NCBI GenBank assembly: GCA_031291325.1
Contig: JARLJG010000034.1
Location: forward strand, 3,141-67,140
Length of the DNA: 64,000 bases
Origin: Burkholderiaceae bacterium
Lineage (GTDB): Bacteria > Pseudomonadota > Gammaproteobacteria > Burkholderiales > Burkholderiaceae_D
Direction: 5' to 3'
This document shows, piece by piece, positions 1 through 64,000 of the stretch. The position numbers were made by a program, and so were the translations under genes. How positions within the stretch are numbered: position 1 is the stretch's first letter; each line of letters opens with the position of its first letter. Below the pieces are notes generated by a model, which was not told where the DNA came from, did not search any database, and was given only the letters and a program-made list of their open reading frames with translations.

Positions 1-438
1 GTGACCCGGCATGATGCCGATCTTGATTTCGTCAGGTGTAATCAGACCAGGGCAATTCGGTCCGAGCAACAATGTCTTGCTGCCGGCTTTGGCCATGCGG
101 TCTTTCAAGGCCATCATGTCGCGCACCGGGATGCCTTCGGTAATGCAGATCGCCAGGTCGAGGCCGGCTTCCACCGCTTCCCAAATGGCTGCTGCTGCAC
201 CGGCTGGCGGCACGTAGATGACGGAAACGGTGGCGCCGGTTTGCGCCTTCGCTTCAGCCACGTTGGCGAAAATCGGGATGCCTTCGAAGTCTTCCCCGGC
301 CTTCTTGGGGTTGACGCCGGCGACGAAGCAATTTTTGCCGTTCGCGTAATCGCGGCACATGCGGGTGTGAAATTGGCCGGTCTTGCCGGTAATGCCTTGC
401 GTAATAACTTTGGTGTCTTTATTGATCAGGATCGACAT
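1..438 (-). CDS. sucD: Succinate--CoA ligase subunit alpha (3' end runs off the window)
   Basis: Reverse complement of 1-438 reads MSILINKDTKVITQGITGKTGQFHTRMCRDYANGKN...KIGIMPGH. The ATG at 438 lies 18 nt downstream of the sucC stop. The frame is open to the window edge. Confidence 0.9.
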   Translation of the reverse strand, partial: MSILINKDTKVITQGITGKTGQFHTRMCRDYANGKNCFVAGVNPKKAGEDFEGIPIFANVAEAKAQTGATVSVIYVPPAGAAAAIWEAVEAGLDLAICITEGIPVRDMMALKDRMAKAGSKTLLLGPNCPGLITPDEIKIGIMPGH

Positions 439-455
439 TTTTGTTCCTTGAGCGA

Positions 456-1622
456 TTATTGTCCGTTAGCGGCCGCGACCACTTTGCGCGCGGCATCTTC
501 CATCGTGTCGGCCGCGATGATCGGCAAGCCGGATTCGGCCAGCATTTTCTTGCCCAAATCCTCGTTGGTGCCCTTCATGCGCACCACCAGCGGCACATTC
601 AGCGAAACCGCCTTGGAAGCGACAATCACGCCTTCGGCAATCACATCGCACTTCATGATGCCGCCGAAGATATTGACCAGGATCGCCTTCAAACCGGGGT
701 TCTTCAACATGATCTTGAACGCTTCGGTGACCTTTTCTGCCGTCGCGCCGCCGCCGACGTCGAGGAAGTTGGCAGGTTCGCCGCCGAACAACTTGATCGT
801 ATCCATCGTGGCCATCGCCAGACCGGCGCCGTTGACCAGGCAGCCGATATTGCCATCGAGCGAAATGTAGGCCAGATCGAATTTGGAAGCTTCGATTTCT
901 GCCGGATCTTCTTCATCCAGGTCGCGGTAAGCGACGATTTCCGGGTGGCGGAACAATGCATTGGCGTCGAAGTTGAATTTCGCATCCAGCGCGATGACCT
1001 TGCCGGAGCCGGTCAGGATCAAGGGATTGATTTCAGCCAGCGAGGCGTCGGTTTCCCAGTATGCCTTGTACAAGCCTTGCAGTTGCACGCGAGCGTCCGC
1101 GATCGAGGTGGCAGGAACGCCGATCTTGGCCGAAATCGCATCGGCTTCGGCATCCGTCAAGCCGACCGACGGGTCGATGGCGATCGAATGTATCAATTCC
1201 GGGTGGCTTGCCGCCACTTCCTCGATGTCCATCCCGCCTTCGGACGAGGCCATCAAGACCACGCGCTGGCTGACGCGATCGGTCACCATGCTGACGTACA
1301 ATTCCTTCTTGATGTCGGCGCCTTCTTCGATCAACAGGCGACGGACTTTTTGTCCTTGCGGGCTGGTTTGATGGGTCACCAATTGCATGCCCAGAATCGA
1401 TTGCGCGTATTCCCTGACTTGGTCGAGAGACTTGGCGACTTTCACGCCGCCGCCTTTGCCGCGACCGCCCGCGTGAATTTGGGCCTTGACCACCCACACC
1501 GGTCCACCCAGTGTTTCCGCTGCCTTGACCGCCTCGTCGACTGTCAAGCACGGGATTCCGCGCGGAACCGTGACTCCGAATTTGCGGAGGATTTCCTTGC
1601 CCTGATACTCATGGATTTTCAT
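456..1622 (-). CDS. sucC: Succinate--CoA ligase subunit beta (ATP-grasp)
   Basis: 388-aa [25 protein letters not shown]...; full-length sucC-like sequence, immediately followed by sucD. Confidence 0.97.
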
Positions 1623-1680
1623 GCGAGCTTCCCTTCAAACGCTTATTGTCAAAAATTTATTGGAGAAACAACGTGGATCA

Positions 1681-2262
1681 CTAATTCGATTCAGATTTTA
1701 CCGCGTGCGCATCTATCCAACGTGGATAATATTTTGCGACTGCCGCTCCATCGGTACGCAGCGCATGGCAGCGATCGAGCTGAAACGGCTTTTCTTCTTT
1801 ACCAGCAACTGTTCTTCCTTGGTGCGGGTCGAATACGTCTCCCGCGAACGCCTGAAAAGCGGCCGTCGGCAGCGACAATGCAAGTTCTGTGATGTGCGTG
1901 CAACCTAGTATCTCACCAAGCCTGGCTTGCAGGGCCTTGCGAAATCCTTTGGCCAAATTGAGGCCGATTAATTTCAAATAGGACGGCCCAATTGTCTCGC
2001 AATATCCGGGGTAAGGCGTCATCTCGGATACCGCTTCGGCAGCAACGATATTGAACTGGGTATCGATCGTTATGCGCAGCAACATATCGTGCAACGGCAC
2101 GCCGGCAGGCAGTGTGCCGGAGGCGAGCTTGGTTTCGCGCGTCTTGACATCGGAAATGTGGGCGTCGAGATCCCATAGACCATCGTCGCGCACAAAGGCT
2201 TCGATCTCAATGGCACGGCGATGCTTCAACGCGCGGCGGGAAGTAGGTAACGAAAGGGGCAT
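1681..2262 (-). CDS. DUF2889 family protein
   Basis: The ORF track gives 1681-2394. I chose the internal ATG at 2262 (MPLSLPTSRRALKHRRAIEIEAFVRDDGLWDLDAHISD...CTHITELA) for a ~193-aa product typical of DUF2889. The sucC/recX neighbourhood is conserved in Burkholderiales. The start is uncertain. Confidence 0.6.
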   Translation of the reverse strand: MPLSLPTSRRALKHRRAIEIEAFVRDDGLWDLDAHISDVKTRETKLASGTLPAGVPLHDMLLRITIDTQFNIVAAEAVSEMTPYPGYCETIGPSYLKLIGLNLAKGFRKALQARLGEILGCTHITELALSLPTAAFQAFAGDVFDPHQGRTVAGKEEKPFQLDRCHALRTDGAAVAKYYPRWIDAHAVKSESN

Positions 2263-2497
2263 AGGAACCAATGCCAGTGATACAACGATTGGAAATGCCG
2301 CATTTGCGTGTTGTTGTCGCAGCTTCTGCGGCAACAGCCGCTCATGCGGCGCTGCAAAAACCGAAGGATTGTAGCACAGGTGCGCAGCGCTCACTTATCC
2401 GGGCTGCGGCCGGCATCGGGAATGACCTGTGCTCAAGCCCAATTCCGCTATGGCCGGGCCTATTCCAGTACCCTATTCCGTTGCCGATTCCTTTGCG

Positions 2498-2953
2498 CTA
2501 TTCGTCGCCCTGTTCCAAGTCCATGAGCGCGGCCCGGATAGTGCGGTGGGAAAACCCGCGTTGTTGCAAAAAACGCATATATTTCGCACGCATCGCCGCA
2601 TCGGCAGGCGGCGCGTCATACTTGCGGCGCAACACCGCACACGCACGCGCGCACTCGTCTTCGGTCAGATTGGATTTGATCTGCGACAGCGCCGCGCCTT
2701 CGATGCCGTGGCTTTGCAATTCCATCAAAATGCGGCTGTTGCCGAAGCGCGCAGAGCGCCGCCGCACCAGGGATTCGGAAAAGCGCTCTTCGGACAGCAA
2801 TTGCGCCGCCGCCAGTTGGTCCAACAAGGCGTCCACGTCTTCGCCCTCTTGCGCATGCGCGGACAGCTTGCGCCCCAGCTCCGCGCGGCTGTGTTCGCGC
2901 GCGGATAAATACCGAAGAGCCCGCGCCTTCAGGCTCATTTGCATCTTTGCCAT
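2498..2953 (-). CDS. recX: Recombination regulator RecX
   Basis: 151-aa ORF directly downstream of recA: ...[19 protein letters not shown]...[10 protein letters not shown]...[10 protein letters not shown], the three-repeat RecX pattern. Confidence 0.9.
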
Positions 2954-3023
2954 GATTTCCTAAACGGCGCGGGATCGGCCCATCACGTGTTCAAACTGAA
3001 AATTTGAATAGGCGACAACAAAA

Positions 3024-4118
3024 TCAGGCGACTTCCTTGCTTTCCTTCGGTTCCTTGGCGGATTTTTTCGCCGCAACCGGTTCAGCAGTCGGAAGCGGCG
3101 CCAATTCCGGCACGCCGAGCGATACCCGCACCTTGTTCTCGATCTCGCGCGCCAATTCGGGACGCTCTTTCAGGTAATTGCGTGCATTGTCCTTGCCTTG
3201 CCCGATGCGCTCGCCGTTGTAGCTATACCAAGCGCCGGATTTTTCGACAATTTTCGCTTCCGCGCCAAGGTCGAGGATTTCGCCTTCGCGCGATGTGCCT
3301 TCGCCATACAAGATATCGAAATGCGCTTCCTTGAACGGCGGCGCAATCTTGTTCTTGACGACTTTGACCTTGGTTTCGTTGCCGATCACTTCCTCGCCCG
3401 ACTTGATCGATCCGGTGCGACGGATATCCAGGCGCACCGACGCGTAGAATTTCAACGCATTGCCGCCGGTCGTCGTCTCCGGGTTGCCGAACATCACACC
3501 GATCTTCATGCGGATCTGGTTGATGAAAATCACCAGTGTGTTGGTGCGATTGATCGAGCCAGTCAGTTTGCGCAGCGCCTGCGACATCAGCCGCGCCTGC
3601 AAGCCCGGCAAGGAGTCGCCCATGTCGCCTTCGATTTCCGCGCGCGGCGTCAATGCAGCAACCGAATCGACCACGATCAAGTCGACCGCGCCGGAACGCA
3701 CCAGCGCGTCGGTAATTTCCAACGCCTGCTCGCCGGTATCCGGTTGCGAAATCAGCAAGTCCGACAAATTGATGCCCAACTTTTGCGCATAGCCGACGTC
3801 GAGTGCATGTTCGGCATCGATAAACGCGCAGGTGCCGCCCAATTTCTGCATTTCAGCAATGGTTTGCAGGGTCAAGGTCGTCTTGCCCGACGATTCCGGC
3901 CCGTAAATTTCGACCACGCGGCCACGCGGCAAGCCGCCCACGCCCAATGCAATATCGAGTCCCAGCGAGCCGGTCGAGACGACTTGCACCTCTTCGACTA
4001 CCGCGCCGTCTTCCATGCGCATCACCGAACCCTTGCCGAATTGCTTCTCGATCTGCGCCAGCGCGGCAGCCAGTGCTTTGCTCTTGTCGGAGCTTGGTGC
4101 GTTTCTCTTGTCGTCCAT
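3024..4118 (-). CDS. recA: Recombinase RecA
   Basis: The ORF reads [35 protein letters not shown]... with Walker [10 protein letters not shown]. The track start at 4163 was trimmed to the ATG at 4118, which gives the canonical N-terminus. Confidence 0.97.
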
Positions 4119-4185
4119 GAGGATTCTTTCAACGGTTGGGTACAAAACAGCTTTGATACACAATTGGATTTAACTGCACAGCACA

Positions 4186-4205
4186 TACTGTATAAAAAAA
4201 CAGTG
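4186..4205 (-). promoter_or_regulatory. LexA SOS box (TACTGTATAAAAAAACAGTG) upstream of recA
   Basis: A perfect CTGT-N8-ACAG palindrome at 4188-4203, 70-85 nt upstream of the recA ATG. This is the beta/gammaproteobacterial LexA consensus. Confidence 0.8.
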
Positions 4206-4432
4206 CTTTATGCAAGCGATGGATGCATATTTGATCGATATTTTTATGGTTATCTATTTAATCATACAAAAGCAGCGACCCGCGATAGCTTTCAGTCAAA
4301 CGCAATTGGTATCAGCACGTCGCTCATTTGCAACTATAAGCAACTATTACCACAGCATTCATTGATTGTGCTTGCGAACATCGAACTTGCGATTTACGAT
4401 GACCATACTCGCCAATGCCCAAGGAGCGCACA

Positions 4433-7400
4433 ATGTCTTCTTTGCCGTCGTATTTTGCCAAAAAGAGCTTGGAGAAAATCCAGGCCAAGCTGCCGATAAA
4501 TCATCAAAAGTTGGCGCGGCAACTAGTCGATATGATCGAGCCAAGCGGGCAAATCGGCGCGGGTGCGCTGCGCGACGCGCTATTCCCGATGGCGACCGAC
4601 AAGAGCGGCAACGAAATGTTGCGGCGGCTGCTCAATAGCATCAATGAGGCGGCCAAGGCACTCGGCATGGATTTCAGTGCCGAAATCACGGCAGACAAAA
4701 AAGCCGGTGCCGACCGCATGGTGTGGTTTGAAGGCGTAGCTGAATTGGTCAATCGCCCCCATACCAGCGAATTGAATCGCATTCCCGAAGAAATGCGCGT
4801 TGTCAGCCAGCGCGGATTTTTGCTCGATAAAACGGTCGTGTTGATGACCTTCAACAAGCATGAAACCCAAGCGGTGTTCGATGTGTTTAGCGGCGGCAGC
4901 GTGCCACCATTTGAACGTCGCGGCAGCTACACGTATAACCGGCTGGGCGTGCATGGCGATCTTGAAGTCCTGCACGTGGTAAGCGCGCAAGGAAACCTGG
5001 AATCGCTAGCCACTGCCCAGGCAGCAGTCGATGCATGGCACCCGTGCGCGATTATCCCGGTGGGGGTCGCTTTCGGTATCGACTCCAAGAGCCAAAGCCT
5101 GGGCGATGTGCTGGCGGCGGAATACTTGCGCGACTACGAAATGGTTCGAGTCAATGCAGACGACACCGTAACCCCGAGAGGAAACCGTCCGCGCGCCAGC
5201 GACCTGCTAATAAACGAGATTCGGCACCTGGATCATCGCCATCAGCAAAAAGTCGACTGGCCTAAAATTCACTTGGGTACCGTCTTGTGCGGCAATAAGC
5301 TGGTGGATAACCGACCGTTCCGCGACGATTTGCTAAAAATCGAACCGGAAGCGATCGGCGGCGAGATGGAAGGAATCGGCGTCGAATCCGTCGCCCGCCG
5401 CGAAAAAATCGACTGGATTCTGGTCAAGGGCATCTGCGATTGGGCCGATGGCGGTAAAACGACCGACACCAAGGCGCGCGATCAGCAAACCGCTGCACAT
5501 AATGCGGCGCAGGTGGTCAAGGCGCTATTGGCGGAACCGTCGCTGTTTCCGCCTGACAAACCGCATTTTTCCGATCCGGTTCCGGCGCAGCCTGCCTCCC
5601 AGTCTGCTTTGTCCAATACGCCGCCCAGTGTGCGCCGCATGGGGATGCGCGACTGCGACAAGCTTTCATCGCACTTGTTTGTCCCGGATGCGCCCGGCGC
5701 GTCGACGCGGCTTAGTGACAGCAAAGAGCCGTCCGCCGAATCCAAAAAAATGGAAAATGCCGCCAGCGTGCCGGTGCTGACCCATCTGAAAGAATGGATC
5801 GCCGATCCCGCTGCGCCGCCGCTGTTTGCGCTTTTAGCCGAATACGGCATGGGAAAAACCATCACTAGCCAGCAACTGGCGCTGAAACTCGACGAAGCGC
5901 ACAAGCACGAACCGTCGCAGCCGATTCCGCTTTACTTCGACTTGCGCCATCTGACCCAACTCGACAAACGCGTGCCGACGTTGAGCGAGACATTGAAAGA
6001 ATGCATGGCGCGCGGCTGGCAAGACGACGGCAGCAACGCCGATTACTCGATGGAAGACGTGCATCGCTGGATAGCGCAAAAGGCGGTGGTGATTTTCGAT
6101 GGCTTGGATGAAGTGCTGGTGAAGCTGACCGAGAGGGACGGCATCACGTTTACCAATAATCTGTTGAAACTGATGTTCGATGCCGGGCAGCTCGCCAAAA
6201 CCGCAGGCAGGCCGCTGCAAGTGAAGGTCCTGCTGACTTGCCGCACCCAGTATTTTCCGACGCTGCAAGCGCAAAACAATTATTTCACCCAAAGCGAGCG
6301 CGGCGAATTTGCGCCGGAAAAATACCGCGCAATGGTCTTGCTGCCCTGGGGAGAAGAGCAAGTCGAACGCTATCTGGGAAGCGCGCTGCCGGAGATGGAC
6401 ATTGCCGCCGTGTTGGACATGGTCAAGGCCGTGCATAACCTGGAAGAATTGACGCATCGCCCCTATACGCTCAGGCTGATTTCCGAATTCATCCCCGAAA
6501 TCGAGCGCGACCGCGCCGCAGGGCGAGCCGTCTACGGCGTCACGCTGTACCGCAACATGGCCAATAAATGGCTGGCGCGCGACACCGGCAAGCATGTTAT
6601 CCGGTCGTATCACAAACTGAAGCTGGCATCGCATTTGGCCGCCCACATTTGGCAAACCAAGCGCAGCGCGTTAAGCGTCGAAGACTTGAACAACTGGTTT
6701 CATCAATGGCGCGACAGCGAGCCGGAATTACAGAAGCTTTACGCAGACGTGAATTCCGAACAACTGGAAGAAGATTTGCGCACCGCTACCTTCCTTTGCC
6801 GGGTCGACGATGCGGATGGCAGCGCATTCCGCTTCTCTCACACGTCGCTGCTGGAATTTTTTCTGGCGAGTTACCTGTTTCAGGCGATGCAAGATAATCG
6901 ACCTGAACGCTGGGCCATGCGGGTGCCCAGCAGTGAAACCCTGGATTTCCTTGGACAAATGCTCGCCGAAGCGAATAGGCCTGCACTATTGCAAACGCTG
7001 CAAGCGTGGCGTAAAAATTACCGGGCGCAGGCTAGCGAACTGTTGCTGGCTTATGCGCTGCAAGCGTTGAAAGACGGCTGGCCTGCGCCGATCTTGCATG
7101 GCATCGACTTGAGCGGCGCAAACTTGCGCGGCTGGGAAATGCTAGGGAGCGCCGACGCCCCGCTGGAACTGGGGCCGGCCAATTTCACTGGCGCCGATCT
7201 GCGCGACGCGCTTTTTACGCATGTCCGACTTGCGGGGGCGTGCTTCGATACCGCGCGGATGGACTCCGCCAACTTGCTCGATTGCGATGCAAGGCAAGCC
7301 AGTTTCGACGGCGCGGAGTTGACTGCATGTATTTTCCGCAAGTGCAAGCTGGATGGCAGCAGGTGGAATAATGCGCGTGGTTACCGGACGCAATGGCTGT

Positions 7401-8692
7401 TATGCGATCCCGCCCAGGAAACCTGGGCTGATGGCCCGGTTCAACAGGCTGGCTTGTTGCATGCGTTGCTTCCCCGCCTTGGGGAGAACTTTAAAACATC
7501 GAAAAACCTGGCTTGGCTGAATGGTCATCAGGACATTGTGACGTCGTGCGCGTGGTCACCGGACGGCCGCATGCTGGCGTCGACCGGTGTTGACGGCACG
7601 GTCAGTCTGTGGGACGGCGCGAGCGGCGAAGCGTTGCGCACGCTCTCCGGTCATGAGGCCTCGGTAACGTCGTGCGCTTGGTCGCCGGACGGCCACATGC
7701 TGGCGTCGGCCGGAAGTGACGGCACGGTCAGGCTGTGGGACGGCGCGAGCGGCGAAGCGTTGCGCACGCTCTCCGGTCATCAGGACTGGGTAACGTCGTG
7801 CGCGTGGTCGCCGGACGGCCGCATGCTGGCGTCGTCCGGGAGTGACGGCACGGTCAGGCTGTGGGACGGCGCGAGCGGCGAAGCATTGCGCACGCTCTCC
7901 TGTCATGGGAACTCGGTAATGTCGTGCGCGTGGTCGCCGGACGGCCGCATGCTGGCGTCGTCCGCGCATGACGGCACGGTCAGGCTGTGGGACGGCGCGA
8001 GTGGTGAAGCTTTGCGCACGCTCTCCGGTCATGGGGCCTGGGTAACGTCGTGCGCGTGGTCGCCGGACAGCCTCATGCTGGCGTCGACCGCGCATGACGG
8101 CACGGTCAGGCTGCGGGACGGCGCGAGCGGCAAAGCATTGCGCACGCTCTCCGGTCATCAGGCCTCGGTAAGGTCGTGCGCGTGGTCGCCGGACGGCCGC
8201 ATGCTGGCGTCGTCCGGGGATGACGGCAGGGTCAGGCTGTGGGACGGCGCGAGCGGCGAAGCATTGCGCACACTCTCCGGTCATGAGGGCCCGGTAAGGT
8301 CGTGCGCGTGGTCGCCGGACGGCCGCATGCTGGCGTCGACTGGGCATGACGGCAGGGTCAGGCTGTGGGACGGCGCGAGCGGCGAAGCGTTGCGCACGCT
8401 CTCCGGTCATGAGGACTGGGTAACGTCGTGCGCGTGGTCGCCAGACGGTCGTATGCTGGCGTCGACCGGGGATGACGGCACGCTCAGGCTTTGGGACAGC
8501 GCAAGCGGCGAAGCGTTGCGCATTTGCGCGCTTTGTCAAAGTCGAACCGGCGATTTGGCTGGCTACGCAGTCTGGACTCCGCAAAACAACAAGATCGTGG
8601 AATTGTCCGGCGATGCCTGGCGCTATCTAGCGTGGCAGGGAATAGATGCAGATGGCCGCATCACGCGCCTGCCGCTGGAGATTTTCAGCTAG
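4433..8692 (+). CDS. STAND/NLR-like protein: unknown N-terminal region, MTAN/PNP-type nucleosidase-like domain, NACHT-type P-loop NTPase, pentapeptide repeats and 8x WD40. Candidate antiphage NLR.
   Basis: One uninterrupted frame, with RBS AAGGAG (4421-4426) 6 nt before the ATG at 4433. The track start at 4415 is in the same frame. Motifs:
- GGEMEG (5357-5374) and VKGICDWAD (5423-5449), resembling the MTA/SAH nucleosidase catalytic motifs.
- Walker A AEYGMGKT (5837-5860) and Walker B VVIFDGLDE (6086-6112).
- Pentapeptide-like run DLSGANLRG...ANFTGADLRDALFTHVRLAGACFDTARMDSANLLDCDARQASFDGAELTACIFRKCKLDGSRW (7097-7366).
- Eight 42-aa WD40 units (7523-8530). Confidence 0.85.
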   Translation: MSSLPSYFAKKSLEKIQAKLPINHQKLARQLVDMIEPSGQIGAGALRDALFPMATDKSGNEMLRRLLNSINEAAKALGMDFSAEITADKKAGADRMVWFEGVAELVNRPHTSELNRIPEEMRVVSQRGFLLDKTVVLMTFNKHETQAVFDVFSGGSVPPFERRGSYTYNRLGVHGDLEVLHVVSAQGNLESLATAQAAVDAWHPCAIIPVGVAFGIDSKSQSLGDVLAAEYLRDYEMVRVNADDTVTPRGNRPRASDLLINEIRHLDHRHQQKVDWPKIHLGTVLCGNKLVDNRPFRDDLLKIEPEAIGGEMEGIGVESVARREKIDWILVKGICDWADGGKTTDTKARDQQTAAHNAAQVVKALLAEPSLFPPDKPHFSDPVPAQPASQSALSNTPPSVRRMGMRDCDKLSSHLFVPDAPGASTRLSDSKEPSAESKKMENAASVPVLTHLKEWIADPAAPPLFALLAEYGMGKTITSQQLALKLDEAHKHEPSQPIPLYFDLRHLTQLDKRVPTLSETLKECMARGWQDDGSNADYSMEDVHRWIAQKAVVIFDGLDEVLVKLTERDGITFTNNLLKLMFDAGQLAKTAGRPLQVKVLLTCRTQYFPTLQAQNNYFTQSERGEFAPEKYRAMVLLPWGEEQVERYLGSALPEMDIAAVLDMVKAVHNLEELTHRPYTLRLISEFIPEIERDRAAGRAVYGVTLYRNMANKWLARDTGKHVIRSYHKLKLASHLAAHIWQTKRSALSVEDLNNWFHQWRDSEPELQKLYADVNSEQLEEDLRTATFLCRVDDADGSAFRFSHTSLLEFFLASYLFQAMQDNRPERWAMRVPSSETLDFLGQMLAEANRPALLQTLQAWRKNYRAQASELLLAYALQALKDGWPAPILHGIDLSGANLRGWEMLGSADAPLELGPANFTGADLRDALFTHVRLAGACFDTARMDSANLLDCDARQASFDGAELTACIFRKCKLDGSRWNNARGYRTQWLLCDPAQETWADGPVQQAGLLHALLPRLGENFKTSKNLAWLNGHQDIVTSCAWSPDGRMLASTGVDGTVSLWDGASGEALRTLSGHEASVTSCAWSPDGHMLASAGSDGTVRLWDGASGEALRTLSGHQDWVTSCAWSPDGRMLASSGSDGTVRLWDGASGEALRTLSCHGNSVMSCAWSPDGRMLASSAHDGTVRLWDGASGEALRTLSGHGAWVTSCAWSPDSLMLASTAHDGTVRLRDGASGKALRTLSGHQASVRSCAWSPDGRMLASSGDDGRVRLWDGASGEALRTLSGHEGPVRSCAWSPDGRMLASTGHDGRVRLWDGASGEALRTLSGHEDWVTSCAWSPDGRMLASTGDDGTLRLWDSASGEALRICALCQSRTGDLAGYAVWTPQNNKIVELSGDAWRYLAWQGIDADGRITRLPLEIFS
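7523..8530 (+). repeat. Eight tandem, in-frame 126-bp repeats encoding near-identical WD40 blades
   Basis: Units start at 7523, 7649, 7775, 7901, 8027, 8153, 8279 and 8405. Each encodes GHxxxVxSCAWSPDGRMLASxxxDGTVRLWDGASGEALRTLS. Units 2 and 3 differ at 8 of 126 nt by manual alignment. Confidence 0.95.
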
Positions 8693-8801
8693 ATTTTGGG
8701 TGAAATACGTCAAAATATTGCTAAAAAGCGCGATGCAAATAGCATGCGCCTTCCATGTTGTAAGCTAAGTCAAAGTCTCGCAGAGTAAAATGAACCTCAT
8801 T

Positions 8802-8851
8802 GCGCCGCAACAACCAGTCATTCCAAGCGAATGACTGGTTGCGTTGCTGCG
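8802..8851 (+). terminator. Strong hairpin downstream of the NLR gene (possible terminator or operator)
   Basis: Perfect 12-bp stem caaccagtcatt (8811-8822) / aatgactggttg (8830-8841) with a 7-nt loop. Flanking bases extend the pairing. There is no clear U-tract, so the function is uncertain. Confidence 0.35.
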
Positions 8852-8879
8852 CCAATACCTTGATTTCAATAGATATCCC

Positions 8880-9623
8880 ATGCTGATTGCCATATTGAGT
8901 GACTTGCACGCCAATCGGGAAGCGTCCGCCGCCTGCCTGGATCACGCCGCCGCGCAGGGTGCCGAGCTGTATGCGTTTCTCGGCGACCTGGTCGGCTACG
9001 GCGCCGACCCAGCCTGGACGGTCGACACGGTCATGGGGTATGCGCAACGCGGCGCCCTGGTGGTGTACGGCAATCACGACCAGGCGGTCGCCCGGCAAGC
9101 CGGTGCGCAGATGAACGCGGTGGCAAGGCAAGCGGTGGAATGGACGCGCGCGCAACTGAGCGCCGAGCAACTTGCGTTTCTCGCCGGCCTGCCGCTGACT
9201 GTGGAGCGCGACGATTGCCTGTTCGTGCACGCCAGCGCCGCCCAACCCGAGCAATGGGAATACGTGACCGACACGCAAGACGCGGTGCGAAGCATGTATG
9301 CGACGCGTTGCCGGATTACCTTTTGCGGCCATGTGCACGGCCCGGCGCTGTATCACATGTCGCCGACCGGGAAGGTCGCGGCCTTTGCGCCGGCGGTCGG
9401 CTATGGCATTCCGCTCGGCCCGCAGCGCCGCTGGCTGGCGATTCCCGGTTCGGTCGGGCAGCCGCGCGACGGCAATCCTGCCGCCGGCTACGCGCTGTAC
9501 GACCAGTACGTGGGGGAGTTGACTTATCACCGCGTGCCCTACGATCACGAAAGCGCGGCCAAGAAAATTCTTGCGGCCGGATTGCCGCCCCGCTTCGCCT
9601 CGCGGCTGGCGCTCGGCGTGTAG
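8880..9623 (+). CDS. Metallophosphoesterase family protein (PPP-type Ser/Thr phosphatase-like)
   Basis: MLIAILSDLHAN...FLGDLVGYG...VYGNHD...FCGHVHG are classic calcineurin-like metallophosphoesterase motifs. The ATG at 8880 was chosen inside track ORF 8844-9623. Confidence 0.8.
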   Translation: MLIAILSDLHANREASAACLDHAAAQGAELYAFLGDLVGYGADPAWTVDTVMGYAQRGALVVYGNHDQAVARQAGAQMNAVARQAVEWTRAQLSAEQLAFLAGLPLTVERDDCLFVHASAAQPEQWEYVTDTQDAVRSMYATRCRITFCGHVHGPALYHMSPTGKVAAFAPAVGYGIPLGPQRRWLAIPGSVGQPRDGNPAAGYALYDQYVGELTYHRVPYDHESAAKKILAAGLPPRFASRLALGV

Positions 9624-9625
9624 CG

Positions 9626-11074
9626 ATGCCGACCACCTTGCGGCCCGAGCCGGGCATGATTATCGACGGCTTCCGTCTTGAAGAACAGTTGCACCAGGGC
9701 GGGATGGCGCTGCTGTGGCGTGTCACGCGCGTCGAGGACAACCAGGACGACAGGAACGAAAGCGGTGCCGCGCTGCCGTTGATGATGAAGATTCCGTTCC
9801 TCGGCGACAACGACGATCCGACTGCCATCGTCGGCTTTGAAGTCGAGCAAATGATCATGCCCAGGTTGAGCGGCCCGCATGTGCCGCTGTTCGTCGCGGC
9901 GGGCGACTTCACCAGCAATCCGTATATCGTGATGGAGCAAATCGCCGGTAATTCGCTGCGCGCCCGCTTCGACGCCGCGCCGCTGGCGGCGAACGAAGTG
10001 GTGGCGATCGGCGCCAAGATTGCCACGGCGCTGCACGATTTGCATCGGCAACAGGTGATACACCTCGACCTCAAACCGAGTAACGTGATGTTCCGCGAAA
10101 ATGGCGAGGCCGTATTGATCGACTTCGGCCTGTCGCGCCACGACAAGCTGCCGGACTTGCTGGCCGAGGAATTCCGCCTGCCGATCGGCACCGCACCGTA
10201 TATTTCGCCGGAACAGGTTCTGCATATCCGCAACGACCCGCGCAGCGACTTGTTTGCGCTGGGTGCGCTGCTTTACCACCTGTGCACCGGCCAGCGCGCG
10301 CATGGCAATCCGAGCTCGGTGCGCGGCTTGCGGCGCCGCCTGTACCGCGATCCCATTCCACCGCGCGCGCACAATCCGCAAATCATGCCCTGGCTGCAGG
10401 AAATCATCCTGCGCTGCCTGGAAGTCGACCCGGCGCGACGCTATGACAGCGCCGCGCAGCTTGCCTTCAACCTGAATCACCCGGAACAAGTGGCGTTGAC
10501 CGAGCGCGCCCTGAAGACCCGCAGCGACCGCTGGCACTGGCTGCTCAAGCGCTGGTTCGACGCCTCCAGCTTCCAGCCGGTCCCGCATCAATCGGCTGGC
10601 CGGCAATTGTCGAAATCGCCCATCGTGGTGGTGGCGATCAATCTGGCGAAAGGGTCGCTGGCGCTCGACGAGGCGCTGCGCACCACCGCGCGGCGCATCC
10701 TGCTCACCGAGCCAGGCGCGCGCCTGGCTTGCGTAACGGTGCAAAAAACCAACCGCATCGGCATGGATGTGTTGACCGACCAGGAAGGGCAAAACCTGCA
10801 CGTCAAGCACCTGGTGGAACTCAAGCATTGGGCCAGGCCATTGCAACTCGCGGGCGACCGCACCACCTTTCACGTGCTGGAAGCGCCCGATCCGGCTGCC
10901 GCCATCGTCGACTATGCGCGCAGCAACGATGTCGACCACATCGTCATCGGCTCGCGCGGCACTTCGATGCTGCGCCGCTACCTGGGCAGCGTGTCGTCGC
11001 AGGTGGTGGCGCAAGCCGATTGCAGCGTGACGGTCGTCAAGTCGCCGCGCGCCGCGCAGGAGCGGAGGAATTGA
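9626..11074 (+). CDS. Ser/Thr protein kinase fused to a C-terminal universal stress protein (USP) domain
   Basis: The ATG at 9626 is 2 nt after the phosphoesterase stop. Hanks kinase motifs are present: HLDLKPSNVMF, IDFGLS, TAPYISPEQ. The C-terminus (VVVAINL...HIVIGSRGTSMLRRYLGSVSSQVVAQADCSVTVVK) is USP-like. Confidence 0.85.
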   Translation: MPTTLRPEPGMIIDGFRLEEQLHQGGMALLWRVTRVEDNQDDRNESGAALPLMMKIPFLGDNDDPTAIVGFEVEQMIMPRLSGPHVPLFVAAGDFTSNPYIVMEQIAGNSLRARFDAAPLAANEVVAIGAKIATALHDLHRQQVIHLDLKPSNVMFRENGEAVLIDFGLSRHDKLPDLLAEEFRLPIGTAPYISPEQVLHIRNDPRSDLFALGALLYHLCTGQRAHGNPSSVRGLRRRLYRDPIPPRAHNPQIMPWLQEIILRCLEVDPARRYDSAAQLAFNLNHPEQVALTERALKTRSDRWHWLLKRWFDASSFQPVPHQSAGRQLSKSPIVVVAINLAKGSLALDEALRTTARRILLTEPGARLACVTVQKTNRIGMDVLTDQEGQNLHVKHLVELKHWARPLQLAGDRTTFHVLEAPDPAAAIVDYARSNDVDHIVIGSRGTSMLRRYLGSVSSQVVAQADCSVTVVKSPRAAQERRN

Positions 11075-11133
11075 AGCCGATATTGCGATACTAGCGTCTA
11101 AAAATTGCATTATTCTTTCGACGTTGCGCGCTT

Positions 11134-11222
11134 TGCACCCCTCTCCCGCCTACGCTGGTCATTACCCACAAGTGCATGCAAGGGCTACACTCCTCTCTGC
11201 CCGCTTGCGGGAGAGGGGTGCA
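11134..11222. repeat. 16-nt perfect inverted repeat (REP-like hairpin) downstream of the kinase gene
   Basis: tgcacccctctcccgc (11134-11149) pairs with gcgggagaggggtgca (11207-11222). A nested alternative stem cctctctgcccgc/gcgggagagg is also present. Confidence 0.6.
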
Positions 11223-11331
11223 TTGAGCGTAATTTTGAAAAAATACCTGGGAAATACCACGCATGGGTATTCATGCCGTCGATTCTCCCGTAAAGTGGCA
11301 ATATCACTTAATCAGCTTCCCTAAACCGATC

Positions 11332-12033
11332 ATGCGTATTTTGCTTGCCGAAGACGACAGCGTGTTGGCCGACGGCCTGACACGGTCCTTGCGCCAATCC
11401 GGCTACGTGACCGATTGCGTGGGCAGCGGCACCGAGGCCGATACCGCGTTGGCGACCCAGGATTTCGATTTGCTCATTCTCGACCTGGGGCTGCCGAAAA
11501 TGTCCGGCCTGGAAGTCTTGCGGCGCTTGCGCTCGCGCAATTCGCGCGTGCCGGTGTTGATCCTGACGGCGGTCGATTCGGTCGAACAGCGCGTCAAGGG
11601 GCTGGACCTGGGCGCCGACGATTACATGGCCAAGCCGTTTGCGTTGTCCGAACTGGAGGCGCGCGTGCGCGCGCTGACGCGGCGCGGCGCCGGCGGCGGG
11701 CCGACGGTCATCAAGCATGGCCCGCTGTGTTACGATCAAGTGGGGCGCATCGCCACCATCAACGATCAAATGCTGGATTTATCCGCGCGCGAACTGGGCT
11801 TGCTGGAAATTTTGCTGCAACGCACCGGACGCCTGGTCTCGAAAGAGCAGCTGGTAGACCATCTGTGCGAATGGGGCGACGAAGTCAGCAACAATGCGAT
11901 CGAAGTGTATATTCACCGGCTGCGCAAGAAGATCGAAATCGGCGGCATCCGCATCGCCACCGTGCGCGGGCTTGGATATTGTCTTGAGAAAATTCCCGAC
12001 GCGCCCGGCGCCAATGCGCCGGGCACCAGCTAG
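11332..12033 (+). CDS. OmpR/PhoB-family response regulator
   Basis: MRILLAEDDSVLADGL...DLLILDLGLPKMSG...ADDYMAKPF (receiver domain) plus a winged-helix C-terminus (...IEVYIHRLRKKI...TVRGLGY). ATG at 11332 within track ORF 11263-12033. Confidence 0.92.
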   Translation: MRILLAEDDSVLADGLTRSLRQSGYVTDCVGSGTEADTALATQDFDLLILDLGLPKMSGLEVLRRLRSRNSRVPVLILTAVDSVEQRVKGLDLGADDYMAKPFALSELEARVRALTRRGAGGGPTVIKHGPLCYDQVGRIATINDQMLDLSARELGLLEILLQRTGRLVSKEQLVDHLCEWGDEVSNNAIEVYIHRLRKKIEIGGIRIATVRGLGYCLEKIPDAPGANAPGTS

Positions 12034-13596
12034 ATGATATTTTACGACGATCGTCCCGCACAAGAATCCCCATCGGTCGACGACCTGGCGTCCGAACAGT
12101 CGACCATACCGTTTCAATTCGCGACCCAGCCGGAAGAGCATATTCAGCGCTCGCTGTTCGGCGAAATCCTCGACTGGATGATGGTGCCGCTTTTGCTGCT
12201 GTGGCCGATCAGTATCGGCGTCACTTACCTGGTCGCCAAATCGATTGCCAATCAACCTTTCGACCGGGCGCTGGAGGATCGCGTCACGGTGCTGGCGCAA
12301 CAGGTCAAGGAGCAAAAAGGCAAGCCGGTGCTGGCGATGCCGCCGGCTGCGCGCGATATTTTCCGCGCCGACGATGTCGACAATGTCTATTTTCAATTGA
12401 CCGGGCCTGTCGGCGAACAAATCGACGGCGACCGCGAAATTCCGCTGCCCGCCGACGAAGAAAAACCGCCGGTCTGGATCGTGCAATTCCGTTACGATTC
12501 GATTCGCAATACCGAGGTAAGGATCGCCTACATGTACGTGGACGTGCACCGTTCGGCCAGGGAGCGCGCCGGCGCCGCCACTTCGGACCTGGCGTTAGTG
12601 CAGGTGGCGGAGACGCTGGACAAACGCATGGAACTGGCCAATCAAATCGTCAAGGGCGTCATCTTCCCGGAATTCATCATCCTGCCGGTGGCCTTGGCCC
12701 TGGTGTGGTTTGCGCTGTCGCGCGGGCTGTTGCCGCTGGCCGAATTGCAGCAGCGCATCCGCCGCAGGCCGCCGGGCGATCTTTCGCCGATCGACTCGGG
12801 CCAGGTGCCGGAAGAAATTTCGCCGCTGGTGCGCTCGCTCAACGACATGCTGGAACGGTTGTCCTCCAACATCGACATGCAAAAGCGCTTTATCGCCGAC
12901 GCCGCGCATCAGATGAAAACACCGTTGGCCGGCATGCGCATGCAATCCGAACTCGCGCTGCGGCAAACCAGCCAGGAAGAAATCCACCGCTCGCTGTTGC
13001 AGCTCGCCAAAAGTTCGGATTCGGCGACCCGCCTGGTCAACCAGTTGCTGGCGCTGGCTCGGGCGGAAAACCAGACCCCGGACACCAATCCCCTGATTCC
13101 GCTGGAACTGGCGCAACTGGCCCGAGAAGTAGTGCAAGCGTGGGTGCAAACGTCGTTTACCAGCCAGATCGATCTCGGTTTCGAGGGTTCGGACGATAGA
13201 CTGGTGGTGATGGGCAATCCCACCATGCTGCGCGAAATGCTGAACAATCTGCTCGACAACGCGTTGCGCTATACGCCACCGAAGGGCAGCGTCACGGTGC
13301 GCGTGCGCGCCGATGTCGAAGGCCGTCTGGCGATCCTGGAGATCGAGGATACCGGGCCCGGCATCCCGGCAGCCGAACGGTCGCATGTCTTCGAGCGTTT
13401 CTACCGCATCCTCGGCAGCAATGCGGAGGGCAGCGGCCTGGGCTTGGCGATCGTGCGCGAAATCGTCGAGCGCCATCGCGCCGAAATCGACATATTCAAC
13501 AATCCGCGCAGCCACGACTTGAAATTCCCCGGCAGCTTGTTCCGCATTTCCCTGCCGATTGAACTGTACGCCGCGAACATGGAAAACCTCGTATGA
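12034..13596 (+). CDS. Sensor histidine kinase (TctE-like N-terminal sensor, HisKA, HATPase)
   Basis: The start abuts the regulator stop (TAGATG). H-box FIADAAHQMKTPLA; N box LLDNALRYTP; G boxes EDTGPGIP and GSGLGLAIV. Confidence 0.92.
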   Translation: MIFYDDRPAQESPSVDDLASEQSTIPFQFATQPEEHIQRSLFGEILDWMMVPLLLLWPISIGVTYLVAKSIANQPFDRALEDRVTVLAQQVKEQKGKPVLAMPPAARDIFRADDVDNVYFQLTGPVGEQIDGDREIPLPADEEKPPVWIVQFRYDSIRNTEVRIAYMYVDVHRSARERAGAATSDLALVQVAETLDKRMELANQIVKGVIFPEFIILPVALALVWFALSRGLLPLAELQQRIRRRPPGDLSPIDSGQVPEEISPLVRSLNDMLERLSSNIDMQKRFIADAAHQMKTPLAGMRMQSELALRQTSQEEIHRSLLQLAKSSDSATRLVNQLLALARAENQTPDTNPLIPLELAQLAREVVQAWVQTSFTSQIDLGFEGSDDRLVVMGNPTMLREMLNNLLDNALRYTPPKGSVTVRVRADVEGRLAILEIEDTGPGIPAAERSHVFERFYRILGSNAEGSGLGLAIVREIVERHRAEIDIFNNPRSHDLKFPGSLFRISLPIELYAANMENLV

Positions 13597-13871
13597 ACGC
13601 CCCGTCGTCGAAACCGCTCACCCCGCGTCGACTTTACTGGCTGCGCACACGGCGCCTGACCTGGCAATTGCTGTTGGTGTGGTTTCTCGCCACCTTCGGC
13701 ATGATTTTTTTCGCCCGCGAATTGTCGAACTTCACCTTCTTCGGCTGGCCCTTGTCGTTTTACCTGATGGCGCAGGGCGCAGTCGTGTTTTATACCGCGC
13801 TGGTCGCGGTCTACGCGTTCAAAATGCGCAAGCTCGATAAAAGTCTTGGGAACGGCGATGGCGTCAAATAA
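13593..13871 (+). CDS. DUF4212 small membrane subunit of a sodium:solute symporter
   Basis: 92-aa protein with two TM segments (RRLTWQLLLVWFLATFGMIFF..., WPLSFYLMAQGAVVFYTALVAVY). It overlaps the kinase stop by 4 nt and precedes an SSF transporter, the usual pairing. Confidence 0.8.
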   Translation: MNAPSSKPLTPRRLYWLRTRRLTWQLLLVWFLATFGMIFFARELSNFTFFGWPLSFYLMAQGAVVFYTALVAVYAFKMRKLDKSLGNGDGVK

Positions 13872-15897
13872 GGTCTTCGCGGAAAAGCTGAGCCGCTACT
13901 ATAGCTGGTACACGATCGGCTTCGTTTTTTTCCTGGCGGTGTTGGCGATCCTCGAACGCGAAGGTTTCCCGCGCGTCTGGATCGGCTACCTGTTCATGTT
14001 CGCGACCATTTTGCTGTACGCATGGATCGGCGTGGTCAGCCGCACCTCGGACGTGTCCGAGTATTATGTCGCCGGACGCCGCGTGCCGGCCATCTTCAAC
14101 GGCATGGCCACCGCCGCCGACTGGATGTCGGCCGCCACCTTCATCAGCCTGGCCGGCGGCTTGTATCTGCAAGGCTTCGACGGCCTGGCCTATATCGTCG
14201 GCTGGACCGGCGGATTCTGCCTGGTAGCCTTGCTGGTCGCGCCCTTCCTGCGCAAATTCGGCCAGTACACGGTTCCCGATTTCTTGGCCGCGCGCTATGT
14301 CGGCCGCTATAGCGGCAACCTGATCCGCATCCTGGCGGTGATCGCCACCATCCTGATTTCGTTTACCTACGTGGTCGCGCAAATCTATGGCGTCGGCCTG
14401 ATTACCTCGCGCTTTACCGGGGTCGATTTCTCGATCGGCATTTTCCTCGGGCTGGCCAGCATCCTGGTGTGTTCGTTCCTGGGCGGCATGCGGGCGATCA
14501 CCTGGACCCAGATCGCCCAATACATCATCTTGTTGATCGCCTACATGACGCCGGTGGTGTGGCTGTCGATGAAGTACACGCACAACCCGGTGCCGCAAAT
14601 CGCCTATGGCCAGGTGCTGGATAAATTGAGCCTGCGCGAAACCGCGCTGACCAACGATCCCAAGGAGCGCGAAGTGCGCGCCATCTTTCAACAGCGCGCC
14701 GACGACTACGAGCACAAGCTGAAAACTCTGCCGAAATCGTGGGAAAGCGGGCGCCTGGAAGCGGAACGCCAGCTCGAAACGAAAAAAACCAGTAGCGCCT
14801 CGCTGATCGACGTGCGCGGCGCTGCACGCGATTTGAGCGACTATCCGCGCACACCGGAAGAAGCGGAGAGAAGATGGATAGAAGCGAAAGCCACCAATCT
14901 GGCGCGCGCCGAGCCGGTGGCTTCCCACAGCACGCCTTTTCCGGCGAAAGATCGCGCAAGCTCGGACGCCAAACGCAACAATTTCCTGGCCTTGGTGCTA
15001 TGCCTGATGATGGGCACCGCAGCGTTGCCGCATATCCTGGTGCGCTTTTACACGACCCCGTCGGTGCAGGAAACCCGCAAGTCGGTGTTCTGGGCGCTGT
15101 TTTTCATCATGTTGCTGTACACCGCCATTCCGGCGCTGGCCATCCTGGTCAAATACGACATCTACACCACCCTGGTTGGCAGCGAATATGCCAAACTGCC
15201 GGCCTGGGTATCGTATTGGGCCAGCGTCGACAAAGTCAATCCGCTGATCTCGATTACCGACCTCAACCACGACGGCATTGTCCAGCTGGGCGAGATTTTC
15301 ATCGATGGCGACATGATCGTGCTGGCCACGCCGGAAATCGCCGGCCTGCCTTACGTGATCTCAGGCCTGGTGGCAGCCGGCGGCCTGGCCGCCGCCTTGT
15401 CCACCGCCGACGGCTTGCTGTTGACGATTTCCAACGGCTTGTCGCACGACATTTACTACAAGACCATCGACCCGGGCGCCTCCACGCAAAAACGCGTGAC
15501 CGTCTCCAAGCTGTTGCTGCTGGTGGTCGCGCTGGTGGCAGCGTATGCGGCGTCGATGAAGCCGGGCGACATTCTTTCGCTGGTCGGCGCTGCGTTCTCG
15601 CTGGCCGCCTCGGCACTGTTTCCTGCACTAGTGTTGGGCGTTTTCTGGAAACGGGCGAACCAACAAGGTGCAATTGCGGGCATGGTGTTCGGCTCTGCAC
15701 TGTGCATCTACTATATGGCGCACACCAATCCGGCACTTGGCGGATCGTCGGCCAACCTGTGGTTCCAGATTGCACCGTTTTCCGCTGGCGTATTCGGCGT
15801 GCCACTGGGCTTCCTGGCAATTGCGGTGGTGAGCCTGCTGACGCCGCCGCCAGACCTGCGTACCCAGGCCCTGGTCGATCACTTGCGCTCGCCATAG
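13858..15897 (+). CDS. Sodium:solute symporter family transporter (DUF4212-associated subfamily)
   Basis: ~680-aa polytopic membrane protein with a long cytoplasmic insert. It overlaps the end of the DUF4212 gene. I prefer the ATG at 13858 over the TTG at 13846. Confidence 0.88.
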   Translation: MASNKVFAEKLSRYYSWYTIGFVFFLAVLAILEREGFPRVWIGYLFMFATILLYAWIGVVSRTSDVSEYYVAGRRVPAIFNGMATAADWMSAATFISLAGGLYLQGFDGLAYIVGWTGGFCLVALLVAPFLRKFGQYTVPDFLAARYVGRYSGNLIRILAVIATILISFTYVVAQIYGVGLITSRFTGVDFSIGIFLGLASILVCSFLGGMRAITWTQIAQYIILLIAYMTPVVWLSMKYTHNPVPQIAYGQVLDKLSLRETALTNDPKEREVRAIFQQRADDYEHKLKTLPKSWESGRLEAERQLETKKTSSASLIDVRGAARDLSDYPRTPEEAERRWIEAKATNLARAEPVASHSTPFPAKDRASSDAKRNNFLALVLCLMMGTAALPHILVRFYTTPSVQETRKSVFWALFFIMLLYTAIPALAILVKYDIYTTLVGSEYAKLPAWVSYWASVDKVNPLISITDLNHDGIVQLGEIFIDGDMIVLATPEIAGLPYVISGLVAAGGLAAALSTADGLLLTISNGLSHDIYYKTIDPGASTQKRVTVSKLLLLVVALVAAYAASMKPGDILSLVGAAFSLAASALFPALVLGVFWKRANQQGAIAGMVFGSALCIYYMAHTNPALGGSSANLWFQIAPFSAGVFGVPLGFLAIAVVSLLTPPPDLRTQALVDHLRSP

Positions 15898-15984
15898 GCA
15901 AGCGCGCACCAAAAGCGCACTACATGATTAGTTTCTGACAATTTTTTTACTTATGAATCGCACCAAAACCGCACGGCTTCAGGG

Positions 15985-16001
15985 CTGGCACAATCCTTGA
16001 T
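15985..16001 (+). promoter_or_regulatory. Possible sigma-54 promoter (TGGCAC-N5-TTGA) upstream of the ATP-grasp operon
   Basis: ctggcacaatccttgat sits 58 nt upstream of the ATG at 16059 and matches the -24 GG / -12 TG(C) spacing, with one mismatch at -12. Two copies of CGCACCAAAASCGCAC lie upstream (15905-15920, 15959-15974). Confidence 0.35.
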
Positions 16002-16058
16002 AAGATAGCTAGTGTACGCAGGCCCGCCGTCAACGATAAACGAAGAAAACATACCGCT

Positions 16059-17474
16059 ATGCCGAAATTCTTTGACGAAATGTATGCCGACGAAACCGGC
16101 ACGGTTCGCAAGCACTACCGCGAATTCGAGGCTTGGCTGGCGGAACAACCGCCCGACACGATCGCCCACAAACGCGCCGAAGCGGACCTGATCTTCCGCC
16201 GCGTCGGCATCACCTTCGCGGTGTACGGCAACGATGCCGGCACCGAGCGATTGATACCGTTCGACATCATCCCGCGCATCATCACTGCCGACGAGTGGAG
16301 CAAGCTCGAAGCCGGCCTGGTGCAGCGCGTCAAGACGTTGAACATGTTCATCCACGATATTTATCACGAGCAGAAAATCGTCAAGGCGGGCGTGATTCCG
16401 CCGGAGCAGATTTTCCAGAATGCGCAATATCGACCCGAGATGCAGGGGGTTTCGGTCAGTTCCGACATCTATGCGCACATTGCCGGGGTCGATATCGTGC
16501 GCGCCGGCGCCGGCGAATTCTACGTGCTGGAAGACAATCTGCGCGTGCCTTCCGGCGTGTCGTACATGCTGGAAAACCGCAAGATGATGATGCGGCTGTT
16601 TCCCGAATTGTTCGCACGCCACAAGGTCGCGCCGGTCGCGCACTACCCGGACATGCTGCTCGACAACCTGCGCTCGGTGGCGCCGACCGGCGTGACCGAC
16701 CCGACTGTAGTCGTGATGACGCCAGGCATGTATAACTCGGCCTACTTCGAGCATGCCTTCCTGGCGCAGCAGATGGGCGTGGAACTGGTCGAGGGCCAGG
16801 ATTTATTCGTCGACAACGACGTGGTCTACATGCGCACCACGCGCGGCCCGAAACGGGTGGACGTGATTTACCGCCGCATCGACGACGACTACCTCGATCC
16901 GTTGGCATTCCGCGCCGACTCGTCGCTGGGCGTGCCGGGACTGCTGGCAGCCTATCGCGCCGGCCGCGTCACCTTGACCAATGCGATCGGCACCGGCGTC
17001 GCCGACGACAAGTCGATTTATCCATTCGTGCCGGACATGGTGAAATTTTACCTGTCCGAGGAACCGATCTTGAATAACGTGCCGACCTACCAATGCCGGA
17101 AAAAGGCCGACCTGGCCTACACGCTCGACCATTTGCCGGAACTGGTGGTCAAGGAAGTGCATGGCGCCGGCGGTTACGGGATGCTGGTCGGCCCGGCTTC
17201 CAGCAAGGCCGAGATCGAAGATTTCCGCCAGCGCCTGCTGGCCAAGCCGGAAGGTTATATCGCGCAGCCGACGCTGGCGCTATCGGCCTGCCCGACCTTT
17301 GTCGAATCCGGCGTGGCCCCGCGCCATATCGATTTCCGCCCGTTTGTGCTGTCCGGCAAGAATGTTTCGATGGTGCCCGGCGGCTTGACCCGGGTGGCCT
17401 TGGCCGAAGGCTCGCTGGTGGTCAATTCGTCGCAAGGCGGTGGCACTAAAGACACCTGGATTTTGGAGAAATGA
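16059..17474 (+). CDS. Circularly permuted type-2 ATP-grasp protein (DUF404/DUF407)
   Basis: 471-aa ORF MPKFFDEMYADETGTVRKHYREFEAWL...; recognisable as this family and followed by an alpha-E gene with a 4-nt overlap. Confidence 0.85.
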   Translation: MPKFFDEMYADETGTVRKHYREFEAWLAEQPPDTIAHKRAEADLIFRRVGITFAVYGNDAGTERLIPFDIIPRIITADEWSKLEAGLVQRVKTLNMFIHDIYHEQKIVKAGVIPPEQIFQNAQYRPEMQGVSVSSDIYAHIAGVDIVRAGAGEFYVLEDNLRVPSGVSYMLENRKMMMRLFPELFARHKVAPVAHYPDMLLDNLRSVAPTGVTDPTVVVMTPGMYNSAYFEHAFLAQQMGVELVEGQDLFVDNDVVYMRTTRGPKRVDVIYRRIDDDYLDPLAFRADSSLGVPGLLAAYRAGRVTLTNAIGTGVADDKSIYPFVPDMVKFYLSEEPILNNVPTYQCRKKADLAYTLDHLPELVVKEVHGAGGYGMLVGPASSKAEIEDFRQRLLAKPEGYIAQPTLALSACPTFVESGVAPRHIDFRPFVLSGKNVSMVPGGLTRVALAEGSLVVNSSQGGGTKDTWILEK

Positions 17475-18448
17475 TGCTGAGTCGAACTGCCGACCATTTG
17501 TTCTGGATGGCGCGCTACACGGAGCGCGCCGAAAATACCGCCCGCATGCTCGACGTCAATGTGCAAACCTCGCTGCTGCCGCAATCGGCCGAAGCGAACG
17601 AACGCGGTTGGCGCGCCATGCTCGGCATTTCCGAGCTGCAAAGCCGCTTCGACGAGAAATACGATGTGCTGACCGCCAGGGACGTGATCGATTTCATGGT
17701 GCGCGAGCCGAGCAATCCCTCCTCGATCGCCTCTTGCCTGCACGCAGCGCGGGAAAACGCGCGCGCGGTGCGCGGCACGCTGACCACGGAAGTGTGGGAA
17801 ACCCAGAACGCGACCTGGCTGGAAGTCAAGGACAGGTTGCGCGACAATCGTCTGGAACAAGACCCGAGCCAATTCTTCGAGTGGGTCAAATACCGCTCGC
17901 ACCTGTCGCGCGGCGTCACCATCGGCACCATGCTCAAGGACGAAGCGCTGTATTTCATCCGTCTCGGCACGTTTCTCGAACGCGCCGACAATACGGCGCG
18001 CCTGTTGGACGTGAAATTCCACAATGCCGAACACTTGGGCAAGGCAGAACAACGGCAGCGCCAAAGCAGCGATCCCGAGCCGCAAAACGATTTCTATTAT
18101 TGGGCGGCGATATTGCGCTCGGTGTCGGGATTCGAGGTCTATCGCAAGGTCTATCGCGACCTCATCACGCCGGCGCGCGTGGCCGAGTTCCTGATCTTGC
18201 GCGGCGACATGCCGCGCTCCCTGCTGGCCTGCATGGATGAAGTGATCACTACCCTGGGCGAAGTCGGCAACCAGGCGTCAGCCGATACCGAGCGCTTCGC
18301 CGGAAAATTGCATGCCGAGCTGCGTTTCAATCGCATCGACGACATCTTGCAGCAAGGCTTGCACGATTACCTGACCAAGTTCCTGGAACGCGTCTACGAA
18401 CTGGGCAATCGGGTCAGCAAGGATTTTCTGGTGCCGCTGGCCGGATAG
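17471..18448 (+). CDS. Alpha-E domain protein (DUF403)
   Basis: MLSRTADHLFWMARYTERAENTARMLDV... is the characteristic alpha-E N-terminus. The gene is translationally coupled to the ATP-grasp gene. Confidence 0.85.
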   Translation: MMLSRTADHLFWMARYTERAENTARMLDVNVQTSLLPQSAEANERGWRAMLGISELQSRFDEKYDVLTARDVIDFMVREPSNPSSIASCLHAARENARAVRGTLTTEVWETQNATWLEVKDRLRDNRLEQDPSQFFEWVKYRSHLSRGVTIGTMLKDEALYFIRLGTFLERADNTARLLDVKFHNAEHLGKAEQRQRQSSDPEPQNDFYYWAAILRSVSGFEVYRKVYRDLITPARVAEFLILRGDMPRSLLACMDEVITTLGEVGNQASADTERFAGKLHAELRFNRIDDILQQGLHDYLTKFLERVYELGNRVSKDFLVPLAG

Positions 18449-18546
18449 GCGTTCTTGTCGGAAGGCGCTACCGTAGAAATACTGCGCCTGCCGTTTTCCC
18501 GGTTTTCCATCTATGAAAATCGTAGCGGCTGGCGCATCATCTAGCC

Positions 18547-19689
18547 GTGACGACTGCTTTCCCAACCATAGAAATGAGACCACGATTGACCGAGCCGGAT
18601 TTCGCGCTGCGCGAACATATAGAACGCGCGACCGGGTTGCCTGCGCTGCTCGATTCATTTGCAGAGGAAATCGACAAGCTGAACCTGGTCGACGGCTTGC
18701 TGATCAACCTGCGCGACGCCAATAGCGAATTCCTGATCTGCCTGAAGATCCGCTTCACCGCCGAATTCGAGGCGCTTGAAAAGACTTATTACCGCTACAA
18801 GGTCGCCCTTTCCGGCGATGCGCAAAACCTGAACGCGCGCGCCTTCCATAGCCGTGGCATCGTGCAATGCGATCTCGAATCGGCTTCCGAGTCGCAACGA
18901 AATCTGTTGCGGGCATGGAACCTGCAAGAAATTGCGGCGATGGCGATTCTCGACGACGACGATTTCGGCCAGGCGCCGCTGGGAACCTTGCTGTTGCTCA
19001 AGCAGGAAGGCCAGATCGGCGACGATGTGTTCATTGCGGTCGAACAATTGATTACGCTCTTTTACCAGCCGCTGCGGCATGCGCTGCAGGCCTCGTTTCT
19101 GCGCGAACATCGCCAGCGTGACGAGTCGGTCGCGCTGCAACAATCGCGCTTCCTGCAATTTGCGGTCGAGTTGAATCGTTCGGCCTCGACCGAAACGATT
19201 TACCAGACCTTTGCCACCGAGATGTTTCGGCAATTCGCGTTCGACGGATTGGGATTCTTCTTGCTCGAAAACCGGTTGCTGGTCAATCAGCGCGTCGAAA
19301 CAGCGGACCCGCATTACGAACCCGTCAGCCGCGCATGGCAAAGTTATTTGCAAGCGCACCCGTACGAATTGAACACCGTCGACGGCGGCGTCTCGCACAC
19401 TTACCTGAAAGACTTGCCGCTGTTGTTTTACGATATCGAGCGCATCGTCAATTTGCCGATGTCGGAAAAAGACCGCCAATCGCTTCTTGTCTTGCAGACC
19501 GCGCGCACCCTATTGTTGGTGCCGATTCGGCGCAACCAGAAGCCGGTCGGCGTGCTGGTTTTCTACAGCCTGGAAGAGCCGGTCGACATTTCGGAATCGC
19601 AATTGGACTTGATTTGCAGATTGGCGTCCTTCTTTGGCGCGGCGCTTGCCAATATCGATCGCAATGCGGGCGCGGGCGCAGCGCCTTAG
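18547..19689 (+). CDS. Hypothetical protein with two GAF-like domains and no output domain
   Basis: Balanced composition, unlike the antisense shadow ORF. Two segments end in GAF-like patterns (...APLGTLLLLKQEG...LITLFYQPLRHA and ...LLLVPIRRNQKPVGVLVFYSLEEP...LASFFGAALANI). The start is uncertain: GTG at 18547 or ATG at 18574. Confidence 0.55.
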   Translation: MTTAFPTIEMRPRLTEPDFALREHIERATGLPALLDSFAEEIDKLNLVDGLLINLRDANSEFLICLKIRFTAEFEALEKTYYRYKVALSGDAQNLNARAFHSRGIVQCDLESASESQRNLLRAWNLQEIAAMAILDDDDFGQAPLGTLLLLKQEGQIGDDVFIAVEQLITLFYQPLRHALQASFLREHRQRDESVALQQSRFLQFAVELNRSASTETIYQTFATEMFRQFAFDGLGFFLLENRLLVNQRVETADPHYEPVSRAWQSYLQAHPYELNTVDGGVSHTYLKDLPLLFYDIERIVNLPMSEKDRQSLLVLQTARTLLLVPIRRNQKPVGVLVFYSLEEPVDISESQLDLICRLASFFGAALANIDRNAGAGAAP

Positions 19690-19719
19690 GCTACTTGCGG
19701 GAAGCTGCGCGCAAGCTGC

Positions 19720-20307
19720 TCAAAATGCAATATTCTGCAAGCGATACACCAATTCGCTGGAATTGGCCGCCGAAAACTTGCGCATCAGACGCGATCGATG
19801 CATTTCCACCGTGCGCGGGCTCAAGCCGATCTGGCGCGCGATCAGCTTGCTGGTCTTGCCGTCGATCAGCATGGTCGCCACTTCTCGTTCGCGCGGCGTC
19901 AACTGCGAATTGACCATGCGCTTGTCGCTGATGTCCTCGAACGACCAGATCGCCGCCGCGTGCGGATCGCCCGGTTGCAGCGAGCTGCCGCAGACGTGGC
20001 ACCAAAACAATTCGTCGCTGGCGCGCTTCATGATGCGCTCGTCGGCGTAACGTCCGCCTTCGCTCAAAACCGGCGCGATCTGGCCGCCGACGCGATTGAA
20101 TTCGTCGATGGTCGGATACAACAGGCAAAACGATTGCCCGACCAGCGCTTCGCGCCGGTAGCCGAACATCTCGATCAACGCGTCGTTGCACTGCTGGATG
20201 ACTCTGTGACGCGAGACGCACATGCCAACAGGCGCGTGTTGAAAGATCGTTTCGTAGTCGATTGTTGGCAATCCATCCATGTAAATCCGGCCAATCTGCA
20301 ATTGCAT
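19720..20307 (-). CDS. PAS-domain / LuxR-family HTH transcriptional regulator
   Basis: N-terminal PAS-like region (TIFQHAPVGMCVSRHRVIQQCNDALIEMFGY...). C-terminal LuxR HTH (LTPREREVATMLIDGKTSKLIARQIGLSPRTVEMHRSRLMRKF). The alternative start at 20280 is possible. Confidence 0.85.
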   Translation of the reverse strand: MQLQIGRIYMDGLPTIDYETIFQHAPVGMCVSRHRVIQQCNDALIEMFGYRREALVGQSFCLLYPTIDEFNRVGGQIAPVLSEGGRYADERIMKRASDELFWCHVCGSSLQPGDPHAAAIWSFEDISDKRMVNSQLTPREREVATMLIDGKTSKLIARQIGLSPRTVEMHRSRLMRKFSAANSSELVYRLQNIAF

Positions 20308-20512
20308 TTTTCAACCAACACCGCAACACCCATATCGCCGAACATGGCGCATGAACTCTGCGCACCACTGTACACAAAGTTGGGCTCTCTCGTAAAGAGC
20401 CGGCGTCTGCTTTTAAATTAATTCCATGTAATTTATGCGCACCGAGAATTGCTTTTGCGCATCTTTTGTGCACCGCAAAACGGCGCACGCGGCATCGAGG
20501 AATTGCCCGTTC

Positions 20513-21574
20513 TTAGCGCCTGATCGAGCGCAACTTCCCGACTATGCCCGTCGGCAAATAATAAACCGACAGCACGAACAGCACACCCAGCCAAAGCAGC
20601 CAGCGATCCGGCGACAACAAGGTCGATAGCAGAGGGATGTTTTGCGTCGCGCTGGCGCCGTGCGCCATCAAGTCTTCCAGGTAACTTTGCGCCAGAATGA
20701 AAATCGTCGCGCCGCAAATTGCGCCATACAGCGTGCCCATGCCGCCGATGACGACCATCAACAAGATGTTAATCATGATCTCGAACGACAGCGAGGTTTC
20801 CGCGCCGTTGTAATGCAGCCATAAGGCCAGCAAGGCCCCGGCCAGCGTCGCAAAGATCGCCGACAGGATATTGGCGGCGGTGCGAAACAACACCGTGTTG
20901 TAGCCGATCGCTTCGGCCCGAAACGTGTTCTCGCGAATCGCCTGCAACACCCGGCCAAAGCTCGAATTGACGATGCGCAGCATGCACAGGAACAGCAGCG
21001 CGGCGATGAAAAACACCAGGTAATAGGTTATGAGCTTGCCGTCGATGGTCACGCCGAGAACAGGCTCTTCAAACAATTGAAAGCTGGGCGACAACAGGTC
21101 CGGCACGCTGAAATTCAAGCCGTCTTCGCCGCCGGTCAGATCCGACAATTGCGACGCCAGCGTTTGAAATGCGAACGCCACCGCAAGCGTGATCATCGAA
21201 TAGAAAATCGCCCGCACGCGCAGGGAAAACATGCCGATCACCAGCGACAGCGCAGCCGACAGGGCGACCGCCGCACCGACGCCGATGAACAGGCTGCTCC
21301 ACGCCGGCCCCATTTGCACGCTGGCAATCGCCACGCCGTAAGCGCCGATGCCGAAAAACATCGTGTGCGCGAACGAAACGATGCCGGTATAACCGAGCAG
21401 CAAATCGTAGCTCGCCACCAGCGCGATGAAGATGATGACCTTGGCGGCGACGTTCAACGCTTTCGCGCCCGGAAACAGGAAGGGCGCGAACGCCAGCCCG
21501 AGCACGATCGACAACAGCAGCACGCTCAAGATGCGGCTGCGCGGCAAGTCGCCGGAAAGGAGGCGCGTTATCAT
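20513..21574 (-). CDS. Branched-chain amino acid-type ABC transporter permease (LivM-like)
   Basis: 353-aa polytopic membrane protein, last gene of an SBP-ATPase-ATPase-permease-permease operon. Confidence 0.85.
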   Translation of the reverse strand: MITRLLSGDLPRSRILSVLLLSIVLGLAFAPFLFPGAKALNVAAKVIIFIALVASYDLLLGYTGIVSFAHTMFFGIGAYGVAIASVQMGPAWSSLFIGVGAAVALSAALSLVIGMFSLRVRAIFYSMITLAVAFAFQTLASQLSDLTGGEDGLNFSVPDLLSPSFQLFEEPVLGVTIDGKLITYYLVFFIAALLFLCMLRIVNSSFGRVLQAIRENTFRAEAIGYNTVLFRTAANILSAIFATLAGALLALWLHYNGAETSLSFEIMINILLMVVIGGMGTLYGAICGATIFILAQSYLEDLMAHGASATQNIPLLSTLLSPDRWLLWLGVLFVLSVYYLPTGIVGKLRSIRR

Positions 21575-21581
21575 CTATACC

Positions 21582-22601
21582 TCATCGGCTGCTTATCGAA
21601 TACAGTCCCTGCGGACGCCACAACAGAATCGCCACCATCAGCAGGATGTTGGAAAACAGCGCCACCTTGGGCGCCAGGAAGCCGGTGTAATTAGCCACCA
21701 GGCCGATCAGGATCGCGCCGAGAAAGCTGCCGCTGGTGGAGCCGAGCCCGCCCATGATGATGACCATGAAGATCAGCACATTGACTTGCGCGCCCATTTG
21801 CGGCGTCACGTTTTGTTGGTACAGCCCCCACATCACGCCGCCCAGGCCGGCCAGGGCGGAACCGACCGCAAACACGCCGATAAACAAGCGCTGGATCCGG
21901 TAGCCGAGGCTCTCCACCATTTCACGATCTTGCACGCCGGCGCGGATCAACAAGCCGACCTTGGTGCGATTCAACACGAGCACCACGCAGACAAACACCA
22001 ACAAACCGAGCACCAGCGCCAGCAGGCGATATTTCTCGATAGCGACATCGCCCCACACCATCGATCCGCTCAACGCGACCGGCAAGGGCAAGGCGGCTTG
22101 CTGCGGCCCCCACACCATCTTGATCAATTCCTCGCCAACCACCATGCCGCCCATCGTCATCAGGATTTGCTTCAAGTGCTGGCCGTAGATGCGCCGTATC
22201 AAAACCCGCTCGAACACCAGGCCCGCCGCGCCAGCGGCCAGCATCGCCGCCAACGCCGCCACGCCCAGCGCCGCCAGATTCAAGCCCAGGTTGTCGGCAC
22301 TGGTCCATTCCGGCAGCGCGCCCAGCACCGTGACGGCGACAAAAGCGCCCAGCGCGATGAACACGCCGTTGGCGAACGTGAATACATCCATCAAGCCGAA
22401 TATCAGCGTCAGGCCGGAAGCGATGATGAAGATAATCATCCCCATCGCCAAGCCGGCCACGGTCAGCGTGATCCAGGTCGAGCCGGAACCGATCAGCGCA
22501 TATGCAATCGCCATCAGCACCGGCGCCAGCAGCAAGGGCATCCAGTCGATTCGTTTGGCGGCCAGCGCGGACGGCGCCGGATCGTGTGCTATCGCATTCA
22601 T
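21582..22601 (-). CDS. Branched-chain amino acid-type ABC transporter permease (LivH-like)
   Basis: 339-aa polytopic membrane protein, adjacent to the LivM-like gene. Confidence 0.85.
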   Translation of the reverse strand: MNAIAHDPAPSALAAKRIDWMPLLLAPVLMAIAYALIGSGSTWITLTVAGLAMGMIIFIIASGLTLIFGLMDVFTFANGVFIALGAFVAVTVLGALPEWTSADNLGLNLAALGVAALAAMLAAGAAGLVFERVLIRRIYGQHLKQILMTMGGMVVGEELIKMVWGPQQAALPLPVALSGSMVWGDVAIEKYRLLALVLGLLVFVCVVLVLNRTKVGLLIRAGVQDREMVESLGYRIQRLFIGVFAVGSALAGLGGVMWGLYQQNVTPQMGAQVNVLIFMVIIMGGLGSTSGSFLGAILIGLVANYTGFLAPKVALFSNILLMVAILLWRPQGLYSISSR

Positions 22602-22612
22602 TCTCGCTTCCT

Positions 22613-23359
22613 CTACTGATGCGCAGCCAGGGACAATCCCAGCAAACGGGTTTGCAGCGACTGATCTTCGGCCAGTTCCGCCATCGAGCCGCTATGCACG
22701 ATCCGGCCATCGTCCATTACCGCGACGGTATCGCCCAATTGTTTGGCGAAATTAAAATTCTGCTCGACCAGCAAGATCGTGGTATCGGTCTGCTTGAGTT
22801 CGCGGAAGGCGGCGATCATGTTGGCGATAATCGCCGGCGCCAAGCCCTTGCTGGGTTCGTCGATCAAGATCAATTGGCGCGGCTCGATGATCGCGCGCGC
22901 CACCGCCAGCATCTGCTTTTGGCCGCCGGACAGCTTGCCGGCTGGATGTTCCCAGAACTTCTTGATCGCCGGGAACAGGCCGAAAATCCATTCCAGCCGC
23001 TTGCCATCGATCTCTTCGAGCTTGCGCGCGCGGCGCGCCGCCAGCAACATGTTTTCGCGCACCGTCAGGTCGCCGAATATGCCCATGTTTTCCGGCACGT
23101 AGGCGATGCCGCTCTGCGCCAGTTCGGCGGTTGGCGTCGCGGTGATGTTGCGCTCGTCGAAAATGATCTGCCCGCGCGACGCCTTCCACAAACCCATGAT
23201 GGTGCGCAAGGTGGTCGATTTGCCTGCGCCGTTGCGGCCCAGCAGCATGGTCAACTGGCCGCGCGGCACGTGCAGGTCGACCCCATGCAGGATATGGTAG
23301 GCGCCGATGTGCGTATGCACGCCGTCGAGCTTTAACAGCGGCGCATTGTTCGTGCTCAT
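22613..23359 (-). CDS. ABC transporter ATP-binding protein (LivF-like)
   Basis: Walker A GRNGAGKST, signature LSGGQKQML, Walker B LILIDEPS. Confidence 0.92.
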   Translation of the reverse strand: MSTNNAPLLKLDGVHTHIGAYHILHGVDLHVPRGQLTMLLGRNGAGKSTTLRTIMGLWKASRGQIIFDERNITATPTAELAQSGIAYVPENMGIFGDLTVRENMLLAARRARKLEEIDGKRLEWIFGLFPAIKKFWEHPAGKLSGGQKQMLAVARAIIEPRQLILIDEPSKGLAPAIIANMIAAFRELKQTDTTILLVEQNFNFAKQLGDTVAVMDDGRIVHSGSMAELAEDQSLQTRLLGLSLAAHQ

Positions 23360-24165
23360 GCCGCCTCCTCTACCGGGGCCAGGCCAAGGTAGGCTTGCTG
23401 CACGATTGGCAGCGCAATCACGGTATCCGGCTGGCCGTCGGCCATCAGCGTGCCGTTATGCAAGACCACGATGCGGTCGGCCAGTTCGCGCACCACATCC
23501 ATCTTGTGCTCGACCAACAGGATGGTTTTCGCGCTGCGCTTTTTCAGGGCGCGGATCAAATCCAGGATCACCGGCACTTCGTCGACGCTCATGCCGGCGG
23601 TCGGCTCGTCGAACATGTAGATTTCGGGATCGAGCGCAATCAACATGCCGACTTCCAGCTTGCGCTGGTCGCCGTGCGACAGCACCGCCGCATGCACGTC
23701 GCGCTTGGCGGAGAGGGCAACCATTTCCAGCACTTGATCGGCGCGTTCGATCAAGTCGCGATGGTAGCTCCACACATGCAGCAGATCGAGACCCAGGCGA
23801 CGGCGCGCTTGCAGCACCAGGCGCACGTTTTCGCGCACCGTCAAATACGGAAACAGATTGGTCAACTGGAACGCCCGCCCGATGCCGGCATGCGCGCGGT
23901 CGGCGGCGCGCATATTGCTGATGTCGCGCCCGTTCAACAGCACCTGGCCGGACGACGGCTTGAGCTGGCCGGATATCAGGTTGAAATACGTCGTCTTGCC
24001 GGCGCCATTGGGGCCGACGATGGCAGTCAGCGTATCGCGCCGAAAGCGGCACGACACCTGGTTGACCGCCACATGGCCGCCGAAATGGATGCACAAGTCG
24101 CGCGTTTCCAGCGTTATTTCGCCGCTGTCGCGCGCACCTTCGTTCGCGGGATTTTGCTCAGGCAT
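23356..24165 (-). CDS. ABC transporter ATP-binding protein (LivG-like)
   Basis: Walker A GPNGAGKTT, signature LSHGDQRKLE, Walker B IYMFDEPTAG. 4-nt overlap with the next ATPase gene. Confidence 0.92.
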   Translation of the reverse strand: MPEQNPANEGARDSGEITLETRDLCIHFGGHVAVNQVSCRFRRDTLTAIVGPNGAGKTTYFNLISGQLKPSSGQVLLNGRDISNMRAADRAHAGIGRAFQLTNLFPYLTVRENVRLVLQARRRLGLDLLHVWSYHRDLIERADQVLEMVALSAKRDVHAAVLSHGDQRKLEVGMLIALDPEIYMFDEPTAGMSVDEVPVILDLIRALKKRSAKTILLVEHKMDVVRELADRIVVLHNGTLMADGQPDTVIALPIVQQAYLGLAPVEEAA

Positions 24166-24243
24166 CGATGGTTTCCGTGCGTGTCGCCAGAAAATGCAAC
24201 GGAATCCGGCTGTCGCGCAGCGCGGATTCCGTCGCGATGGGAT

Positions 24244-25422
24244 TCAACGTTTGTTCTGAATCGGGATATTCATTTCAGCCGGCGTGATTTCATGCACCAG
24301 TTCCGGCACGCCCCACGCGAATGCAGGATCGTCCTTGATCTTGAAATGGTACATCGATTGCATCGCCTGATGGTCTTCCTTGCGGAAGGTCATCGTGCCT
24401 TTCGGCGTCTCGAAGCTCATGCCTTCCATCGCGGTAATCAGCTTTTCGGTATCGGTATTGCCGGCAGTCTTCTTCAACGCTTCGACTACCGCAATGCCGG
24501 CCGCCATGCCGCCGGCTGTGAAAAAGTCCGGCGGCGATTTGAAGCGCTTGTAGTGTTCGGCTACCAGCCAGGTATTGACCGGATTTTTTGGAATCCCGAA
24601 GTAGTAGTACAGCGCGCCTTCCATGCCCGGCAGCTTCTTGAATGCCGCCATTGCCGGCAGGATATTCCCGCCTGTGGAAATTTCGATCCCATAGCGCTTC
24701 TTCAAATCCATGTCCGCCAATTTGCCGAACGGATCGCCGGCCCCGGCCCAGATCAGCCACAGCACTTTGCGGCCCGGCTTGTCTTTGAGGGAGTCGATGA
24801 TGCGCTGCGCGCCGGCGGTGAAGTCGGTGGTGGTCGGCGGCAGGTATTCTTCATGCACCAGCTTGGCTTTTTTCAGCGCGCCCTTGAAGGCCTTGATGCC
24901 GTCGCGCCCGAAGGCGTTGTCGGTGCCCAGCGTGGCCACGCTGACGCCATCCTTGTCCACCGCAACGGCGTTGGAAATGGCATCCTGCGACGAGTTGCGG
25001 CCGGTGCGGAAAATATAGCGGTTCCATTTGTCGCCGGTGATCGAATCGGCCACTGCCGGCTCGACCAGCAAAATCTTCTTGTATTCCTGCGCCACCGGCA
25101 ACATGGCAATTGCGACGCCGGATGCGGTCGGCCCGACTGCGATGTCGGCCTTGTCGTCTTGATAGGCGGCGGCCAGTTGCGACTTGCCGATATCCGGCTT
25201 GCCTTGATCGTCCTTTTCCACCACCGTGACTTTCTTGCCATCGACCTGCATGGTGCCCTTGGTCGCGTAGTCCAGGCCCATCATGAACCCGGTTTCGGTC
25301 TGCTTGGCGTAGGCTTCAAGCGGCCCGGTCTTGGAATAGATCAACGCGACGGTGACATCTTTTGCGTAAATCGGCGTGATGCAGCACAGCATTCCGGCTA
25401 GCGCCAGCAGGTTTCGTCTCAT
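24244..25422 (-). CDS. ABC transporter periplasmic substrate-binding protein (LivK/amide-urea type)
   Basis: The ATG at 25422 gives MRRNLLALAGMLCCITPIYA, a signal peptide. The track ORF extends to 25575. First gene of the Liv-like operon. Confidence 0.85.
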   Translation of the reverse strand: MRRNLLALAGMLCCITPIYAKDVTVALIYSKTGPLEAYAKQTETGFMMGLDYATKGTMQVDGKKVTVVEKDDQGKPDIGKSQLAAAYQDDKADIAVGPTASGVAIAMLPVAQEYKKILLVEPAVADSITGDKWNRYIFRTGRNSSQDAISNAVAVDKDGVSVATLGTDNAFGRDGIKAFKGALKKAKLVHEEYLPPTTTDFTAGAQRIIDSLKDKPGRKVLWLIWAGAGDPFGKLADMDLKKRYGIEISTGGNILPAMAAFKKLPGMEGALYYYFGIPKNPVNTWLVAEHYKRFKSPPDFFTAGGMAAGIAVVEALKKTAGNTDTEKLITAMEGMSFETPKGTMTFRKEDHQAMQSMYHFKIKDDPAFAWGVPELVHEITPAEMNIPIQNKR

Positions 25423-25689
25423 GTTCCAGGTCCTCTTGTGGGTTGGTAAAGGCCGGCCCTGAAATACCTTGGCATTCAGGACAAGTCTCAAGCGTTGTAA
25501 AGAATACTCCATGCCTGCCCGGTTCGGGTAGTCGTATAAATACGATACGTCAATCATCCTGCAAACAGGTTGCAATTCTGCAAATAATCTTGAGCATGGC
25601 GGTTAAATCGGCTATCCGATGTCGATTAAGCCGCAATCCAATCCTCGAGCTTGCGGTAAAATGACGCGTCTTCAGCAACTATTACTACC

Positions 25690-26574
25690 ATGACATATTG
25701 CGTTGCCATGCGGCTCGATGCCGGGCTGGTTTTCCTATCCGATTCGCGCACCAATGCGGGCGTCGATCAAGTCGGCACGTTCCGCAAAATGACGGTATTC
25801 GAAAATCCGGGCGATCGCACCCTGGTTTTGTTGACGGCTGGCAACTTGTCGATTTCGCAATCGATCCGCCAAATCGTCGCCGAAAAAACGACACCGGACG
25901 GCAGAAGCATCTGGACCGCGAAATCGATGTACGAAGCCGCGCAGATTGTCGGCGACGCGATCCGCCAGGTTCACGAGCGCGATGCCGAATCGCTGGCCAA
26001 GTTCGGCATCGATTTCAACGTCAGCATGATTTTCGGCGGCCAGATCAAGGGCGAGCGCTGCCGCCTGTTCCAGATGTATTCCGCCGGCAATTTCATCGAA
26101 TCGCACGAAGAAAGCCCGTATTTCCAGATCGGCGAAGCGAAATACGGCAAACCGATCATCGACCGCGTGATCGCGCCGTCGACGCCGTTGGACGAAGCAG
26201 CCAAATGCGCGCTGATCTCGATGGATTCGACACTGCGCTCGAATATCTCGGTCGGCCTGCCGCTGGATTTGCTGATTTATGAAACCGACAAGCTGGCAGT
26301 CAGCCGCTTCGTGACCATCGACGAAAAGAATCAATACTTCCAGATGATCCGCAATTCCTGGGGCGGTCAGTTGAAGTCGGTGTTCGAGGGCATCGCCAAC
26401 CCGGTCTGGAATGCCGCACCGGAAACCACCGCGAACGTGTTGACGACCGCCAGCACCCTGAGCCAGCCGGTGTACGCACCCTTGCCACAGACTTTGGCCG
26501 CCAAGACCGTATCAGTCAACATGCCACCGTTTCAAACGCTGGCGCAGCATGACGATAGTGGGAAACAGCACTGA
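25690..26574 (+). CDS. Anbu-type proteasome beta-subunit homologue (peptidase)
   Basis: MTYCVAMRLDAGLVFLSDSRTNAG... has an N-terminal Thr right after Met and an Ntn-hydrolase pattern typical of Anbu. Confidence 0.75.
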   Translation: MTYCVAMRLDAGLVFLSDSRTNAGVDQVGTFRKMTVFENPGDRTLVLLTAGNLSISQSIRQIVAEKTTPDGRSIWTAKSMYEAAQIVGDAIRQVHERDAESLAKFGIDFNVSMIFGGQIKGERCRLFQMYSAGNFIESHEESPYFQIGEAKYGKPIIDRVIAPSTPLDEAAKCALISMDSTLRSNISVGLPLDLLIYETDKLAVSRFVTIDEKNQYFQMIRNSWGGQLKSVFEGIANPVWNAAPETTANVLTTASTLSQPVYAPLPQTLAAKTVSVNMPPFQTLAQHDDSGKQH

Positions 26575-26581
26575 GTGACTA

Positions 26582-26665
26582 CTGCGGTGCGTCTGCATGC
26601 GTCGCAGCAAGAAGCTTTATACGACGATATCTGATGCTCGGTCCGCGCGCCCGGATTTCGCAGAC
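26582..26665. repeat. Degenerate direct-repeat copy of the purM 3' end and terminator (islet left boundary)
   Basis: ctgcggtgcgtctgcatgcgtcgcagcaagaagctttatacgacgatatctgatgctcggtccgcgcgcccggatttcgc aligns with 27969-28055 at roughly 80% identity by eye. Confidence 0.7.
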
Positions 26666-26782
26666 GCCGCGCCGCTAACCCGGACGTTGGGTGTTATGTC
26701 AAACAAAGTGCCGCGATCTGCCTGGATGTAAGTCGCTTTATAAGATAAAGTGTGGATGTCATCTTATTTTGTGAGTTGCAAA

Positions 26783-27223
26783 ATGTCGGAATTGATTGCA
26801 CCAAATAGTTTAAAAGACCTGGTGGACGCCAATGCCATCCGCCACGCCATCGTGGTGGCCGACAAGGCCGCGTTCAAGATCAACGTCAAATACGGCACGG
26901 TCGAGCGAACCGTTTCGGTGCGCACCCGTGGCGGACAGATCAAGGAACGCATGTTTACCTCGCTCGATGCGGTAGCCCGCTTCATGCGCGACAAAATCCA
27001 CTTGGCGCAGTACGAAATCAACGCCGTCAATTTCGACCCCAGCGCCAAGGCCGTTAAGCGGCCAGATACCGCCATGCGATTGACGGCAGCGCATGCCGCA
27101 TGGGCGCAGCAAAAAGTGCAAGCATCCCGTGACGGACTTGTCAACGGCGCCAACACGGTGATCGCGCCGAACGATTGGGTGGCTATCCGCGAGGCCAAGC
27201 AGCGGCAACGCGACGCCCTATGA
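26783..27223 (+). CDS. Putative antitoxin of a ParE module; unusually large (146 aa), with an unrecognised N-terminal domain
   Basis: The ATG at 26783 gives MSELIAPNSLKDL.... The stop overlaps the ParE start (ATGA at 27220-27223). I could not recognise an RHH or Phd motif. Confidence 0.55.
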   Translation: MSELIAPNSLKDLVDANAIRHAIVVADKAAFKINVKYGTVERTVSVRTRGGQIKERMFTSLDAVARFMRDKIHLAQYEINAVNFDPSAKAVKRPDTAMRLTAAHAAWAQQKVQASRDGLVNGANTVIAPNDWVAIREAKQRQRDAL

Positions 27224-27501
27224 AGCGTGTCCAGCGCACACAAACCTATCTGGATGATTTGAATGCGATCGAAGCGCGCATCATCGCGCAGGGCAACCCG
27301 CAAGCCGCCACCGATCTGTGGCTGCACATCGACGGCCAGGTGGAGTTGTTGGCCGACCCGAATCACCCACGCAGACGCGGATTGATTGTGCCGGACGCCA
27401 TCGAGTTGGTTGCCCACGACAATTATGTCGTGATTCTGGACGAGGACGACGCCACGGTTACGGTCTGGAACGTGCTGCACGTCAAGCGCAAATGGCCTTG
27501 A
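27220..27501 (+). CDS. parE: Type II toxin, ParE/RelE family
   Basis: 93 aa: MKRVQRTQTYLDDLNAIEARIIAQGNPQAA...ELVAHDNYVVILDEDDATVTVWNVLHVKRKWP. This is the typical ParE layout, with a C-terminal VLH..R.WP motif. Confidence 0.75.
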   Translation: MKRVQRTQTYLDDLNAIEARIIAQGNPQAATDLWLHIDGQVELLADPNHPRRRGLIVPDAIELVAHDNYVVILDEDDATVTVWNVLHVKRKWP

Positions 27502-27537
27502 TAGAAATTAATGCGAGCCTGACCCCTTTGATCTTTA

Positions 27538-27912
27538 TTATTTACAGCGACCTCTAAAAAGCAGATAACCGCCCCCCTGATAAGTTCCACGAGAAGTAAC
27601 GATATAACCATTTTTGCAATATTCCCGCTTACTCAATTCGGCTCGGAGCAAATCATCTACAACTTTATTTTCCTCACCACCCATATCCTTAATGAGGTCG
27701 ACACCAATAATAAAGTCAAATTCCTTCGTGCCATCGACTTCCACCCGCGTAAGCAAATTATACGTAGTATTCCTAAGCAAAGCACAACCTGCGGTGGTAA
27801 TGATTAAGCTATAGATTGAGGCATAAACAGCCAGTAAGATATATCTCAAAATTGCTGGATAGCACACGATTAATAATGCCCCCATTCGGAAACTCAAAGG
27901 GATCAGGCTCAC
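27538..27912 (-). CDS. Hypothetical small membrane protein in AT-rich DNA
   Basis: 124 aa with two predicted N-terminal TM helices (GALLIVCYPAILRYILLAVYASIYSLIITTAG) and a ~70-aa soluble tail. Local GC is far below the flanks. Confidence 0.5.
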   Translation of the reverse strand: MSLIPLSFRMGALLIVCYPAILRYILLAVYASIYSLIITTAGCALLRNTTYNLLTRVEVDGTKEFDFIIGVDLIKDMGGEENKVVDDLLRAELSKREYCKNGYIVTSRGTYQGGGYLLFRGRCK

Positions 27913-27968
27913 ATTAAAATCAACGGCGACCTACCCAATCGAAAAGCACAGCATTAAAGGCAAGGTGT

Positions 27969-28055
27969 CTGCGGCACGCATGCGCGCCGCAGCAAGAAAT
28001 CTTACACGACAATAGTCTGATGCTCGCCCTCCGCGCGCGCGCGGATTTCGCCGAT
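27969..28055. repeat. Direct-repeat partner (the authentic purM 3' end and terminator hairpin); islet right boundary
   Basis: ctgcggcacgcatgcgcgccgcagcaagaaatcttacacgacaatagtctgatgctcgccctccgcgcgcgcgcggatttcgc overlaps the purM stop at 28002. Confidence 0.7.
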
Positions 28056-29045
28056 ACGGTAGACGGTTTCGCCAGCCGCTTGCAATTGCGCTTGTGCCGC
28101 GTCGGCAATTTCCTTCGCCACGATCACCGTCATGCCGATGCCGCAATTGAACACGCGGTGCATTTCGGCATCGGCCACGCCGCCGTGCTCCTGCAACCAC
28201 GTAAATAGCGGCGGCATGGTCCACGCATTGCTGTCCAATACGGCGGTCAGATGGCTTTGCAGCACGCGCGGGATGTTTTCCACCAGGCCGCCGCCGGTGA
28301 TATGCACCAGGCCTTTTACTTCCAGGCTGGCCATCAGCGCCAGCAAGGGCTTGACGTAGATGCGGGTCGGTTCCAGCAGTACATCGGCCAGCTTGCGGCC
28401 ATGAAAATCGGCGTTCAAATCCGGCTGCGCCACGGAAATGATCTTGCGCACCAGCGAATAGCCGTTGGAATGCGCGCCCGACGATGCCAAACCGAGCACC
28501 ACGTCGCCCGGCACGATCTTGCTGCCGTCGATGATTTTGGATTTTTCCACCGCGCCCACCGCGAAACCGGCCAGATCGTACTCGCCGTCGGGATACATGC
28601 TGGGCATTTCGGCGGTTTCGCCGCCGATCAATGCGCAGCCGGCTTGCTCGCAACCGGCGGCAATGCCTTTGATGACGTCGGTCGCGGTCGCCACGTCGAG
28701 CTTGCCGCAGGCGAAATAGTCGAGGAAAAACAAGGGTTCCGCGCCTTGCACCAGGATGTCGTTGACGCTCATCGCGACCAGGTCGATGCCGACCGTGTCG
28801 TGCTTGTTCAGATGAAAAGCCAGCTTCAGCTTGGTGCCGACGCCGTCGGTGCCGGAAACCAGCACCGGCTCCTTGAATTTCTTGCCGATCTCGAACATTG
28901 CGCCGAATCCGCCGATCCCGGCCAGCACGCCTTCGCGCGCAGTGCGCTTGGCAAACGGCTTGATTGCTTCGACCAGGGCATCGCCCGCATCGATGTCGAC
29001 GCCGGCATCGCGATAGGAAAGGGAAACGTTAGAATTCGATGTCAT
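28002..29045 (-). CDS. purM: Phosphoribosylformylglycinamidine cyclo-ligase (AIR synthetase)
   Basis: [35 protein letters not shown]...; full-length purM-like sequence. Confidence 0.96.
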
Positions 29046-29146
29046 GATGTAATTAGCCGCAGAGGCGGTAAAATAGAAAGTTATTGCCGACTTATGCCCG
29101 GCTGAACCCGTATTTTAACAAATCGCCTTATCGCACCCCTATTTTC

Positions 29147-30232
29147 ATGCCATTTTCTTTTACGCCCGAACAAAAGCAGACTGCCATTTGGCTGGCCGTG
29201 GCGGTCGCCCTGGCTGCGGTGCTGGTGTCGCTGGGCCCGGTGCTGACGCCCTTCATCGCCGCCGGCATCCTGGCTTATGCGCTCAATCCGGGCGTCGATT
29301 GGCTGGCCTCGCGCCGCATCGGGAAATTCGCTTTCCCGCGCTCGCTGGCGGTCGCCATCATGGTGCTGGCGCTGTTTGCGGCGGGGTTGGCCTTGCTGCT
29401 GGTGGTGGCCCCAGTATTGCAAAAAGAGAATATATTGCTGCAGGAACAGATTCCAACCTTTCTGGTCAAGCTCAACGAGTTGATCGGGCCGAAATTGCAG
29501 GAGTTCGGCATCAGCTTCACACTCGATGGCGCCGGTATCAAGAATATTGCCTCGCAATATATGAGCAGCAGCAGTGACGAAATCTGGCGCGCAGTGCTGT
29601 CGTCGGCCAAAGTCGGCGGGATTGCGGTGTTGGGCTGGGTGGCGACTTTCGTGTTGATCCCGGTGGTGTTGTTTTATTTGTTATTGGATTGGCATTTTTT
29701 GCTGGCGCGTTTGAGCAACGGCATTCCGCGCCGTTGGGTCGGCGTCACCAGCGGCCTGGCGCACGAAGTCGACGGTTTGCTGGCGCAATATCTGCGCGGC
29801 CAACTGACCGTCATGCTGGTGCTGGCGGCCTATTATTCGATCACCCTGACCTTGTTCGGCTTCGATGTCGCGCTGCCGGTCGGTTTGATAACCGGGCTGC
29901 TGGTGTTCATTCCCTACCTCGGCTTCGGCCTTGGGTTGATCCTGGCGACGATTGCCGCCGTGCTGCAATTCGACGGCTTTCACGGCTTGATCGCGGTGGC
30001 GTTGGTGTATGGTTTCGGGCAAATCCTGGAAGGTTTTTTCCTGACCCCGCGTTTGGTCGGCGAGCGGATCGGCTTGCATCCGCTGGCGGTGATCTTCGCG
30101 TTATTGGCGTTCGGCCAGGTGTTTGGCTTTGTCGGCGTGTTGTTGGCGTTGCCGGCCTCGGCAATTGTGATGGTTGCCATCAGGCATGTGCGCCGCCTCT
30201 ATCTGAACAGTAGTTTCTATACCCGTATATGA
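29147..30232 (+). CDS. AI-2E family transporter (PerM-like permease)
   Basis: Polytopic membrane protein. The ATG at 29147 (MPFSFTPEQKQTAIWLAV...) was chosen within track ORF 29084-30232. Confidence 0.8.
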   Translation: MPFSFTPEQKQTAIWLAVAVALAAVLVSLGPVLTPFIAAGILAYALNPGVDWLASRRIGKFAFPRSLAVAIMVLALFAAGLALLLVVAPVLQKENILLQEQIPTFLVKLNELIGPKLQEFGISFTLDGAGIKNIASQYMSSSSDEIWRAVLSSAKVGGIAVLGWVATFVLIPVVLFYLLLDWHFLLARLSNGIPRRWVGVTSGLAHEVDGLLAQYLRGQLTVMLVLAAYYSITLTLFGFDVALPVGLITGLLVFIPYLGFGLGLILATIAAVLQFDGFHGLIAVALVYGFGQILEGFFLTPRLVGERIGLHPLAVIFALLAFGQVFGFVGVLLALPASAIVMVAIRHVRRLYLNSSFYTRI

Positions 30233-30242
30233 AAAGCAAGCA

Positions 30243-30932
30243 ATGAGGCAAATGCCGTTGGATTTAGGCGCCGGGGAGCCGCAAACCCTGGATACTTTCG
30301 TGGTTGGCGCGAATATCGAGCTGGCGCAACATCTGCGCACGCTGGCCAAGCGCGCGAATTCGTCGCCAAACGAGAATTTCACCTACCTGTGGGGCGCGTC
30401 CGGCGCCGGCAAAACCCATCTGCTGCAAGCGATGGCGACGCTGCCGGCCAGCCGCTATATTGCCGCCGATGCGGCGGCGGACGCCTTCGAATTCTCGCCG
30501 GACGAGCAGATCTACCTGCTCGACGATTGCGACAAGCTGTCGGGCGACGCGCAAATATCCGCTTTTGCACTGTTCAACCAGGTGCGTGAAAACAACGGCG
30601 TGATGATTACCGCCGGTGCGGTCGCGCCGGCAGTGTTGGGCGTGCGCGAAGACTTGCGCACCCGGCTCGGCTGGGGCTTGATTTACCAGGTGCACGAGTT
30701 GACCGACGACGAAAAGATCGCGGCCTTGAGCCAGCGCGCACTGGCGCGCGGTTTGACGCTATCGTCCGGCGTGTTACCCTATCTTATTACGCATTTCAGG
30801 CGCGACATGCGTTCCCTCTCGGCGACGCTGGATGCATTGGATCGCTATTCGCTGGAAACCAAAAAAAGAGCGATCACGCTGCCGCTGCTGCGCGACCTGC
30901 TGCTGCACGAACCGGAAACCACAGAACAATGA
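30243..30932 (+). CDS. hda: DnaA regulatory inactivator Hda
   Basis: MRQMPLDLG...FTYLWGASGAGKTHLLQA...LLDDCD is a DnaA-like AAA+ domain of Hda size (229 aa). Confidence 0.85.
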   Translation: MRQMPLDLGAGEPQTLDTFVVGANIELAQHLRTLAKRANSSPNENFTYLWGASGAGKTHLLQAMATLPASRYIAADAAADAFEFSPDEQIYLLDDCDKLSGDAQISAFALFNQVRENNGVMITAGAVAPAVLGVREDLRTRLGWGLIYQVHELTDDEKIAALSQRALARGLTLSSGVLPYLITHFRRDMRSLSATLDALDRYSLETKKRAITLPLLRDLLLHEPETTEQ

Positions 30933-31600
30933 ATCTGGCACTATTCGACCTCGACCATACCTTGATCCCGATCGATTCCGACTATGAATGGGGACAATTC
31001 CTGTCGCGCATCGGCGCGGTCGACCCGGTGGAATTCGCCCGCCGCAACGGCGAATTTTTCGCCCAATACCAGGCCGGCACCATCGATCCGGTCGAATACC
31101 TGGAATTCGCGCTCGGCACGCTGGCGCAGTTCAAGCGCGCGCAACTGGATCAATGGCATGCGCAATTCATGCGCGAAGTGATCGATCCCGCGATCCTGCC
31201 GGCGGCACGCGACTTGTTGCAGCGGCATCGGGACCAGGGCGACCTGGTCGCGATTGCCACCGCCACCAACCGCTTCGTCACCGAGCCGATCGCCAAGGCC
31301 TTCGGGGTCGAGCATTTGATTGCAGCCGAGCCGGAATTCACCGCCGGCGGCGAACTGACCGGCAAATTGATCGGCATGCCGACTTCCGGCGCGGGCAAGC
31401 TGACGCAGGCCCAACGCTGGCTTGCAAGCCAGGGCAAATCGCTGGACAGCTTCGAGCGCACTCACTTTTACAGCGATTCGCAAAACGACATCCCCCTCTT
31501 GTCCGCCGTGACGCACCCGGTCGCCACCAACCCCAATGCCACCCTCGCTGCGCATGCCAAGACGCACGGCTGGCCTATACTGAAATTATTCAATGATTAA
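30929..31600 (+). CDS. HAD-IB family hydrolase
   Basis: MNLALFDLDHTL (DxDxT motif) ...YSDSQNDIPLL. 4-nt overlap with hda. Confidence 0.85.
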   Translation: MNLALFDLDHTLIPIDSDYEWGQFLSRIGAVDPVEFARRNGEFFAQYQAGTIDPVEYLEFALGTLAQFKRAQLDQWHAQFMREVIDPAILPAARDLLQRHRDQGDLVAIATATNRFVTEPIAKAFGVEHLIAAEPEFTAGGELTGKLIGMPTSGAGKLTQAQRWLASQGKSLDSFERTHFYSDSQNDIPLLSAVTHPVATNPNATLAAHAKTHGWPILKLFND

Positions 31601-32957
31601 AAAGTTCATCCGCCGCATCCTCGGCGCCAAAGACAAGGAAGTCGACCCGACCCAACCGGCAATATTGGGGCCGAAAGAGCACGGGATCGATCCGCAACTG
31701 GTGTCGCCCAACGCACTCAAGGTTACCCAGACCCTGCAAGACGCCGGCTTCAAGGCCTTCGTGGTCGGCGGCGCGGTGCGCGACTTGCTGCTGGGCGTGA
31801 AGCCCAAGGATTTCGACATCGCCACCAATGCCACGCCGGAGCAAGTCAAGCGCCTGTTTCGGCGCGCCTTCATCATCGGCAAGCGCTTCCAGATCGTCCA
31901 CGTGATGCTGGGACAGGAGCAATTGGAAGTGACGACCTTTCGCGGCGCGTCGTCGGATGGCTCGCCCAAGGACGAGCATGGCCGCGTGCTGCGCGACAAT
32001 ACCTTCGGCGAACAGCACGAAGACGCGGTGCGCCGCGACTTCACCATCAATGCGATGTACTACGATCCGGCCACCCAAACCGTGCTGGATTATCACGGCG
32101 GCATCGCCGACATCAAGGGCAAGACGCTGCGCATGATCGGCGCGCCGGAAGCACGCTACCGCGAAGACCCGGTGCGCCTGTTGCGCGTGGTGCGCTTTGC
32201 GGCAAAACTCGATTTTGCGATCGAACCGGCCACCAGCGCGCCGATCAAGGTGATGGCGCCGTTGATTAACAATGTCCCCGCGGCCCGCGTTTTCGACGAG
32301 ATGCTGAAATTGCTGATGAGCGGCCAGGCGCTGGCCTGCCTGCAGCAATTACGCAAGCAGGGTTTGCATCACGGCTTGCTGCCGCTGCTCGATGTGGTGC
32401 TGGAGCAGCCGCTGGGCGAAAAATTCGTCACGCTGGCGCTGGCCAATACCGATGCGCGCATCAAGCAGGGCAAACCGGTCTCGCCCGGCTTCCTGTTTGC
32501 GGCGCTGTTGTGGCATCAAGTGCTGGAGAAATGGACCGCTTACCAGACTGCCGGCGAATATCCGATCCCGGCGCTGCATCTGGCAGCCGACGACGTGTTG
32601 AATGCGCAAACTGAAAAGTTGGCGCTGCAAAGAAAAATTGCGTCGGACATGCGCGACATCTGGGCGATGCAGCCGCGCTTCGAGCGACGCATCGGCAAGT
32701 CGCCGTATAAATTGCTGGAGCACCTGCGCCTGCGCGCCGGTTACGATTTCCTGTTGCTGCGCTGCGCATCCGGCGAAATCGACAGCGAAATCGGCGAATG
32801 GTGGACCGATTTCATCGCCGCCGATGGCGGCGGGCGCGAAGCCTTGTTGAATAAAAAAGCCAAGGCCGCCGAAGGCGCTGCGGCGAAAAAGCGGCCCCGT
32901 CGCCGCAATGGCCGCAGCAAGCCCCAGGACGGCTCCGGCACCGCAAATGGCGCATAA
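31593..32957 (+). CDS. pcnB: Poly(A) polymerase I
   Basis: ...FKAFVVGGAVRDLLLGVKPKDFDIATNATPEQV...RDFTINAMYYD are nucleotidyltransferase motifs. The C-terminus is basic. Confidence 0.93.
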   Translation: MIKKFIRRILGAKDKEVDPTQPAILGPKEHGIDPQLVSPNALKVTQTLQDAGFKAFVVGGAVRDLLLGVKPKDFDIATNATPEQVKRLFRRAFIIGKRFQIVHVMLGQEQLEVTTFRGASSDGSPKDEHGRVLRDNTFGEQHEDAVRRDFTINAMYYDPATQTVLDYHGGIADIKGKTLRMIGAPEARYREDPVRLLRVVRFAAKLDFAIEPATSAPIKVMAPLINNVPAARVFDEMLKLLMSGQALACLQQLRKQGLHHGLLPLLDVVLEQPLGEKFVTLALANTDARIKQGKPVSPGFLFAALLWHQVLEKWTAYQTAGEYPIPALHLAADDVLNAQTEKLALQRKIASDMRDIWAMQPRFERRIGKSPYKLLEHLRLRAGYDFLLLRCASGEIDSEIGEWWTDFIAADGGGREALLNKKAKAAEGAAAKKRPRRRNGRSKPQDGSGTANGA

Positions 32958-32959
32958 TC

Positions 32960-33439
32960 GTGATCGACGCCTACATCGGCATCGGCGCCAATCTTGGCGA
33001 TGCGCAAGAATCGGTGCGGCAAGCAATCGATAGACTTTCCGGCCTGCCCAAAACCCGGCTCGTTCGGCAATCGAGCTTGTTTCGCACCGCGCCGATCGAT
33101 GCCGGCGGCGACGACTACGTCAACGCGGTGGCGTGCGTGCAGACGCAACTCGACGCGCACGAATTGCTGGCACAATTGCAGGCGATAGAAAACGAATTCG
33201 GACGGGAACGCCCCTACGTCAACGCGCCGCGCACGCTGGACCTCGATATCCTGCTGTACGGCAACCGGCAAATCGACAGCGCGTCGCTGACGGTGCCGCA
33301 TCCGCGTTTGACGCAAAGGGCGTTCGCGCTGATCCCATTGTTGCAGATCGATCCTTTGATCGCCATTCCCGGCAAAGGCGCGGCGCACTTGTTTGCGCCG
33401 GCAGTCGCCGGGCAGGCGATTTCAAAGATTGCCGGGTAA
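32960..33439 (+). CDS. folK: 2-amino-4-hydroxy-6-hydroxymethyldihydropteridine diphosphokinase
   Basis: AYIGIGANLGD...LFRTAPI...RPYVNAPRTLDLDILLYG...LTVPHPRLTQRAFAL. GTG start at 32960. Confidence 0.92.
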   Translation: MIDAYIGIGANLGDAQESVRQAIDRLSGLPKTRLVRQSSLFRTAPIDAGGDDYVNAVACVQTQLDAHELLAQLQAIENEFGRERPYVNAPRTLDLDILLYGNRQIDSASLTVPHPRLTQRAFALIPLLQIDPLIAIPGKGAAHLFAPAVAGQAISKIAG

Positions 33440-33447
33440 GGAGCGCT

Positions 33448-34089
33448 ATGGACTTCAGCAGTTACAAATATATCGTGGTCGAAGGGCCGATTGGCGTCGG
33501 CAAGACTTCGCTGGCGCGCCGGCTGGCGGAAAATCTATCGGCGCAGACGCTGCTCGAAGTGCCGGAAGAAAATCCGTTCCTGGAAAAGTTTTATCGCGAC
33601 TCGGCGCGCTACGCGTTGCCGGCGCAAATGTTTTTCCTGTTCCAGCGCATGAACCTGCTGCGCGACCTGACGCAGACCGATTTGTTCAAGCAGCCGGTGG
33701 TGGCCGACTTCTTGCTCGACAAGGATCCGCTGTTTGCCGCCCTGACCCTGGGCGACGACGAGTTGAAACTGTACCGGCAAATGTACGACCACGTGCGACC
33801 GCAAGCGCCCAAGCCCGATCTGGTCATCTATCTGCAGGCTGAGCCGGAAGTCTTGATCGAGCGCTTGAAAAAACGCGGCCTGACGATGGAAATCGGCATT
33901 TCCGAACCCTACCTGCACCGCCTGTGCGAAAGCTACAGCCGGTTTTTCTATCACTACGACGCGGCGCCGCTATTGATCGTGAATGCAGAAAATCTGAATC
34001 CGATTGCGCGCGACGACGACTTCAATTTGCTGCTCAAGCGCATCCGGGATATGCGCGGCAAGCGCGAATTTTTCAAACTTGGAGAATGA
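33448..34089 (+). CDS. Deoxynucleoside kinase
   Basis: [27 protein letters not shown]...NPFLEKFY...; P-loop and dNK family layout. The ATG at 33448 is preceded by GGAG. Confidence 0.85.
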
Positions 34090-34868
34090 GCATGGCTGGA
34101 TACTTGCAAGAAAATCAGAATTCGACCGCGCGCACCCGCGCAGTCACCGTGCCGGCCTTGCGCAAACAGCGCGACGCCAACGAGAAAATCACCATGCTCA
34201 CTTGCTACGACGCCAGCTTCGCCGCGCTGATGGATCGCTGCGGCGTCGACATCCTGCTGATCGGCGATTCGCTCGGCATGGTGTGCCAGGGGCATACCTC
34301 GACCTTGCCGGTGACGCTGGCCGACATCGCCTACCATACCGCCAGCGTCGCGCGCGGCAATCACACCGCCTTGATCGTGGCCGACATGCCGTTCGGCACT
34401 TACGCAACCCCGCAAGCGGCTTTCGACAACGCGGTCAAGCTGATGCAGGCTGGCGCGCAGATGGTGAAGCTGGAAGGCGGCGCCTGGCTGGCGGAAACCG
34501 TGCACTTCCTGACCGAGCGCGCAGTGCCGGTCTGCGCGCATGTCGGCTTGACGCCGCAATCGGTGCATCAATTAGGCGGCTACCTGGTGCAGGGAAAAAC
34601 CATCGAAAGCGCCGACCAGCTATTGCTCGATGTGCAAGCCTTGCAAGCCGCCGGCGCCGGTTTGATTGTATTGGAAGCGATCCCGTCGGCGCTGGGCAAG
34701 AAGGCGACCGAAGCGCTGGCGATCCCGACCATCGGCATCGGCGCCGGCCCGGATTGCTCCGGCCAGGTATTGGTGATGCACGACTTGCTGGGCGTCTTCC
34801 CCGGCAAGAAGGCGCGTTTCGTGAAGAATTTCATGGAAGGACAAACCAGCATCGATGCGGCGATTTAG
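34086..34868 (+). CDS. panB: 3-methyl-2-oxobutanoate hydroxymethyltransferase, ending at an in-frame TAG 19 codons before the conserved C-terminal tail
   Basis: ...[33 protein letters not shown]...VKLEGG.... ATGA overlap with the dNK stop. After TAG (34866-34868) the same frame continues AYVAAVKDQSFPGPEHCF to TAG at 34923-34925. Confidence 0.88.
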
Positions 34869-34960
34869 GCCTATGTCGCGGCGGTCAAGGACCAGTCGTT
34901 TCCGGGACCTGAACATTGTTTTTAGGGCGGCCCGCGTAGGGCGGCCCGCGTAGGACATTT

Positions 34961-34989
34961 CTGTCCGGCGCGGCTAAAATGCCGGACAG
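34961..34989. terminator. Hairpin between convergent panB and the SDR gene (possible bidirectional terminator)
   Basis: 9-bp stem ctgtccggc / gccggacag with an 11-nt loop. The flanking T/A runs are weak. Confidence 0.35.
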
Positions 34990-35021
34990 TTGCGAGGTCG
35001 TCTGCCGTCAAGGCGCCGGCG

Positions 35022-35924
35022 TCAGCCTTGAAGCGTCGCGTCGAAGTAGCGCGGCCGGTCGATATCGGCAATCAAGCCCGGCTGCATGGGCTGCCAACCC
35101 AGCAGTTCCTGGGTGCGCTGGCTGGAGGCCGGGCAATCGATTGCGGCGAAGTGGGCAAACCAACCAAAATGGCTCGCCGCCTCCTCGGACGATTTGGATA
35201 CCACCGGTAAATTCAAGCGCCTGCCGATGACTTCGGCAATTTCGCGGAACGCAATACCTTCGTCGGCCACACCGTGGTATCGAGCGCCTGCGGAACCCTG
35301 CTCGAGTGCAAGCCGATACAACTGCGCGGCATCGAGCCGGTGCACGCCGGACCAGCGGTTGCTGCCATCGCCGACATAGGCCGATACGCCCTTTTCCCGT
35401 GCGAGATTGATGAGAATCGGCACGAAACCGTGATCGCCGTCGCCATGCACCGACGGCGAAAGGCGCACCACCGATGCGCGCACGCCACGCGCCACCATCG
35501 ACAGAGTCGTTTCTTCGGAAACGCGGGGAAAGTGGCTATCGGCAGAACGCACGTCTTGTTCTGTCGCCAGACGCCCTGGTGAAATCAGCGCAGTGCCGGA
35601 CGTGCCGATCAGCGGGCGACCGGATCCGGCAAGTTCTGCGCCGAGCGCCTCGATGGCGCGCCGGTCAATCTCGCACACTTCGTTGAATCGCGCGAAGTCG
35701 TGGACGAATCCGGTGTGGATCACGCCATCCGCCGCGGCGGCGCCACTGCGCAAACTGTCGAGGTCTTCAAGATCGCCGCGATGCACTTGGGCGCCAGCGG
35801 CGATCAGGGACTTGGCGTTGGCGTCCGAGCGGGCAAGGCCCAGCACCTGATGGCCGGCGCCCAGGAGTTCTTGGACGATGGCGGAACCGACGAAGCCGGT
35901 AGCTCCAGTAAGAAAGACACGCAT
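35022..35924 (-). CDS. NAD(P)-dependent SDR-family oxidoreductase/epimerase
   Basis: [33 protein letters not shown] is a Rossmann GxxGxxG motif. ATG at 35924 within the track ORF ending at 35951. Confidence 0.85.
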
Positions 35925-36048
35925 GATGATTTCTCCTGTATTTCGTTTCATGACCGCTGATGCGGCCCCGTGATCAACATCTTAGGTGATTGAAGTGATA
36001 CGATCCATGCTGTAGAGTCCGCATTATCTTTTCAATCGTCCGGGAGGA

Positions 36049-37023
36049 ATGATGGATCCCCTTTCAGATGTGCTGTCGCTGCTGAAACTGCGCAACTACA
36101 TGTGCGGTGGTTTTGATGTCGCCGGCGACTGGTCTATCCAGTTTCCCCAGCATGAAGGCATCAAATGCTACGCGATGGTGTCGGGCGAGTGCTGGCTCGC
36201 GGTCGACGGTGTGGTCGAAGCGGCGCGCCTCAAGGCTGGAGATTGCTTCGTGTTGCCGGGCGGGCGGCCTTTCCGCCTTGCCAGCGATTTGAGCTTGACG
36301 CCGATCGACGTAAGCGCGATTTTCCGTGCCCCGCAGAACGGCAGCATCCGCTCGCACAATGGCGGCGGCGAATGTTTCAGTGTCGGCGGACATTTCGCGC
36401 TTGCTGGCAAGCATGCGGGCATCCTGTTGAAAGCGCTGCCGCCGATCGTGCATATCCGCGAAGAATCGGACAAGGCCGCGCTGCGCTGGTCGGTGGAGCG
36501 GATGATGCTGGAATTGCGCAACCCGCAGCCGGGAGGCTTTTTGGTCGTACAACACCTGGCCCACATGATCCTGGTCCAGGCGCTGCGGCTGCATCTGGCA
36601 GACGGTGTCAAAGGCGGAGCCGGCTGGCTCTTCGCGCTGGCCGACAAGCAGATGAGTGCCGCGATCAACGCCATGCATGGCGAGCCGGCGCGTAGCTGGA
36701 CATTGCAGGAACTGGCGCAGCATGTCGGCATGTCGCGCTCGAGCTTTGCGCTGAAATTCAAGGAGACCGTCGGCGAACCGCCGATGGAATACCTGACGCG
36801 CTGGCGCATGCTGCTGGCCGGCGACCGGCTGGAAAATTCCGGCGATCCGGTATCCGTCATCGCCTTATCGCTAGGCTACGAATCCGAGAGCGCCTTTAGC
36901 ACGGCGTTCAAAAGAGTCATGGGCTGTTCGCCACGGCAATACGCGCGCGGTCGCAATGGTTCTTCGTCGTCGCCTATCGCCGAGGAAGACCCCGCCACCG
37001 ACTTTCCTCGTGCCGCTGCATAG
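36049..37023 (+). CDS. AraC-family transcriptional regulator with an N-terminal cupin domain
   Basis: C-terminal HTH ...WTLQELAQHVGMSRSSFALKFKETVGEPPMEYLTRWRM...ALSLGYESESAFSTAFKR. Divergent from the SDR gene. Confidence 0.88.
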   Translation: MMDPLSDVLSLLKLRNYMCGGFDVAGDWSIQFPQHEGIKCYAMVSGECWLAVDGVVEAARLKAGDCFVLPGGRPFRLASDLSLTPIDVSAIFRAPQNGSIRSHNGGGECFSVGGHFALAGKHAGILLKALPPIVHIREESDKAALRWSVERMMLELRNPQPGGFLVVQHLAHMILVQALRLHLADGVKGGAGWLFALADKQMSAAINAMHGEPARSWTLQELAQHVGMSRSSFALKFKETVGEPPMEYLTRWRMLLAGDRLENSGDPVSVIALSLGYESESAFSTAFKRVMGCSPRQYARGRNGSSSSPIAEEDPATDFPRAAA

Positions 37024-37077
37024 TCGCCGCCGAGTCACCGCCCGATTCACGGTGCTGACCTTGACAATGCCACGACC

Positions 37078-37752
37078 TTATTGGCCTTCTTCGTAGCGCC
37101 CCAACGCCGCTGCCAACAGCGGCGTCAGTTCGTCCGGCGCGCTGACCGCCATGCCGAGGGGGCGCAGCAAGCCGTCTTCCAAGCCGTATACCCAGCTGTG
37201 GACGGTCAACTCTTGCTTTCTCTCCCACGCGTCCTGCACGATAGTCGTTTGGCAGACGTTGACGACTTGTTCGATGACGTTGAGTTCGCACAAGCGATTG
37301 AGCTTGTCGCGGTCGGGCAGCGCCTCGCCCAGATAGCGTTCATGTTTTTGCTGCACGTCTTGCACATGGCGCAGCCAGTTGTCGGCCAGGCCGATGCGGC
37401 GTCCGGTCGACGCCGCGTGCACGCCGGAACATCCGTAATGCCCGCAAACGATCACATGCTTGACCGCCAGCACTTCCACCGCGAATTGCAAGACCGACAG
37501 AAAATTCAAGTCGGAATGCACGACCACGTTGGCGATATTGCGATGCACGAAGACGTCGCCCGGCAGCAAGCCCAGCAATTCGTTGGCCGGCACCCGGCTG
37601 TCGGAGCATCCTATCCATAGATATTCGGGCGATTGCTGCAGCGCCAGTTTCCGAAAGAATTCCGGATCCTTGGCGGAAATGGAAGCAGCCCATTCGCGGT
37701 TATTCTGGAACAAATGCTCCAGGGAAATGGTGTCTTTACCTTGATTTGTCAT
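37078..37752 (-). CDS. can: Beta-class carbonic anhydrase
   Basis: ...PEYLWIGCSDSRVPANEL...VFVHRNIANVV...VIVCGHYGCSGV... are zinc-ligand motifs. ATG at 37752 (MTNQGKD...) within track ORF 37078-37860. Confidence 0.88.
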   Translation of the reverse strand: MTNQGKDTISLEHLFQNNREWAASISAKDPEFFRKLALQQSPEYLWIGCSDSRVPANELLGLLPGDVFVHRNIANVVVHSDLNFLSVLQFAVEVLAVKHVIVCGHYGCSGVHAASTGRRIGLADNWLRHVQDVQQKHERYLGEALPDRDKLNRLCELNVIEQVVNVCQTTIVQDAWERKQELTVHSWVYGLEDGLLRPLGMAVSAPDELTPLLAAALGRYEEGQ

Positions 37753-37958
37753 AGCGTTCCGGCACGGATGAGCGTCGCGCCGATCGACGTGATCAGGCAT
37801 GCAGCGGGTTTGCTGGCGACGGCTCTTTGGCGTTACACGGATTTTATAGGAATCGGCCACCGAGCGTGGCGCGAAGAGGCGAATTTAGCCGGTGCGCACC
37901 GGCAATTCAATCGATAGGTCGGCGGGCAACCGGCAGGTTGCCCGCCAGGTGCGCAAAC

Positions 37959-38573
37959 TCAGGGAGTTTCGCCCAACAATGCCGATTTGAGCTTGGAATC
38001 GGGAGGAGACCGGCCCAGCCAGATTTTCAGCAACGCGTTGTAAAATTGTACGTCGGGCACGGAGTCGATGATCTTCTTGCCGTTCAGGGAAACCATCGTG
38101 CCCGAGCCTGGAATCCAGTCGGTAGTCAGTATGTCGCCCTTTTTCAATTCGGGTATCGATGCAAACAATTGGCCGAAGGTCAGCTCTTGCGGAACAAACT
38201 TTGCGCGCTCGGCAAGATCGGTATTTTTCTTGATGCCATCCATGAACGCCTGGCCGAAACTCTCGCTCCCCAGATCGCGCAAAAATACCAAGGTGATGCG
38301 TTTGGCCCCTGGAACCGCCAAAATATCTTCTACCTTGTTCTTTTTCTCGGCGAGATAGATACCGGCGACATAAACCTTGAAAATCACCTTATAGCGAATA
38401 CCGGCGCCGTTGAGTTTGAGATCTTGATTAGCGACATGCACGGTCTCTTCAAGCTTGACGCCGGCCACCTCTACCGTCGCCGATGCCACCGAAGCGAACC
38501 CCATCAGGATAGCTATGCCAAGCATGGCCAGGACCCGGCCGATACGAACGCCTGCATTCATTTTCATCTCCAT
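37959..38573 (-). CDS. Chalcone isomerase-like family protein (secreted)
   Basis: Signal peptide (RIGRVLAMLGIAILMGFASVASA), then ...LKLNGAGIRYKVIFKVYVAGIYLAEK..., typical of the bacterial CHI-like family. Confidence 0.7.
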   Translation of the reverse strand: MEMKMNAGVRIGRVLAMLGIAILMGFASVASATVEVAGVKLEETVHVANQDLKLNGAGIRYKVIFKVYVAGIYLAEKKNKVEDILAVPGAKRITLVFLRDLGSESFGQAFMDGIKKNTDLAERAKFVPQELTFGQLFASIPELKKGDILTTDWIPGSGTMVSLNGKKIIDSVPDVQFYNALLKIWLGRSPPDSKLKSALLGETP

Positions 38574-38706
38574 TATGTAAACTCGTTAAAAAAGAACGAG
38601 CGTGTTATTTTGAACTAGGATAGAGAAAAATTTTGCGACGTGCAATACCAAACGGACAATCCTCACGATAATTAGTCGGCTGTTGCTACAGTTCCTGTCT
38701 GGGGAA

Positions 38707-38740
38707 TGAAAAAGGCCACCGATGGAACCGCTCGGTGGCC
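38707..38740 (-). terminator. Rho-independent terminator downstream of dnaJ
   Basis: On the minus strand: GGCCACCGA, 9-nt loop, TCGGTGGCC, followed by TTTTT (plus-strand 38709-38740). Confidence 0.6.
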
Positions 38741-38857
38741 TCTATCCAGCAATGGCAATTCAGGTTGGCGCGAAATTCCAAGCAGATTGATGCGCTGCAC
38801 AAAATCCTGGCGAGCGGCTCTATCTCGGGCCGCGCGGCAGATTTTCAAAAGCGTTCT

Positions 38858-39994
38858 TTACTCGAAAAATTCCTTGACCTTGTCTTTCCACGACTTGCTT
38901 TGCGGATTATGCTTGGCGCCGCCTTCGGTGGTGGAGCGCTCCAGTTCGCGCAGCAACTCTTTTTGCTTTTCGGTAAGCTTGACCGGCGTCTCGACCACGA
39001 CGTGGCAAAACATATCGCCGGCATAACCGGAACGCACGCCCTTGATGCCCTTGCTGCGCAGGCGGAAGGTCTTGCCGGACTGGGTGCCCTCGGGAATGGT
39101 GAAGGACGCCTTGCCGCTCAGGGTCGGCACTTCGATCTCGCCGCCCAACGCTGCCTTGGCAAACGATATCGGCATTTCGCAATGCAAATCGTCGCCGTCG
39201 CGCTGGAATACCGGATGCGCCTTGATATGGATTTCCACATACAAATCGCCCGGAGGACCGCCATTCATGCCGGGTTCGCCATTGCCGGACGAGCGAATCC
39301 GCATGCCGTCGTCGATGCCGGCCGGAATCTTGACTTCCAAGGTCTTGTTGCGCTTGATGCGTCCCGCGCCCGCGCAGGTCGGGCATGGCGTCGGGATGAT
39401 TTTCCCGGTGCCGTGACACTTCGAGCAGGTTTGCTGGATGCTGAAGAAGCCTTGCTGCATGCGCACCTGGCCATGCCCGCCGCAGGTGGTGCAAGTGGTC
39501 GGGTTGGTGCCCGGCTTGGCGCCGGAACCGTGGCAGGTCTCGCAAGCGTCCCAGGACGGCACGCGAATGGTGGTGTCGAATCCATGCGCTGCCTGTTCCA
39601 GCGTGATCTCCAGGTTATAGCGCAAATCGGCGCCGCGATAGACTTGCGGGCCGCCGGCCCGGCCGCCGCGCGCGGCGCCGCCGAAAATATCGCCGAAAAT
39701 ATCGCCGAAAGCATCGGCGAAGCCGCCGGCGCCGGCGCCGCCGAAGCCCCCGCCGCCGCCCATGTTCGGGTCGACGCCGGCATGACCGTAACGGTCATAG
39801 GCTTCGCGCTTGGCCGGCTCCGACAGCATCTCGTAGGCTTCTTTCGCCTCCTTGAATTTTTCTTCGGAGCCTTTGCTATCCGGATTGCGATCCGGATGGT
39901 ATTTCATCGCGAGTTTGCGATATGCCTTCTTGATTTCTTCATCCGAGGCATTCTTCGCCACACCCAACACTTCGTAAAAATCACGCTTCGCCAT
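38858..39994 (-). CDS. dnaJ: Molecular chaperone DnaJ
   Basis: [12 protein letters not shown]...[13 protein letters not shown] (J domain), a G/F-rich region, and four CxxCxGxG zinc-finger motifs. Confidence 0.98.
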
Positions 39995-40154
39995 CTTGTC
40001 CGCACCTGGTTAATTCTGAGTCGCCCGCGCCCAAACGACGCTAAGTTTTCGCGCTGCGCCTGAGCGAAAACGCCGAGACAAAGTTCGCATGGCGATCTCG
40101 GTCTCGGCGAGTCAACGTCCTGCTTGCTGCTGCAGGGCGCTTGACGTGTATGCG

Positions 40155-42110
40155 TTACTTGTCCTTGACTTCCTTGAAGTCCGCATCCACGACATCTTCT
40201 TCCTTGCCTTTGCCTTCGGCGCCGCCCGCACTGGCCCCGTGCGCATGCTCGCCACCCGCTGCCGCACCGGCGGCAGCCTGCTGTGCCTGCATGTCGGCAT
40301 ACATCTTTTCACCCAACTTTTGCGCTGCGGTGGAAAGTGCCGCCACCTTGGCGTCGATTGCTGCCTTGTCGCTGCCCTTCAAGGATTCTTCCAGTTCCTT
40401 GATTGCCGCCTCGATTTTCTCTTTTTCGCCGGCTTCCAGCTTGTCGCCGTATTCCGTCAAGGATTTGCGGGTCGAATGCACCAGCGCGTCGCCCTGGTTA
40501 TGCGCTTCCGCCACTTCCTTCAGTCGCTTGTCTTCCTCGGCATTGGCTTCGGCGTCGCGCACCATCTTTTGGATTTCCTCTTCGGTCAAACCCGAATTGG
40601 CCTTGATGGTGATCTTGTTTTCCTTGCCGGTGGCCTTGTCCTTGGCGCCGACATGCAAGATGCCGTTGGCGTCGATGTCGAAGGTCACTTCGATTTGCGG
40701 CGTGCCGCGTGCGGACGGCGGAATCCCTTCCAGGTTGAATTCACCCAGACCCTTGTTGCCGGCCGCCATTTCACGTTCGCCCTGATACACCTTGATGGTC
40801 ACCGCCGGCTGATTGTCGTCGGCCGTCGAAAACACCTGGCTGAACTTGGTCGGGATGGTCGTATTCTTCTTGATCATCTTGGTCATCACGCCGCCCAGGG
40901 TTTCGATCCCCAGCGACAGGGGCGTCACGTCCAGCAGCAGCAAGTCCTTGCGGTCGCCCGACAAGACCGAACCCTGGATCGCAGCGCCGACGGCAACCGC
41001 TTCATCGGGGTTGACGTCCTTGCGCGGATCCTTGCCGAAGAATTCCTTGACCTTTTCCTGCACTTTCGGCATACGGGTCATGCCGCCGACCAGGATGATG
41101 TCGTCGATGTCGCCCACCTTGACGCCGGCATCCTTGATGGCGATGCTGCACGGCGCGATGGTCTTGGCGATCAAATCCTCGACCAGCGATTCCAGCTTGG
41201 CGCGGGTGATCTTCAAGTTCAAATGCACCGGCGCGCCGTTGGCCATCGCAATGTACGGCTCGTTGATTTCCGTCTGTTGCGACGACGACAATTCGATCTT
41301 GGCGCGTTCAGCGGACGCCTTGATGCGTTGCAATGCAATCGCGTCCTTGCCCAGGTCCAGGCCATTGATCTTCTTGAATTCCTCGATGATGAAATCGATG
41401 ATGCGTTGGTCGAAGTCTTCGCCACCCAGGAAGGTATCGCCGTTGGTCGACAACACTTCGAATTGCATTTCGCCATCGACATCGGCGATTTCGATGATCG
41501 AGACGTCGAAGGTGCCGCCGCCCAAGTCATACACGGCAATCTTGCGGTCGCCCTTGCTGGTCTTGTCGAGGCCGAAAGCCAGTGCCGCCGCAGTCGGTTC
41601 GTTGATGATGCGCTTGACTTCCAGACCGGCGATGCGGCCTGCATCCTTGGTCGCCTGGCGCTGTGCGTCGTTGAAGTAAGCCGGCACGGTAATCACGGCT
41701 TCGGTCACTTCTTCGCCGAGGTAATCTTCGGCAGTCTTCTTCATCTTGCGCAGCACTTCGGCGGAGATTTGCGGCGGCGCCAATTTCTTGTCGCGCACGG
41801 CAATCCAGGCGTCGCCATTGTCGGCCTTCATGATCTGGTAGGGCATCAGGCCGATGTCCTTTTGCACTTCTTTTTCTTCGAACTTGCGGCCGATCAGGCG
41901 CTTGACTGCGTACAGCGTATTCTTGGGATTGGTCACGGCTTGACGCTTGGCCGGCGCACCGACCAGAATCTCGCCGTCTTCCTGGTAAGCGATGATGGAA
42001 GGCGTAGTGCGTGCGCCTTCGGAGTTTTCGATGACCTTGGGTTGCCCGCCTTCCATGATGGAAACGCAGGAATTGGTGGTGCCCAAGTCGATGCCGATAA
42101 TCTTGCCCAT
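40155..42110 (-). CDS. dnaK: Molecular chaperone DnaK (Hsp70)
   Basis: [16 protein letters not shown]...; full-length 651-aa Hsp70. Confidence 0.99.
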
Positions 42111-42173
42111 AATATATTCCTCTTAATAACTAAATGACTGAAATTCGAAATGACTGAAATTCTGATAATCCAT

Positions 42174-42201
42174 ATATGTGGGAAAAGGCTGTTCCTTCAA
42201 G
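42174..42201 (-). promoter_or_regulatory. Probable sigma-32 promoter for dnaK
   Basis: The minus strand reads CTTGAAG, 12 nt, CCCACATAT, 64-91 nt upstream of the dnaK ATG. This approximates CTTGAAA-N13-14-CCCCATNT. Confidence 0.5.
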
Positions 42202-42231
42202 CATTTTTCCACGCACGTTTCTAATTATTTC

Positions 42232-42783
42232 TTATTGCGCAACGGTCACCAAAGCAGGACGCAGCAGTCGATCCGCAATCATATAACCCTTTTGCAGCAC
42301 GGTAACGATGGTATTGGGCTCTTGCTGGGCCGGCACCATCGAAATCGCTTGATGCTTCATCGGATCGAGCTTGTCGCCCGGTTTCGGATGAATTTCCAGC
42401 AACTTGTTCTTTTCAAAGGCCGACACCAATTGCTTCAAGGTCATGTCGACCCCTTGCTTCAAGGACTCGATGGACGGCGTCTCGATTTGCAGCGCGGTTT
42501 CCAGGCTATCTTTTACGGGAACCATTGCCTCGGCAAAACCTTCAATCGCATATTTATGCGCGCGCGAGATATCTTCCTGCGCACGGCGGCGGATATTTTC
42601 CGCATCGGCCTTGGCGCGCAAAAAGGCATCTTGCATTTCGGCTGCTTTGGCGATCGCATTCGCCAATTGCTCTTCCAGGCCCGACTGTGCCGGCGCTGCA
42701 GACTTTTCCGCCGCGTCAATTTTTTGATCTTGGGAAGCGCCTTCCACCTGCGATTCCTGAACTTGCTTTTCCTGATCCTGCAT
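42232..42783 (-). CDS. grpE: Nucleotide exchange factor GrpE
   Basis: ATG at 42783 ([12 protein letters not shown]...) within track ORF 42232-42837. ...[21 protein letters not shown]...[14 protein letters not shown] is GrpE-typical. Confidence 0.95.
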
Positions 42784-42838
42784 TAGAAATCTCCAACAAA
42801 TCAATAACTTAGCGTAGACAATTTGCAACACCCGCATT

Positions 42839-42866
42839 ACATGGGGTTATCCCCACATATTTCAAG
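42839..42866 (-). promoter_or_regulatory. Sigma-32 heat-shock promoter for grpE
   Basis: The minus strand reads CTTGAAA, 13 nt, CCCCATGT, a near-perfect RpoH consensus 56 nt upstream of the grpE ATG. Confidence 0.75.
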
Positions 42867-42956
42867 GGTATTACCCTGACAAGATTTACATTTTCCAACA
42901 GGCCCCGACAATTTCTCTATCTAACTAGAGGATAGAGAGTACCTCTAGAAGTTGCG

Positions 42957-43036
42957 AAAAGCGCCCAAGGTCGAGTCGAGGAGCGGACATGTACGCATGT
43001 ACATCGAGCACCGCAGGCTCGAGATTGGGCGCTTTT
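42957..43036. repeat. Long hairpin with 12-nt perfect arms and a palindromic core
   Basis: aaaagcgcccaa (42957-42968) pairs with ttgggcgctttt (43025-43036). The interior holds ggtcgag.../...ctcgag pairings and the palindrome atgtacat. Confidence 0.55.
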
Positions 43037-43383
43037 GGCAATTTCTAGAGGTGCTCTGGAATATTTGGTTACAAATCTCACATGTTTATGGGATGTCGGA
43101 TTGGTGCACATGCACTACCATACAGCCATGGAACTGACACTATTTAGGCCAAGATTGCCATCTGGAAAACGTATGAAATTGCCGCTTATTCTTGCGTCCG
43201 TGGTTTCCTATGTCGTTCTGGCAACCATCTGGATTTGCTATTCCGAGCTGGTCGCTTTGTATTGACGCGGCGCGCTATTTTAGCAGCAAAAAATGGCGGA
43301 AAAACCGCCGAATGGGGCAGTTTGCCGCTTTTCCTTCTTTCGATCCGTGCCACTCTTTGAACAACCGCCTGGCGCAACTGGCG

Positions 43384-44490
43384 TCAATCGGGAGCGCCCG
43401 CTTCGCTTGCCAACTTCCTGATTAGCGTCGCCTCTTTTTCCAGCCGTTCGCGCATTGGCGCCGTCAGTTGCGTCGGCCAGCCTTGCAAATGATGTTCCGT
43501 CAAGTCGGCCAACGCGGCGATCCAGGCGGGAAGCTCGTTCAGGCATGGAATGTAATGGAATTCCTTGCCGCCGGCATCGATAAACATGTTGCGCGCTTCC
43601 ATTGCGATTTCTTCCAGCGTTTCCAGGCAGTCGCTGACGAAGCCGGGGCACATCACGTCGACTCGCTTGCAGCCTTCCTGCGCCAGCTTTTGCAGGCTGG
43701 GCGCGGTATACGGTTGCAGCCACTCGGCCTTGCCGAAGCGCGACTGAAAACTCAGCAAATAACGGTCCTGGGTCAAGCCCAATTGTTCGGCCAGCAAGCG
43801 CGCGGTCTTGTGGCATTCGCAAAAATAGGGGTCGCCCAGCAGCAGCGTGCGCTTGGGCACACCGTGGAAACTAATCACCAGCTTATCCGGTCGGCCATAG
43901 CGTTCCCAGTGCGCGTTGACGCTGGCGGCCAAGGCGTGCACATACCCTTCGTGATCGTGGTAATGCTTGATAAAGCGCATTTCCGGCACGTTGCGCTCGT
44001 GCGCATAGTGGGCGAAAACGGCATCGTAAATCGACCCGGTGGTGGGGCCGGAATATTGCGGGTAAGCCGGCAACACCAGGATGCGGTCGACGCCGCCAGC
44101 CTTCAAGTCTTGCAGGACTTTCTGCACCCCGGGATTGCCGTAGCGCATTGCATACACCACTTGCACATCGTGCCCGCGCTCGCCCAGGTAACCGCGCAGC
44201 AGGATCGCCTGCTTTTCGGTATGTTCCTTCAAGGGCGAGCCGTCTGCCGTCCAGATCGACGCATATTTATGCGCCGATTTCGACGAGCGGAACGGCAGGA
44301 TGATTGCATGCAGGATGAACCACCACAGCAACCTCGGAATTTCGACCACGCGCGGATCGGACAGGAATTCCTTCAAGTAGCGGCGCACCGCAGCCGGCGT
44401 CGCCTCGTCGGGCGTTCCGAGATTGATCAATACGACGGCGGTCTTGGCGGATGCGCCGTGCTGGTGGGGCGGTTCTGGACGAAAGGGCAT
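43384..44490 (-). CDS. hemH: Ferrochelatase
   Basis: ...TAVVLINLGTPDEATPAAVRRYLKEFLSDPRVVEIPR...; 368 aa. Confidence 0.95.
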   Translation of the reverse strand: MPFRPEPPHQHGASAKTAVVLINLGTPDEATPAAVRRYLKEFLSDPRVVEIPRLLWWFILHAIILPFRSSKSAHKYASIWTADGSPLKEHTEKQAILLRGYLGERGHDVQVVYAMRYGNPGVQKVLQDLKAGGVDRILVLPAYPQYSGPTTGSIYDAVFAHYAHERNVPEMRFIKHYHDHEGYVHALAASVNAHWERYGRPDKLVISFHGVPKRTLLLGDPYFCECHKTARLLAEQLGLTQDRYLLSFQSRFGKAEWLQPYTAPSLQKLAQEGCKRVDVMCPGFVSDCLETLEEIAMEARNMFIDAGGKEFHYIPCLNELPAWIAALADLTEHHLQGWPTQLTAPMRERLEKEATLIRKLASEAGAPD

Positions 44491-44505
44491 GGGGTTTTCA
44501 GGATC

Positions 44506-44694
44506 CTAGTTGAGCCGCTTGTGTTCGCTGGCACGGATCATGATCTCCAGCGTTGCTTCGAGTCGGATAACCCGCTCGGTTAATCCCTCGATCTTTTCTT
44601 GATGCGCCTTCAAGTTCGCGCCGTGACGCTCGACCTTGTCTTCCAGCTTGACCAGCGCCGTCAGTGCGGCCCAAACTTTCTCGGTAACGCCCAT
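44506..44694 (-). CDS. Small coiled-coil hypothetical protein (62 aa)
   Basis: MGVTEKVWAALTALVKLEDKVERHGANLKAHQEKIEGLTERVIRLEATLEIMIRASEHKRLN shows a heptad pattern. Its ATG shares one base with the upstream gene's TGA (TGATG). Confidence 0.5.
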   Translation of the reverse strand: MGVTEKVWAALTALVKLEDKVERHGANLKAHQEKIEGLTERVIRLEATLEIMIRASEHKRLN

Positions 44695-44987
44695 CACGCG
44701 CCCTTCCGCCGTTGTGCGGCGGCTTCCATCGCGGCGATGCGCTGGTTGCTGGCCGCAATGAACGCATCGACTTCGTCGATCGACGCCGACATCCGATTCG
44801 CTGCTGCCAGCGCGGCGTCGGCCAATGCGGCCAGTTCCGCGTCGGCATCCGGCGAGGTGTACGCTGCCGCCGCACGGCGCATCAACTCGCCCGCCGACAT
44901 GCCAAAGCGCTTGGCCTTGGCGCTGATTGCCTGTTTCTCTTTCGGTGTGGCTTGCACCACAATCCGCTCTGTCGCTGTTGCCGCCAT
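44694..44987 (-). CDS. Ribbon-helix-helix (CopG/MobC-like) domain protein
   Basis: The ATG at 44987 is preceded by GGAGGAA. MAATATERIVVQATPKEKQAISAKAKRFGMSAGELMRRAAAAY is an RHH pattern, followed by an Ala-rich helical tail. The track ORF extends to 45158. Confidence 0.6.
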   Translation of the reverse strand: MAATATERIVVQATPKEKQAISAKAKRFGMSAGELMRRAAAAYTSPDADAELAALADAALAAANRMSASIDEVDAFIAASNQRIAAMEAAAQRRKGA

Positions 44988-45111
44988 GATTTCCTCCGCG
45001 CAGTCGTCCATGTACATGACATGTGCATATGATACACCCGGCGGGTGGCGTGTCAATCGGGTAATAGCGATGGGGGTGTGATTCAAAGTTAGTAGGAAAC
45101 TTTCACCATCC

Positions 45112-45216
45112 CCTCCGTCTTTCCCGCGAAGGCGGGAGGCCGCCCCGCGGGAATCCATAGTGAATCAGTCTCGACTACCGGCTTATGGATTCCCGCCTTC
45201 GCGGGAAAGACGGAGG
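45112..45216. repeat. REP/MITE-family palindromic element, core-only copy
   Basis: cctccgtctttcccgcgaaggcggga[ggccgccccgcggga]atccata ... tatggattcccgccttcgcgggaaagacggagg. The same core occurs at 59358-59443 and 61317-61415. Confidence 0.85.
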
Positions 45217-45266
45217 TTTTGCACATTGCTTCGATATTTCCCACACAGTTTGAATCACACCCACCG

Positions 45267-46916
45267 CTACGACGCCAACAATTCCCGCGCATGCTTGCGC
45301 GTGGTCGCGGTAATTTCAATGCCGCCCAGCATGCGCGCGACTTCTTCCACGCGCGCTTTGTCGTCGAGCGCCTCGATGTGCGACACCGTGCGCTCGCCCG
45401 CCGCCCGTTTGCTGACCTGAAAATGCTGATTGGCCTGGCTGGCCACTTGCGGCAAATGGGTCACGCATAACACTTGGCGGTCTTGCCCCAGCCGTTTCAA
45501 CAAGCGCCCGACTACTTCGGCGACGCCGCCGCCGATGCCGCTATCGACTTCGTCGAAGATCAAGGTCGGGGTCGCCGTGGCGCTGCTGGCGATCACCGAA
45601 ATCGCCAGCGCAATACGCGCCAGTTCGCCGCCCGACGCCACCTTCGCCAAGGGCCGGGGCGCGCTGCCCGGATGCGCCGCCACCATGAATTCGACTTGTT
45701 CCAGTCCGTAGCTGGCCGGTTCGCAGGGATTCAAGGCCACCGCGAAGCGCCCGCCCGCCATGCTCAAATCCTGCATCGCGGCAGTCACCGCTCTGCCGAG
45801 GCTATGCGCGGCGCTGCTGCGCGCCGCCGACAATTTTTCCGCCGCCGACCGATACGCCGCGCCCGCCTTGACTTCTTGCGCGCGCAAGCCATCCAGATCG
45901 CTGGCATCGGCCAGTTGGCGCAATTGCGCAGCCAGCTTTTCGTGCTCTTGCGGCAATTCGTCGGGCGTGACGCGGAACTTGCGCGCGGTCGAATGAATCG
46001 CTTCCAGCCGCGCTTCGACTTCGCGCAAGCGGGCCGGGTCGAGTTCCACCCGGCTCAGGTAATCGTTCAATGCATACACCGCTTCCTGCAACTGGATGCG
46101 CGCCGGCTCCAAGGCCTCCAGCACCGGCTTCAAGCCATCGTCGATGGCGACCAGCTTGCCCATTTTCTGGTTCAGCGACGCCAGCCGCGACAGCATCGGC
46201 GCGTTGTCCGATTCGGAAATCGCATCGAGCGCCTCTTGCGCGCCTTCGATCAGGTTGGCTGCATGCGACAAGCGGCTATGTTCGTTCGTGATTTCGGTCC
46301 ACTCGCCGGGTTTGACCGCCAATTTCTCCAACTCGCCGACCTGCCATTCGAGCCGTTCGCGCTCCAGCAACACGTTCTTGGCGTTGACTTCAAATTCTTC
46401 ACGCTGCCTGGCGAGCGCTCGCCAAGCCTTGTACAGCACCGCCAATTCTTTCACCTGCTCTTGCAAGCCGGCCTGATTATCCAGAAGAAGCCGCTGCGCA
46501 TCGCTTTTCAGCAGGGATTGATGCGCGTGCTGGCCGTGGATATCGACCAGCATGTCGCCCAGTTCGCGCAATTGGGTGGCGGTGGCGGCGACACCGTTGA
46601 CGTAGGCCTTGGAGCGGCCCGCGTTATCGATCACCCGGCGCAGCAGCACGCTGCCTTCTTCCACTGCGAACTCATGCTCGCCCAGCCATTTTTGCACATC
46701 CGCGCCGGGGAAAAACTCAGCGGTAATGTCGGCCTTGGCGGCGCCTTCGCGCACGACGCTGGCGTCACCGCGCTCGCCCAGCGCTAGCGCCAGCGCATCG
46801 ACCAGAATCGATTTGCCGGCCCCGGTTTCGCCGGTCAGCACGGTAAATCCAGACGCGAAATCCAGCTCAATCGCGTCGACAATGACAAAATCGTGAATAG
46901 ATAGAGTGCGCAGCAT
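45267..46916 (-). CDS. recN: DNA repair protein RecN
   Basis: MLRTLSIHDFVIVD...LTGETGAGKSILVDAL... and C-terminal SGGELARIALA...IFDEVDSGIGG, the SMC-like RecN pattern. Confidence 0.96.
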   Translation of the reverse strand: MLRTLSIHDFVIVDAIELDFASGFTVLTGETGAGKSILVDALALALGERGDASVVREGAAKADITAEFFPGADVQKWLGEHEFAVEEGSVLLRRVIDNAGRSKAYVNGVAATATQLRELGDMLVDIHGQHAHQSLLKSDAQRLLLDNQAGLQEQVKELAVLYKAWRALARQREEFEVNAKNVLLERERLEWQVGELEKLAVKPGEWTEITNEHSRLSHAANLIEGAQEALDAISESDNAPMLSRLASLNQKMGKLVAIDDGLKPVLEALEPARIQLQEAVYALNDYLSRVELDPARLREVEARLEAIHSTARKFRVTPDELPQEHEKLAAQLRQLADASDLDGLRAQEVKAGAAYRSAAEKLSAARSSAAHSLGRAVTAAMQDLSMAGGRFAVALNPCEPASYGLEQVEFMVAAHPGSAPRPLAKVASGGELARIALAISVIASSATATPTLIFDEVDSGIGGGVAEVVGRLLKRLGQDRQVLCVTHLPQVASQANQHFQVSKRAAGERTVSHIEALDDKARVEEVARMLGGIEITATTRKHARELLAS

Positions 46917-47018
46917 GGTGGGAATCGGGTTTGTTGGATACCGTAGTCACGGCATTTTACGGCAGGAGCAATTGCCGTGCTTGTCACGTGTATTAAACAA
47001 TCAACACTCAATGCGCTC

Positions 47019-47924
47019 CTACTTTGAATGGCCGTCAATCGACAGATGTTCGTTCCAGTGCAGCTTTCGGCGCAGCGTATCGTAATAGCTCCAACCTTGC
47101 GGGTGGAGGAAGGTAATCGTGTGTTTCGAGCGCTGCACCACGATACGGTCATGATGCAACAGGCTGGCCAGCGACTGCATGTCGAAATTGACGCTGACGT
47201 CGCGCCCGCCGATGATTTCGATCACGATCTGGCTCGAATCCGGCACCACGATGGGCCGGTTCGACAACGCGTGCGGCGCAATCGGCGCCAGGCAGATGCC
47301 TTGCAGACTGGGATGCAAGATCGGCCCGCCGGCGGACAACGCGTAGGCAGTCGATCCGGTCGGGGTGGCGACAATCAAGCCGTCCGAGCGCTGGTTGTAC
47401 ATGAAATGGCCATCGACCTCGACCCGCAATTCAACCATGCCGGAACCGACGCCGCGCGCCACCACCACGTCGTTGAACGCCTGTGCGTGAAAAATCTTCG
47501 CCTGGTCGCGCTCGACCACGCCCTCGAGCAGACTGCGCTGCTCCGATTCGACCTTGCCGTCCAACATGTCGGACAAAACCGGAATCATGCGATCTTGCGA
47601 AATGTCGGTCATGAAGCCCAGGCGCCCTTGATTGATGCCGATCAGCGGCACCTTGTATTGCGCAAGCTGGCGCGCAATCCCCAACATCGTGCCGTCGCCG
47701 CCGAGGACGATGGCGACATCTGCGTGCCGGCCGATTTGATCCACCGTCATCGCAGTGACGCCGTCCAAGGCGATGTTTTGCGCCGTTTCGCTCTCGAAAA
47801 TGACGGTATGTCCCCGTTTGTCGAGAAACTCGGCGATTTCCGACAACGACTCGGCGATTCCTTCGGCGAGATATTTGCCGACGATGGCGACGGTTTTCAA
47901 GGCAATTGGCTTGGCGGATGACAT
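47019..47924 (-). CDS. nadK: NAD+ kinase
   Basis: ...[14 protein letters not shown]...[12 protein letters not shown]... are NAD kinase GGDG and NE/D motifs. Confidence 0.93.
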
Positions 47925-48146
47925 CGTATGGGTGGGTCCTGAGGGCTGGTCCTGAGCGGTATGCTGCTGATTAGACCATAATTTTGCTTAGTTTCCATCG
48001 GGATATTACAGAAATATTCGCGCCGGCGACGCGTGGCCTTGTCCGCCAGTCTCTTTCCGCAACGCCAAGCAATCGACGAATTGGGGAAACGTTCCAATAT
48101 GCCGATTTACCTGAAATTTTGCAAAAAACCCGGCTAGAATACTCCC

Positions 48147-49169
48147 ATGCAACTCGATATCCGCGCACAAACTCTGCTCAAGGCCTTGGTCGAACGCTAT
48201 ATTGCCGACGGCCAGCCGGTCGGCTCGCGCGCGCTCGCCAAGATTTCCGGCTTGGAGCTGTCGCCGGCGACCATCCGCAACATCATGTCCGATCTGGAGG
48301 AAATGGGCTTCGTCTCCAGCCCGCACACGTCCGCCGGCAGGATACCGACGCCGCGCGGCTACCGCATTTTCGTCGACACGCTGCTGACCGTGCGCACGCT
48401 CGACGAATCCGCGCTGGAGTCGCAACTGCATCTGCGCATGCATACCAATTCGCCGAACAAGATCATTTCCAACGCGGCGCAAGTGTTGTCGTCGCTGTCG
48501 CAATTTGCCGGCGTCGTGTTGACGCCGCGCCACGAGTCGGTGTTCCAGCAAATCGAATTTTTGCGGCTGTCGGAAAAACGCATCCTGCTGGTCATCGTCG
48601 CCCCCAACGGCGAAGTGCAAAATCGCCTGCTGTTGACCGACGCCGATTACACGCCGTCGCAATTGATCCAGGCCGCCAATTACATCAACCAGCATTTCGG
48701 CGGACTCAGTTTCGACGACGTGCGCGTCCGCCTGCAAGCGGAATTGCGCCAATTGCGCGACGACATGACACGCCTGATGCAAGCGGCAGTCGAAGCCGGC
48801 AGCGATGCGATGGCCGACAGCGGCGAAGACATGGTGATTTCCGGCGAACGCAACCTGTTGAGCGTGACCGACTTGTCGTCGAACATGTCGTCGCTGCGCA
48901 AACTGTTCGACATGTTCGAGCAAAAGACCGATTTGATGCAATTGCTCGATGTTTCCAGCAAAGCCACCGGCGTGCAAATCTTCATCGGCGGCGAATCGCA
49001 GTTGGTGCCGATGGATGAAATGAGCGTGGTCACCGCCCCCTACGAAGTCAATGGCAAGATCGTCGGCACGCTAGGCGTGATCGGGCCGACCCGCATGGCT
49101 TACGAGCGGGTGATTCCGATTGTCGATATTACCGCCAAGTTGTTGTCGAATGCATTGAGTCAGGGCTGA
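48147..49169 (+). CDS. hrcA: Heat-inducible transcriptional repressor HrcA
   Basis: [32 protein letters not shown]...[28 protein letters not shown]... Confidence 0.95.
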
Positions 49170-49300
49170 AGCGATTGCTGGCGGAGAGGTCGCACGGCGC
49201 GGGTGTGGACCAACACCGGACGCGCCCTTGGCTGACTTGCTCCACACTTTTCGTGCACGACCATTCTCTTCGCCCGATCGTCTTTTAAAACAAGTCCGCT

Positions 49301-50035
49301 CTAAATGTCAAACCACTTATGAAAAGTATGCACGGATTTTGACGGCGCAAAACCGTACGCAAGGCAGACACGTTGTGAAGCGAGGTTGGAACTTTGAGTT
49401 GAGGTAAAAGCGTGTTTAAGACTGCTATTTACTCCGTCTTGAATCCCGGCCTGAATCAATCGATGAAAAACGCCGCGACCTACAACGCGTTTTGACACGC
49501 CGCCCAGCGCCAATTCCAATCGTTCATTTTCATGTACCCGCGAGGTCACGAAGCCGCATACGCCAGTGCTATCTTCGGCCACAAGCAACTTATCGACGTC
49601 GCCCAGGTTGTTGATGGTGGATTCGCACCAGGAAACATAGGTATCGTCACAAGCCTTCCTGCTCAATCGCGGATCGGAATGATAGTGCCCGAAATAGCCT
49701 GAAAATGCCTCCCGGGCGATTGTCAATACCGCATCCCGATCCATCGGTGCCATTGCACGAACAATGAATTCCTGTCCGGGAATATTTTCAGATTTGAACC
49801 TGCGCAGATTAAGTTCGTAGTAGAGCAAGGTATCGCACAAGACTCCACCGATTGCTTCCATTTTTTGGAACGTATCTACGCGACTAGTATCTATTCGCGC
49901 AATCAATAATTCGACTTTATTTGATTTGCAATAGGCCACGCAGTCGTCCAAATCCGCAATAGATTCGATGTCGGCGGCTTTTGCCGTAATGATGCCAAAA
50001 CGATCATGGTCAAGCTGGGATAATTGTATTTGCAT
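49301..50035 (-). CDS. GNAT-family N-acetyltransferase with a WecD-like two-domain layout
   Basis: 244 aa. The N-terminal ~90 aa resemble the WecD N-domain (LSQLDHDRFGIITAKA...). The C-terminal half has a GNAT core (...LLVAEDSTGVCGFVTSR...VVGRGVFHRLIQ...). GC looks lower than the flanks. Confidence 0.6.
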   Translation of the reverse strand: MQIQLSQLDHDRFGIITAKAADIESIADLDDCVAYCKSNKVELLIARIDTSRVDTFQKMEAIGGVLCDTLLYYELNLRRFKSENIPGQEFIVRAMAPMDRDAVLTIAREAFSGYFGHYHSDPRLSRKACDDTYVSWCESTINNLGDVDKLLVAEDSTGVCGFVTSRVHENERLELALGGVSKRVVGRGVFHRLIQAGIQDGVNSSLKHAFTSTQSSNLASQRVCLAYGFAPSKSVHTFHKWFDI

Positions 50036-50129
50036 AATTGACTTTCATAACGCCAATCCTACCTTGTCTCAAGCTCGCGAAAAACCGGCTCCGTAAAGCG
50101 CGTATTGCAGGACGCCATGCCGATTCCAT

Positions 50130-50351
50130 TTACAAAGTGGCCGAAGTGCGAATGACCGTCACCCGACTGATGACAAACTCGCCGTCCACGACAATTCGGT
50201 GCGGAACGCCAAGGACATTGAATCCCGGCCCGCCGTCTTCGATCCAAACCGTTGCCAGTTTGTCGAACTCCAGCGGATCGCATTTGAGCATTTGAGCGGT
50301 GACGACAAAACGCGCACCAGTCTTCTGCCGTCTCACAAAATCCTCAATCAT
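50130..50351 (-). CDS. Hypothetical 73-aa protein upstream of the GNAT gene (weak call)
   Basis: Only an ORF with plausible composition (MIEDFVRRQKTGARFVVTAQMLKCDPLEFDKLATVWIEDGGPGF...). I recognised no family. Confidence 0.3.
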   Translation of the reverse strand: MIEDFVRRQKTGARFVVTAQMLKCDPLEFDKLATVWIEDGGPGFNVLGVPHRIVVDGEFVISRVTVIRTSATL

Positions 50352-50622
50352 GGCCGTGCAACCCCAAATTCAAATTAACTTTCTCAAATGTCCGTCATGC
50401 GCATTTTGCAGGGCCATGTTCGCGAAACGTAACGCGCCGCATGGCGCTATTGCATGCTGCGATAGCATGGCTCGTTCACATACGGCACATTACGCTTCGC
50501 GAATGTCACCCTACCCGATGCGCTTTACCGAGTTAAGAAAAATAATAACGATATTAAATTGATGCCACCAACCACTGAAAACGTCCGGTCGATCTTTGCT
50601 GTTCGCGTCCGTTTTTTTCGGG

Positions 50623-51009
50623 TCATTGATCCGCAAAATACGCGAGTTGTCGCTGGTGCTTCAATGCCAGTAGCGCGACCTCCGCTTCGGAATGCGCATA
50701 CAAAACAATGTGCTGTCCAACGACGTATTCGCGCAGGAAAGGCAAGCCCGCTCGCTCGGCAAGCCGCAACACGGCTTCGGCACGGATTCGCGCTTGCGCC
50801 GATCTTCCAATCATAAATCGGGCGGGGCGACCACTCCCTGGAGACCAACTTAGGACGGAAATCATTTCGCGCAATTCGGCCTTCAGTTTGCGCAAGCGCG
50901 AATCCGCAGAATCGGCATCCTGCAAAGCAAAAAATGCAGATGCCTCGTCCAAATTCGCCAGGAAATTCGGTGCGGCTTCGACGCCAGCGGTAACAGGCAA
51001 GACCATCAA
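50623..51009 (-). CDS. Type II toxin, ParE/RelE family
   Basis: 128 aa. C-terminal ...REYVVGQHIVLYAHSEAEVALLALKHQRQ is a RelE/ParE-like motif. 4-nt overlap with the upstream Phd/YefM gene. Confidence 0.6.
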   Translation of the reverse strand: MMVLPVTAGVEAAPNFLANLDEASAFFALQDADSADSRLRKLKAELREMISVLSWSPGSGRPARFMIGRSAQARIRAEAVLRLAERAGLPFLREYVVGQHIVLYAHSEAEVALLALKHQRQLAYFADQ

Positions 51010-51287
51010 TCCGACAAAGCCTGCGTCAAGTCGGTAGCCGAAATTCGCTGTCCCGCCAAAATCTGCTGCAGCCCTGTCTCCGCCTCACCCAGCAGCACCA
51101 GACAGGCATGCTCTTCTTCCAAGTCGTGGTAGTAGTCGAGCTTTCTTGCATCGACGATGGCAACGTAACTCGCCCCATTCTTGGTAAGCACTTTTTCAGC
51201 GCCGCCATCCACTACTTCTTCGGCAAGTTCCGTCAGTCGCGCACGCGCTTCGCTGATCGCCACTACATCGCTGGTTCGCAGTCTCAT
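51006..51287 (-). CDS. Type II antitoxin, Phd/YefM family
   Basis: MRLRTSDVVAISEARARLTELAEEVVDGGAEKVLTKNGASYVAIVDARKLDYY is the canonical Phd/YefM N-terminal fold sequence. Confidence 0.8.
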   Translation of the reverse strand: MRLRTSDVVAISEARARLTELAEEVVDGGAEKVLTKNGASYVAIVDARKLDYYHDLEEEHACLVLLGEAETGLQQILAGQRISATDLTQALSD

Positions 51288-51371
51288 TCGTTTCTCATTA
51301 ATGAATACGTTAACGTTTATTGTACATCAACGATAATAGTATGCAACACTTCCGACAAGTCACTCACTTCA

Positions 51372-51800
51372 TTAGTTGCTATGCGGACAATCCTTCTTCG
51401 TGCAATGTCCATACAAGGCCAACGAATGGTCGGCAATCGCGAAACCGCGCTCTTCGGCAATTTTATGCTGACGCCTCTCGATTTCCTCGTCGAAAAATTC
51501 CTCGACCCGACCGCAATCGAGGCAAACCAGGTGATCGTGGTGCGATCCTACGTTGAGTTCGAATACCGCCTTGCCGGTTTCAAAATGGTTGCGGTGCAGC
51601 AATCCGGCTTGCTCGAATTGGGTCAATACGCGATATACTGTTGCCAACCCAACATCCATGTTTTCTGCGAGCAACACTTTATACACGTCTTCCGCACTCA
51701 AATGGCGAACTTCGCTGTTTTGGAAAATTTCGAGTATCTTGAGGCGCGGCAGCGTCGCTTTCAGGCCGCTGGCCTTTAAATCGGATGGGTTGTTCGTCAT
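51372..51800 (-). CDS. fur: Ferric uptake regulator
   Basis: ...[14 protein letters not shown]...RHLSAEDVY...[17 protein letters not shown]...[11 protein letters not shown]... Confidence 0.96.
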
Positions 51801-51875
51801 GGTATTAGTGAATTGGTGACATCTGCTTTATCATATAGCGTTTTGGCACCCTTGCTCAATCAATTGAGATCTTCT

Positions 51876-52382
51876 ATGCGCATGCTTTTAACTTCTGTTT
51901 TTCGCGCGCCTGCTTTCGCGGGTGCATGCGGTATCGTACTGACCTTGTGCCTTTCCGGCTGCGCATCCAAAGCCCAACCGACGCCAAGCACTGCCGAGGC
52001 CAATGCCGATGCCGCACAAGGGGTGCAGACGACCAGGGTAAATCGTTTCCTGGGGATCTTATCCCCGTATCGCATCGATATCCAGCAAGGCAATTTCGTT
52101 TCGTCCGAAACCATGAATCAGCTGCGCGAAGGCATGAAACGCTCGGAAGGCATGACGCGCGACCAGGTGCGCTTCCTGCTCGGCACACCGTTGATTACCG
52201 ACATATTCCACGCCGACGAATGGGATTACGTATTCCGTCTGCAGCGCGGCAACGGCGAAATCATCACCAGCCATTTGAAAGTCGTTTTCAAGGGCAACAA
52301 GCTCGAAACGCTGGATGGCACACTCCTGCCGACCGAAAAAGATTACATTTCCTTAATCGCCGGCAAGACGGCGGCTAAATAA
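51876..52382 (+). CDS. bamE: Outer membrane protein assembly factor BamE (OmlA/SmpA)
   Basis: ATG at 51876 gives a lipoprotein signal (...[11 protein letters not shown]). ...[32 protein letters not shown]...W.Y is the BamE fold signature. Divergent from fur, as is usual. Confidence 0.85.
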
Positions 52383-52405
52383 GAAGACGCAAAGTTCCAG
52401 ATCGT

Positions 52406-53227
52406 ATGAATCCAATGAAAATCGCCGTTGCCGGCGCATCCGGTCGCATGGGCCGGATGTTGATTGAAGCCATAACCGAGGCCGACGACGCCAGCTTGAG
52501 CGGCGCGCTCGATATCCCGTCCTCGCCCGTCATCGGCGCCGATGCCGGCGCCTACGCCGGGCAAGCGACCGGCGTGTCGATTACCGCCAGCCTGGAACAG
52601 GGCTTGGCCGACGCCGAATACCTGATCGATTTCACCCGCCCCGAGGGCACCCTCGCGCATCTGGCCTATTGCGCCGCGCACGGCATCAAACTGATTATCG
52701 GCACCACCGGCTTCGACGCCGAAGGCAAGGCTGCCATCGCCGCCGCCGCCCAAAAAACAGCCATCCTGTTCGCGCCGAATATGAGCGTGGGTGTCAACGT
52801 GACGATGAAATTGCTGGAAATGGCCGCCAGGAACTTTTCCGAAGGCTACGATATCGAAATCATCGAAGCGCATCATCGGCACAAGGTCGACGCACCATCC
52901 GGCACCGCGCTGAAAATGGGCGAAGTGATCGCCGATGCGCTGGGGCGCAAGCTCGACGATGTTGCGGTATACGCGCGCGAAGGGGTGACCGGCCCGCGCG
53001 ATCCGTCGTCGATCGGCTTTGCGACGATACGCGGCGGCGATATCGTCGGCGACCATACGGTATTGTTTGCCGGCATCGGCGAACGCATCGAAATCAGCCA
53101 CAAGTCGTCCAGCCGCGTCAGCTATGCGCACGGCAGCTTGCGCGCAGCGCGCTTTTTGCGCGACAAAAAGACTGGCTTGTACGATATGCAAGACGTGCTC
53201 GGCCTGCGCCAAGCCGCCGCGGAGTAA
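52406..53227 (+). CDS. dapB: 4-hydroxy-tetrahydrodipicolinate reductase
   Basis: [19 protein letters not shown]...[18 protein letters not shown]... Confidence 0.95.
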
Positions 53228-53264
53228 ACGATAGAACGATAGGAAGGGTTGAATTAGGATAGCC

Positions 53265-53942
53265 ATGAACGAAACCGTCGGGATCGCACATTATTGGTCG
53301 CAAGGCGACGCCATCACCCACGCGGTCGCCTACCTGTTGTTGTTGATGTCGCTTGTCAGTTGGTATTTCATCATTTCCAAGACCTGGAGCGCGCTGCATG
53401 TGCGGCGCGCCGCCGGCGCCTTGGAGGCGTTCTGGAAAGCGCCCACCTTGACCGATGCGATCGCGCTGCTGCAAAAGGTTGATCGCGAAAACGTCTATTC
53501 GCCGCTGGCCATCCACGGCAACGAAGCCGCCAATGCCAAGGCGCAGGCCGGTTCGCTCAACGCTTCGTCGAATGCGAGCGATTTGATTACGCGCACGCTG
53601 CGCCGCGAAATCAATCGCGTTTCTGCGCGCCTGGAAGCCGGCTTGACCATCCTGGCATCGGTCGGCGCGACCGCCCCGTTCGTCGGGCTGCTCGGCACGG
53701 TGTGGGGCATCTATCACGCGTTGGCCGCCGTTTCGATGGCCGGCACGGTGCAAATCGACAAGGTCGCCGGCCCGGTCGGCGAAGCGCTGATCATGACTGC
53801 GCTCGGCTTGACCGTCGCGATTCCAGCGGTGTTGGCCTACAATGCGCTCAACCGCGTCAACCGCGTGACCTTGGCCGAACTCGACGCCTTCGCCCACGAT
53901 CTGCACGCGCATCTGACCACTGGCGCGCGCGTCGCATCCTAG
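53265..53942 (+). CDS. exbB: MotA/TolQ/ExbB proton-channel family protein
   Basis: Three TM segments and ...GATAPFVGLLGTVWGI...GPVGEALIMTALGL... Confidence 0.85.
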   Translation: MNETVGIAHYWSQGDAITHAVAYLLLLMSLVSWYFIISKTWSALHVRRAAGALEAFWKAPTLTDAIALLQKVDRENVYSPLAIHGNEAANAKAQAGSLNASSNASDLITRTLRREINRVSARLEAGLTILASVGATAPFVGLLGTVWGIYHALAAVSMAGTVQIDKVAGPVGEALIMTALGLTVAIPAVLAYNALNRVNRVTLAELDAFAHDLHAHLTTGARVAS

Positions 53943-53960
53943 GCTACGGCGGAGACCAGC

Positions 53961-54428
53961 ATGGCTTTTGGCGGCTTTTCCGACAGCAAACAATCGGGCC
54001 CGATGGCGGAAATCAATGTCACGCCGATGGTCGACGTGATGTTGGTCCTGTTGGTGATCTTCATCATCACCGCGCCCTTGTTCACGCACGCGATCAAACT
54101 CGATTTGCCGTCCGCGCAATCGGCTCCTTCTCCCGAAAAAACGGAGACGGTCGCCATATCGATCAATGCAGATGGGCATGTGTTCTGGGACAAATTCGAG
54201 ATTACACAGAACGAGCTCAACACCAAACTGGCTGAGGCAGCGCAAAAGAAGCCGCAGCCGGAATTGCAATTGCGGGCCGACAAATCGACGCGCTACGAGA
54301 TCATTGCGCAAGTCATGGCCGCCGCGCAGAGCAACGGCATGACCAAGATGGGATTCGTGACCGAACCGAAATCGCCGGCCCCTGCTGCTGCACCAACTGC
54401 TGCCCCTGCCACGGCGCCGGCAAAATAA
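53961..54428 (+). CDS. exbD: ExbD/TolR biopolymer transport protein
   Basis: ...MAEINVTPMVDVMLVLLVIFIITAP..., the ExbD N-terminal TM motif. Confidence 0.88.
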   Translation: MAFGGFSDSKQSGPMAEINVTPMVDVMLVLLVIFIITAPLFTHAIKLDLPSAQSAPSPEKTETVAISINADGHVFWDKFEITQNELNTKLAEAAQKKPQPELQLRADKSTRYEIIAQVMAAAQSNGMTKMGFVTEPKSPAPAAAPTAAPATAPAK

Positions 54429-54430
54429 TC

Positions 54431-54757
54431 ATGGCCACGGTGCGCCTGGACGGCGAGCACATCAAGGACTGGGAATCTTTCCATGCCGAATGCCAATGCG
54501 AATTCGGTTTCCCCGATTTTTACGGCAGCACGATGGATGCCTGGGTCGATTGCCTGAGTTATCTGCGCGACGACGAAGGCATGACGAAATTCCGCCTGAA
54601 ACCCGATGAAATCCTGCACATCGAAGTTGCCCACGCTGGATTACTGAAGAAAGACGCGCCCGAAATCCTTGACGATCTGACATTTTGCGTCGAAGCGATC
54701 AACGAACGCTACGAGGATTATGGCGAAAAACCGGCGTTGAAGCTGGTTTTGCTGTAG
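54431..54757 (+). CDS. Barstar-family ribonuclease inhibitor (no cognate RNase nearby)
   Basis: 108 aa. GFPDFYGSTMDAWVDCLS parallels the barstar motif LPEYYGENLDALWDCLT. The start is 2 nt after the exbD stop. Confidence 0.75.
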   Translation: MATVRLDGEHIKDWESFHAECQCEFGFPDFYGSTMDAWVDCLSYLRDDEGMTKFRLKPDEILHIEVAHAGLLKKDAPEILDDLTFCVEAINERYEDYGEKPALKLVLL

Positions 54758-54779
54758 CGCCCGACCCTCTATCGATCTT

Positions 54780-54931
54780 GTCCACCTGCCGGAGTGCGGC
54801 GCGGCAGGAGAGAAATGCGCAAGCGATTCAAGGATTTGCGCGTGGGATGCGCATTTCGTCGGTCGATTGGCGTAATAAGTGTGGTTACTTGCGGCGCTCT
54901 CTCCTCCCGCGCCGCACTCCGGCAGGTGGAC
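54780..54931. repeat. 34-nt inverted repeat (one mismatch) with a nested 10-nt inverted repeat, upstream of leuS
   Basis: gtccacctgccggagtgcggcgcggcaggagaga (54780-54813) pairs with tctctcctcccgcgccgcactccggcaggtggac (54898-54931). The inner pair is gaaatgcgca (54812-54821) / tgcgcatttc (54848-54857). Confidence 0.75.
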
Positions 54932-55006
54932 AACGCGCCCGCTCCGGCACGAGAATCGCCCGGAGTTGGGCAATCAAGGTCATTAACGCCGCAAACCCCT
55001 TTATAA

Positions 55007-57691
<2,685 letters not shown>

Positions 57692-57714
57692 CCACACCAA
57701 AACTGGGAATACCT

Positions 57715-58239
57715 ATGCTCACTCATCGCCGCGCGCTGCTTGCACTGACTTTGATCCCGCTGGTCGGGCTGGCCGGCTGCGGCTTCCAGTTGCGGGGGGA
57801 TAGGCAATCCAGCATGCCGTTCAAGACGATTTATCTGGGTTTTTCGCCGAGCTCGCCGCTGGGCGTGGAGTTGTCGCGCCATCTGCGCGCAGACGGCAAG
57901 ACCGTGATTGCGACCGATCCCAAATCGGCCGATGCGATTCTCGAAGTAGTGCGCCCGGAGCAAAGAGGACGGGCGGTATTGGCGATGAGCCAGGGACAGG
58001 TTTCCGAGTACACCCTGTCGTACTCGTTTACCTTCCGCGTGCGCGGGCCGCAAGATCAGGAATTGCTGACAGCCACGACCATCGCGCTGCATCGCGACCA
58101 GAGCTACAACCCGGCGCTGGCAGTCGCCAAGGAAGCCGAGGCCGAGGCGCTGTATCGCGACATGCAATCCGACCTGATTCAACAAATCCTGCGTCGCCTC
58201 GCCGCGATCAAGCCGGCCCCGACTACGCCGACTCCTTGA
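57715..58239 (+). CDS. lptE: LPS-assembly lipoprotein LptE
   Basis: Lipobox LVGLAGCGFQLRG. ~170 aa. Conserved position between leuS and holA. Confidence 0.88.
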   Translation: MLTHRRALLALTLIPLVGLAGCGFQLRGDRQSSMPFKTIYLGFSPSSPLGVELSRHLRADGKTVIATDPKSADAILEVVRPEQRGRAVLAMSQGQVSEYTLSYSFTFRVRGPQDQELLTATTIALHRDQSYNPALAVAKEAEAEALYRDMQSDLIQQILRRLAAIKPAPTTPTP

Positions 58240-58248
58240 GGGCAGTCG

Positions 58249-59274
58249 ATGCAATTGCGAGCCGACGCGCTGGATGCGCACTTGAGCAAACCGCTGGCGG
58301 CGCTGTACGTGATCGCCAGCGACGAGCATTTGCTGGCGCTGGAAGCCGCCGACAAAATCCGCAAGGCGGCGCGCGCGCAGGGATTTTCCGAGCGCGAAGT
58401 GTTGACCGTCGACCGCAGCTTCAAGTGGGGCGAATTATTGGCGGCGAACCAGTCGCAATCGCTGTTCGGCGACAAGAAGTTGATCGAATTGCGCATCCCC
58501 ACCGGCAAGCCGGGCAAGGATGGCGGCCAGGCGTTGCAGGCCTACGCTGCTTCGCTCAGCCCGGACAACCTGACCCTAATCAGCTTGCCCAAGCTCGATT
58601 GGGCGACGCAGAAGGCAGCCTGGGTCGCCGCGTTGCAACAGGCGGCGGTGTACATCGAGATCCCATTGGTCGAGCGTGCGCAACTGCCGGGCTGGATCGG
58701 CGCGCGGCTGGCGGCGCAAGGGCATAGCGCCGACAAGCAATGCGTCGAATTCATCGCCGAACGGGTGGAAGGCAATTTGCTCGCCGCGCACCAGGAAATC
58801 CAGAAGCTGGCATTGCTGTATCCGGCAGGAAAACTGAATTACGAGCAAATCCACGACGCGGTGTTGAATGTCGCCCGCTACGATGTGTTCAAGCTCAACG
58901 AAGCGATGCTGGGCGGCGACGCCGCGCGCGTGGCGCGCATGATCGACGGCTTGCAGGGCGAAGGCGAAGCCTTGCCGCTGGTATTGTGGGCAATGGCCGA
59001 AGAAGTGCGCACCTTGTTGAAACTGAAAGCCGGCATGGCGCAAGGACGGCAACTCGGCATGCTGCTCAAGGAATACCGCATCTGGGGCCCGCGCGAACGC
59101 TTGATGGAACCGGCGCTGCGGCGCTTGCGGCTGTCGACGCTGGAATCGGCCTTGCAGCAAGCCGCGCAGATCGACAAGATGATCAAGGGCTTGCGCGCCA
59201 AGGCGTATGCCGGCGACGCCTGGGATGGATTGTTACAACTGGGTTTGCGCGTTGCGCGCGGTTCGCCGGTATAG
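58249..59274 (+). CDS. holA: DNA polymerase III subunit delta
   Basis: 341 aa. ...LYVIASDEHLL...LIELRIPTGKPGKDG.... Synteny is leuS-lptE-holA. Confidence 0.9.
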   Translation: MQLRADALDAHLSKPLAALYVIASDEHLLALEAADKIRKAARAQGFSEREVLTVDRSFKWGELLAANQSQSLFGDKKLIELRIPTGKPGKDGGQALQAYAASLSPDNLTLISLPKLDWATQKAAWVAALQQAAVYIEIPLVERAQLPGWIGARLAAQGHSADKQCVEFIAERVEGNLLAAHQEIQKLALLYPAGKLNYEQIHDAVLNVARYDVFKLNEAMLGGDAARVARMIDGLQGEGEALPLVLWAMAEEVRTLLKLKAGMAQGRQLGMLLKEYRIWGPRERLMEPALRRLRLSTLESALQQAAQIDKMIKGLRAKAYAGDAWDGLLQLGLRVARGSPV

Positions 59275-59299
59275 TATTGAGTTAAATTTATTCAATTTG

Positions 59300-59494
59300 G
59301 TTGTTCCGATTTTTTGTGGGTAAAGAAAAGCATTCGCGCAAAATCGGCAAAAAAACCGTCGTTACCGCGAAGGCGGGGTTCCATAGCGAGGTCGCACGAG
59401 CGAATTCCCTATGGGTTCCCGCCTTCGCGGGAACGACGGAGGGTTGTGTAAGCGCCAGATTAATGTTTTTAACTACAGAATGCTCGAACGGACC
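59300..59494. repeat. MITE-like palindromic element (full-length copy B)
   Basis: About 80% identical by eye to 61256-61468 over ~200 bp. The core is cgtcgttaccgcgaaggcgggg...ccctatgggttcccgccttcgcgggaacgacgg. The outer arms are gttccgattttttgtgggtaaag... / ...tttttaactacagaatgctcgaacgg. Confidence 0.85.
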
Positions 59495-59522
59495 TTCAAA
59501 TTAAATTAGCATCTACTTGCCT

Positions 59523-60788
59523 ATGGACATCAAGCTCTACATGAACGAAGTCGGCCAACGCGCCCGCGCAGCATCGCGCGCGATGGCCAAGGCCGACACT
59601 GCCGCCAAGAACCGCGCGCTCGGCCTGATCGCTGCCGCGATCCGGCGCGACGCCGCGCAATTGCGCGCCGCCAATCAATTGGATCTGGAAGCCGCGCGCG
59701 CTGCCGGCCTGGCGCCCGCCATGCTGGACCGGCTGACGCTGTCCGACAAGGCGATCGCGACGATGGCCGAAGGATTGGAACAAGTGGTGGCGCTGGCCGA
59801 CCCGATCGGCGAAATCTCCAACATGAAGTTCCGCCCGTCCGGCATCCAGGTCGGCCAGATGCGGGTGCCGCTGGGCGTGATCGGCATCATCTACGAAGCG
59901 CGCCCGAACGTCACGGTGGACGCTGCCGGCCTGTGCATCAAGAGCGGCAATGCGACCATCTTGCGCGGCGGCTCGGAAGCGATCCATTGCAACCGCGCGC
60001 TGGCGCAACTGGTCAAGGAAGGCCTGGCCGGCGCCGGCCTGCCGTCCGACGCGGTGCAAGTGGTCGATACCACCGACCGCGCGGCCGTCGGCGAATTGAT
60101 TACCATGCCGCAGTATGTCGACGTCATCGTGCCGCGCGGCGGCAAGGGCTTGATCGAGCGGCTGATGCGCGAATCCAAGGTGCCGATGATTAAGCATCTG
60201 GACGGCATTTGCCACGTCTATATCGACGGCAACGCCGATATAGCCAAAGCCATCGAGATCGCCTTCAATGCCAAATGCCACCGTTACGGCACCTGCAACA
60301 CGATGGAAACCCTGCTGGTCGCGCGCGATATCGCGCCGCAAGTGTTGCCGCAACTGGCCGCCCGCTACGCCGCCAAGGAAGTGGAACTACGCGGCGACGA
60401 CCAAGCGCGCGCCTTGCTGGCCGATTACCCGCATCTGGCGGCGGCCACCGAGGAAGACTGGAGCACCGAATACCTGGCGCCGATCCTGGCGGTCAAAATC
60501 GTGGCCGGCATCGACGAGGCAATCGAGCACATCAACGCCTATTCGTCGCAGCATACCGACAGCATCGTTACCGAGGATTACTCGCACGCGATGCGCTTTT
60601 TGCGCGAAGTCGATTCGGCTTCCGTGATGGTCAACGCGTCGACCCGCTTTGCCGACGGTTTCGAGTATGGTTTGGGAGCGGAAATCGGCATTTCCAACGA
60701 CAAGCTGCACGCGCGCGGGCCGGTCGGGCTGGAGGGACTGACGTCGTTGAAATACGTCGTTTTCGGTCATGGCGAAGTGCGGGTTTGA
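59523..60788 (+). CDS. proA: Glutamate-5-semialdehyde dehydrogenase
   Basis: [22 protein letters not shown]...IYEARPNVT...[18 protein letters not shown].... ATG at 59523 (the track start at 59517 is a TTG). Confidence 0.95.
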
Positions 60789-60830
60789 ATCGCGTTGTAT
60801 TGAATCGAATTTAAGGTCACAGGAATAATC

Positions 60831-61253
60831 ATGCTTTGGGTCAAATCGCTGCACATCGTCTTCGTCGTTTCCTGGTTCGCCGGCATATTTTATCTGCCGC
60901 GCATCCTGGTCAACCTGGCGATGGAAGCCGATGCCACTTCGACGCAAAGGCTGCTGCTGATGGCGCGCAAGCTGTACCGTTTCATGGCTTTTCCGGCGGT
61001 GGCGGCACTGATATTCGGCGCGTGGCTGTGGCTGGGATATGGCTTCGGCCAGGGGCCGGGCAATGCATGGCTGCATGTGAAACTGACGCTGGTGCTGCTG
61101 TTGATCGGCTACCACTTCGCTTGCGGCAGTCTGTTGAAAAAATTTGAAGCCGGCAAGAATACGCGCAGCCATGTGTGGTTCCGCTGGTTCAACGAAGTGC
61201 CGGTAGTGCTGCTGCTGGCGATTGTGATGCTGGTGGTGCTCAAGCCGTTTTAG
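60831..61253 (+). CDS. hemJ: Protoporphyrinogen oxidase HemJ (UPF0093/CopD-like membrane protein)
   Basis: MLWVKSLHIVFVVSWFAGIFYLPRILVNLA... is the characteristic HemJ N-terminus. 140 aa, 4 TM. Confidence 0.85.
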   Translation: MLWVKSLHIVFVVSWFAGIFYLPRILVNLAMEADATSTQRLLLMARKLYRFMAFPAVAALIFGAWLWLGYGFGQGPGNAWLHVKLTLVLLLIGYHFACGSLLKKFEAGKNTRSHVWFRWFNEVPVVLLLAIVMLVVLKPF

Positions 61254-61255
61254 AT

Positions 61256-61468
61256 GGTCGTTCCGACTTTTTTGTGGTGAAAGAAACGTATTCGCGCAAG
61301 CTTGGCAAAAACTTCGTCGTTCCTGCGAAGGCGGGAGGCCGCCCCGCGGGAATCCATAGTGAGGTAGTTCGAGCGAATTCCCTATGGGTTCCCGCCTGCG
61401 CGGGAACGACGGAGGGTTATGCTAGCGCAGGATTAATGTTTTTTACCCACAAAATACTCGGATGAACC
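61256..61468. repeat. MITE-like palindromic element (full-length copy C)
   Basis: Terminal inverted repeats ggtcgttccgacttttttgtggtgaaagaaac / gttttttacccacaaaatactcggatgaacc. The core shares the ggccgccccgcggga insertion with the copy at 45112-45216. Confidence 0.85.
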
Positions 61469-61513
61469 TTTTAGATTTTTCCAGAAAGCTCTTAATTGTG
61501 GAGGTAGTCTGTC

Positions 61514-62116
61514 ATGCCAAAAGTTTGTGAGTATTATTTCGCTCCGCAATCGCCGTTTGCCTATCTGGGCCACGCGCGGTTCGTCGCGCTGGCCAAACAG
61601 TACGGTGTGCAGATCGACCTCAAGCCATGCGACATGGGAAAAATCTTCAGCGTCTCGGGCGGTTTGCCGCTGGCCAAGCGCGCGCCGCAGCGACAGGCAT
61701 ATCGCTTGCTGGAGTTGCAGCGTTGGAGCGAATTTCTAGGCCAGCCGCTGAACCCGCAACCGAAGTTCTTCCCGGTATCGGGCGACTTGGCGGCGAAACT
61801 GATTATCGCCGCGCAACTGGCGCACGGCACCAATACTGCCTTGGAATTGACTGGCGCAATCATGGCGGCAGCCTGGGCCGAAGAAAAGAATATCGCCGAC
61901 AACGACACGCTGGCAGGCATCGCTGCGACGCTCGAACTGGACGGCAAGTCGCTGCTGAAATCGGCAGAAACCGCCAGCATCCAGACCGTGTACGACCAGC
62001 ATACCGACCAGGCGATTGCCGCCAACGTGTTCGGCGCGCCCTGGTTCATCGTCGACGGCGAAGGATACTGGGGCCAGGATAGGCTCGATTTTGTCGAACG
62101 GGCATTTGCCAAGTAA
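61514..62116 (+). CDS. 2-hydroxychromene-2-carboxylate isomerase (DsbA-like thioredoxin fold)
   Basis: ...YFAPQSPFAYLGH...ANVFGAPWFIVDGEGYWGQDRLDFVERA... are family-typical termini. Confidence 0.82.
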   Translation: MPKVCEYYFAPQSPFAYLGHARFVALAKQYGVQIDLKPCDMGKIFSVSGGLPLAKRAPQRQAYRLLELQRWSEFLGQPLNPQPKFFPVSGDLAAKLIIAAQLAHGTNTALELTGAIMAAAWAEEKNIADNDTLAGIAATLELDGKSLLKSAETASIQTVYDQHTDQAIAANVFGAPWFIVDGEGYWGQDRLDFVERAFAK

Positions 62117-62178
62117 ATTTGATTTTTTATTGACGATGATCGCAGACAGATCATCTACTAACGGAAAAAGGGTACTCC

Positions 62179-63405
62179 ATGTCACATCCGATGTCTCATC
62201 CATATTCTTATTTTTGCCCCTGCCCGCGCGGCCTGGAAGCAGCGCTGGCGGAAGAGCTGGGCGAAATCGCCCTGCAAGGCACGACGCTGAAGGTGCACAA
62301 CCAGGTGCCGGGCGGCGTCCATTGCTCCGGCGTTTTGACGGACGCCTACCGCATCAACCTGCATTCGCGCATCGCTTCCCGCGTGCTGTTGCGCATCGCC
62401 CATTCCGGCTATGTCAACGAAAACGACATCTACGACTTGACCTTGGCGCAGACCTGGGAAGACTGGTTCAGCGTGCATCACACGATCCGCATCGACGTGA
62501 CCGCGATCAAGTCGCCGCTGCGCAGCCTGGAATTCACGACGCTGAAGATCAAGGATGCGATTTGCGACCGCTTCCGCGAGCAGTTTTCCGAGCGCCCTTC
62601 GGTCGATACCAAGACGCCGGACATGCGCATCGTCGGCTTTCTCGACGCCCGCAATTTCACGCTGTACCTGGATACCTCGGGCGAGGCACTGTTCAAGCGC
62701 GGCTGGCGGTTGGAAACCGGCGACGCGCCGCTGCGCGAGAATCTGGCTGCCGGCTTGCTGCGCGTGGCCGGCTGGAAACCCGGCATGGTGTTGTTCGACC
62801 CGATGTGCGGCTCCGGCACCATCCTGGCCGAAGCGGCGCAAATGCTGGCCGGCATTCCGCCCGGCGCGCACCGCGAATTCGCGTTCGAGAAATTTCACGA
62901 CTTCGATGCCGCCCAATGGCAGGCGATGAAAGGCGCGGTCAAGCCGCATCCGCTGCCGGATGCGCCGACGATTTTCGGCAGCGACATTTCCGGCGACATG
63001 ATCGTGATGGCGCGCAATAATCTGAACAAGGCCGGCATCCGGTTCGAGGTGCCGTTGAAGCAAATCGAAGCGCAGGAAGTCAAGGCGCCCAGCGAAACGC
63101 CGGGCATCATGTTGACCAATCCGCCGTATGGCGAGCGCATCGGTGTGCGCGGCGATGCCACGCTGGAAACCGACGAATTGGCGAAGGCGTTTTTCAGCGC
63201 GTTCGGCACCACCTTGAAGCAACGCTTCGCCGGCTGGTCGGTGTTCCTGTTTTCCGCCGACCTCGGTTTGCCCAAGCTGTTGCGCTTGAAGGAAGCGCGC
63301 AAGACGCCTTTCTTCAACGGCGCGCTGGAATGCCGCTTGTTCCGCTTCGACATGGTGGCCGGCTATAACCGGCGCGAAGAAGCCAAGCCGAAGCCGGCGG
63401 CGTGA
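62179..63405 (+). CDS. THUMP-domain class I SAM-dependent RNA methyltransferase (RlmL/K-like, UPF0020)
   Basis: ...FCPCPRGLEAALAEEL...DPMCGSGTILAEAA...MLTNPPYGERIG.... The (D/N)PPY motif and THUMP layout are present. Confidence 0.85.
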   Translation: MSHPMSHPYSYFCPCPRGLEAALAEELGEIALQGTTLKVHNQVPGGVHCSGVLTDAYRINLHSRIASRVLLRIAHSGYVNENDIYDLTLAQTWEDWFSVHHTIRIDVTAIKSPLRSLEFTTLKIKDAICDRFREQFSERPSVDTKTPDMRIVGFLDARNFTLYLDTSGEALFKRGWRLETGDAPLRENLAAGLLRVAGWKPGMVLFDPMCGSGTILAEAAQMLAGIPPGAHREFAFEKFHDFDAAQWQAMKGAVKPHPLPDAPTIFGSDISGDMIVMARNNLNKAGIRFEVPLKQIEAQEVKAPSETPGIMLTNPPYGERIGVRGDATLETDELAKAFFSAFGTTLKQRFAGWSVFLFSADLGLPKLLRLKEARKTPFFNGALECRLFRFDMVAGYNRREEAKPKPAA

Positions 63406-63484
63406 ACCGTATTCCGCGCGCGGCCTTGGCAGCGAAATGCCGTTTAAGGTACGCTATCTTATTCATCACATGCTGGAGAGCATC

Positions 63485-64000
63485 ATGACGCAAACGAATA
63501 TTGGACTTCCACAGCTTGCCGACGCCGCACTGTTGCGCAATCAAGCTTACCTGAACGGCGCCTGGATCGACGCCGACAAAACCTTCGCCGTGCATAATCC
63601 GGCCAACGGCGCATTGATCGGCCATGTGCCGAATCTGGGCGGCGACCAGGCGCAAGCCGCAATCGCCGCCGCTGCGGCGGCTTTGCCCGCATGGTCGGCC
63701 AAGACCGGCAAGGAGCGCGCGGCGGTGTTGCGCAAATGGTTCGATCTGATGATCGCCCATGCCGACGATCTGGCCGCGCTGATGACTGCCGAACAGGGCA
63801 AGCCCTTGGCCGAAGCCAAGGGCGAAGTCGTCTACGGCGCCAGCTTCGTCGAGTGGTTTGCCGAAGAAGCCAAGCGGGTCAGCGGCGACGTGATGGCATC
63901 GACCTGGAGCGACAAGCGCATGGTGGTGCTCAAGCAGCCGATCGGCGTGTGCGCATCGATCACGCCGTGGAATTTCCCGATTGCGATGATTACCCGCAAG
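63485..64000 (+). CDS. gabD: NAD(P)-dependent succinate-semialdehyde dehydrogenase (5' part; runs off the window)
   Basis: RBS GGAGAG, then the ATG at 63485. MTQTNIGLPQLADAALLRNQAYLNGAWIDADKTFAVHNPANG...ITPWNFPIAMITRK is the GabD/aldehyde dehydrogenase N-terminus. Confidence 0.88.
   Translation, partial: MTQTNIGLPQLADAALLRNQAYLNGAWIDADKTFAVHNPANGALIGHVPNLGGDQAQAAIAAAAAALPAWSAKTGKERAAVLRKWFDLMIAHADDLAALMTAEQGKPLAEAKGEVVYGASFVEWFAEEAKRVSGDVMASTWSDKRMVVLKQPIGVCASITPWNFPIAMITRK

Follow-up and report, generated by a model that had tools for sequence, protein, structure and literature searches.

The window (the whole 64,000-nucleotide stretch analysed) contained an intact single-gene bacterial NLR-type sensor, composed of a NACHT ATPase and WD40 sensor repeats. 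The gene (4433..8692 including the stop; ORF call, translation and database match) encoded a 1,419-aa NNH6-PNP-NACHT-pentapeptide-WD40 protein, and it and all features described below lie on the + strand. The protein probably acts alone as a conflict sensor of the NACHT STAND kind that carries its nucleosidase effector in the N-terminal part; a trigger would lead to (d)ATP depletion and an aborted infection. Two published surveys already list exactly this arrangement of domains, and the protein is a good but ordinary member of a known group.

The open reading frame extended from 4415 to 8692, with ATG 4433 as the probable start. A Shine-Dalgarno-like AAGGAG (4420..4425; direct sequence reading) stood 7 nt upstream of this ATG, in agreement with the 1,419-codon frame and good ribosome-binding site described in the first-pass annotation. 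Start 4433 agreed with the NCBI MAG protein (P0001), which had the same length of 1,419 aa with 100% identity, and with the N-termini of relatives, which also began at the equivalent Met. Residues were numbered from ATG 4433, which is six below the numbering of the first-pass annotation; each motif that it had named was recovered in the translation at the same nucleotide positions.

The first ~130 aa, previously taken as matching nothing recognisable, were a named Pfam and Kibby domain, NNH6 (NACHT N-terminal helical domain 6; PF22737, E 4.1e-25; aa 6-116, 4448..4780). The model showed four helices and a beta-hairpin, with AF2 block-mean pLDDT of 92-98 over aa 1-100. In the alignment of relatives, R95 of the motif DKKxGxxxRxVWF was invariant, and K89 and G92 nearly so.

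The enzyme domain (aa ~133-367, 4829..5533; Pfam, Foldseek and alignment) had the PNP/MTAN fold first proposed for it. Pfam PNP_UDP_1 matched aa 175-367 (E 3.7e-12), the model was confident (pLDDT 92.7), and Foldseek matched many MTAN structures (E ~1e-19; target-normalised TM 0.81-0.87), the best 50 matches all being MTAN or futalosine hydrolase. GGEMEG occupied nt 5357-5374 (G309-G314) and VKGICDWAD nt 5423-5449 (V331-D339). Predicted catalytic residues were E144 (nt 4862-4864), E311-M312-E313 (nt 5363-5371) and D336 (nt 5438-5440); E144, E313 and D336 were invariant in 55 of 55 relatives and aligned with MtnN E12, E174 and D197. In alignment, D336 also matched D353, the catalytic Asp changed in the DtcC mutant D353A, and by motif only Cap17 D472 (D472A). 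The nearest PNP domains outside the family were fused to SIR2, TIR, NB-ARC/TPR, restriction helicases or EADs. The Pro/Ser-rich linker noted earlier was also found after the nucleosidase (aa ~368-454, 5534..5794; translation and low model confidence), with pLDDT dropping past aa ~370 and low in parts of aa ~430-450.

The NACHT module (aa ~455-881, 5795..7075; Pfam, AF2 and Foldseek), with NTPase, helical and winged-helix regions, was modelled with pLDDT 90.6 and pTM 0.90, and assignment of the NTPase to the NACHT type of STAND was upheld. Pfam NACHT matched with E 1e-6 and a score of 29.1 bits, above the cut-off of 26.7. Walker A was GMGKT (with K475) and Walker B VVIFDGLDE (DGLDE being D556-E560); the Walker motifs were invariant in 52 sequences, and DGLDE matched the NACHT signature D[GAS]hDE. 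Foldseek ranks 1-29 were NACHT NLRs, with Avs4 (rank 30), ORC/Cdc6 and Apaf-1 below; fold matches comprised NLRP9, NLRC4, NAIP, NOD2 and NLRP3, the best being NLRP9, NLRC4 and NOD2.

A pentapeptide-repeat beta-helix of ~4.5 coils followed (aa ~889-990, ~100 aa; 7097..7402; Pfam, AF2 and Foldseek), starting at 7097 as previously read. Pfam Pentapeptide matched with E 8.8e-13, and Pentapeptide_4 matched too; strands recurred every ~20 residues (pLDDT 97-98), and Foldseek matches were Rfr/solenoid proteins. Eight tandem 42-aa WD40 repeats came next (126-bp units, 7523..8530; Pfam, TRF and per-repeat analysis). Pfam WD40 matched in eight stretches (E 3e-107), and TRF reported a 126-bp unit in 7.9 copies from 7523 to 8522 with 90% matches. 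The eight blades first counted thus stand for the present assembly, but the true number may be higher. Because the units were 83-94% identical at the DNA level, the array may have been collapsed in the MAG assembly; full-length relatives were mostly 1,640-1,720 aa long, which by length corresponds to ~14 repeats. Variation among units was centred on repeat positions 3-5, 7 and 21-23, which in the general WD40 structure are top-face loops. A conserved C-terminal tail (...GYAVWxP...GDAWRYLxW...RLPLExF; aa 1367-1419, 8531..8689; family consensus and sequences of relatives) may close the propeller.

The first-pass annotation had regarded both the pentapeptide module between NACHT and propeller and the unrecognised N-terminal region as non-standard for bNACHT types, which was incorrect: both are catalogued by Kibby et al., where NACHT+Pentapeptide+beta-propeller is the signature of nearly all members of NACHT clades 10/11 and where, in clade 11, NNH6+PNPase+NACHT+WD40 is explicitly entered in Table S1 (10.1101/2022.07.19.500537). 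The clade 11 entries from Cellvibrio mixtus (WP_094984934.1) and Propionibacterium (EPH05514.1) shared the order NNH6, PNP, NACHT and WD40 propeller, and the clade shared the NACHT-specific Walker B signature. The pentapeptide region is unannotated in both NNH6+PNPase entries but was detected in the present protein and in most relatives, and eight WD40 repeats were present here instead of ~14. By its architecture, not by a tree, the present NACHT module would belong to clade 11. In the literature, no NNH6-PNP-NACHT-WD40 member with an experimental test was found; the bNACHTs assayed by Kibby et al., as covered in part 1 of 3 of their Table S2, were proteins of 609-1,050 aa from enterobacteria and Vibrio.

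The gene was solitary and surrounded by housekeeping genes, with recX-recA on one side and a metallophosphoesterase/Ser-Thr-kinase pair on the other. The latter pair was conserved in 80 related species, and the gene was absent beside it in all of them. The gene lay outside any defence island. Neighbours differed in each of four relatives examined; no downstream messenger-responsive effector gene was conserved beside the gene in these four. PADLOC had no whole-protein model recognising the protein as a defence system. Relatives were sporadically distributed, mostly in unicellular proteobacteria. In one of them (P0085), TIR replaced PNP within an NNH6-TIR-NACHT-pentapeptide-WD40 protein, a swap that fits the effector logic, and TIR, caspase, REase and SIR2 are found at the same effector position in Kibby clade 11 (10.1101/2022.07.19.500537). 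NNH6 would be a constant N-terminal module partnered with different effectors.

What the first-pass annotation gave as background for Cap17, for DtcC and for the PNP_UDP NLRs of fungi agreed with the papers. With the PNP domains of the immune ATP-nucleosidases (Cap17, DtcC, 'NLR-like'/Avs PNP fusions, NLRN and DDAN) the protein shared the PNP/MTAN fold, the N-terminal Glu, E-M-E and the catalytic Asp. In Rousset et al. (Table S4; 10.1101/2023.01.24.525353), the Cap17 PNP clade includes 'NLR-like' genes of Burkholderiales JOSHI_001, Cellvibrio, Thiorhodococcus and Accumulibacter; 'NLR-like' members likewise carry PNP N-terminal on a STAND sensor, and full-length relatives P0070, P0039 and P0056 occurred in genomes or genera of that table. 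Unlike type III CBASS Cap17, the gene had no CD-NTase/SAVED partner, and unlike Detocs DtcC, no DtcA/DtcB phosphorelay partner; activation would instead proceed through the fused NACHT module. Fungal PNP_UDP-NACHT-WD40 NLRs (Dyrka et al. 2014, PMC4986451) had the same effector, NACHT and WD40 layout, and fungal NACHT-WD recognition genes (HET-E/NWD) the same high internal WD40 conservation with few variable positions per repeat (PMC4986451). The present protein, in contrast, is bacterial and adds NNH6 and a beta-helix between NACHT and propeller, and HET-D/E-like NACHTs fall in clade 18, separate from 11 (10.1101/2022.07.19.500537). Avs (AVAST) proteins also combine an N-terminal effector, a STAND NTPase and a C-terminal repeat sensor in one polypeptide; here, however, the NTPase was of NACHT type, with Avs4 outranked by NACHT NLRs, the sensor was WD40 and not TPR-like, and no PADLOC Avs model matched.

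The same NLR switch could drive other chemistry, with the nucleosidase acting on NAD+, AMP, ADP-ribose or MTA/SAH, or producing a second messenger by base release, and ATP left undepleted. Kibby and Aravind predicted NAD+ or nucleotide-derivative chemistry, and not ATP cleavage, for these 'PNPase' domains, and the Aravind group predicted an NAD+/nucleotide target or such a messenger for PNPase domains of conflict systems. The housekeeping MTAN profile of NCBIfam matched at 6e-12, the same order as the PADLOC domain-level matches (DtcC-like PDC-M60C profile, 1.5e-10; CBASS 'PN-superfamily' effector, 1.6e-7), so ATP specificity rests on the similarity to DDAN and on the published clade lists. 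Pairwise similarity to Cap17 and DtcC was marginal (DtcC, 3 bits). Against this, the closest experimentally tested enzyme, and the only one clearly similar, was the sponge DDAN ATP-nucleosidase domain (70 bits, E 5e-23), far ahead of fungal NLRN (16 bits) and MtnN (9 bits); all assayed immune-clade PNP domains (Cap17, DtcC, NLRN, DDAN) cleave ATP/dATP (10.1101/2023.01.24.525353), and a conserved adjoining messenger-responsive gene was missing in the four relatives examined. Other chemistry was considered unlikely.

Alternatively, the protein could be a conflict or cell-death sensor whose main task is not defence against phage but the recognition of non-self or kin, or a response to some other cue, biotic or endogenous, as in fungal HET-E/NWD allorecognition; this was judged quite unlikely. 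The fungal-like WD40 pattern, the position outside a defence island and the reported enrichment of related systems in multicellular or social bacteria favour it, but for every bacterial NACHT or Avs protein whose trigger is known, that trigger is a phage protein or a perturbation caused by phage, a statistical association links the immune PNP clade with anti-phage systems, and the hosts of relatives were mostly unicellular. A role outside conflict, as a regulated nucleosidase for MTA/SAH or as a scaffold in signalling, would suit the chromosomal site and the best PDB matches, which were housekeeping MTANs; it was very improbable given the sporadic distribution, the unconserved neighbours, the absence beside the flanking pair in related species, the TIR swap, the NACHT and repeat-sensor architecture typical of immune receptors, and an MTAN equivalog score of 45.5 bits, far under the cut-off of 169.

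For the preferred reading, a conflict sensor depleting (d)ATP, the resting state would be an autoinhibited monomer. The WD40 propeller, with its variable residues at a few repeat positions in the predicted top-face loops, would bind one particular ligand, with a phage protein the likeliest candidate, and the beta-helix would in the simplest view be a rigid spacer from the NACHT winged-helix region to the propeller. Ligand binding would permit the NACHT module to exchange its nucleotide and to oligomerise, and oligomerisation would gather the N-terminal PNP/MTAN-fold domains into an active assembly; cellular (d)ATP would then collapse and the infection would be aborted.

A single long open reading frame was found at 4415..8692 on the + strand, in which ATG 4433, with AAGGAG 7 nt upstream, is the likely start codon. 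This start gives a product of 1,419 aa and agrees with the N-termini of relatives. The motifs reported by the first-pass annotation were all recovered in the translation at the positions given there, with residue numbers six lower (E311, E313, D336 and K475 here for E317, E319, D342 and K481 there). The product was identical to a protein of an NCBI Burkholderiaceae MAG (P0001), whose sole annotation was 'pentapeptide repeat-containing protein'. Pfam searches with the parts of the protein separately and with the whole protein returned, in order, NNH6 (PF22737; aa 6-116; E 4e-25), PNP_UDP_1 (aa 175-367; E 4e-12), NACHT (aa ~470-610), Pentapeptide and Pentapeptide_4 (aa ~915-980; E 9e-13) and eight stretches of WD40 (E 3e-107). 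No sigma-70-like promoter was found in 4100-9300, and the one terminator-like hairpin in that interval, at 8674-8689, was weak. An Rfam scan of the whole window gave zero matches.

The NACHT module matched its Pfam profile by a slim margin (29.1 bits against a gathering score of 26.7; E 1e-6), and most relatives carried a precomputed PF05729 match. Walker A (GEYGMGKT, with K475) fitted GxxxxGK[ST], and an alignment of 52 sequences showed no change at its G, M, G, K or T. Walker B (VVIFDGLDE) had D-G-L-D-E invariant in the same 52 sequences, and DGLDE fits the NACHT-specific Walker B signature D[GAS]hDE described by Kibby et al. (10.1101/2022.07.19.500537). A model of aa 420-1010 (pLDDT 90.6, pTM 0.90) retrieved NACHT NLRs at Foldseek ranks 1-29 (NLRP9, NLRC4, NAIP, NOD2, NLRP3 and NLRP1), with Avs4, ORC/Cdc6 and Apaf-1 ranked below them.

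The PNP/MTAN fold and active site of the effector region are regarded as established by modelling and alignment. From an alignment of 55 relatives, AlphaFold2 gave a model of aa 1-385 with a mean pLDDT of 92.7, and the best 50 PDB matches of this model in Foldseek were, without exception, MTA/SAH nucleosidases or futalosine hydrolase. Many MTAN structures aligned at E ~1e-19 over ~240 columns (target TM 0.81-0.87). In the alignment with the PDB structure of S. aureus MTAN, GGEMEG corresponded to AVEMEA and ICDWADG to VSDLANG. A reference alignment was made with the Detocs effector DtcC, a fungal NLR PNP domain (NLRN), the sponge ATP nucleosidase DDAN, the type III CBASS effector Cap17 (partial) and the E. 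coli housekeeping MTAN (MtnN), the assayed PNP sequences being those of Rousset et al. (10.1101/2023.01.24.525353), Table S8. It placed E144 at MtnN E12, E313 at MtnN E174 and D336 at MtnN D197. The S. aureus alignment gave a matching motif correspondence independently. D336 also occupied the position of DtcC D353, which was mutated as D353A (the primers define D353A/D472A); its equivalence to Cap17 D472 is by motif, the Cap17 sequence used ending before that residue. None of the 55 family members differed at E144, E313 or D336.

By sequence similarity, the PNP domain likely belongs to the immune (Cap17-clade) ATP-nucleosidase clade. The highest phmmer score was with DDAN, a demonstrated ATP nucleosidase (70 bits, E 5e-23), followed by NLRN (16 bits), MtnN (9 bits), Cap17 (8 bits, from a sequence that covers its PNP domain in the N-terminal portion) and DtcC (3 bits). 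Also in favour are the fusion partners of the nearest PNP domains beyond the family and the 'NLR-like' entries of Rousset et al. for genomes with relatives, both described below. A limit on this placement is that the MTAN profile E-value (6e-12) was comparable to those of the DtcC and Cap17 profiles. PADLOC matched the PNP region to PDC-M60C (1.5e-10) and to the CBASS 'PN-superfamily' effector (1.6e-7), both at the level of the domain. ATP nucleosidase activity has been demonstrated for Cap17, DtcC, the fungal NLR PNP domain and sponge DDAN (10.1101/2023.01.24.525353).

The N-terminal region, which the first-pass annotation could match to nothing recognised, is NNH6, a named NACHT-associated N-terminal helical domain. 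A DKKxGxxxRxVWF motif lay on a predicted beta-hairpin of this domain (window 4697-4717, aa 89-95), with R95 invariant and K89 and G92 nearly so among the 55 relatives. Foldseek of the aa 1-385 model gave no structural match to NNH6, the PNP domain dominating the output.

The eight WD40 repeats (window 7523-8530) had 83-94% DNA identity among units, and TRF reported a 126-bp unit repeated 7.9 times at 7523-8522. Amino-acid variation between repeats was focused on positions 3-5, 7 and 21-23, which, by analogy with general WD40 structure, would be the top-face loops of the propeller. This pattern resembles that of fungal NLRs of the NWD/HET-E type, in which repeats are ~85% identical with few variable positions; Dyrka et al. 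(PMC4986451) described both fungal NLRs with a PNP_UDP-NACHT-WD40 layout and the conservation of repeats within NACHT-WD genes. GC rose from 51-58% in the gene's 5' part to 64-69% across the WD40 repeats. Full-length relatives were mostly 1,640-1,720 aa, equal by length to ~14 repeats against the eight found here, repeat number in relatives being taken from lengths and visible sequences. Counts of WD40 repeats by regular expression, and internal identities in relatives, were discarded as too crude, the anchors having been over-counted. The eight repeats may reflect true variation in repeat number, or the array may have collapsed when the MAG was assembled from short reads. A tail of ~50 aa followed the last repeat (window 8531-8689; GYAVWxP...GDAWRYLxW...RLPLExFG) and was conserved family-wide, even where the WD40 repeats had diverged; closure of the propeller is one possible role, and a small module of its own is another.

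The whole architecture was present in ~85 proteins of 33-65% identity, from beta-, gamma- and alphaproteobacteria, Polyangiaceae and one actinobacterium. With aa 1-385 as query, an exhaustive search gave 831 cluster representatives at E<=1e-30, and more than half of the 150 matches listed (of 831) covered both NNH6 and PNP. A partial relative of 1,023 aa from a Candidatus Contendobacter MAG (P0085) was NNH6-TIR-NACHT-pentapeptide-WD40, with TIR where PNP would be. Since NNH6 was kept in this protein while the effector was exchanged, NNH6 looks like a constant module outside the effector. Outside the family, the most closely related PNP domains were fused to SIR2, TIR, NB-ARC/TPR, restriction-type helicases, Nudix and effector-associated domains (EADs), as expected of an interchangeable effector. 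Plasmid carriage was rejected for lack of a full-length copy in PLSDB, in which tblastn found no place with at least 80% query cover and returned isolated PNP-domain or NACHT-fragment matches only.

Much of this layout was already on record. Table S1 of Kibby et al. (10.1101/2022.07.19.500537) lists, in NACHT clade 11, NNH6+PNPase+NACHT+WD40/beta-propeller in Cellvibrio mixtus (WP_094984934.1), and the same study reports NNH6+PNPase+NACHT+WD40 in Propionibacterium and NNH6+NACHT+Pentapeptide+beta-propeller in Frankia. Nearly all clade 10/11 entries there are NACHT+Pentapeptide+beta-propeller, with N-terminal effectors that vary among TIR, caspase, REase, SIR2 and calcineurin-like domains. The clade 11 entries matched the present protein by architecture, the likeness to the clade being one of domain layout. 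The NNH6 and pentapeptide modules had been put forward as unusual and undescribed, which these lists contradict. Rousset et al. (10.1101/2023.01.24.525353) found the Cap17-type PNP N-terminal in many bacterial Avs/NLR-like proteins and in fungal and coral NLRs, and their Table S4 gives 'NLR-like' PNP genes in Burkholderiales JOSHI_001, Cellvibrio, Thiorhodococcus and Accumulibacter. Full-length relatives were present in Table S4 genomes or genera, an overlap at the level of genome or genus. The functional reading of the first-pass annotation was reasonable and fits these published predictions, and its observations on the sequence stood.

The surroundings of the gene point to a solitary accessory gene. 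Upstream in the window were sucC, DUF2889, recX and recA. Downstream were a calcineurin-like metallophosphoesterase (8880-9623; Pfam Metallophos_2, 5.9e-17) and a Ser/Thr kinase-Usp gene (about 9626-11074, start probably ATG 9626), which appear to be the true genes in place of an over-extended open reading frame at 9140-11074; an OmpR-type response regulator and a QseC-like histidine kinase were further neighbours. The metallophosphoesterase/kinase-Usp pair recurred in 80 Oxalobacteraceae/Burkholderiales species, with 62-77% identity, and in 0 of these 80 did an NLR or recA lie within 10 kb of it. The kinase matched the PADLOC profile PD-T4-6 (1.4e-54), and a 'mini defence island' formed by it and the NLR gene was rejected because conservation of the pair in 80 species without the NLR marks this match as generic kinase similarity. 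With housekeeping flanks and a downstream pair that is conserved without it, the NLR gene is thus a solitary accessory gene and not part of a defence island. A conserved non-defence context across relatives had been named as evidence against a role in defence; among four relatives on long contigs the neighbours were wholly different, and no conserved partner genes were found.

A near-consensus LexA/SOS box, TACTGTATAAAAAAACAGTG, was present at window 4186-4205 (CTGT-N8-ACAG at 4188-4203), directly upstream of recA (minus strand, 3024-4163) and within the divergent intergenic region of ~270 nt that recA shares with the NLR gene. The most likely role of the box is to regulate recA. At 16059-18448, adjacent genes encoded a circularly permuted ATP-grasp (CP_ATPgrasp_1/2) and an Alpha-E domain protein, with no apparent link to the NLR.

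Known systems with a PNP effector or a STAND NTPase differed from this gene in their partners or their overall form, and a single-chain NLR was the best-supported reading. Detocs places its PNP effector with a DtcA kinase and a DtcB buffer partner, whereas here both were lacking and PNP was fused to NACHT. The nearby response regulator matched PDC-M60B/C weakly and through its generic receiver domain: positions 1-61 of the PDC-M60C profile (PDLC04726) matched that receiver (window 11263-12033), and positions 203-399 matched the NLR PNP domain (window 4979-5533). PDC-M60C is thus receiver plus PNP, as in DtcC, and the candidate system PDC-M60 itself looks like Detocs. Type III CBASS has a CD-NTase with a SAVED/TPALS-linked effector, partners that the NLR gene is without. 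Unlike an Avs, the protein matched no PADLOC Avs or other whole-system STAND model; its PADLOC matches were HEAT-ARM_XIII in the WD40 region, and PDC-M60C and the CBASS PN effector in the PNP region.

The pentapeptide region was modelled as a regular beta-helix (pLDDT 97-98 in the aa 420-1010 model), with strands every ~20 residues. It is retained in this clade between NACHT and the propeller, and the residues conserved in the family consensus were chiefly alternating hydrophobic ones (A/L/F). DNA mimicry is known among pentapeptide proteins, and by analogy with Qnr/MfpA the helix could be an integrated bait for phage DNA-binding proteins and not a passive spacer, with the variable WD40 surface as a second specificity. 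This is considered very improbable; if it held, the protein would be a bacterial counterpart of the plant 'integrated decoy' NLRs.

For the single-chain NLR, the inferred trigger would be a ligand bound at the variable WD40 surface, which would release autoinhibition. The NACHT module would then oligomerise, and the clustered PNP domains would turn active and cleave (d)ATP as the predicted substrate, with arrest or death of the infected cell as the probable outcome. Housekeeping MTAN and PNP enzymes act as dimers or higher oligomers, which makes proximity-driven activation of PNP plausible.

No published test of a bacterial NNH6-PNP-NACHT-WD40 protein, against phage or otherwise, was found in the open-access literature. 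Both the architecture and the role predicted for it had been published before, and no new principle is involved. Full-length and with its motifs intact, the gene cleanly exemplifies a group that, as far as was found, has been catalogued by computation only. It has two parts in common with eukaryotic immunity, a PNP effector of the ATP-nucleosidase type and a NACHT-WD40 receptor whose repeats are hypervariable in the fungal manner, and a functional study would therefore show whether bacterial NACHT proteins make use of ATP depletion. Such a study would also reveal the targets of WD40-type bacterial sensors and the roles of the NNH6 and pentapeptide modules.

What the first reader, a model, noticed from the sequence alone, without database searches (positions are those of the whole stretch)
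7523..8530. Eight in-frame 126-bp repeats with substitutions focused on a few codons (fungal-NLR-style hypervariable WD40 array)
Seen in sequence:
- Eight head-to-tail 126-bp units run from 7523 to 8530.
- Units 2 and 3 differ at 8 of 126 nt (about 94% identity).
- Across units the framework AWSPDGRMLAS...DGTVRLWDGASGEALRTLS is nearly invariant.
- Changes cluster at codons 2-5 (HQDI, HEAS, HQDW, HGNS, HGAW, HQAS, HEGP, HEDW), codon 7 (T/M/R) and codons 22-24 (TGV, AGS, SGS, SAH, TAH, SGD, TGH, TGD).

Established knowledge:
- These positions lie on loops of the top face of WD40 propellers, the usual ligand-binding surface.
- In fungal NWD/HET-E NLR genes, highly conserved WD repeats undergo concerted evolution and repeat shuffling, with diversifying selection at just such positions.

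Inference: this is a recombination-prone sensor array that can quickly generate new recognition specificities. That would be unusual to document in a proteobacterial chromosome. Such repeats can also collapse or mis-assemble in short-read assemblies.
Basis: partly seen in the sequence, partly recalled or inferred. Interest (0 to 1): 0.7.

Follow-up and report, generated by a model that had tools for sequence, protein, structure and literature searches.

The report
Bacterial NLR with hypervariable WD40 sensor
The eight near-identical 126-bp repeats are real and form the WD40 sensor of a bacterial NLR-type immune protein whose target-facing residues are hypervariable, as in fungal NLRs; this kind of repeat sensor has already been described in bacteria, so this is a good new example, not a new kind of system.

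Summary
Observation confirmed. Window 7523-8530 holds eight in-frame 126-bp units (90% matches, no indels) inside a 1425-aa ORF (4415-8692, +). Its domains run NNH6, PNP_UDP nucleosidase, NACHT NTPase, pentapeptide beta-helix, 8 WD40 units, then a 53-aa tail.

Amino-acid change is concentrated at unit positions 3, 4, 5, 7, 21-23 and 26. In an AlphaFold2 model that matches eight-bladed propellers, these lie in the D-A loop and the B-C turn, or on strand residues next to them. By WD40 convention that is the top face.

About 70 homologues, mostly proteobacterial, share the architecture, usually with 14 units. Their arrays are homogenised within each protein and show no positional orthology between proteins. 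Their hypervariable positions (3, 4, 5, 7, 23, 25) correspond to the positively selected sites of fungal HET-D/E. One orthologue pair is 94% identical upstream of the array but only 23% identical at these positions.

The best reading is a single-gene, abortive-infection-type NLR. Ligand binding on the propeller would trigger NACHT oligomerisation and a PNP (probably ATP-nucleosidase) effector.

Highly repetitive bacterial WD40 domains with variable hotspot sites, and bacterial NLRs carrying them, are already published. Novelty is therefore a new member of a known kind.

Caveat: the source is a MAG. Unit number and order (8 against a modal 14) are unverified, and no sister strain was found.

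The parts
4415..8692 (+). Whole gene: 1425-aa NLR-like STAND protein (NCBI calls it from the ATG at 4433, giving 1419 aa). Domain order: NNH6, PNP_UDP, NACHT, pentapeptide, WD40 x8, tail.
   Evidence: ORF list and translation. Pfam hits. Identical to P0001, 'MAG: pentapeptide repeat-containing protein [Burkholderiaceae bacterium]'.
4448..4780 (+). NNH6, NACHT N-terminal helical domain 6 (aa 12-122).
   Evidence: Pfam PF22737, E = 1.2e-24, 87 bits against a cut-off of 27.
4955..5533 (+). PNP_UDP-type nucleosidase domain, the putative effector (aa 181-373). GGEMEG lies at 5357-5374 and ICDWADG at 5432-5452.
   Evidence: Pfam PF01048, E = 2.3e-11. PADLOC PDC-M60C (1.5e-10) and CBASS 'Effector, PN-superfamily' (1.6e-7). 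The EME and Asp motifs align with VEMEA and SDLANG of S. aureus MTA/SAH nucleosidase 3bl6/4gmh.
5786..6244 (+). NACHT NTPase core (aa about 458-610). Walker A GMGKT at 5846-5860. Walker B with the NACHT signature FDGLDE at 6095-6112.
   Evidence: Pfam NACHT PF05729, 27.4 bits against a cut-off of 26.7; NPHP3_N E = 1.3e-4. Motif positions. D[GAS]hDE signature as defined in 10.1101/2022.07.19.500537.
7091..7375 (+). Pentapeptide-repeat beta-helix linking the NACHT module to the propeller (aa about 893-987).
   Evidence: Pfam Pentapeptide E = 3.6e-10 and Pentapeptide_4. NCBIfam pentapeptide families. The AF2 model shows short strands about every 20 residues with pLDDT around 90.
7523..8530 (+). 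Eight 126-bp (42-codon) WD40 units with high internal conservation (aa 1037-1372). Hypervariable codons are 3, 4, 5, 7, 21-23 and 26 of each unit.
   Evidence: TRF. Per-codon table. Pfam WD40 E = 3.4e-107 with 8 stretches. pN/pS. AF2 pLDDT 93-97. Eight-bladed fold matches.
8531..8689 (+). Family-conserved 53-aa C-terminal tail, predicted as four further beta-strands at lower confidence.
   Evidence: Tails of 45-75 aa follow the last unit in most complete homologues. A conserved W/P/L pattern appears in alignment A1. DSSP and pLDDT of 67-89.

Best explanation
The repeats encode the ligand-sensing beta-propeller of a single-gene bacterial NLR-like (NACHT/STAND) immune protein.

**Shown**
- The domain order is NNH6, PNP_UDP, NACHT, pentapeptide, 8 WD40 units.
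- The eight units model as a closed eight-bladed propeller.
- Amino-acid variation is concentrated in the D-A loop, the B-C turn and adjacent strand ends. By WD40 convention these form the top face.
- In the protein family, units are homogenised within each gene at DNA level (concerted evolution), while a fixed set of top-face positions turns over quickly.

**Inferred**
- Homologous recombination, gene conversion or slippage between the 126-bp units keeps the framework uniform. This allows units to be duplicated, deleted and reshuffled.
- Point mutations at the top-face positions are kept by diversifying selection, so recognition specificity changes quickly.
- A phage or other foreign protein, or a modified host protein, binds the propeller and relieves autoinhibition.
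- The NACHT module then oligomerises in an NTP-dependent way. This brings the N-terminal PNP domains together and activates them.
- By analogy with Cap17/DtcC, the PNP domains cleave ATP/dATP (or a related nucleotide). That depletes the cell and aborts the infection.
For: **Architecture**
- Domains.
- Walker A GMGKT and the NACHT signature DGLDE are intact.
- The PNP motifs EME and Asp align with the corresponding motifs of MTA/SAH nucleosidase. From my own knowledge these are the ribose-binding Glu and the catalytic Asp.
- PADLOC gives hits to PNP defence effectors.
- The same PNP domain (about 40-44% identity) is fused in other hits to NB-ARC/TPR, NACHT/FGE-sulfatase, SIR2-like and TIR modules. 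Some members of the same NNH6-NACHT family carry TIR instead of PNP. Effector swapping is typical of conflict systems.

**Structure**
- AF2 model: pLDDT 87.1, pTM 0.78, repeat region 93-97.
- Best whole-target matches are eight-bladed propellers: Tako8 6y7o (TM 0.94, rmsd 2.1), ODA16 5nnz (0.94), and Rsa4. The top E-value is the 14-repeat Nostoc protein 2ymu.
- DSSP places positions 3-5 in the D-A loop, 7 as the second residue of strand A, 21-22 at the end of strand B, 23 in the B-C turn, and 26 as the first residue of strand C.

**Selection**
- Hot set defined from 18 other proteins (3, 4, 5, 7, 23, 25): window pN is 0.368 there against 0.061 elsewhere, with array-wide pS 0.144.
- The Methylovulum array on a 3.78-Mb contig gives pN 0.291 against 0.025, with pS 0.116.

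**Concerted evolution**
- 230 of 249 units have their nearest neighbour in the same protein.
- Framework identity is 0.81 within proteins and 0.53 between them.
- There is no positional orthology: 0.543 at the same index against 0.540 at different indices.
- The last unit is less homogenised (0.73 against 0.90).
- Identical-codon use at identical residues is 0.88 within the window array and 0.52-0.61 between arrays.

**Turnover**
- P0022 and P0024 are 93.7% identical upstream of the array, 78% in the repeat framework and 23% at hot positions.

**Literature**
- The PNP clade in CBASS, Detocs, Avs and fungal NLRs is an ATP nucleosidase (10.1101/2023.01.24.525353).
- Bacterial NACHT proteins defend against phage (10.1101/2022.07.19.500537).
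Against: - No experiment or phage-defence context supports the function. The gene lies between recA and a Ser/Thr kinase-Usp gene.
- The two homologue loci inspected are also surrounded by housekeeping genes, not defence islands.
- PADLOC has no full-length model for this protein.
- The PNP domain was not placed phylogenetically in the Cap17/DtcC clade. ATP as substrate is an analogy only.
- pN/pS above 1 among paralogous units that recombine is not a formal test of selection.
- pS restricted to the six hot codons is noisy, because they hold few synonymous sites.
- Family position 25 is invariant in the window array.
- Unit 5 carries W30R and other framework changes, which could mean decay or sequence error.
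- The array comes from a MAG and has 8 units where the family mode is 14.
Confidence: 0.72

Rival explanations
1. Assembly artefact in part. The gene and the repeat type are real, but the number, order or exact sequence of the units is a collapsed or chimeric short-read reconstruction of a longer array, for example 14 units.
For: - The source is a MAG contig with a single database member.
- The family mode is 14 units, including all hits on Mb-scale contigs checked (P0026, P0034, P0041, P0055, P0061).
- Many family members are partial and stop inside the array.
- Some complete-looking proteins have only 2-3 units, too few for a propeller.
- Illumina assemblies of 126-bp WD40 arrays of this type were shown to be fragmented, wrong or chimeric in Podospora (PMC12222747).
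- Units 4 and 5 carry odd framework changes, G1C and W30R.
Against: - The longest exact in-register repeat in the array is 55 nt, and all eight units are distinct. Reads of 100-150 nt or k-mers above 55 could resolve it.
- There are no indels, and the frame is intact through a family-typical terminal unit (…LRICA, compared with …LRIHA in P0026 and P0065) and the conserved tail.
- The eight units model as a closed eight-bladed propeller with pLDDT 93-97.
- An independent MAG protein, P0065, also has exactly 8 units.
Confidence: 0.25
2. Young duplication only. The units are alike because the array was amplified recently. There is no ongoing homogenisation or diversifying selection, and the variable codons are simply the least constrained surface sites.
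For: - Hu et al. 2017 interpret highly repetitive WD40 proteins as products of recent repeat duplication (PMC5587647).
- Surface loops tolerate substitutions.
- Within this single array, formal selection tests are weak.
Against: - The same state (high internal identity, about 14 units, no positional orthology) recurs in at least 18 divergent family members. That would need independent recent amplifications to the same size in each lineage.
- Lineage-specific framework differences are fixed across all units of close orthologues, for example ATTGEQLLNLQ against AATGEQLLNIQ.
- pN at hot codons (0.29-0.37) exceeds pS (0.12-0.14), whereas neutral drift would only let it reach pS.
- Hot positions are 23% identical between orthologues that are 94% identical elsewhere.
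Confidence: 0.08
3. Not immunity. The protein is a STAND-type signalling or regulatory protein, or a kin/allorecognition device, whose propeller binds an endogenous or conspecific partner, with the PNP domain acting in nucleoside metabolism or signalling.
For: - The gene has a core-chromosome setting next to recA, sucC, a kinase-Usp gene and a response regulator. Two homologue loci also lack neighbouring defence genes.
- NCBIfam's best enzymatic hit is MTA/SAH nucleosidase, though far below its cut-off.
- The fungal counterparts HET-D/E act in allorecognition (PMC12222747).
Against: - Hypervariable ligand-facing residues with fast turnover between orthologues are hard to reconcile with a conserved endogenous partner.
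- PNP is exchanged for TIR within the family, and the PNP domain is fused to other conflict-type modules.
- Tested bacterial NACHT proteins are antiphage, and many are single genes (10.1101/2022.07.19.500537).
- Kin recognition would still be a conflict function using the same mechanism.
Confidence: 0.12
4. Targeted mutagenesis (a diversity-generating retroelement or a similar mechanism) creates the variability at the hot codons.
For: DGR-driven hypermutation of sensors in bacterial NLR-like proteins is known for other sensor folds (PMC10907252).
Against: - No second copy or template of the unit exists elsewhere in the 64-kb window.
- Substitutions are not adenine-focused: 14 of 69 changes from the unit consensus start from A.
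- For the post-hoc variable codon set, pS at hot codons equals pS elsewhere (0.15 against 0.14), so there is no local excess of mutation.
- Known DGR targets are C-type lectin/FGS folds, not WD40.
Confidence: 0.02

Closest known systems
Fungal HNWD/NWD NLRs (Podospora anserina HET-D, HET-E, HET-R) and fungal PNP_UDP-NACHT-WD40 NLRs
   Same: - Tripartite layout of effector, NACHT and 42-aa WD40 units with about 80-90% internal identity.
- Concerted evolution of the units.
- Hypervariable sites in equivalent places. Fungal codons 7, 9, 25, 27 flank the conserved codons 8 and 26 (PMC1805685), and the later numbering is 10, 11, 12, 14, 30, 32, 39 (PMC12222747). These correspond to positions 5, 7, 23, 25 (and 3, 4) flanking V6 and D24 here. 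The correspondence is my own register inference from that flanking pattern.
- PNP_UDP-NACHT-WD40 is a listed fungal architecture (PMC4986451).
   Different: - Bacterial, and apparently single copy. No paralogous donor array lies within 64 kb, whereas the fungal genes form a family that exchanges repeats.
- It has an NNH6 domain and a pentapeptide beta-helix that HET-D/E lack.
- The window array has 8 units modelled as one eight-bladed propeller. Reactive fungal alleles have 10-12 units plus 3 cryptic repeats, forming two 7-bladed propellers.
- Family position 25 is invariant here.
- No fungal protein appeared among the named sequence hits to the NACHT region, so homology of the NACHT module to the HET-D/E clade was not shown.
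- There is no RIP in bacteria.
Prokaryotic 'Highly-Repetitive' WD40 proteins (Hu et al. 2017, PMC5587647; e.g. Nostoc Npun_R6612, PDB 2ymu; Thermomonospora PkwA, PDB 5yzv)
   Same: - Internal identity is at least 0.7: mean pairwise unit identity is 0.80 here.
- The H2, S20, D24 and W30 positions I equate with the DH[S/T]W tetrad are conserved, except W30R in unit 5.
- Diversity is confined to the predicted interaction hotspot sites.
- 2ymu is the top Foldseek hit and 5yzv shares 48% identity.
   Different: - That paper catalogues the WD40 domains. It does not mention NACHT (0 occurrences).
- It attributes the repetitiveness to young duplications rather than to concerted evolution with diversifying selection.
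- Cyanobacteria and Planctomycetes are its WD40-rich phyla, whereas this family is mostly proteobacterial.
Bacterial NACHT proteins (bNACHT; Kibby et al., 10.1101/2022.07.19.500537) and Avs/STAND antiviral NTPases (PMC13581612)
   Same: - Single polypeptide with an N-terminal effector, a NACHT module carrying the D[GAS]hDE signature, and a C-terminal 'antigen-receptor-type' repeat sensor.
- NNH, PNPase, pentapeptide and beta-propeller domains are all in the domain vocabulary of that survey.
- WD40 propeller sensors are noted among defence STANDs.
   Different: - No member of this particular architecture is reported there as tested, as far as the text I could search shows.
- The clade assignment of this NACHT module was not determined here.
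- The characterised Avs sensors are mostly TPR-like.
Immune PNP / ATP-nucleosidase effectors (Cap17 of CBASS, DtcC of Detocs, PNP-Avs, fungal NLRN; 10.1101/2023.01.24.525353)
   Same: - A PNP_UDP-fold domain sits at the N-terminus of an NLR-like protein.
- The motifs I take to be the catalytic Asp and the ribose-binding Glu are conserved.
- PADLOC gives hits to PNP effector models.
   Different: - Substrate and activity are untested.
- Placement inside the Cap17 clade, as opposed to housekeeping MTA/SAH nucleosidases, was not tested phylogenetically.
Apaf-1-type apoptosome sensors
   Same: A STAND NTPase with C-terminal WD40 propellers that bind a protein ligand and license oligomerisation (general model as cited in PMC7159879).
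   Different: - Apaf-1 has an AP-ATPase (NB-ARC) module, not NACHT.
- Its repeats are divergent.
- Its ligand is conserved.

Membership tests
NACHT-clade STAND NTPase (NLR-like) | P-loop Walker A (GxxxxGK[ST]) | tested here: met
   GEYGMGKT, with GMGKT at aa 478-482. It is nearly invariant in alignment A1.
NACHT-clade STAND NTPase (NLR-like) | Walker B with the NACHT signature D[GAS]hDE | tested here: met
   FDGLDE at aa 561-566. Signature as defined in 10.1101/2022.07.19.500537. Pfam NACHT scores 27.4 bits against a cut-off of 26.7.
NACHT-clade STAND NTPase (NLR-like) | Tripartite layout: N-terminal effector, central NOD, C-terminal superstructure-forming repeats | tested here: met
   PNP_UDP (aa 181-373), NACHT (about 458-610), WD40 x8 (1037-1372).
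NACHT-clade STAND NTPase (NLR-like) | Ligand-induced, NTP-dependent oligomerisation | not testable with these tools
   This needs biochemistry or cryo-EM.
Highly-Repetitive (high internal conservation) WD40 domain | Internal repeat identity of at least 0.7 | tested here: met
   Mean pairwise unit identity is 0.80 at protein level and 90% by TRF at DNA level.
Highly-Repetitive (high internal conservation) WD40 domain | Closed beta-propeller of 4-stranded blades | tested here: met
   AF2 pLDDT is 93-97 across the units, with four strands per unit. TM 0.94 to the eight-bladed Tako8 and ODA16. This is a prediction, not a solved structure.
Fungal-NLR-style hypervariable sensor (HNWD-like evolutionary regime) | Variation concentrated at top-face positions equivalent to the fungal selected sites | tested here: met
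   Window hot codons are 3, 4, 5, 7, 21-23. The family set is 3, 4, 5, 7, 23, 25. The fungal sites flank the conserved V and D equivalents (PMC1805685, PMC12222747). DSSP mapping. Position 25 is invariant in the window array.
Fungal-NLR-style hypervariable sensor (HNWD-like evolutionary regime) | Concerted evolution: units more alike within a gene than between orthologues, at DNA level | tested here: met
   230 of 249 nearest neighbours lie in the same protein; framework identity 0.81 against 0.53; no positional orthology. Identical-codon fraction 0.88 against 0.52-0.61.
Fungal-NLR-style hypervariable sensor (HNWD-like evolutionary regime) | Excess of non-synonymous change at the hot sites (diversifying selection) | tested here: inconclusive
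   pN at the independently defined hot codons is 0.368 against array-wide pS of 0.144. The Methylovulum array gives 0.291 against 0.116. The direction is clear. Simple counting on recombining paralogous units is not a formal test, and no population sample exists.
Fungal-NLR-style hypervariable sensor (HNWD-like evolutionary regime) | Repeat-number and repeat-order polymorphism among strains of one species | not testable with these tools
   No close relative was found. The next best protein is 61% identical. The exact 36-mer is absent from metagenome and genome collections, and the genome scan found nothing. At family level, complete-looking proteins have 3 to 14 units, but assembly error confounds this.
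Fungal-NLR-style hypervariable sensor (HNWD-like evolutionary regime) | Exchange of repeats among paralogous genes | tested here: not met
   No second array or unit copy lies in the 64-kb window. The rest of the genome was not available.
Immune PNP (Cap17/DtcC-type ATP nucleosidase) effector | PNP_UDP fold with catalytic Asp and ribose-binding Glu | tested here: met
   Pfam PF01048 E = 2.3e-11. EME and ICD align with VEMEA and SDLANG of S. aureus MTAN. The catalytic roles of these residues are from my own knowledge of MTAN.
Immune PNP (Cap17/DtcC-type ATP nucleosidase) effector | Phylogenetic placement in the defence-associated PNP clade, and ATP/dATP N-glycosidase activity | not tested
   Support is indirect only: PADLOC PNP effector hits, and the nearest PNP domains being fused to NB-ARC/TPR, FGE-sulfatase, SIR2-like and TIR modules. 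No Cap17 or DtcC sequence was on hand, and the activity needs an assay.
Anti-phage defence system | Defence-island context or demonstrated protection | tested here: not met
   Neighbours are recA, sucC, DUF2889, a kinase-Usp gene and a response regulator. Loci L001 and L002 are also flanked by housekeeping genes. Protection itself is untested.

The most novel reading that the evidence does not exclude
The NNH6-PNP-NACHT-pentapeptide-WD40 family may be a mainly proteobacterial, single-gene counterpart of the fungal HNWD receptors. On this reading, recombination among 126-bp units reshuffles hypervariable top-face residues and also changes propeller geometry. The 8-unit arrays (the window protein and P0065) would then be natural single eight-bladed variants of the usual 14-unit, two-propeller sensor. 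If so, genetically tractable bacteria could be used to test directly how repeat shuffling creates new NLR specificities.
Probability: 0.3. Interest if true: 0.6.

Novelty: new member of a known kind. Interest (0 to 1): 0.4.

Why it matters
The locus is a clean bacterial example of an NLR sensor evolving under a regime usually discussed for fungi. The scaffold is kept uniform by concerted evolution, while a handful of ligand-facing residues change quickly.

The family analysis adds numbers that the cited surveys do not give:
- The hot positions match the fungal selected sites.
- Homogenisation is visible at codon level.
- Hot positions have almost completely turned over between orthologues that are 94% identical elsewhere.

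If confirmed by long reads and phage assays, the family would be a tractable system for asking how repeat shuffling makes new specificities, and what a PNP effector does downstream of an NLR.

There is also a practical warning. Such arrays are often truncated or collapsed in metagenome assemblies, so repeat counts in databases should not be trusted.

Tried and rejected
**Searches for a sister strain or close orthologue to compare unit number and order (all empty)**
- Protein search: next best hit 61% identical.
- The search for related loci in genome contigs: none.
- Exact 36-mer scans of metagenome contigs and genome contigs: 0 matches.
- The look-up of encoding contigs for P0001: not on record.

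**Checks that came back negative**
- Relationship of the NACHT module to fungal HET-D/E: a search with aa 440-890 returned 73 hits, and all those carrying a source name are bacterial. Homology to that clade is not shown.
- DGR or targeted mutagenesis: rejected. There is no template copy in the window, no adenine bias, and pS is equal at hot and other codons.
- Antisense ORF 7556..8584 (342 aa): rejected as a by-product of the repeat. The + frame scores WD40 at E = 3.4e-107.
- tRNA and Rfam scans, looking for island borders or RNA elements: nothing.
- Promoter and terminator scans around the gene: nothing above the shuffled expectation.
- PDB sequence search with the N-terminal 884 aa: only housekeeping MTA/SAH nucleosidases at E around 1e-5. 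No solved immune PNP or NLR relative was found.

**Limits**
- Kibby et al. 2023 (PMC10294775) is not held. I used the preprint instead.
- No atomic coordinates were available. Top-face mapping therefore rests on DSSP plus the WD40 loop convention, not on computed solvent exposure.

Full report
**1. The observation**

Tandem Repeats Finder reports one large array in the window: 7523-8522, period 126, 7.9 copies, 90% matches, no indels, score 1552. Cut at 7523 + 126n, it gives eight in-frame 42-codon units ending at 8530.

- Pairwise differences run from 7 to 24 nt. Unit 8 is the outlier.
- A 36-nt framework segment is found eight times with at most 3 mismatches, against none in shuffles.
One numbering slip: the second cluster (TGV, AGS, …) is at codons 21-23, and codon 24 is the invariant Asp.
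- Codons 16 and 26 also vary.

**2. What carries the array**

The units lie in a 1425-aa ORF, 4415-8692 on the + strand. It is identical to a database protein annotated 'MAG: pentapeptide repeat-containing protein [Burkholderiaceae bacterium]', found on a single 110,765-nt contig.

Pfam gives this domain order:

| Domain | Residues |
|---|---|
| NNH6 | 12-122 |
| PNP_UDP_1 | 181-373 |
| NACHT | about 458-610 |
| Pentapeptide repeats | about 893-987 |
| WD40 x8 | 1037-1372 |
| C-terminal tail | 53 aa |

- Walker A is GMGKT, and the NACHT-type Walker B is FDGLDE.
- In the PNP domain, GGEMEG and ICDWADG align with VEMEA and SDLANG of S. aureus MTA/SAH nucleosidase. From my own knowledge these hold the ribose-binding Glu and the catalytic Asp. 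The enzyme therefore looks intact.
- PADLOC has no whole-protein model, but it hits two PNP effector models.
- The neighbours are housekeeping genes: recA (divergent), sucC, DUF2889, a Ser/Thr kinase-Usp fusion and an OmpR-type regulator.
- No tRNA or Rfam element lies in the window, and there is no second copy of the unit.

**3. Structure**

I modelled aa 885-1425 with AlphaFold2, using a 30-sequence family alignment. It gave pLDDT 87.1 and pTM 0.78, with 93-97 across the repeats.

- Each unit has four strands: A at positions 6-11, B at 17-22, C at 26-31 and D at 37-42.
- Positions 1-5 form the D-A loop and 23-25 the B-C turn. By the WD40 convention these are the top face.
- Positions 12-16 and 32-36 form the bottom loops.
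- The window's variable codons 3, 4, 5, 7, 21-23 and 26 are therefore top-face loop residues or the strand ends next to them. Only codon 16 is on the bottom.
- Foldseek's best whole-target matches are eight-bladed propellers: designer Tako8 (TM 0.94, rmsd 2.1), human ODA16 (0.94), and Rsa4/NLE1.
- The best E-value is the 14-repeat 'highly repetitive' Nostoc protein 2ymu.
- Eight units are thus structurally self-sufficient.
- I had no coordinates, so exposure was not computed.

**4. Selection within the array**

I first used the window's own variable codons. pN/pS is 2.3-2.9 at those codons and 0.20-0.27 elsewhere, and pS is equal in the two classes (0.15 against 0.14). That choice of codons is circular.

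I therefore defined hot positions from 18 other family members with at least 70% internal identity. Their within-array entropy peaks at positions 3, 4, 5, 7, 23 and 25.

| Array | pN, hot set | pN, other codons | pS, whole array |
|---|---|---|---|
| Window | 0.368 | 0.061 | 0.144 |
| Methylovulum psychrotolerans (3.78-Mb contig) | 0.291 | 0.025 | 0.116 |

- Five of the seven window columns with three or more residues fall in the six-position family set (P = 1.4e-4).
- Substitutions are not adenine-biased.
- These are counts on recombining paralogous units. They indicate diversifying selection but do not prove it.

**5. The family**

About 70 proteins share the full architecture. Source names are given for only about a quarter of them.

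- Most of the named ones are proteobacterial: Methylovulum, Methylomonas, Cellvibrio, Pseudoalteromonas, Nitrincola, Hydrogenophaga, Burkholderiales, Rhodospirillales and Roseospira.
- A few named hits come from Actinobacteria (Arachnia, Coriobacteriales, Bifidobacteriaceae) and one from Polyangiaceae.

Unit counts:
- The modal count is 14, including every hit I checked on a Mb-scale contig.
- Complete-looking proteins with fewer units include the window protein and P0065 (8 each), P0052 (11), P0062 (6), and several with 2-3.
- Many proteins are partial and end inside the array.

Concerted evolution is clear:
- 230 of 249 units have their nearest neighbour in the same protein.
- Framework identity is 0.81 within proteins and 0.53 between them.
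- There is no positional orthology (0.543 against 0.540).
- The last unit is less homogenised (0.73 against 0.90 identity to the array's own consensus).
- At identical amino acids, the identical-codon fraction is 0.88 within the window array and 0.52-0.61 between arrays. The homogeneity is therefore at DNA level, not only a protein constraint.

Turnover is fast. P0022 and P0024 are 93.7% identical over the 1027 aa before the array, 78% in the repeat framework and 23% at the hot positions. Lineage-specific framework differences are fixed across all units.

Two homologue loci (Methylovulum L001, and L002) are solitary genes among housekeeping genes. Some members of the same NNH6-NACHT family carry TIR in place of PNP.

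**6. Comparison with what is known**

- *Fungal selected sites.* Paoletti et al. 2007 found four strongly selected codons (7, 9, 25, 27) that flank two conserved consensus codons (8, 26) in Podospora NWD repeats (PMC1805685). Later work uses positions 10, 11, 12, 14, 30, 32 and 39 (PMC12222747). Both sets map, by a constant offset, onto positions (3, 4,) 5, 7, 23 and 25 here, which flank the conserved V6 and D24. The offset is my inference from that flanking pattern. The fungal parallel therefore holds position for position at family level.
- *Prior bacterial descriptions.* The phenomenon is not new for bacteria.
  - Hu et al. 2017 defined 'Highly-Repetitive' WD40 proteins (internal identity at least 0.7). 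Half are bacterial, and the paper noted diversity at the predicted interaction hotspots (PMC5587647).
  - Dyrka et al. state that bacterial NLRs, like fungal ones, have WD and TPR repeats with 80-90% internal identity and may diversify in the same way. They also call NLR architectures rare in Proteobacteria (10.1101/2020.01.06.895854).
  - Kibby et al. list NNH, PNPase, pentapeptide and beta-propeller domains in their NACHT survey and show that bacterial NACHT proteins are antiphage (10.1101/2022.07.19.500537).
  - Rousset et al. show that the immune PNP clade, present in Avs/NLR-like and fungal NLR proteins, cleaves ATP/dATP (10.1101/2023.01.24.525353).
- *NACHT relationship.* A search with the NACHT region alone returned no hit with a fungal source name. 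I cannot say the module belongs to the HET-D/E clade.

**7. Mechanism**

*Shown:* the architecture, intact NTPase and nucleosidase motifs, a modelled eight-bladed propeller, hypervariability placed on the top face, and family-wide DNA-level homogenisation with fast turnover at hot positions.

*Inferred:*
- Recombination, conversion or slippage between units maintains the scaffold and permits unit gain, loss and shuffling.
- Selection retains changes at the ligand-contacting positions.
- Ligand binding licenses NACHT oligomerisation, which activates the PNP effector.
- The effector probably depletes ATP/dATP and produces abortive infection.

The ligand, the substrate and the phenotype are all unknown.

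**8. Caveats and rivals**

- *Assembly.* The array comes from a MAG. Podospora work shows that Illumina assemblies of exactly this kind of 126-bp WD40 array are often wrong (PMC12222747).
  - Against collapse: no exact repeat exceeds 55 nt; all units differ; the frame, the family-typical terminal unit and the tail are intact; the propeller closes; and a second independent 8-unit protein exists.
  - I put about 0.25 on the unit number or order being wrong. That would not change what the feature is.
- *Young duplication without ongoing homogenisation.* This is contradicted by the family data.
- *A non-immune role.* This cannot be excluded, given the housekeeping context.
- *DGR-type mutagenesis.* This is effectively excluded.

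**9. Verdict**

The rarity claim is not supported.

This is a new member of a known kind: a bacterial NACHT NLR-like protein with a PNP effector and a highly repetitive, hotspot-variable WD40 sensor. Interest is moderate at 0.4. The value lies in the quantified parallel with fungal NLRs and in a potentially tractable family, not in a new principle.

Noticed in passing
window 4188-4203 (intergenic region 4119-4414): A perfect LexA/SOS-box consensus, CTGTATAAAAAAACAG, is the only match in the 64-kb window (about 0.36 expected by chance). It lies in the AT-rich 296-nt region between recA (3024..4118, minus strand) and the divergently transcribed NLR-like gene. It is most likely recA's own operator, about 70 nt upstream of the recA start. 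Whether the NLR gene is also SOS-regulated is unknown.
   Followed up: partly
window 7091-7375 (aa about 893-987): A pentapeptide-repeat beta-helix sits between the NACHT module and the propeller. It is conserved across the whole family. In the AF2 model it has pLDDT around 90 and short strands about every 20 residues. Its role (rigid spacer, or possibly a DNA mimic) is unexplained.
   Followed up: partly
window 8027-8152 (unit 5) and 7901-7903 (unit 4, codon 1): Unit 5 has four framework changes: G15S, R16L, W30R (which breaks the conserved Trp of the WD motif) and E36K. Unit 4 begins with Cys instead of Gly. This could be relaxed constraint on those blades, or sequence or assembly error.
   Followed up: no
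homologues P0073, P0146, P0150, P0175: Members of the same NNH6-NACHT family carry a TIR domain (PF13676) in place of the PNP domain. This is effector swapping on a conserved NACHT and sensor chassis.
   Followed up: no
homologues listed: A large share of the public family members are 'partial' proteins that end inside the WD40 array at contig ends. Several complete-looking ones have only 2-3 units, too few for a propeller. Database repeat counts for this family look heavily affected by assembly breaks or collapse.
   Followed up: partly
homologues P0033, P0038 compared with P0034: Within one clade whose N-terminal regions are 85-89% identical to one another, P0034 (Cellvibrio mixtus) has a highly homogenised 14-unit array with internal identity 0.76. 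P0033 and P0038 have much more divergent repeats (about 0.4). Homogenisation seems to be switched on or lost on short evolutionary timescales.
   Followed up: no
window 7556..8584, minus strand: A 342-aa antisense ORF spans the array. It is a by-product of the repeat's composition and periodicity, not a gene. The + frame scores WD40 at E = 3.4e-107.
   Followed up: yes
window 9140-11074 (+): Just downstream lies a 644-aa protein that fuses a Ser/Thr protein kinase domain to a universal stress protein (Usp) domain. It is followed by an OmpR-type response regulator at 11263-12033. Neither gene is found next to the homologues in L001 or L002, so they are probably unrelated to the NLR gene.
   Followed up: partly
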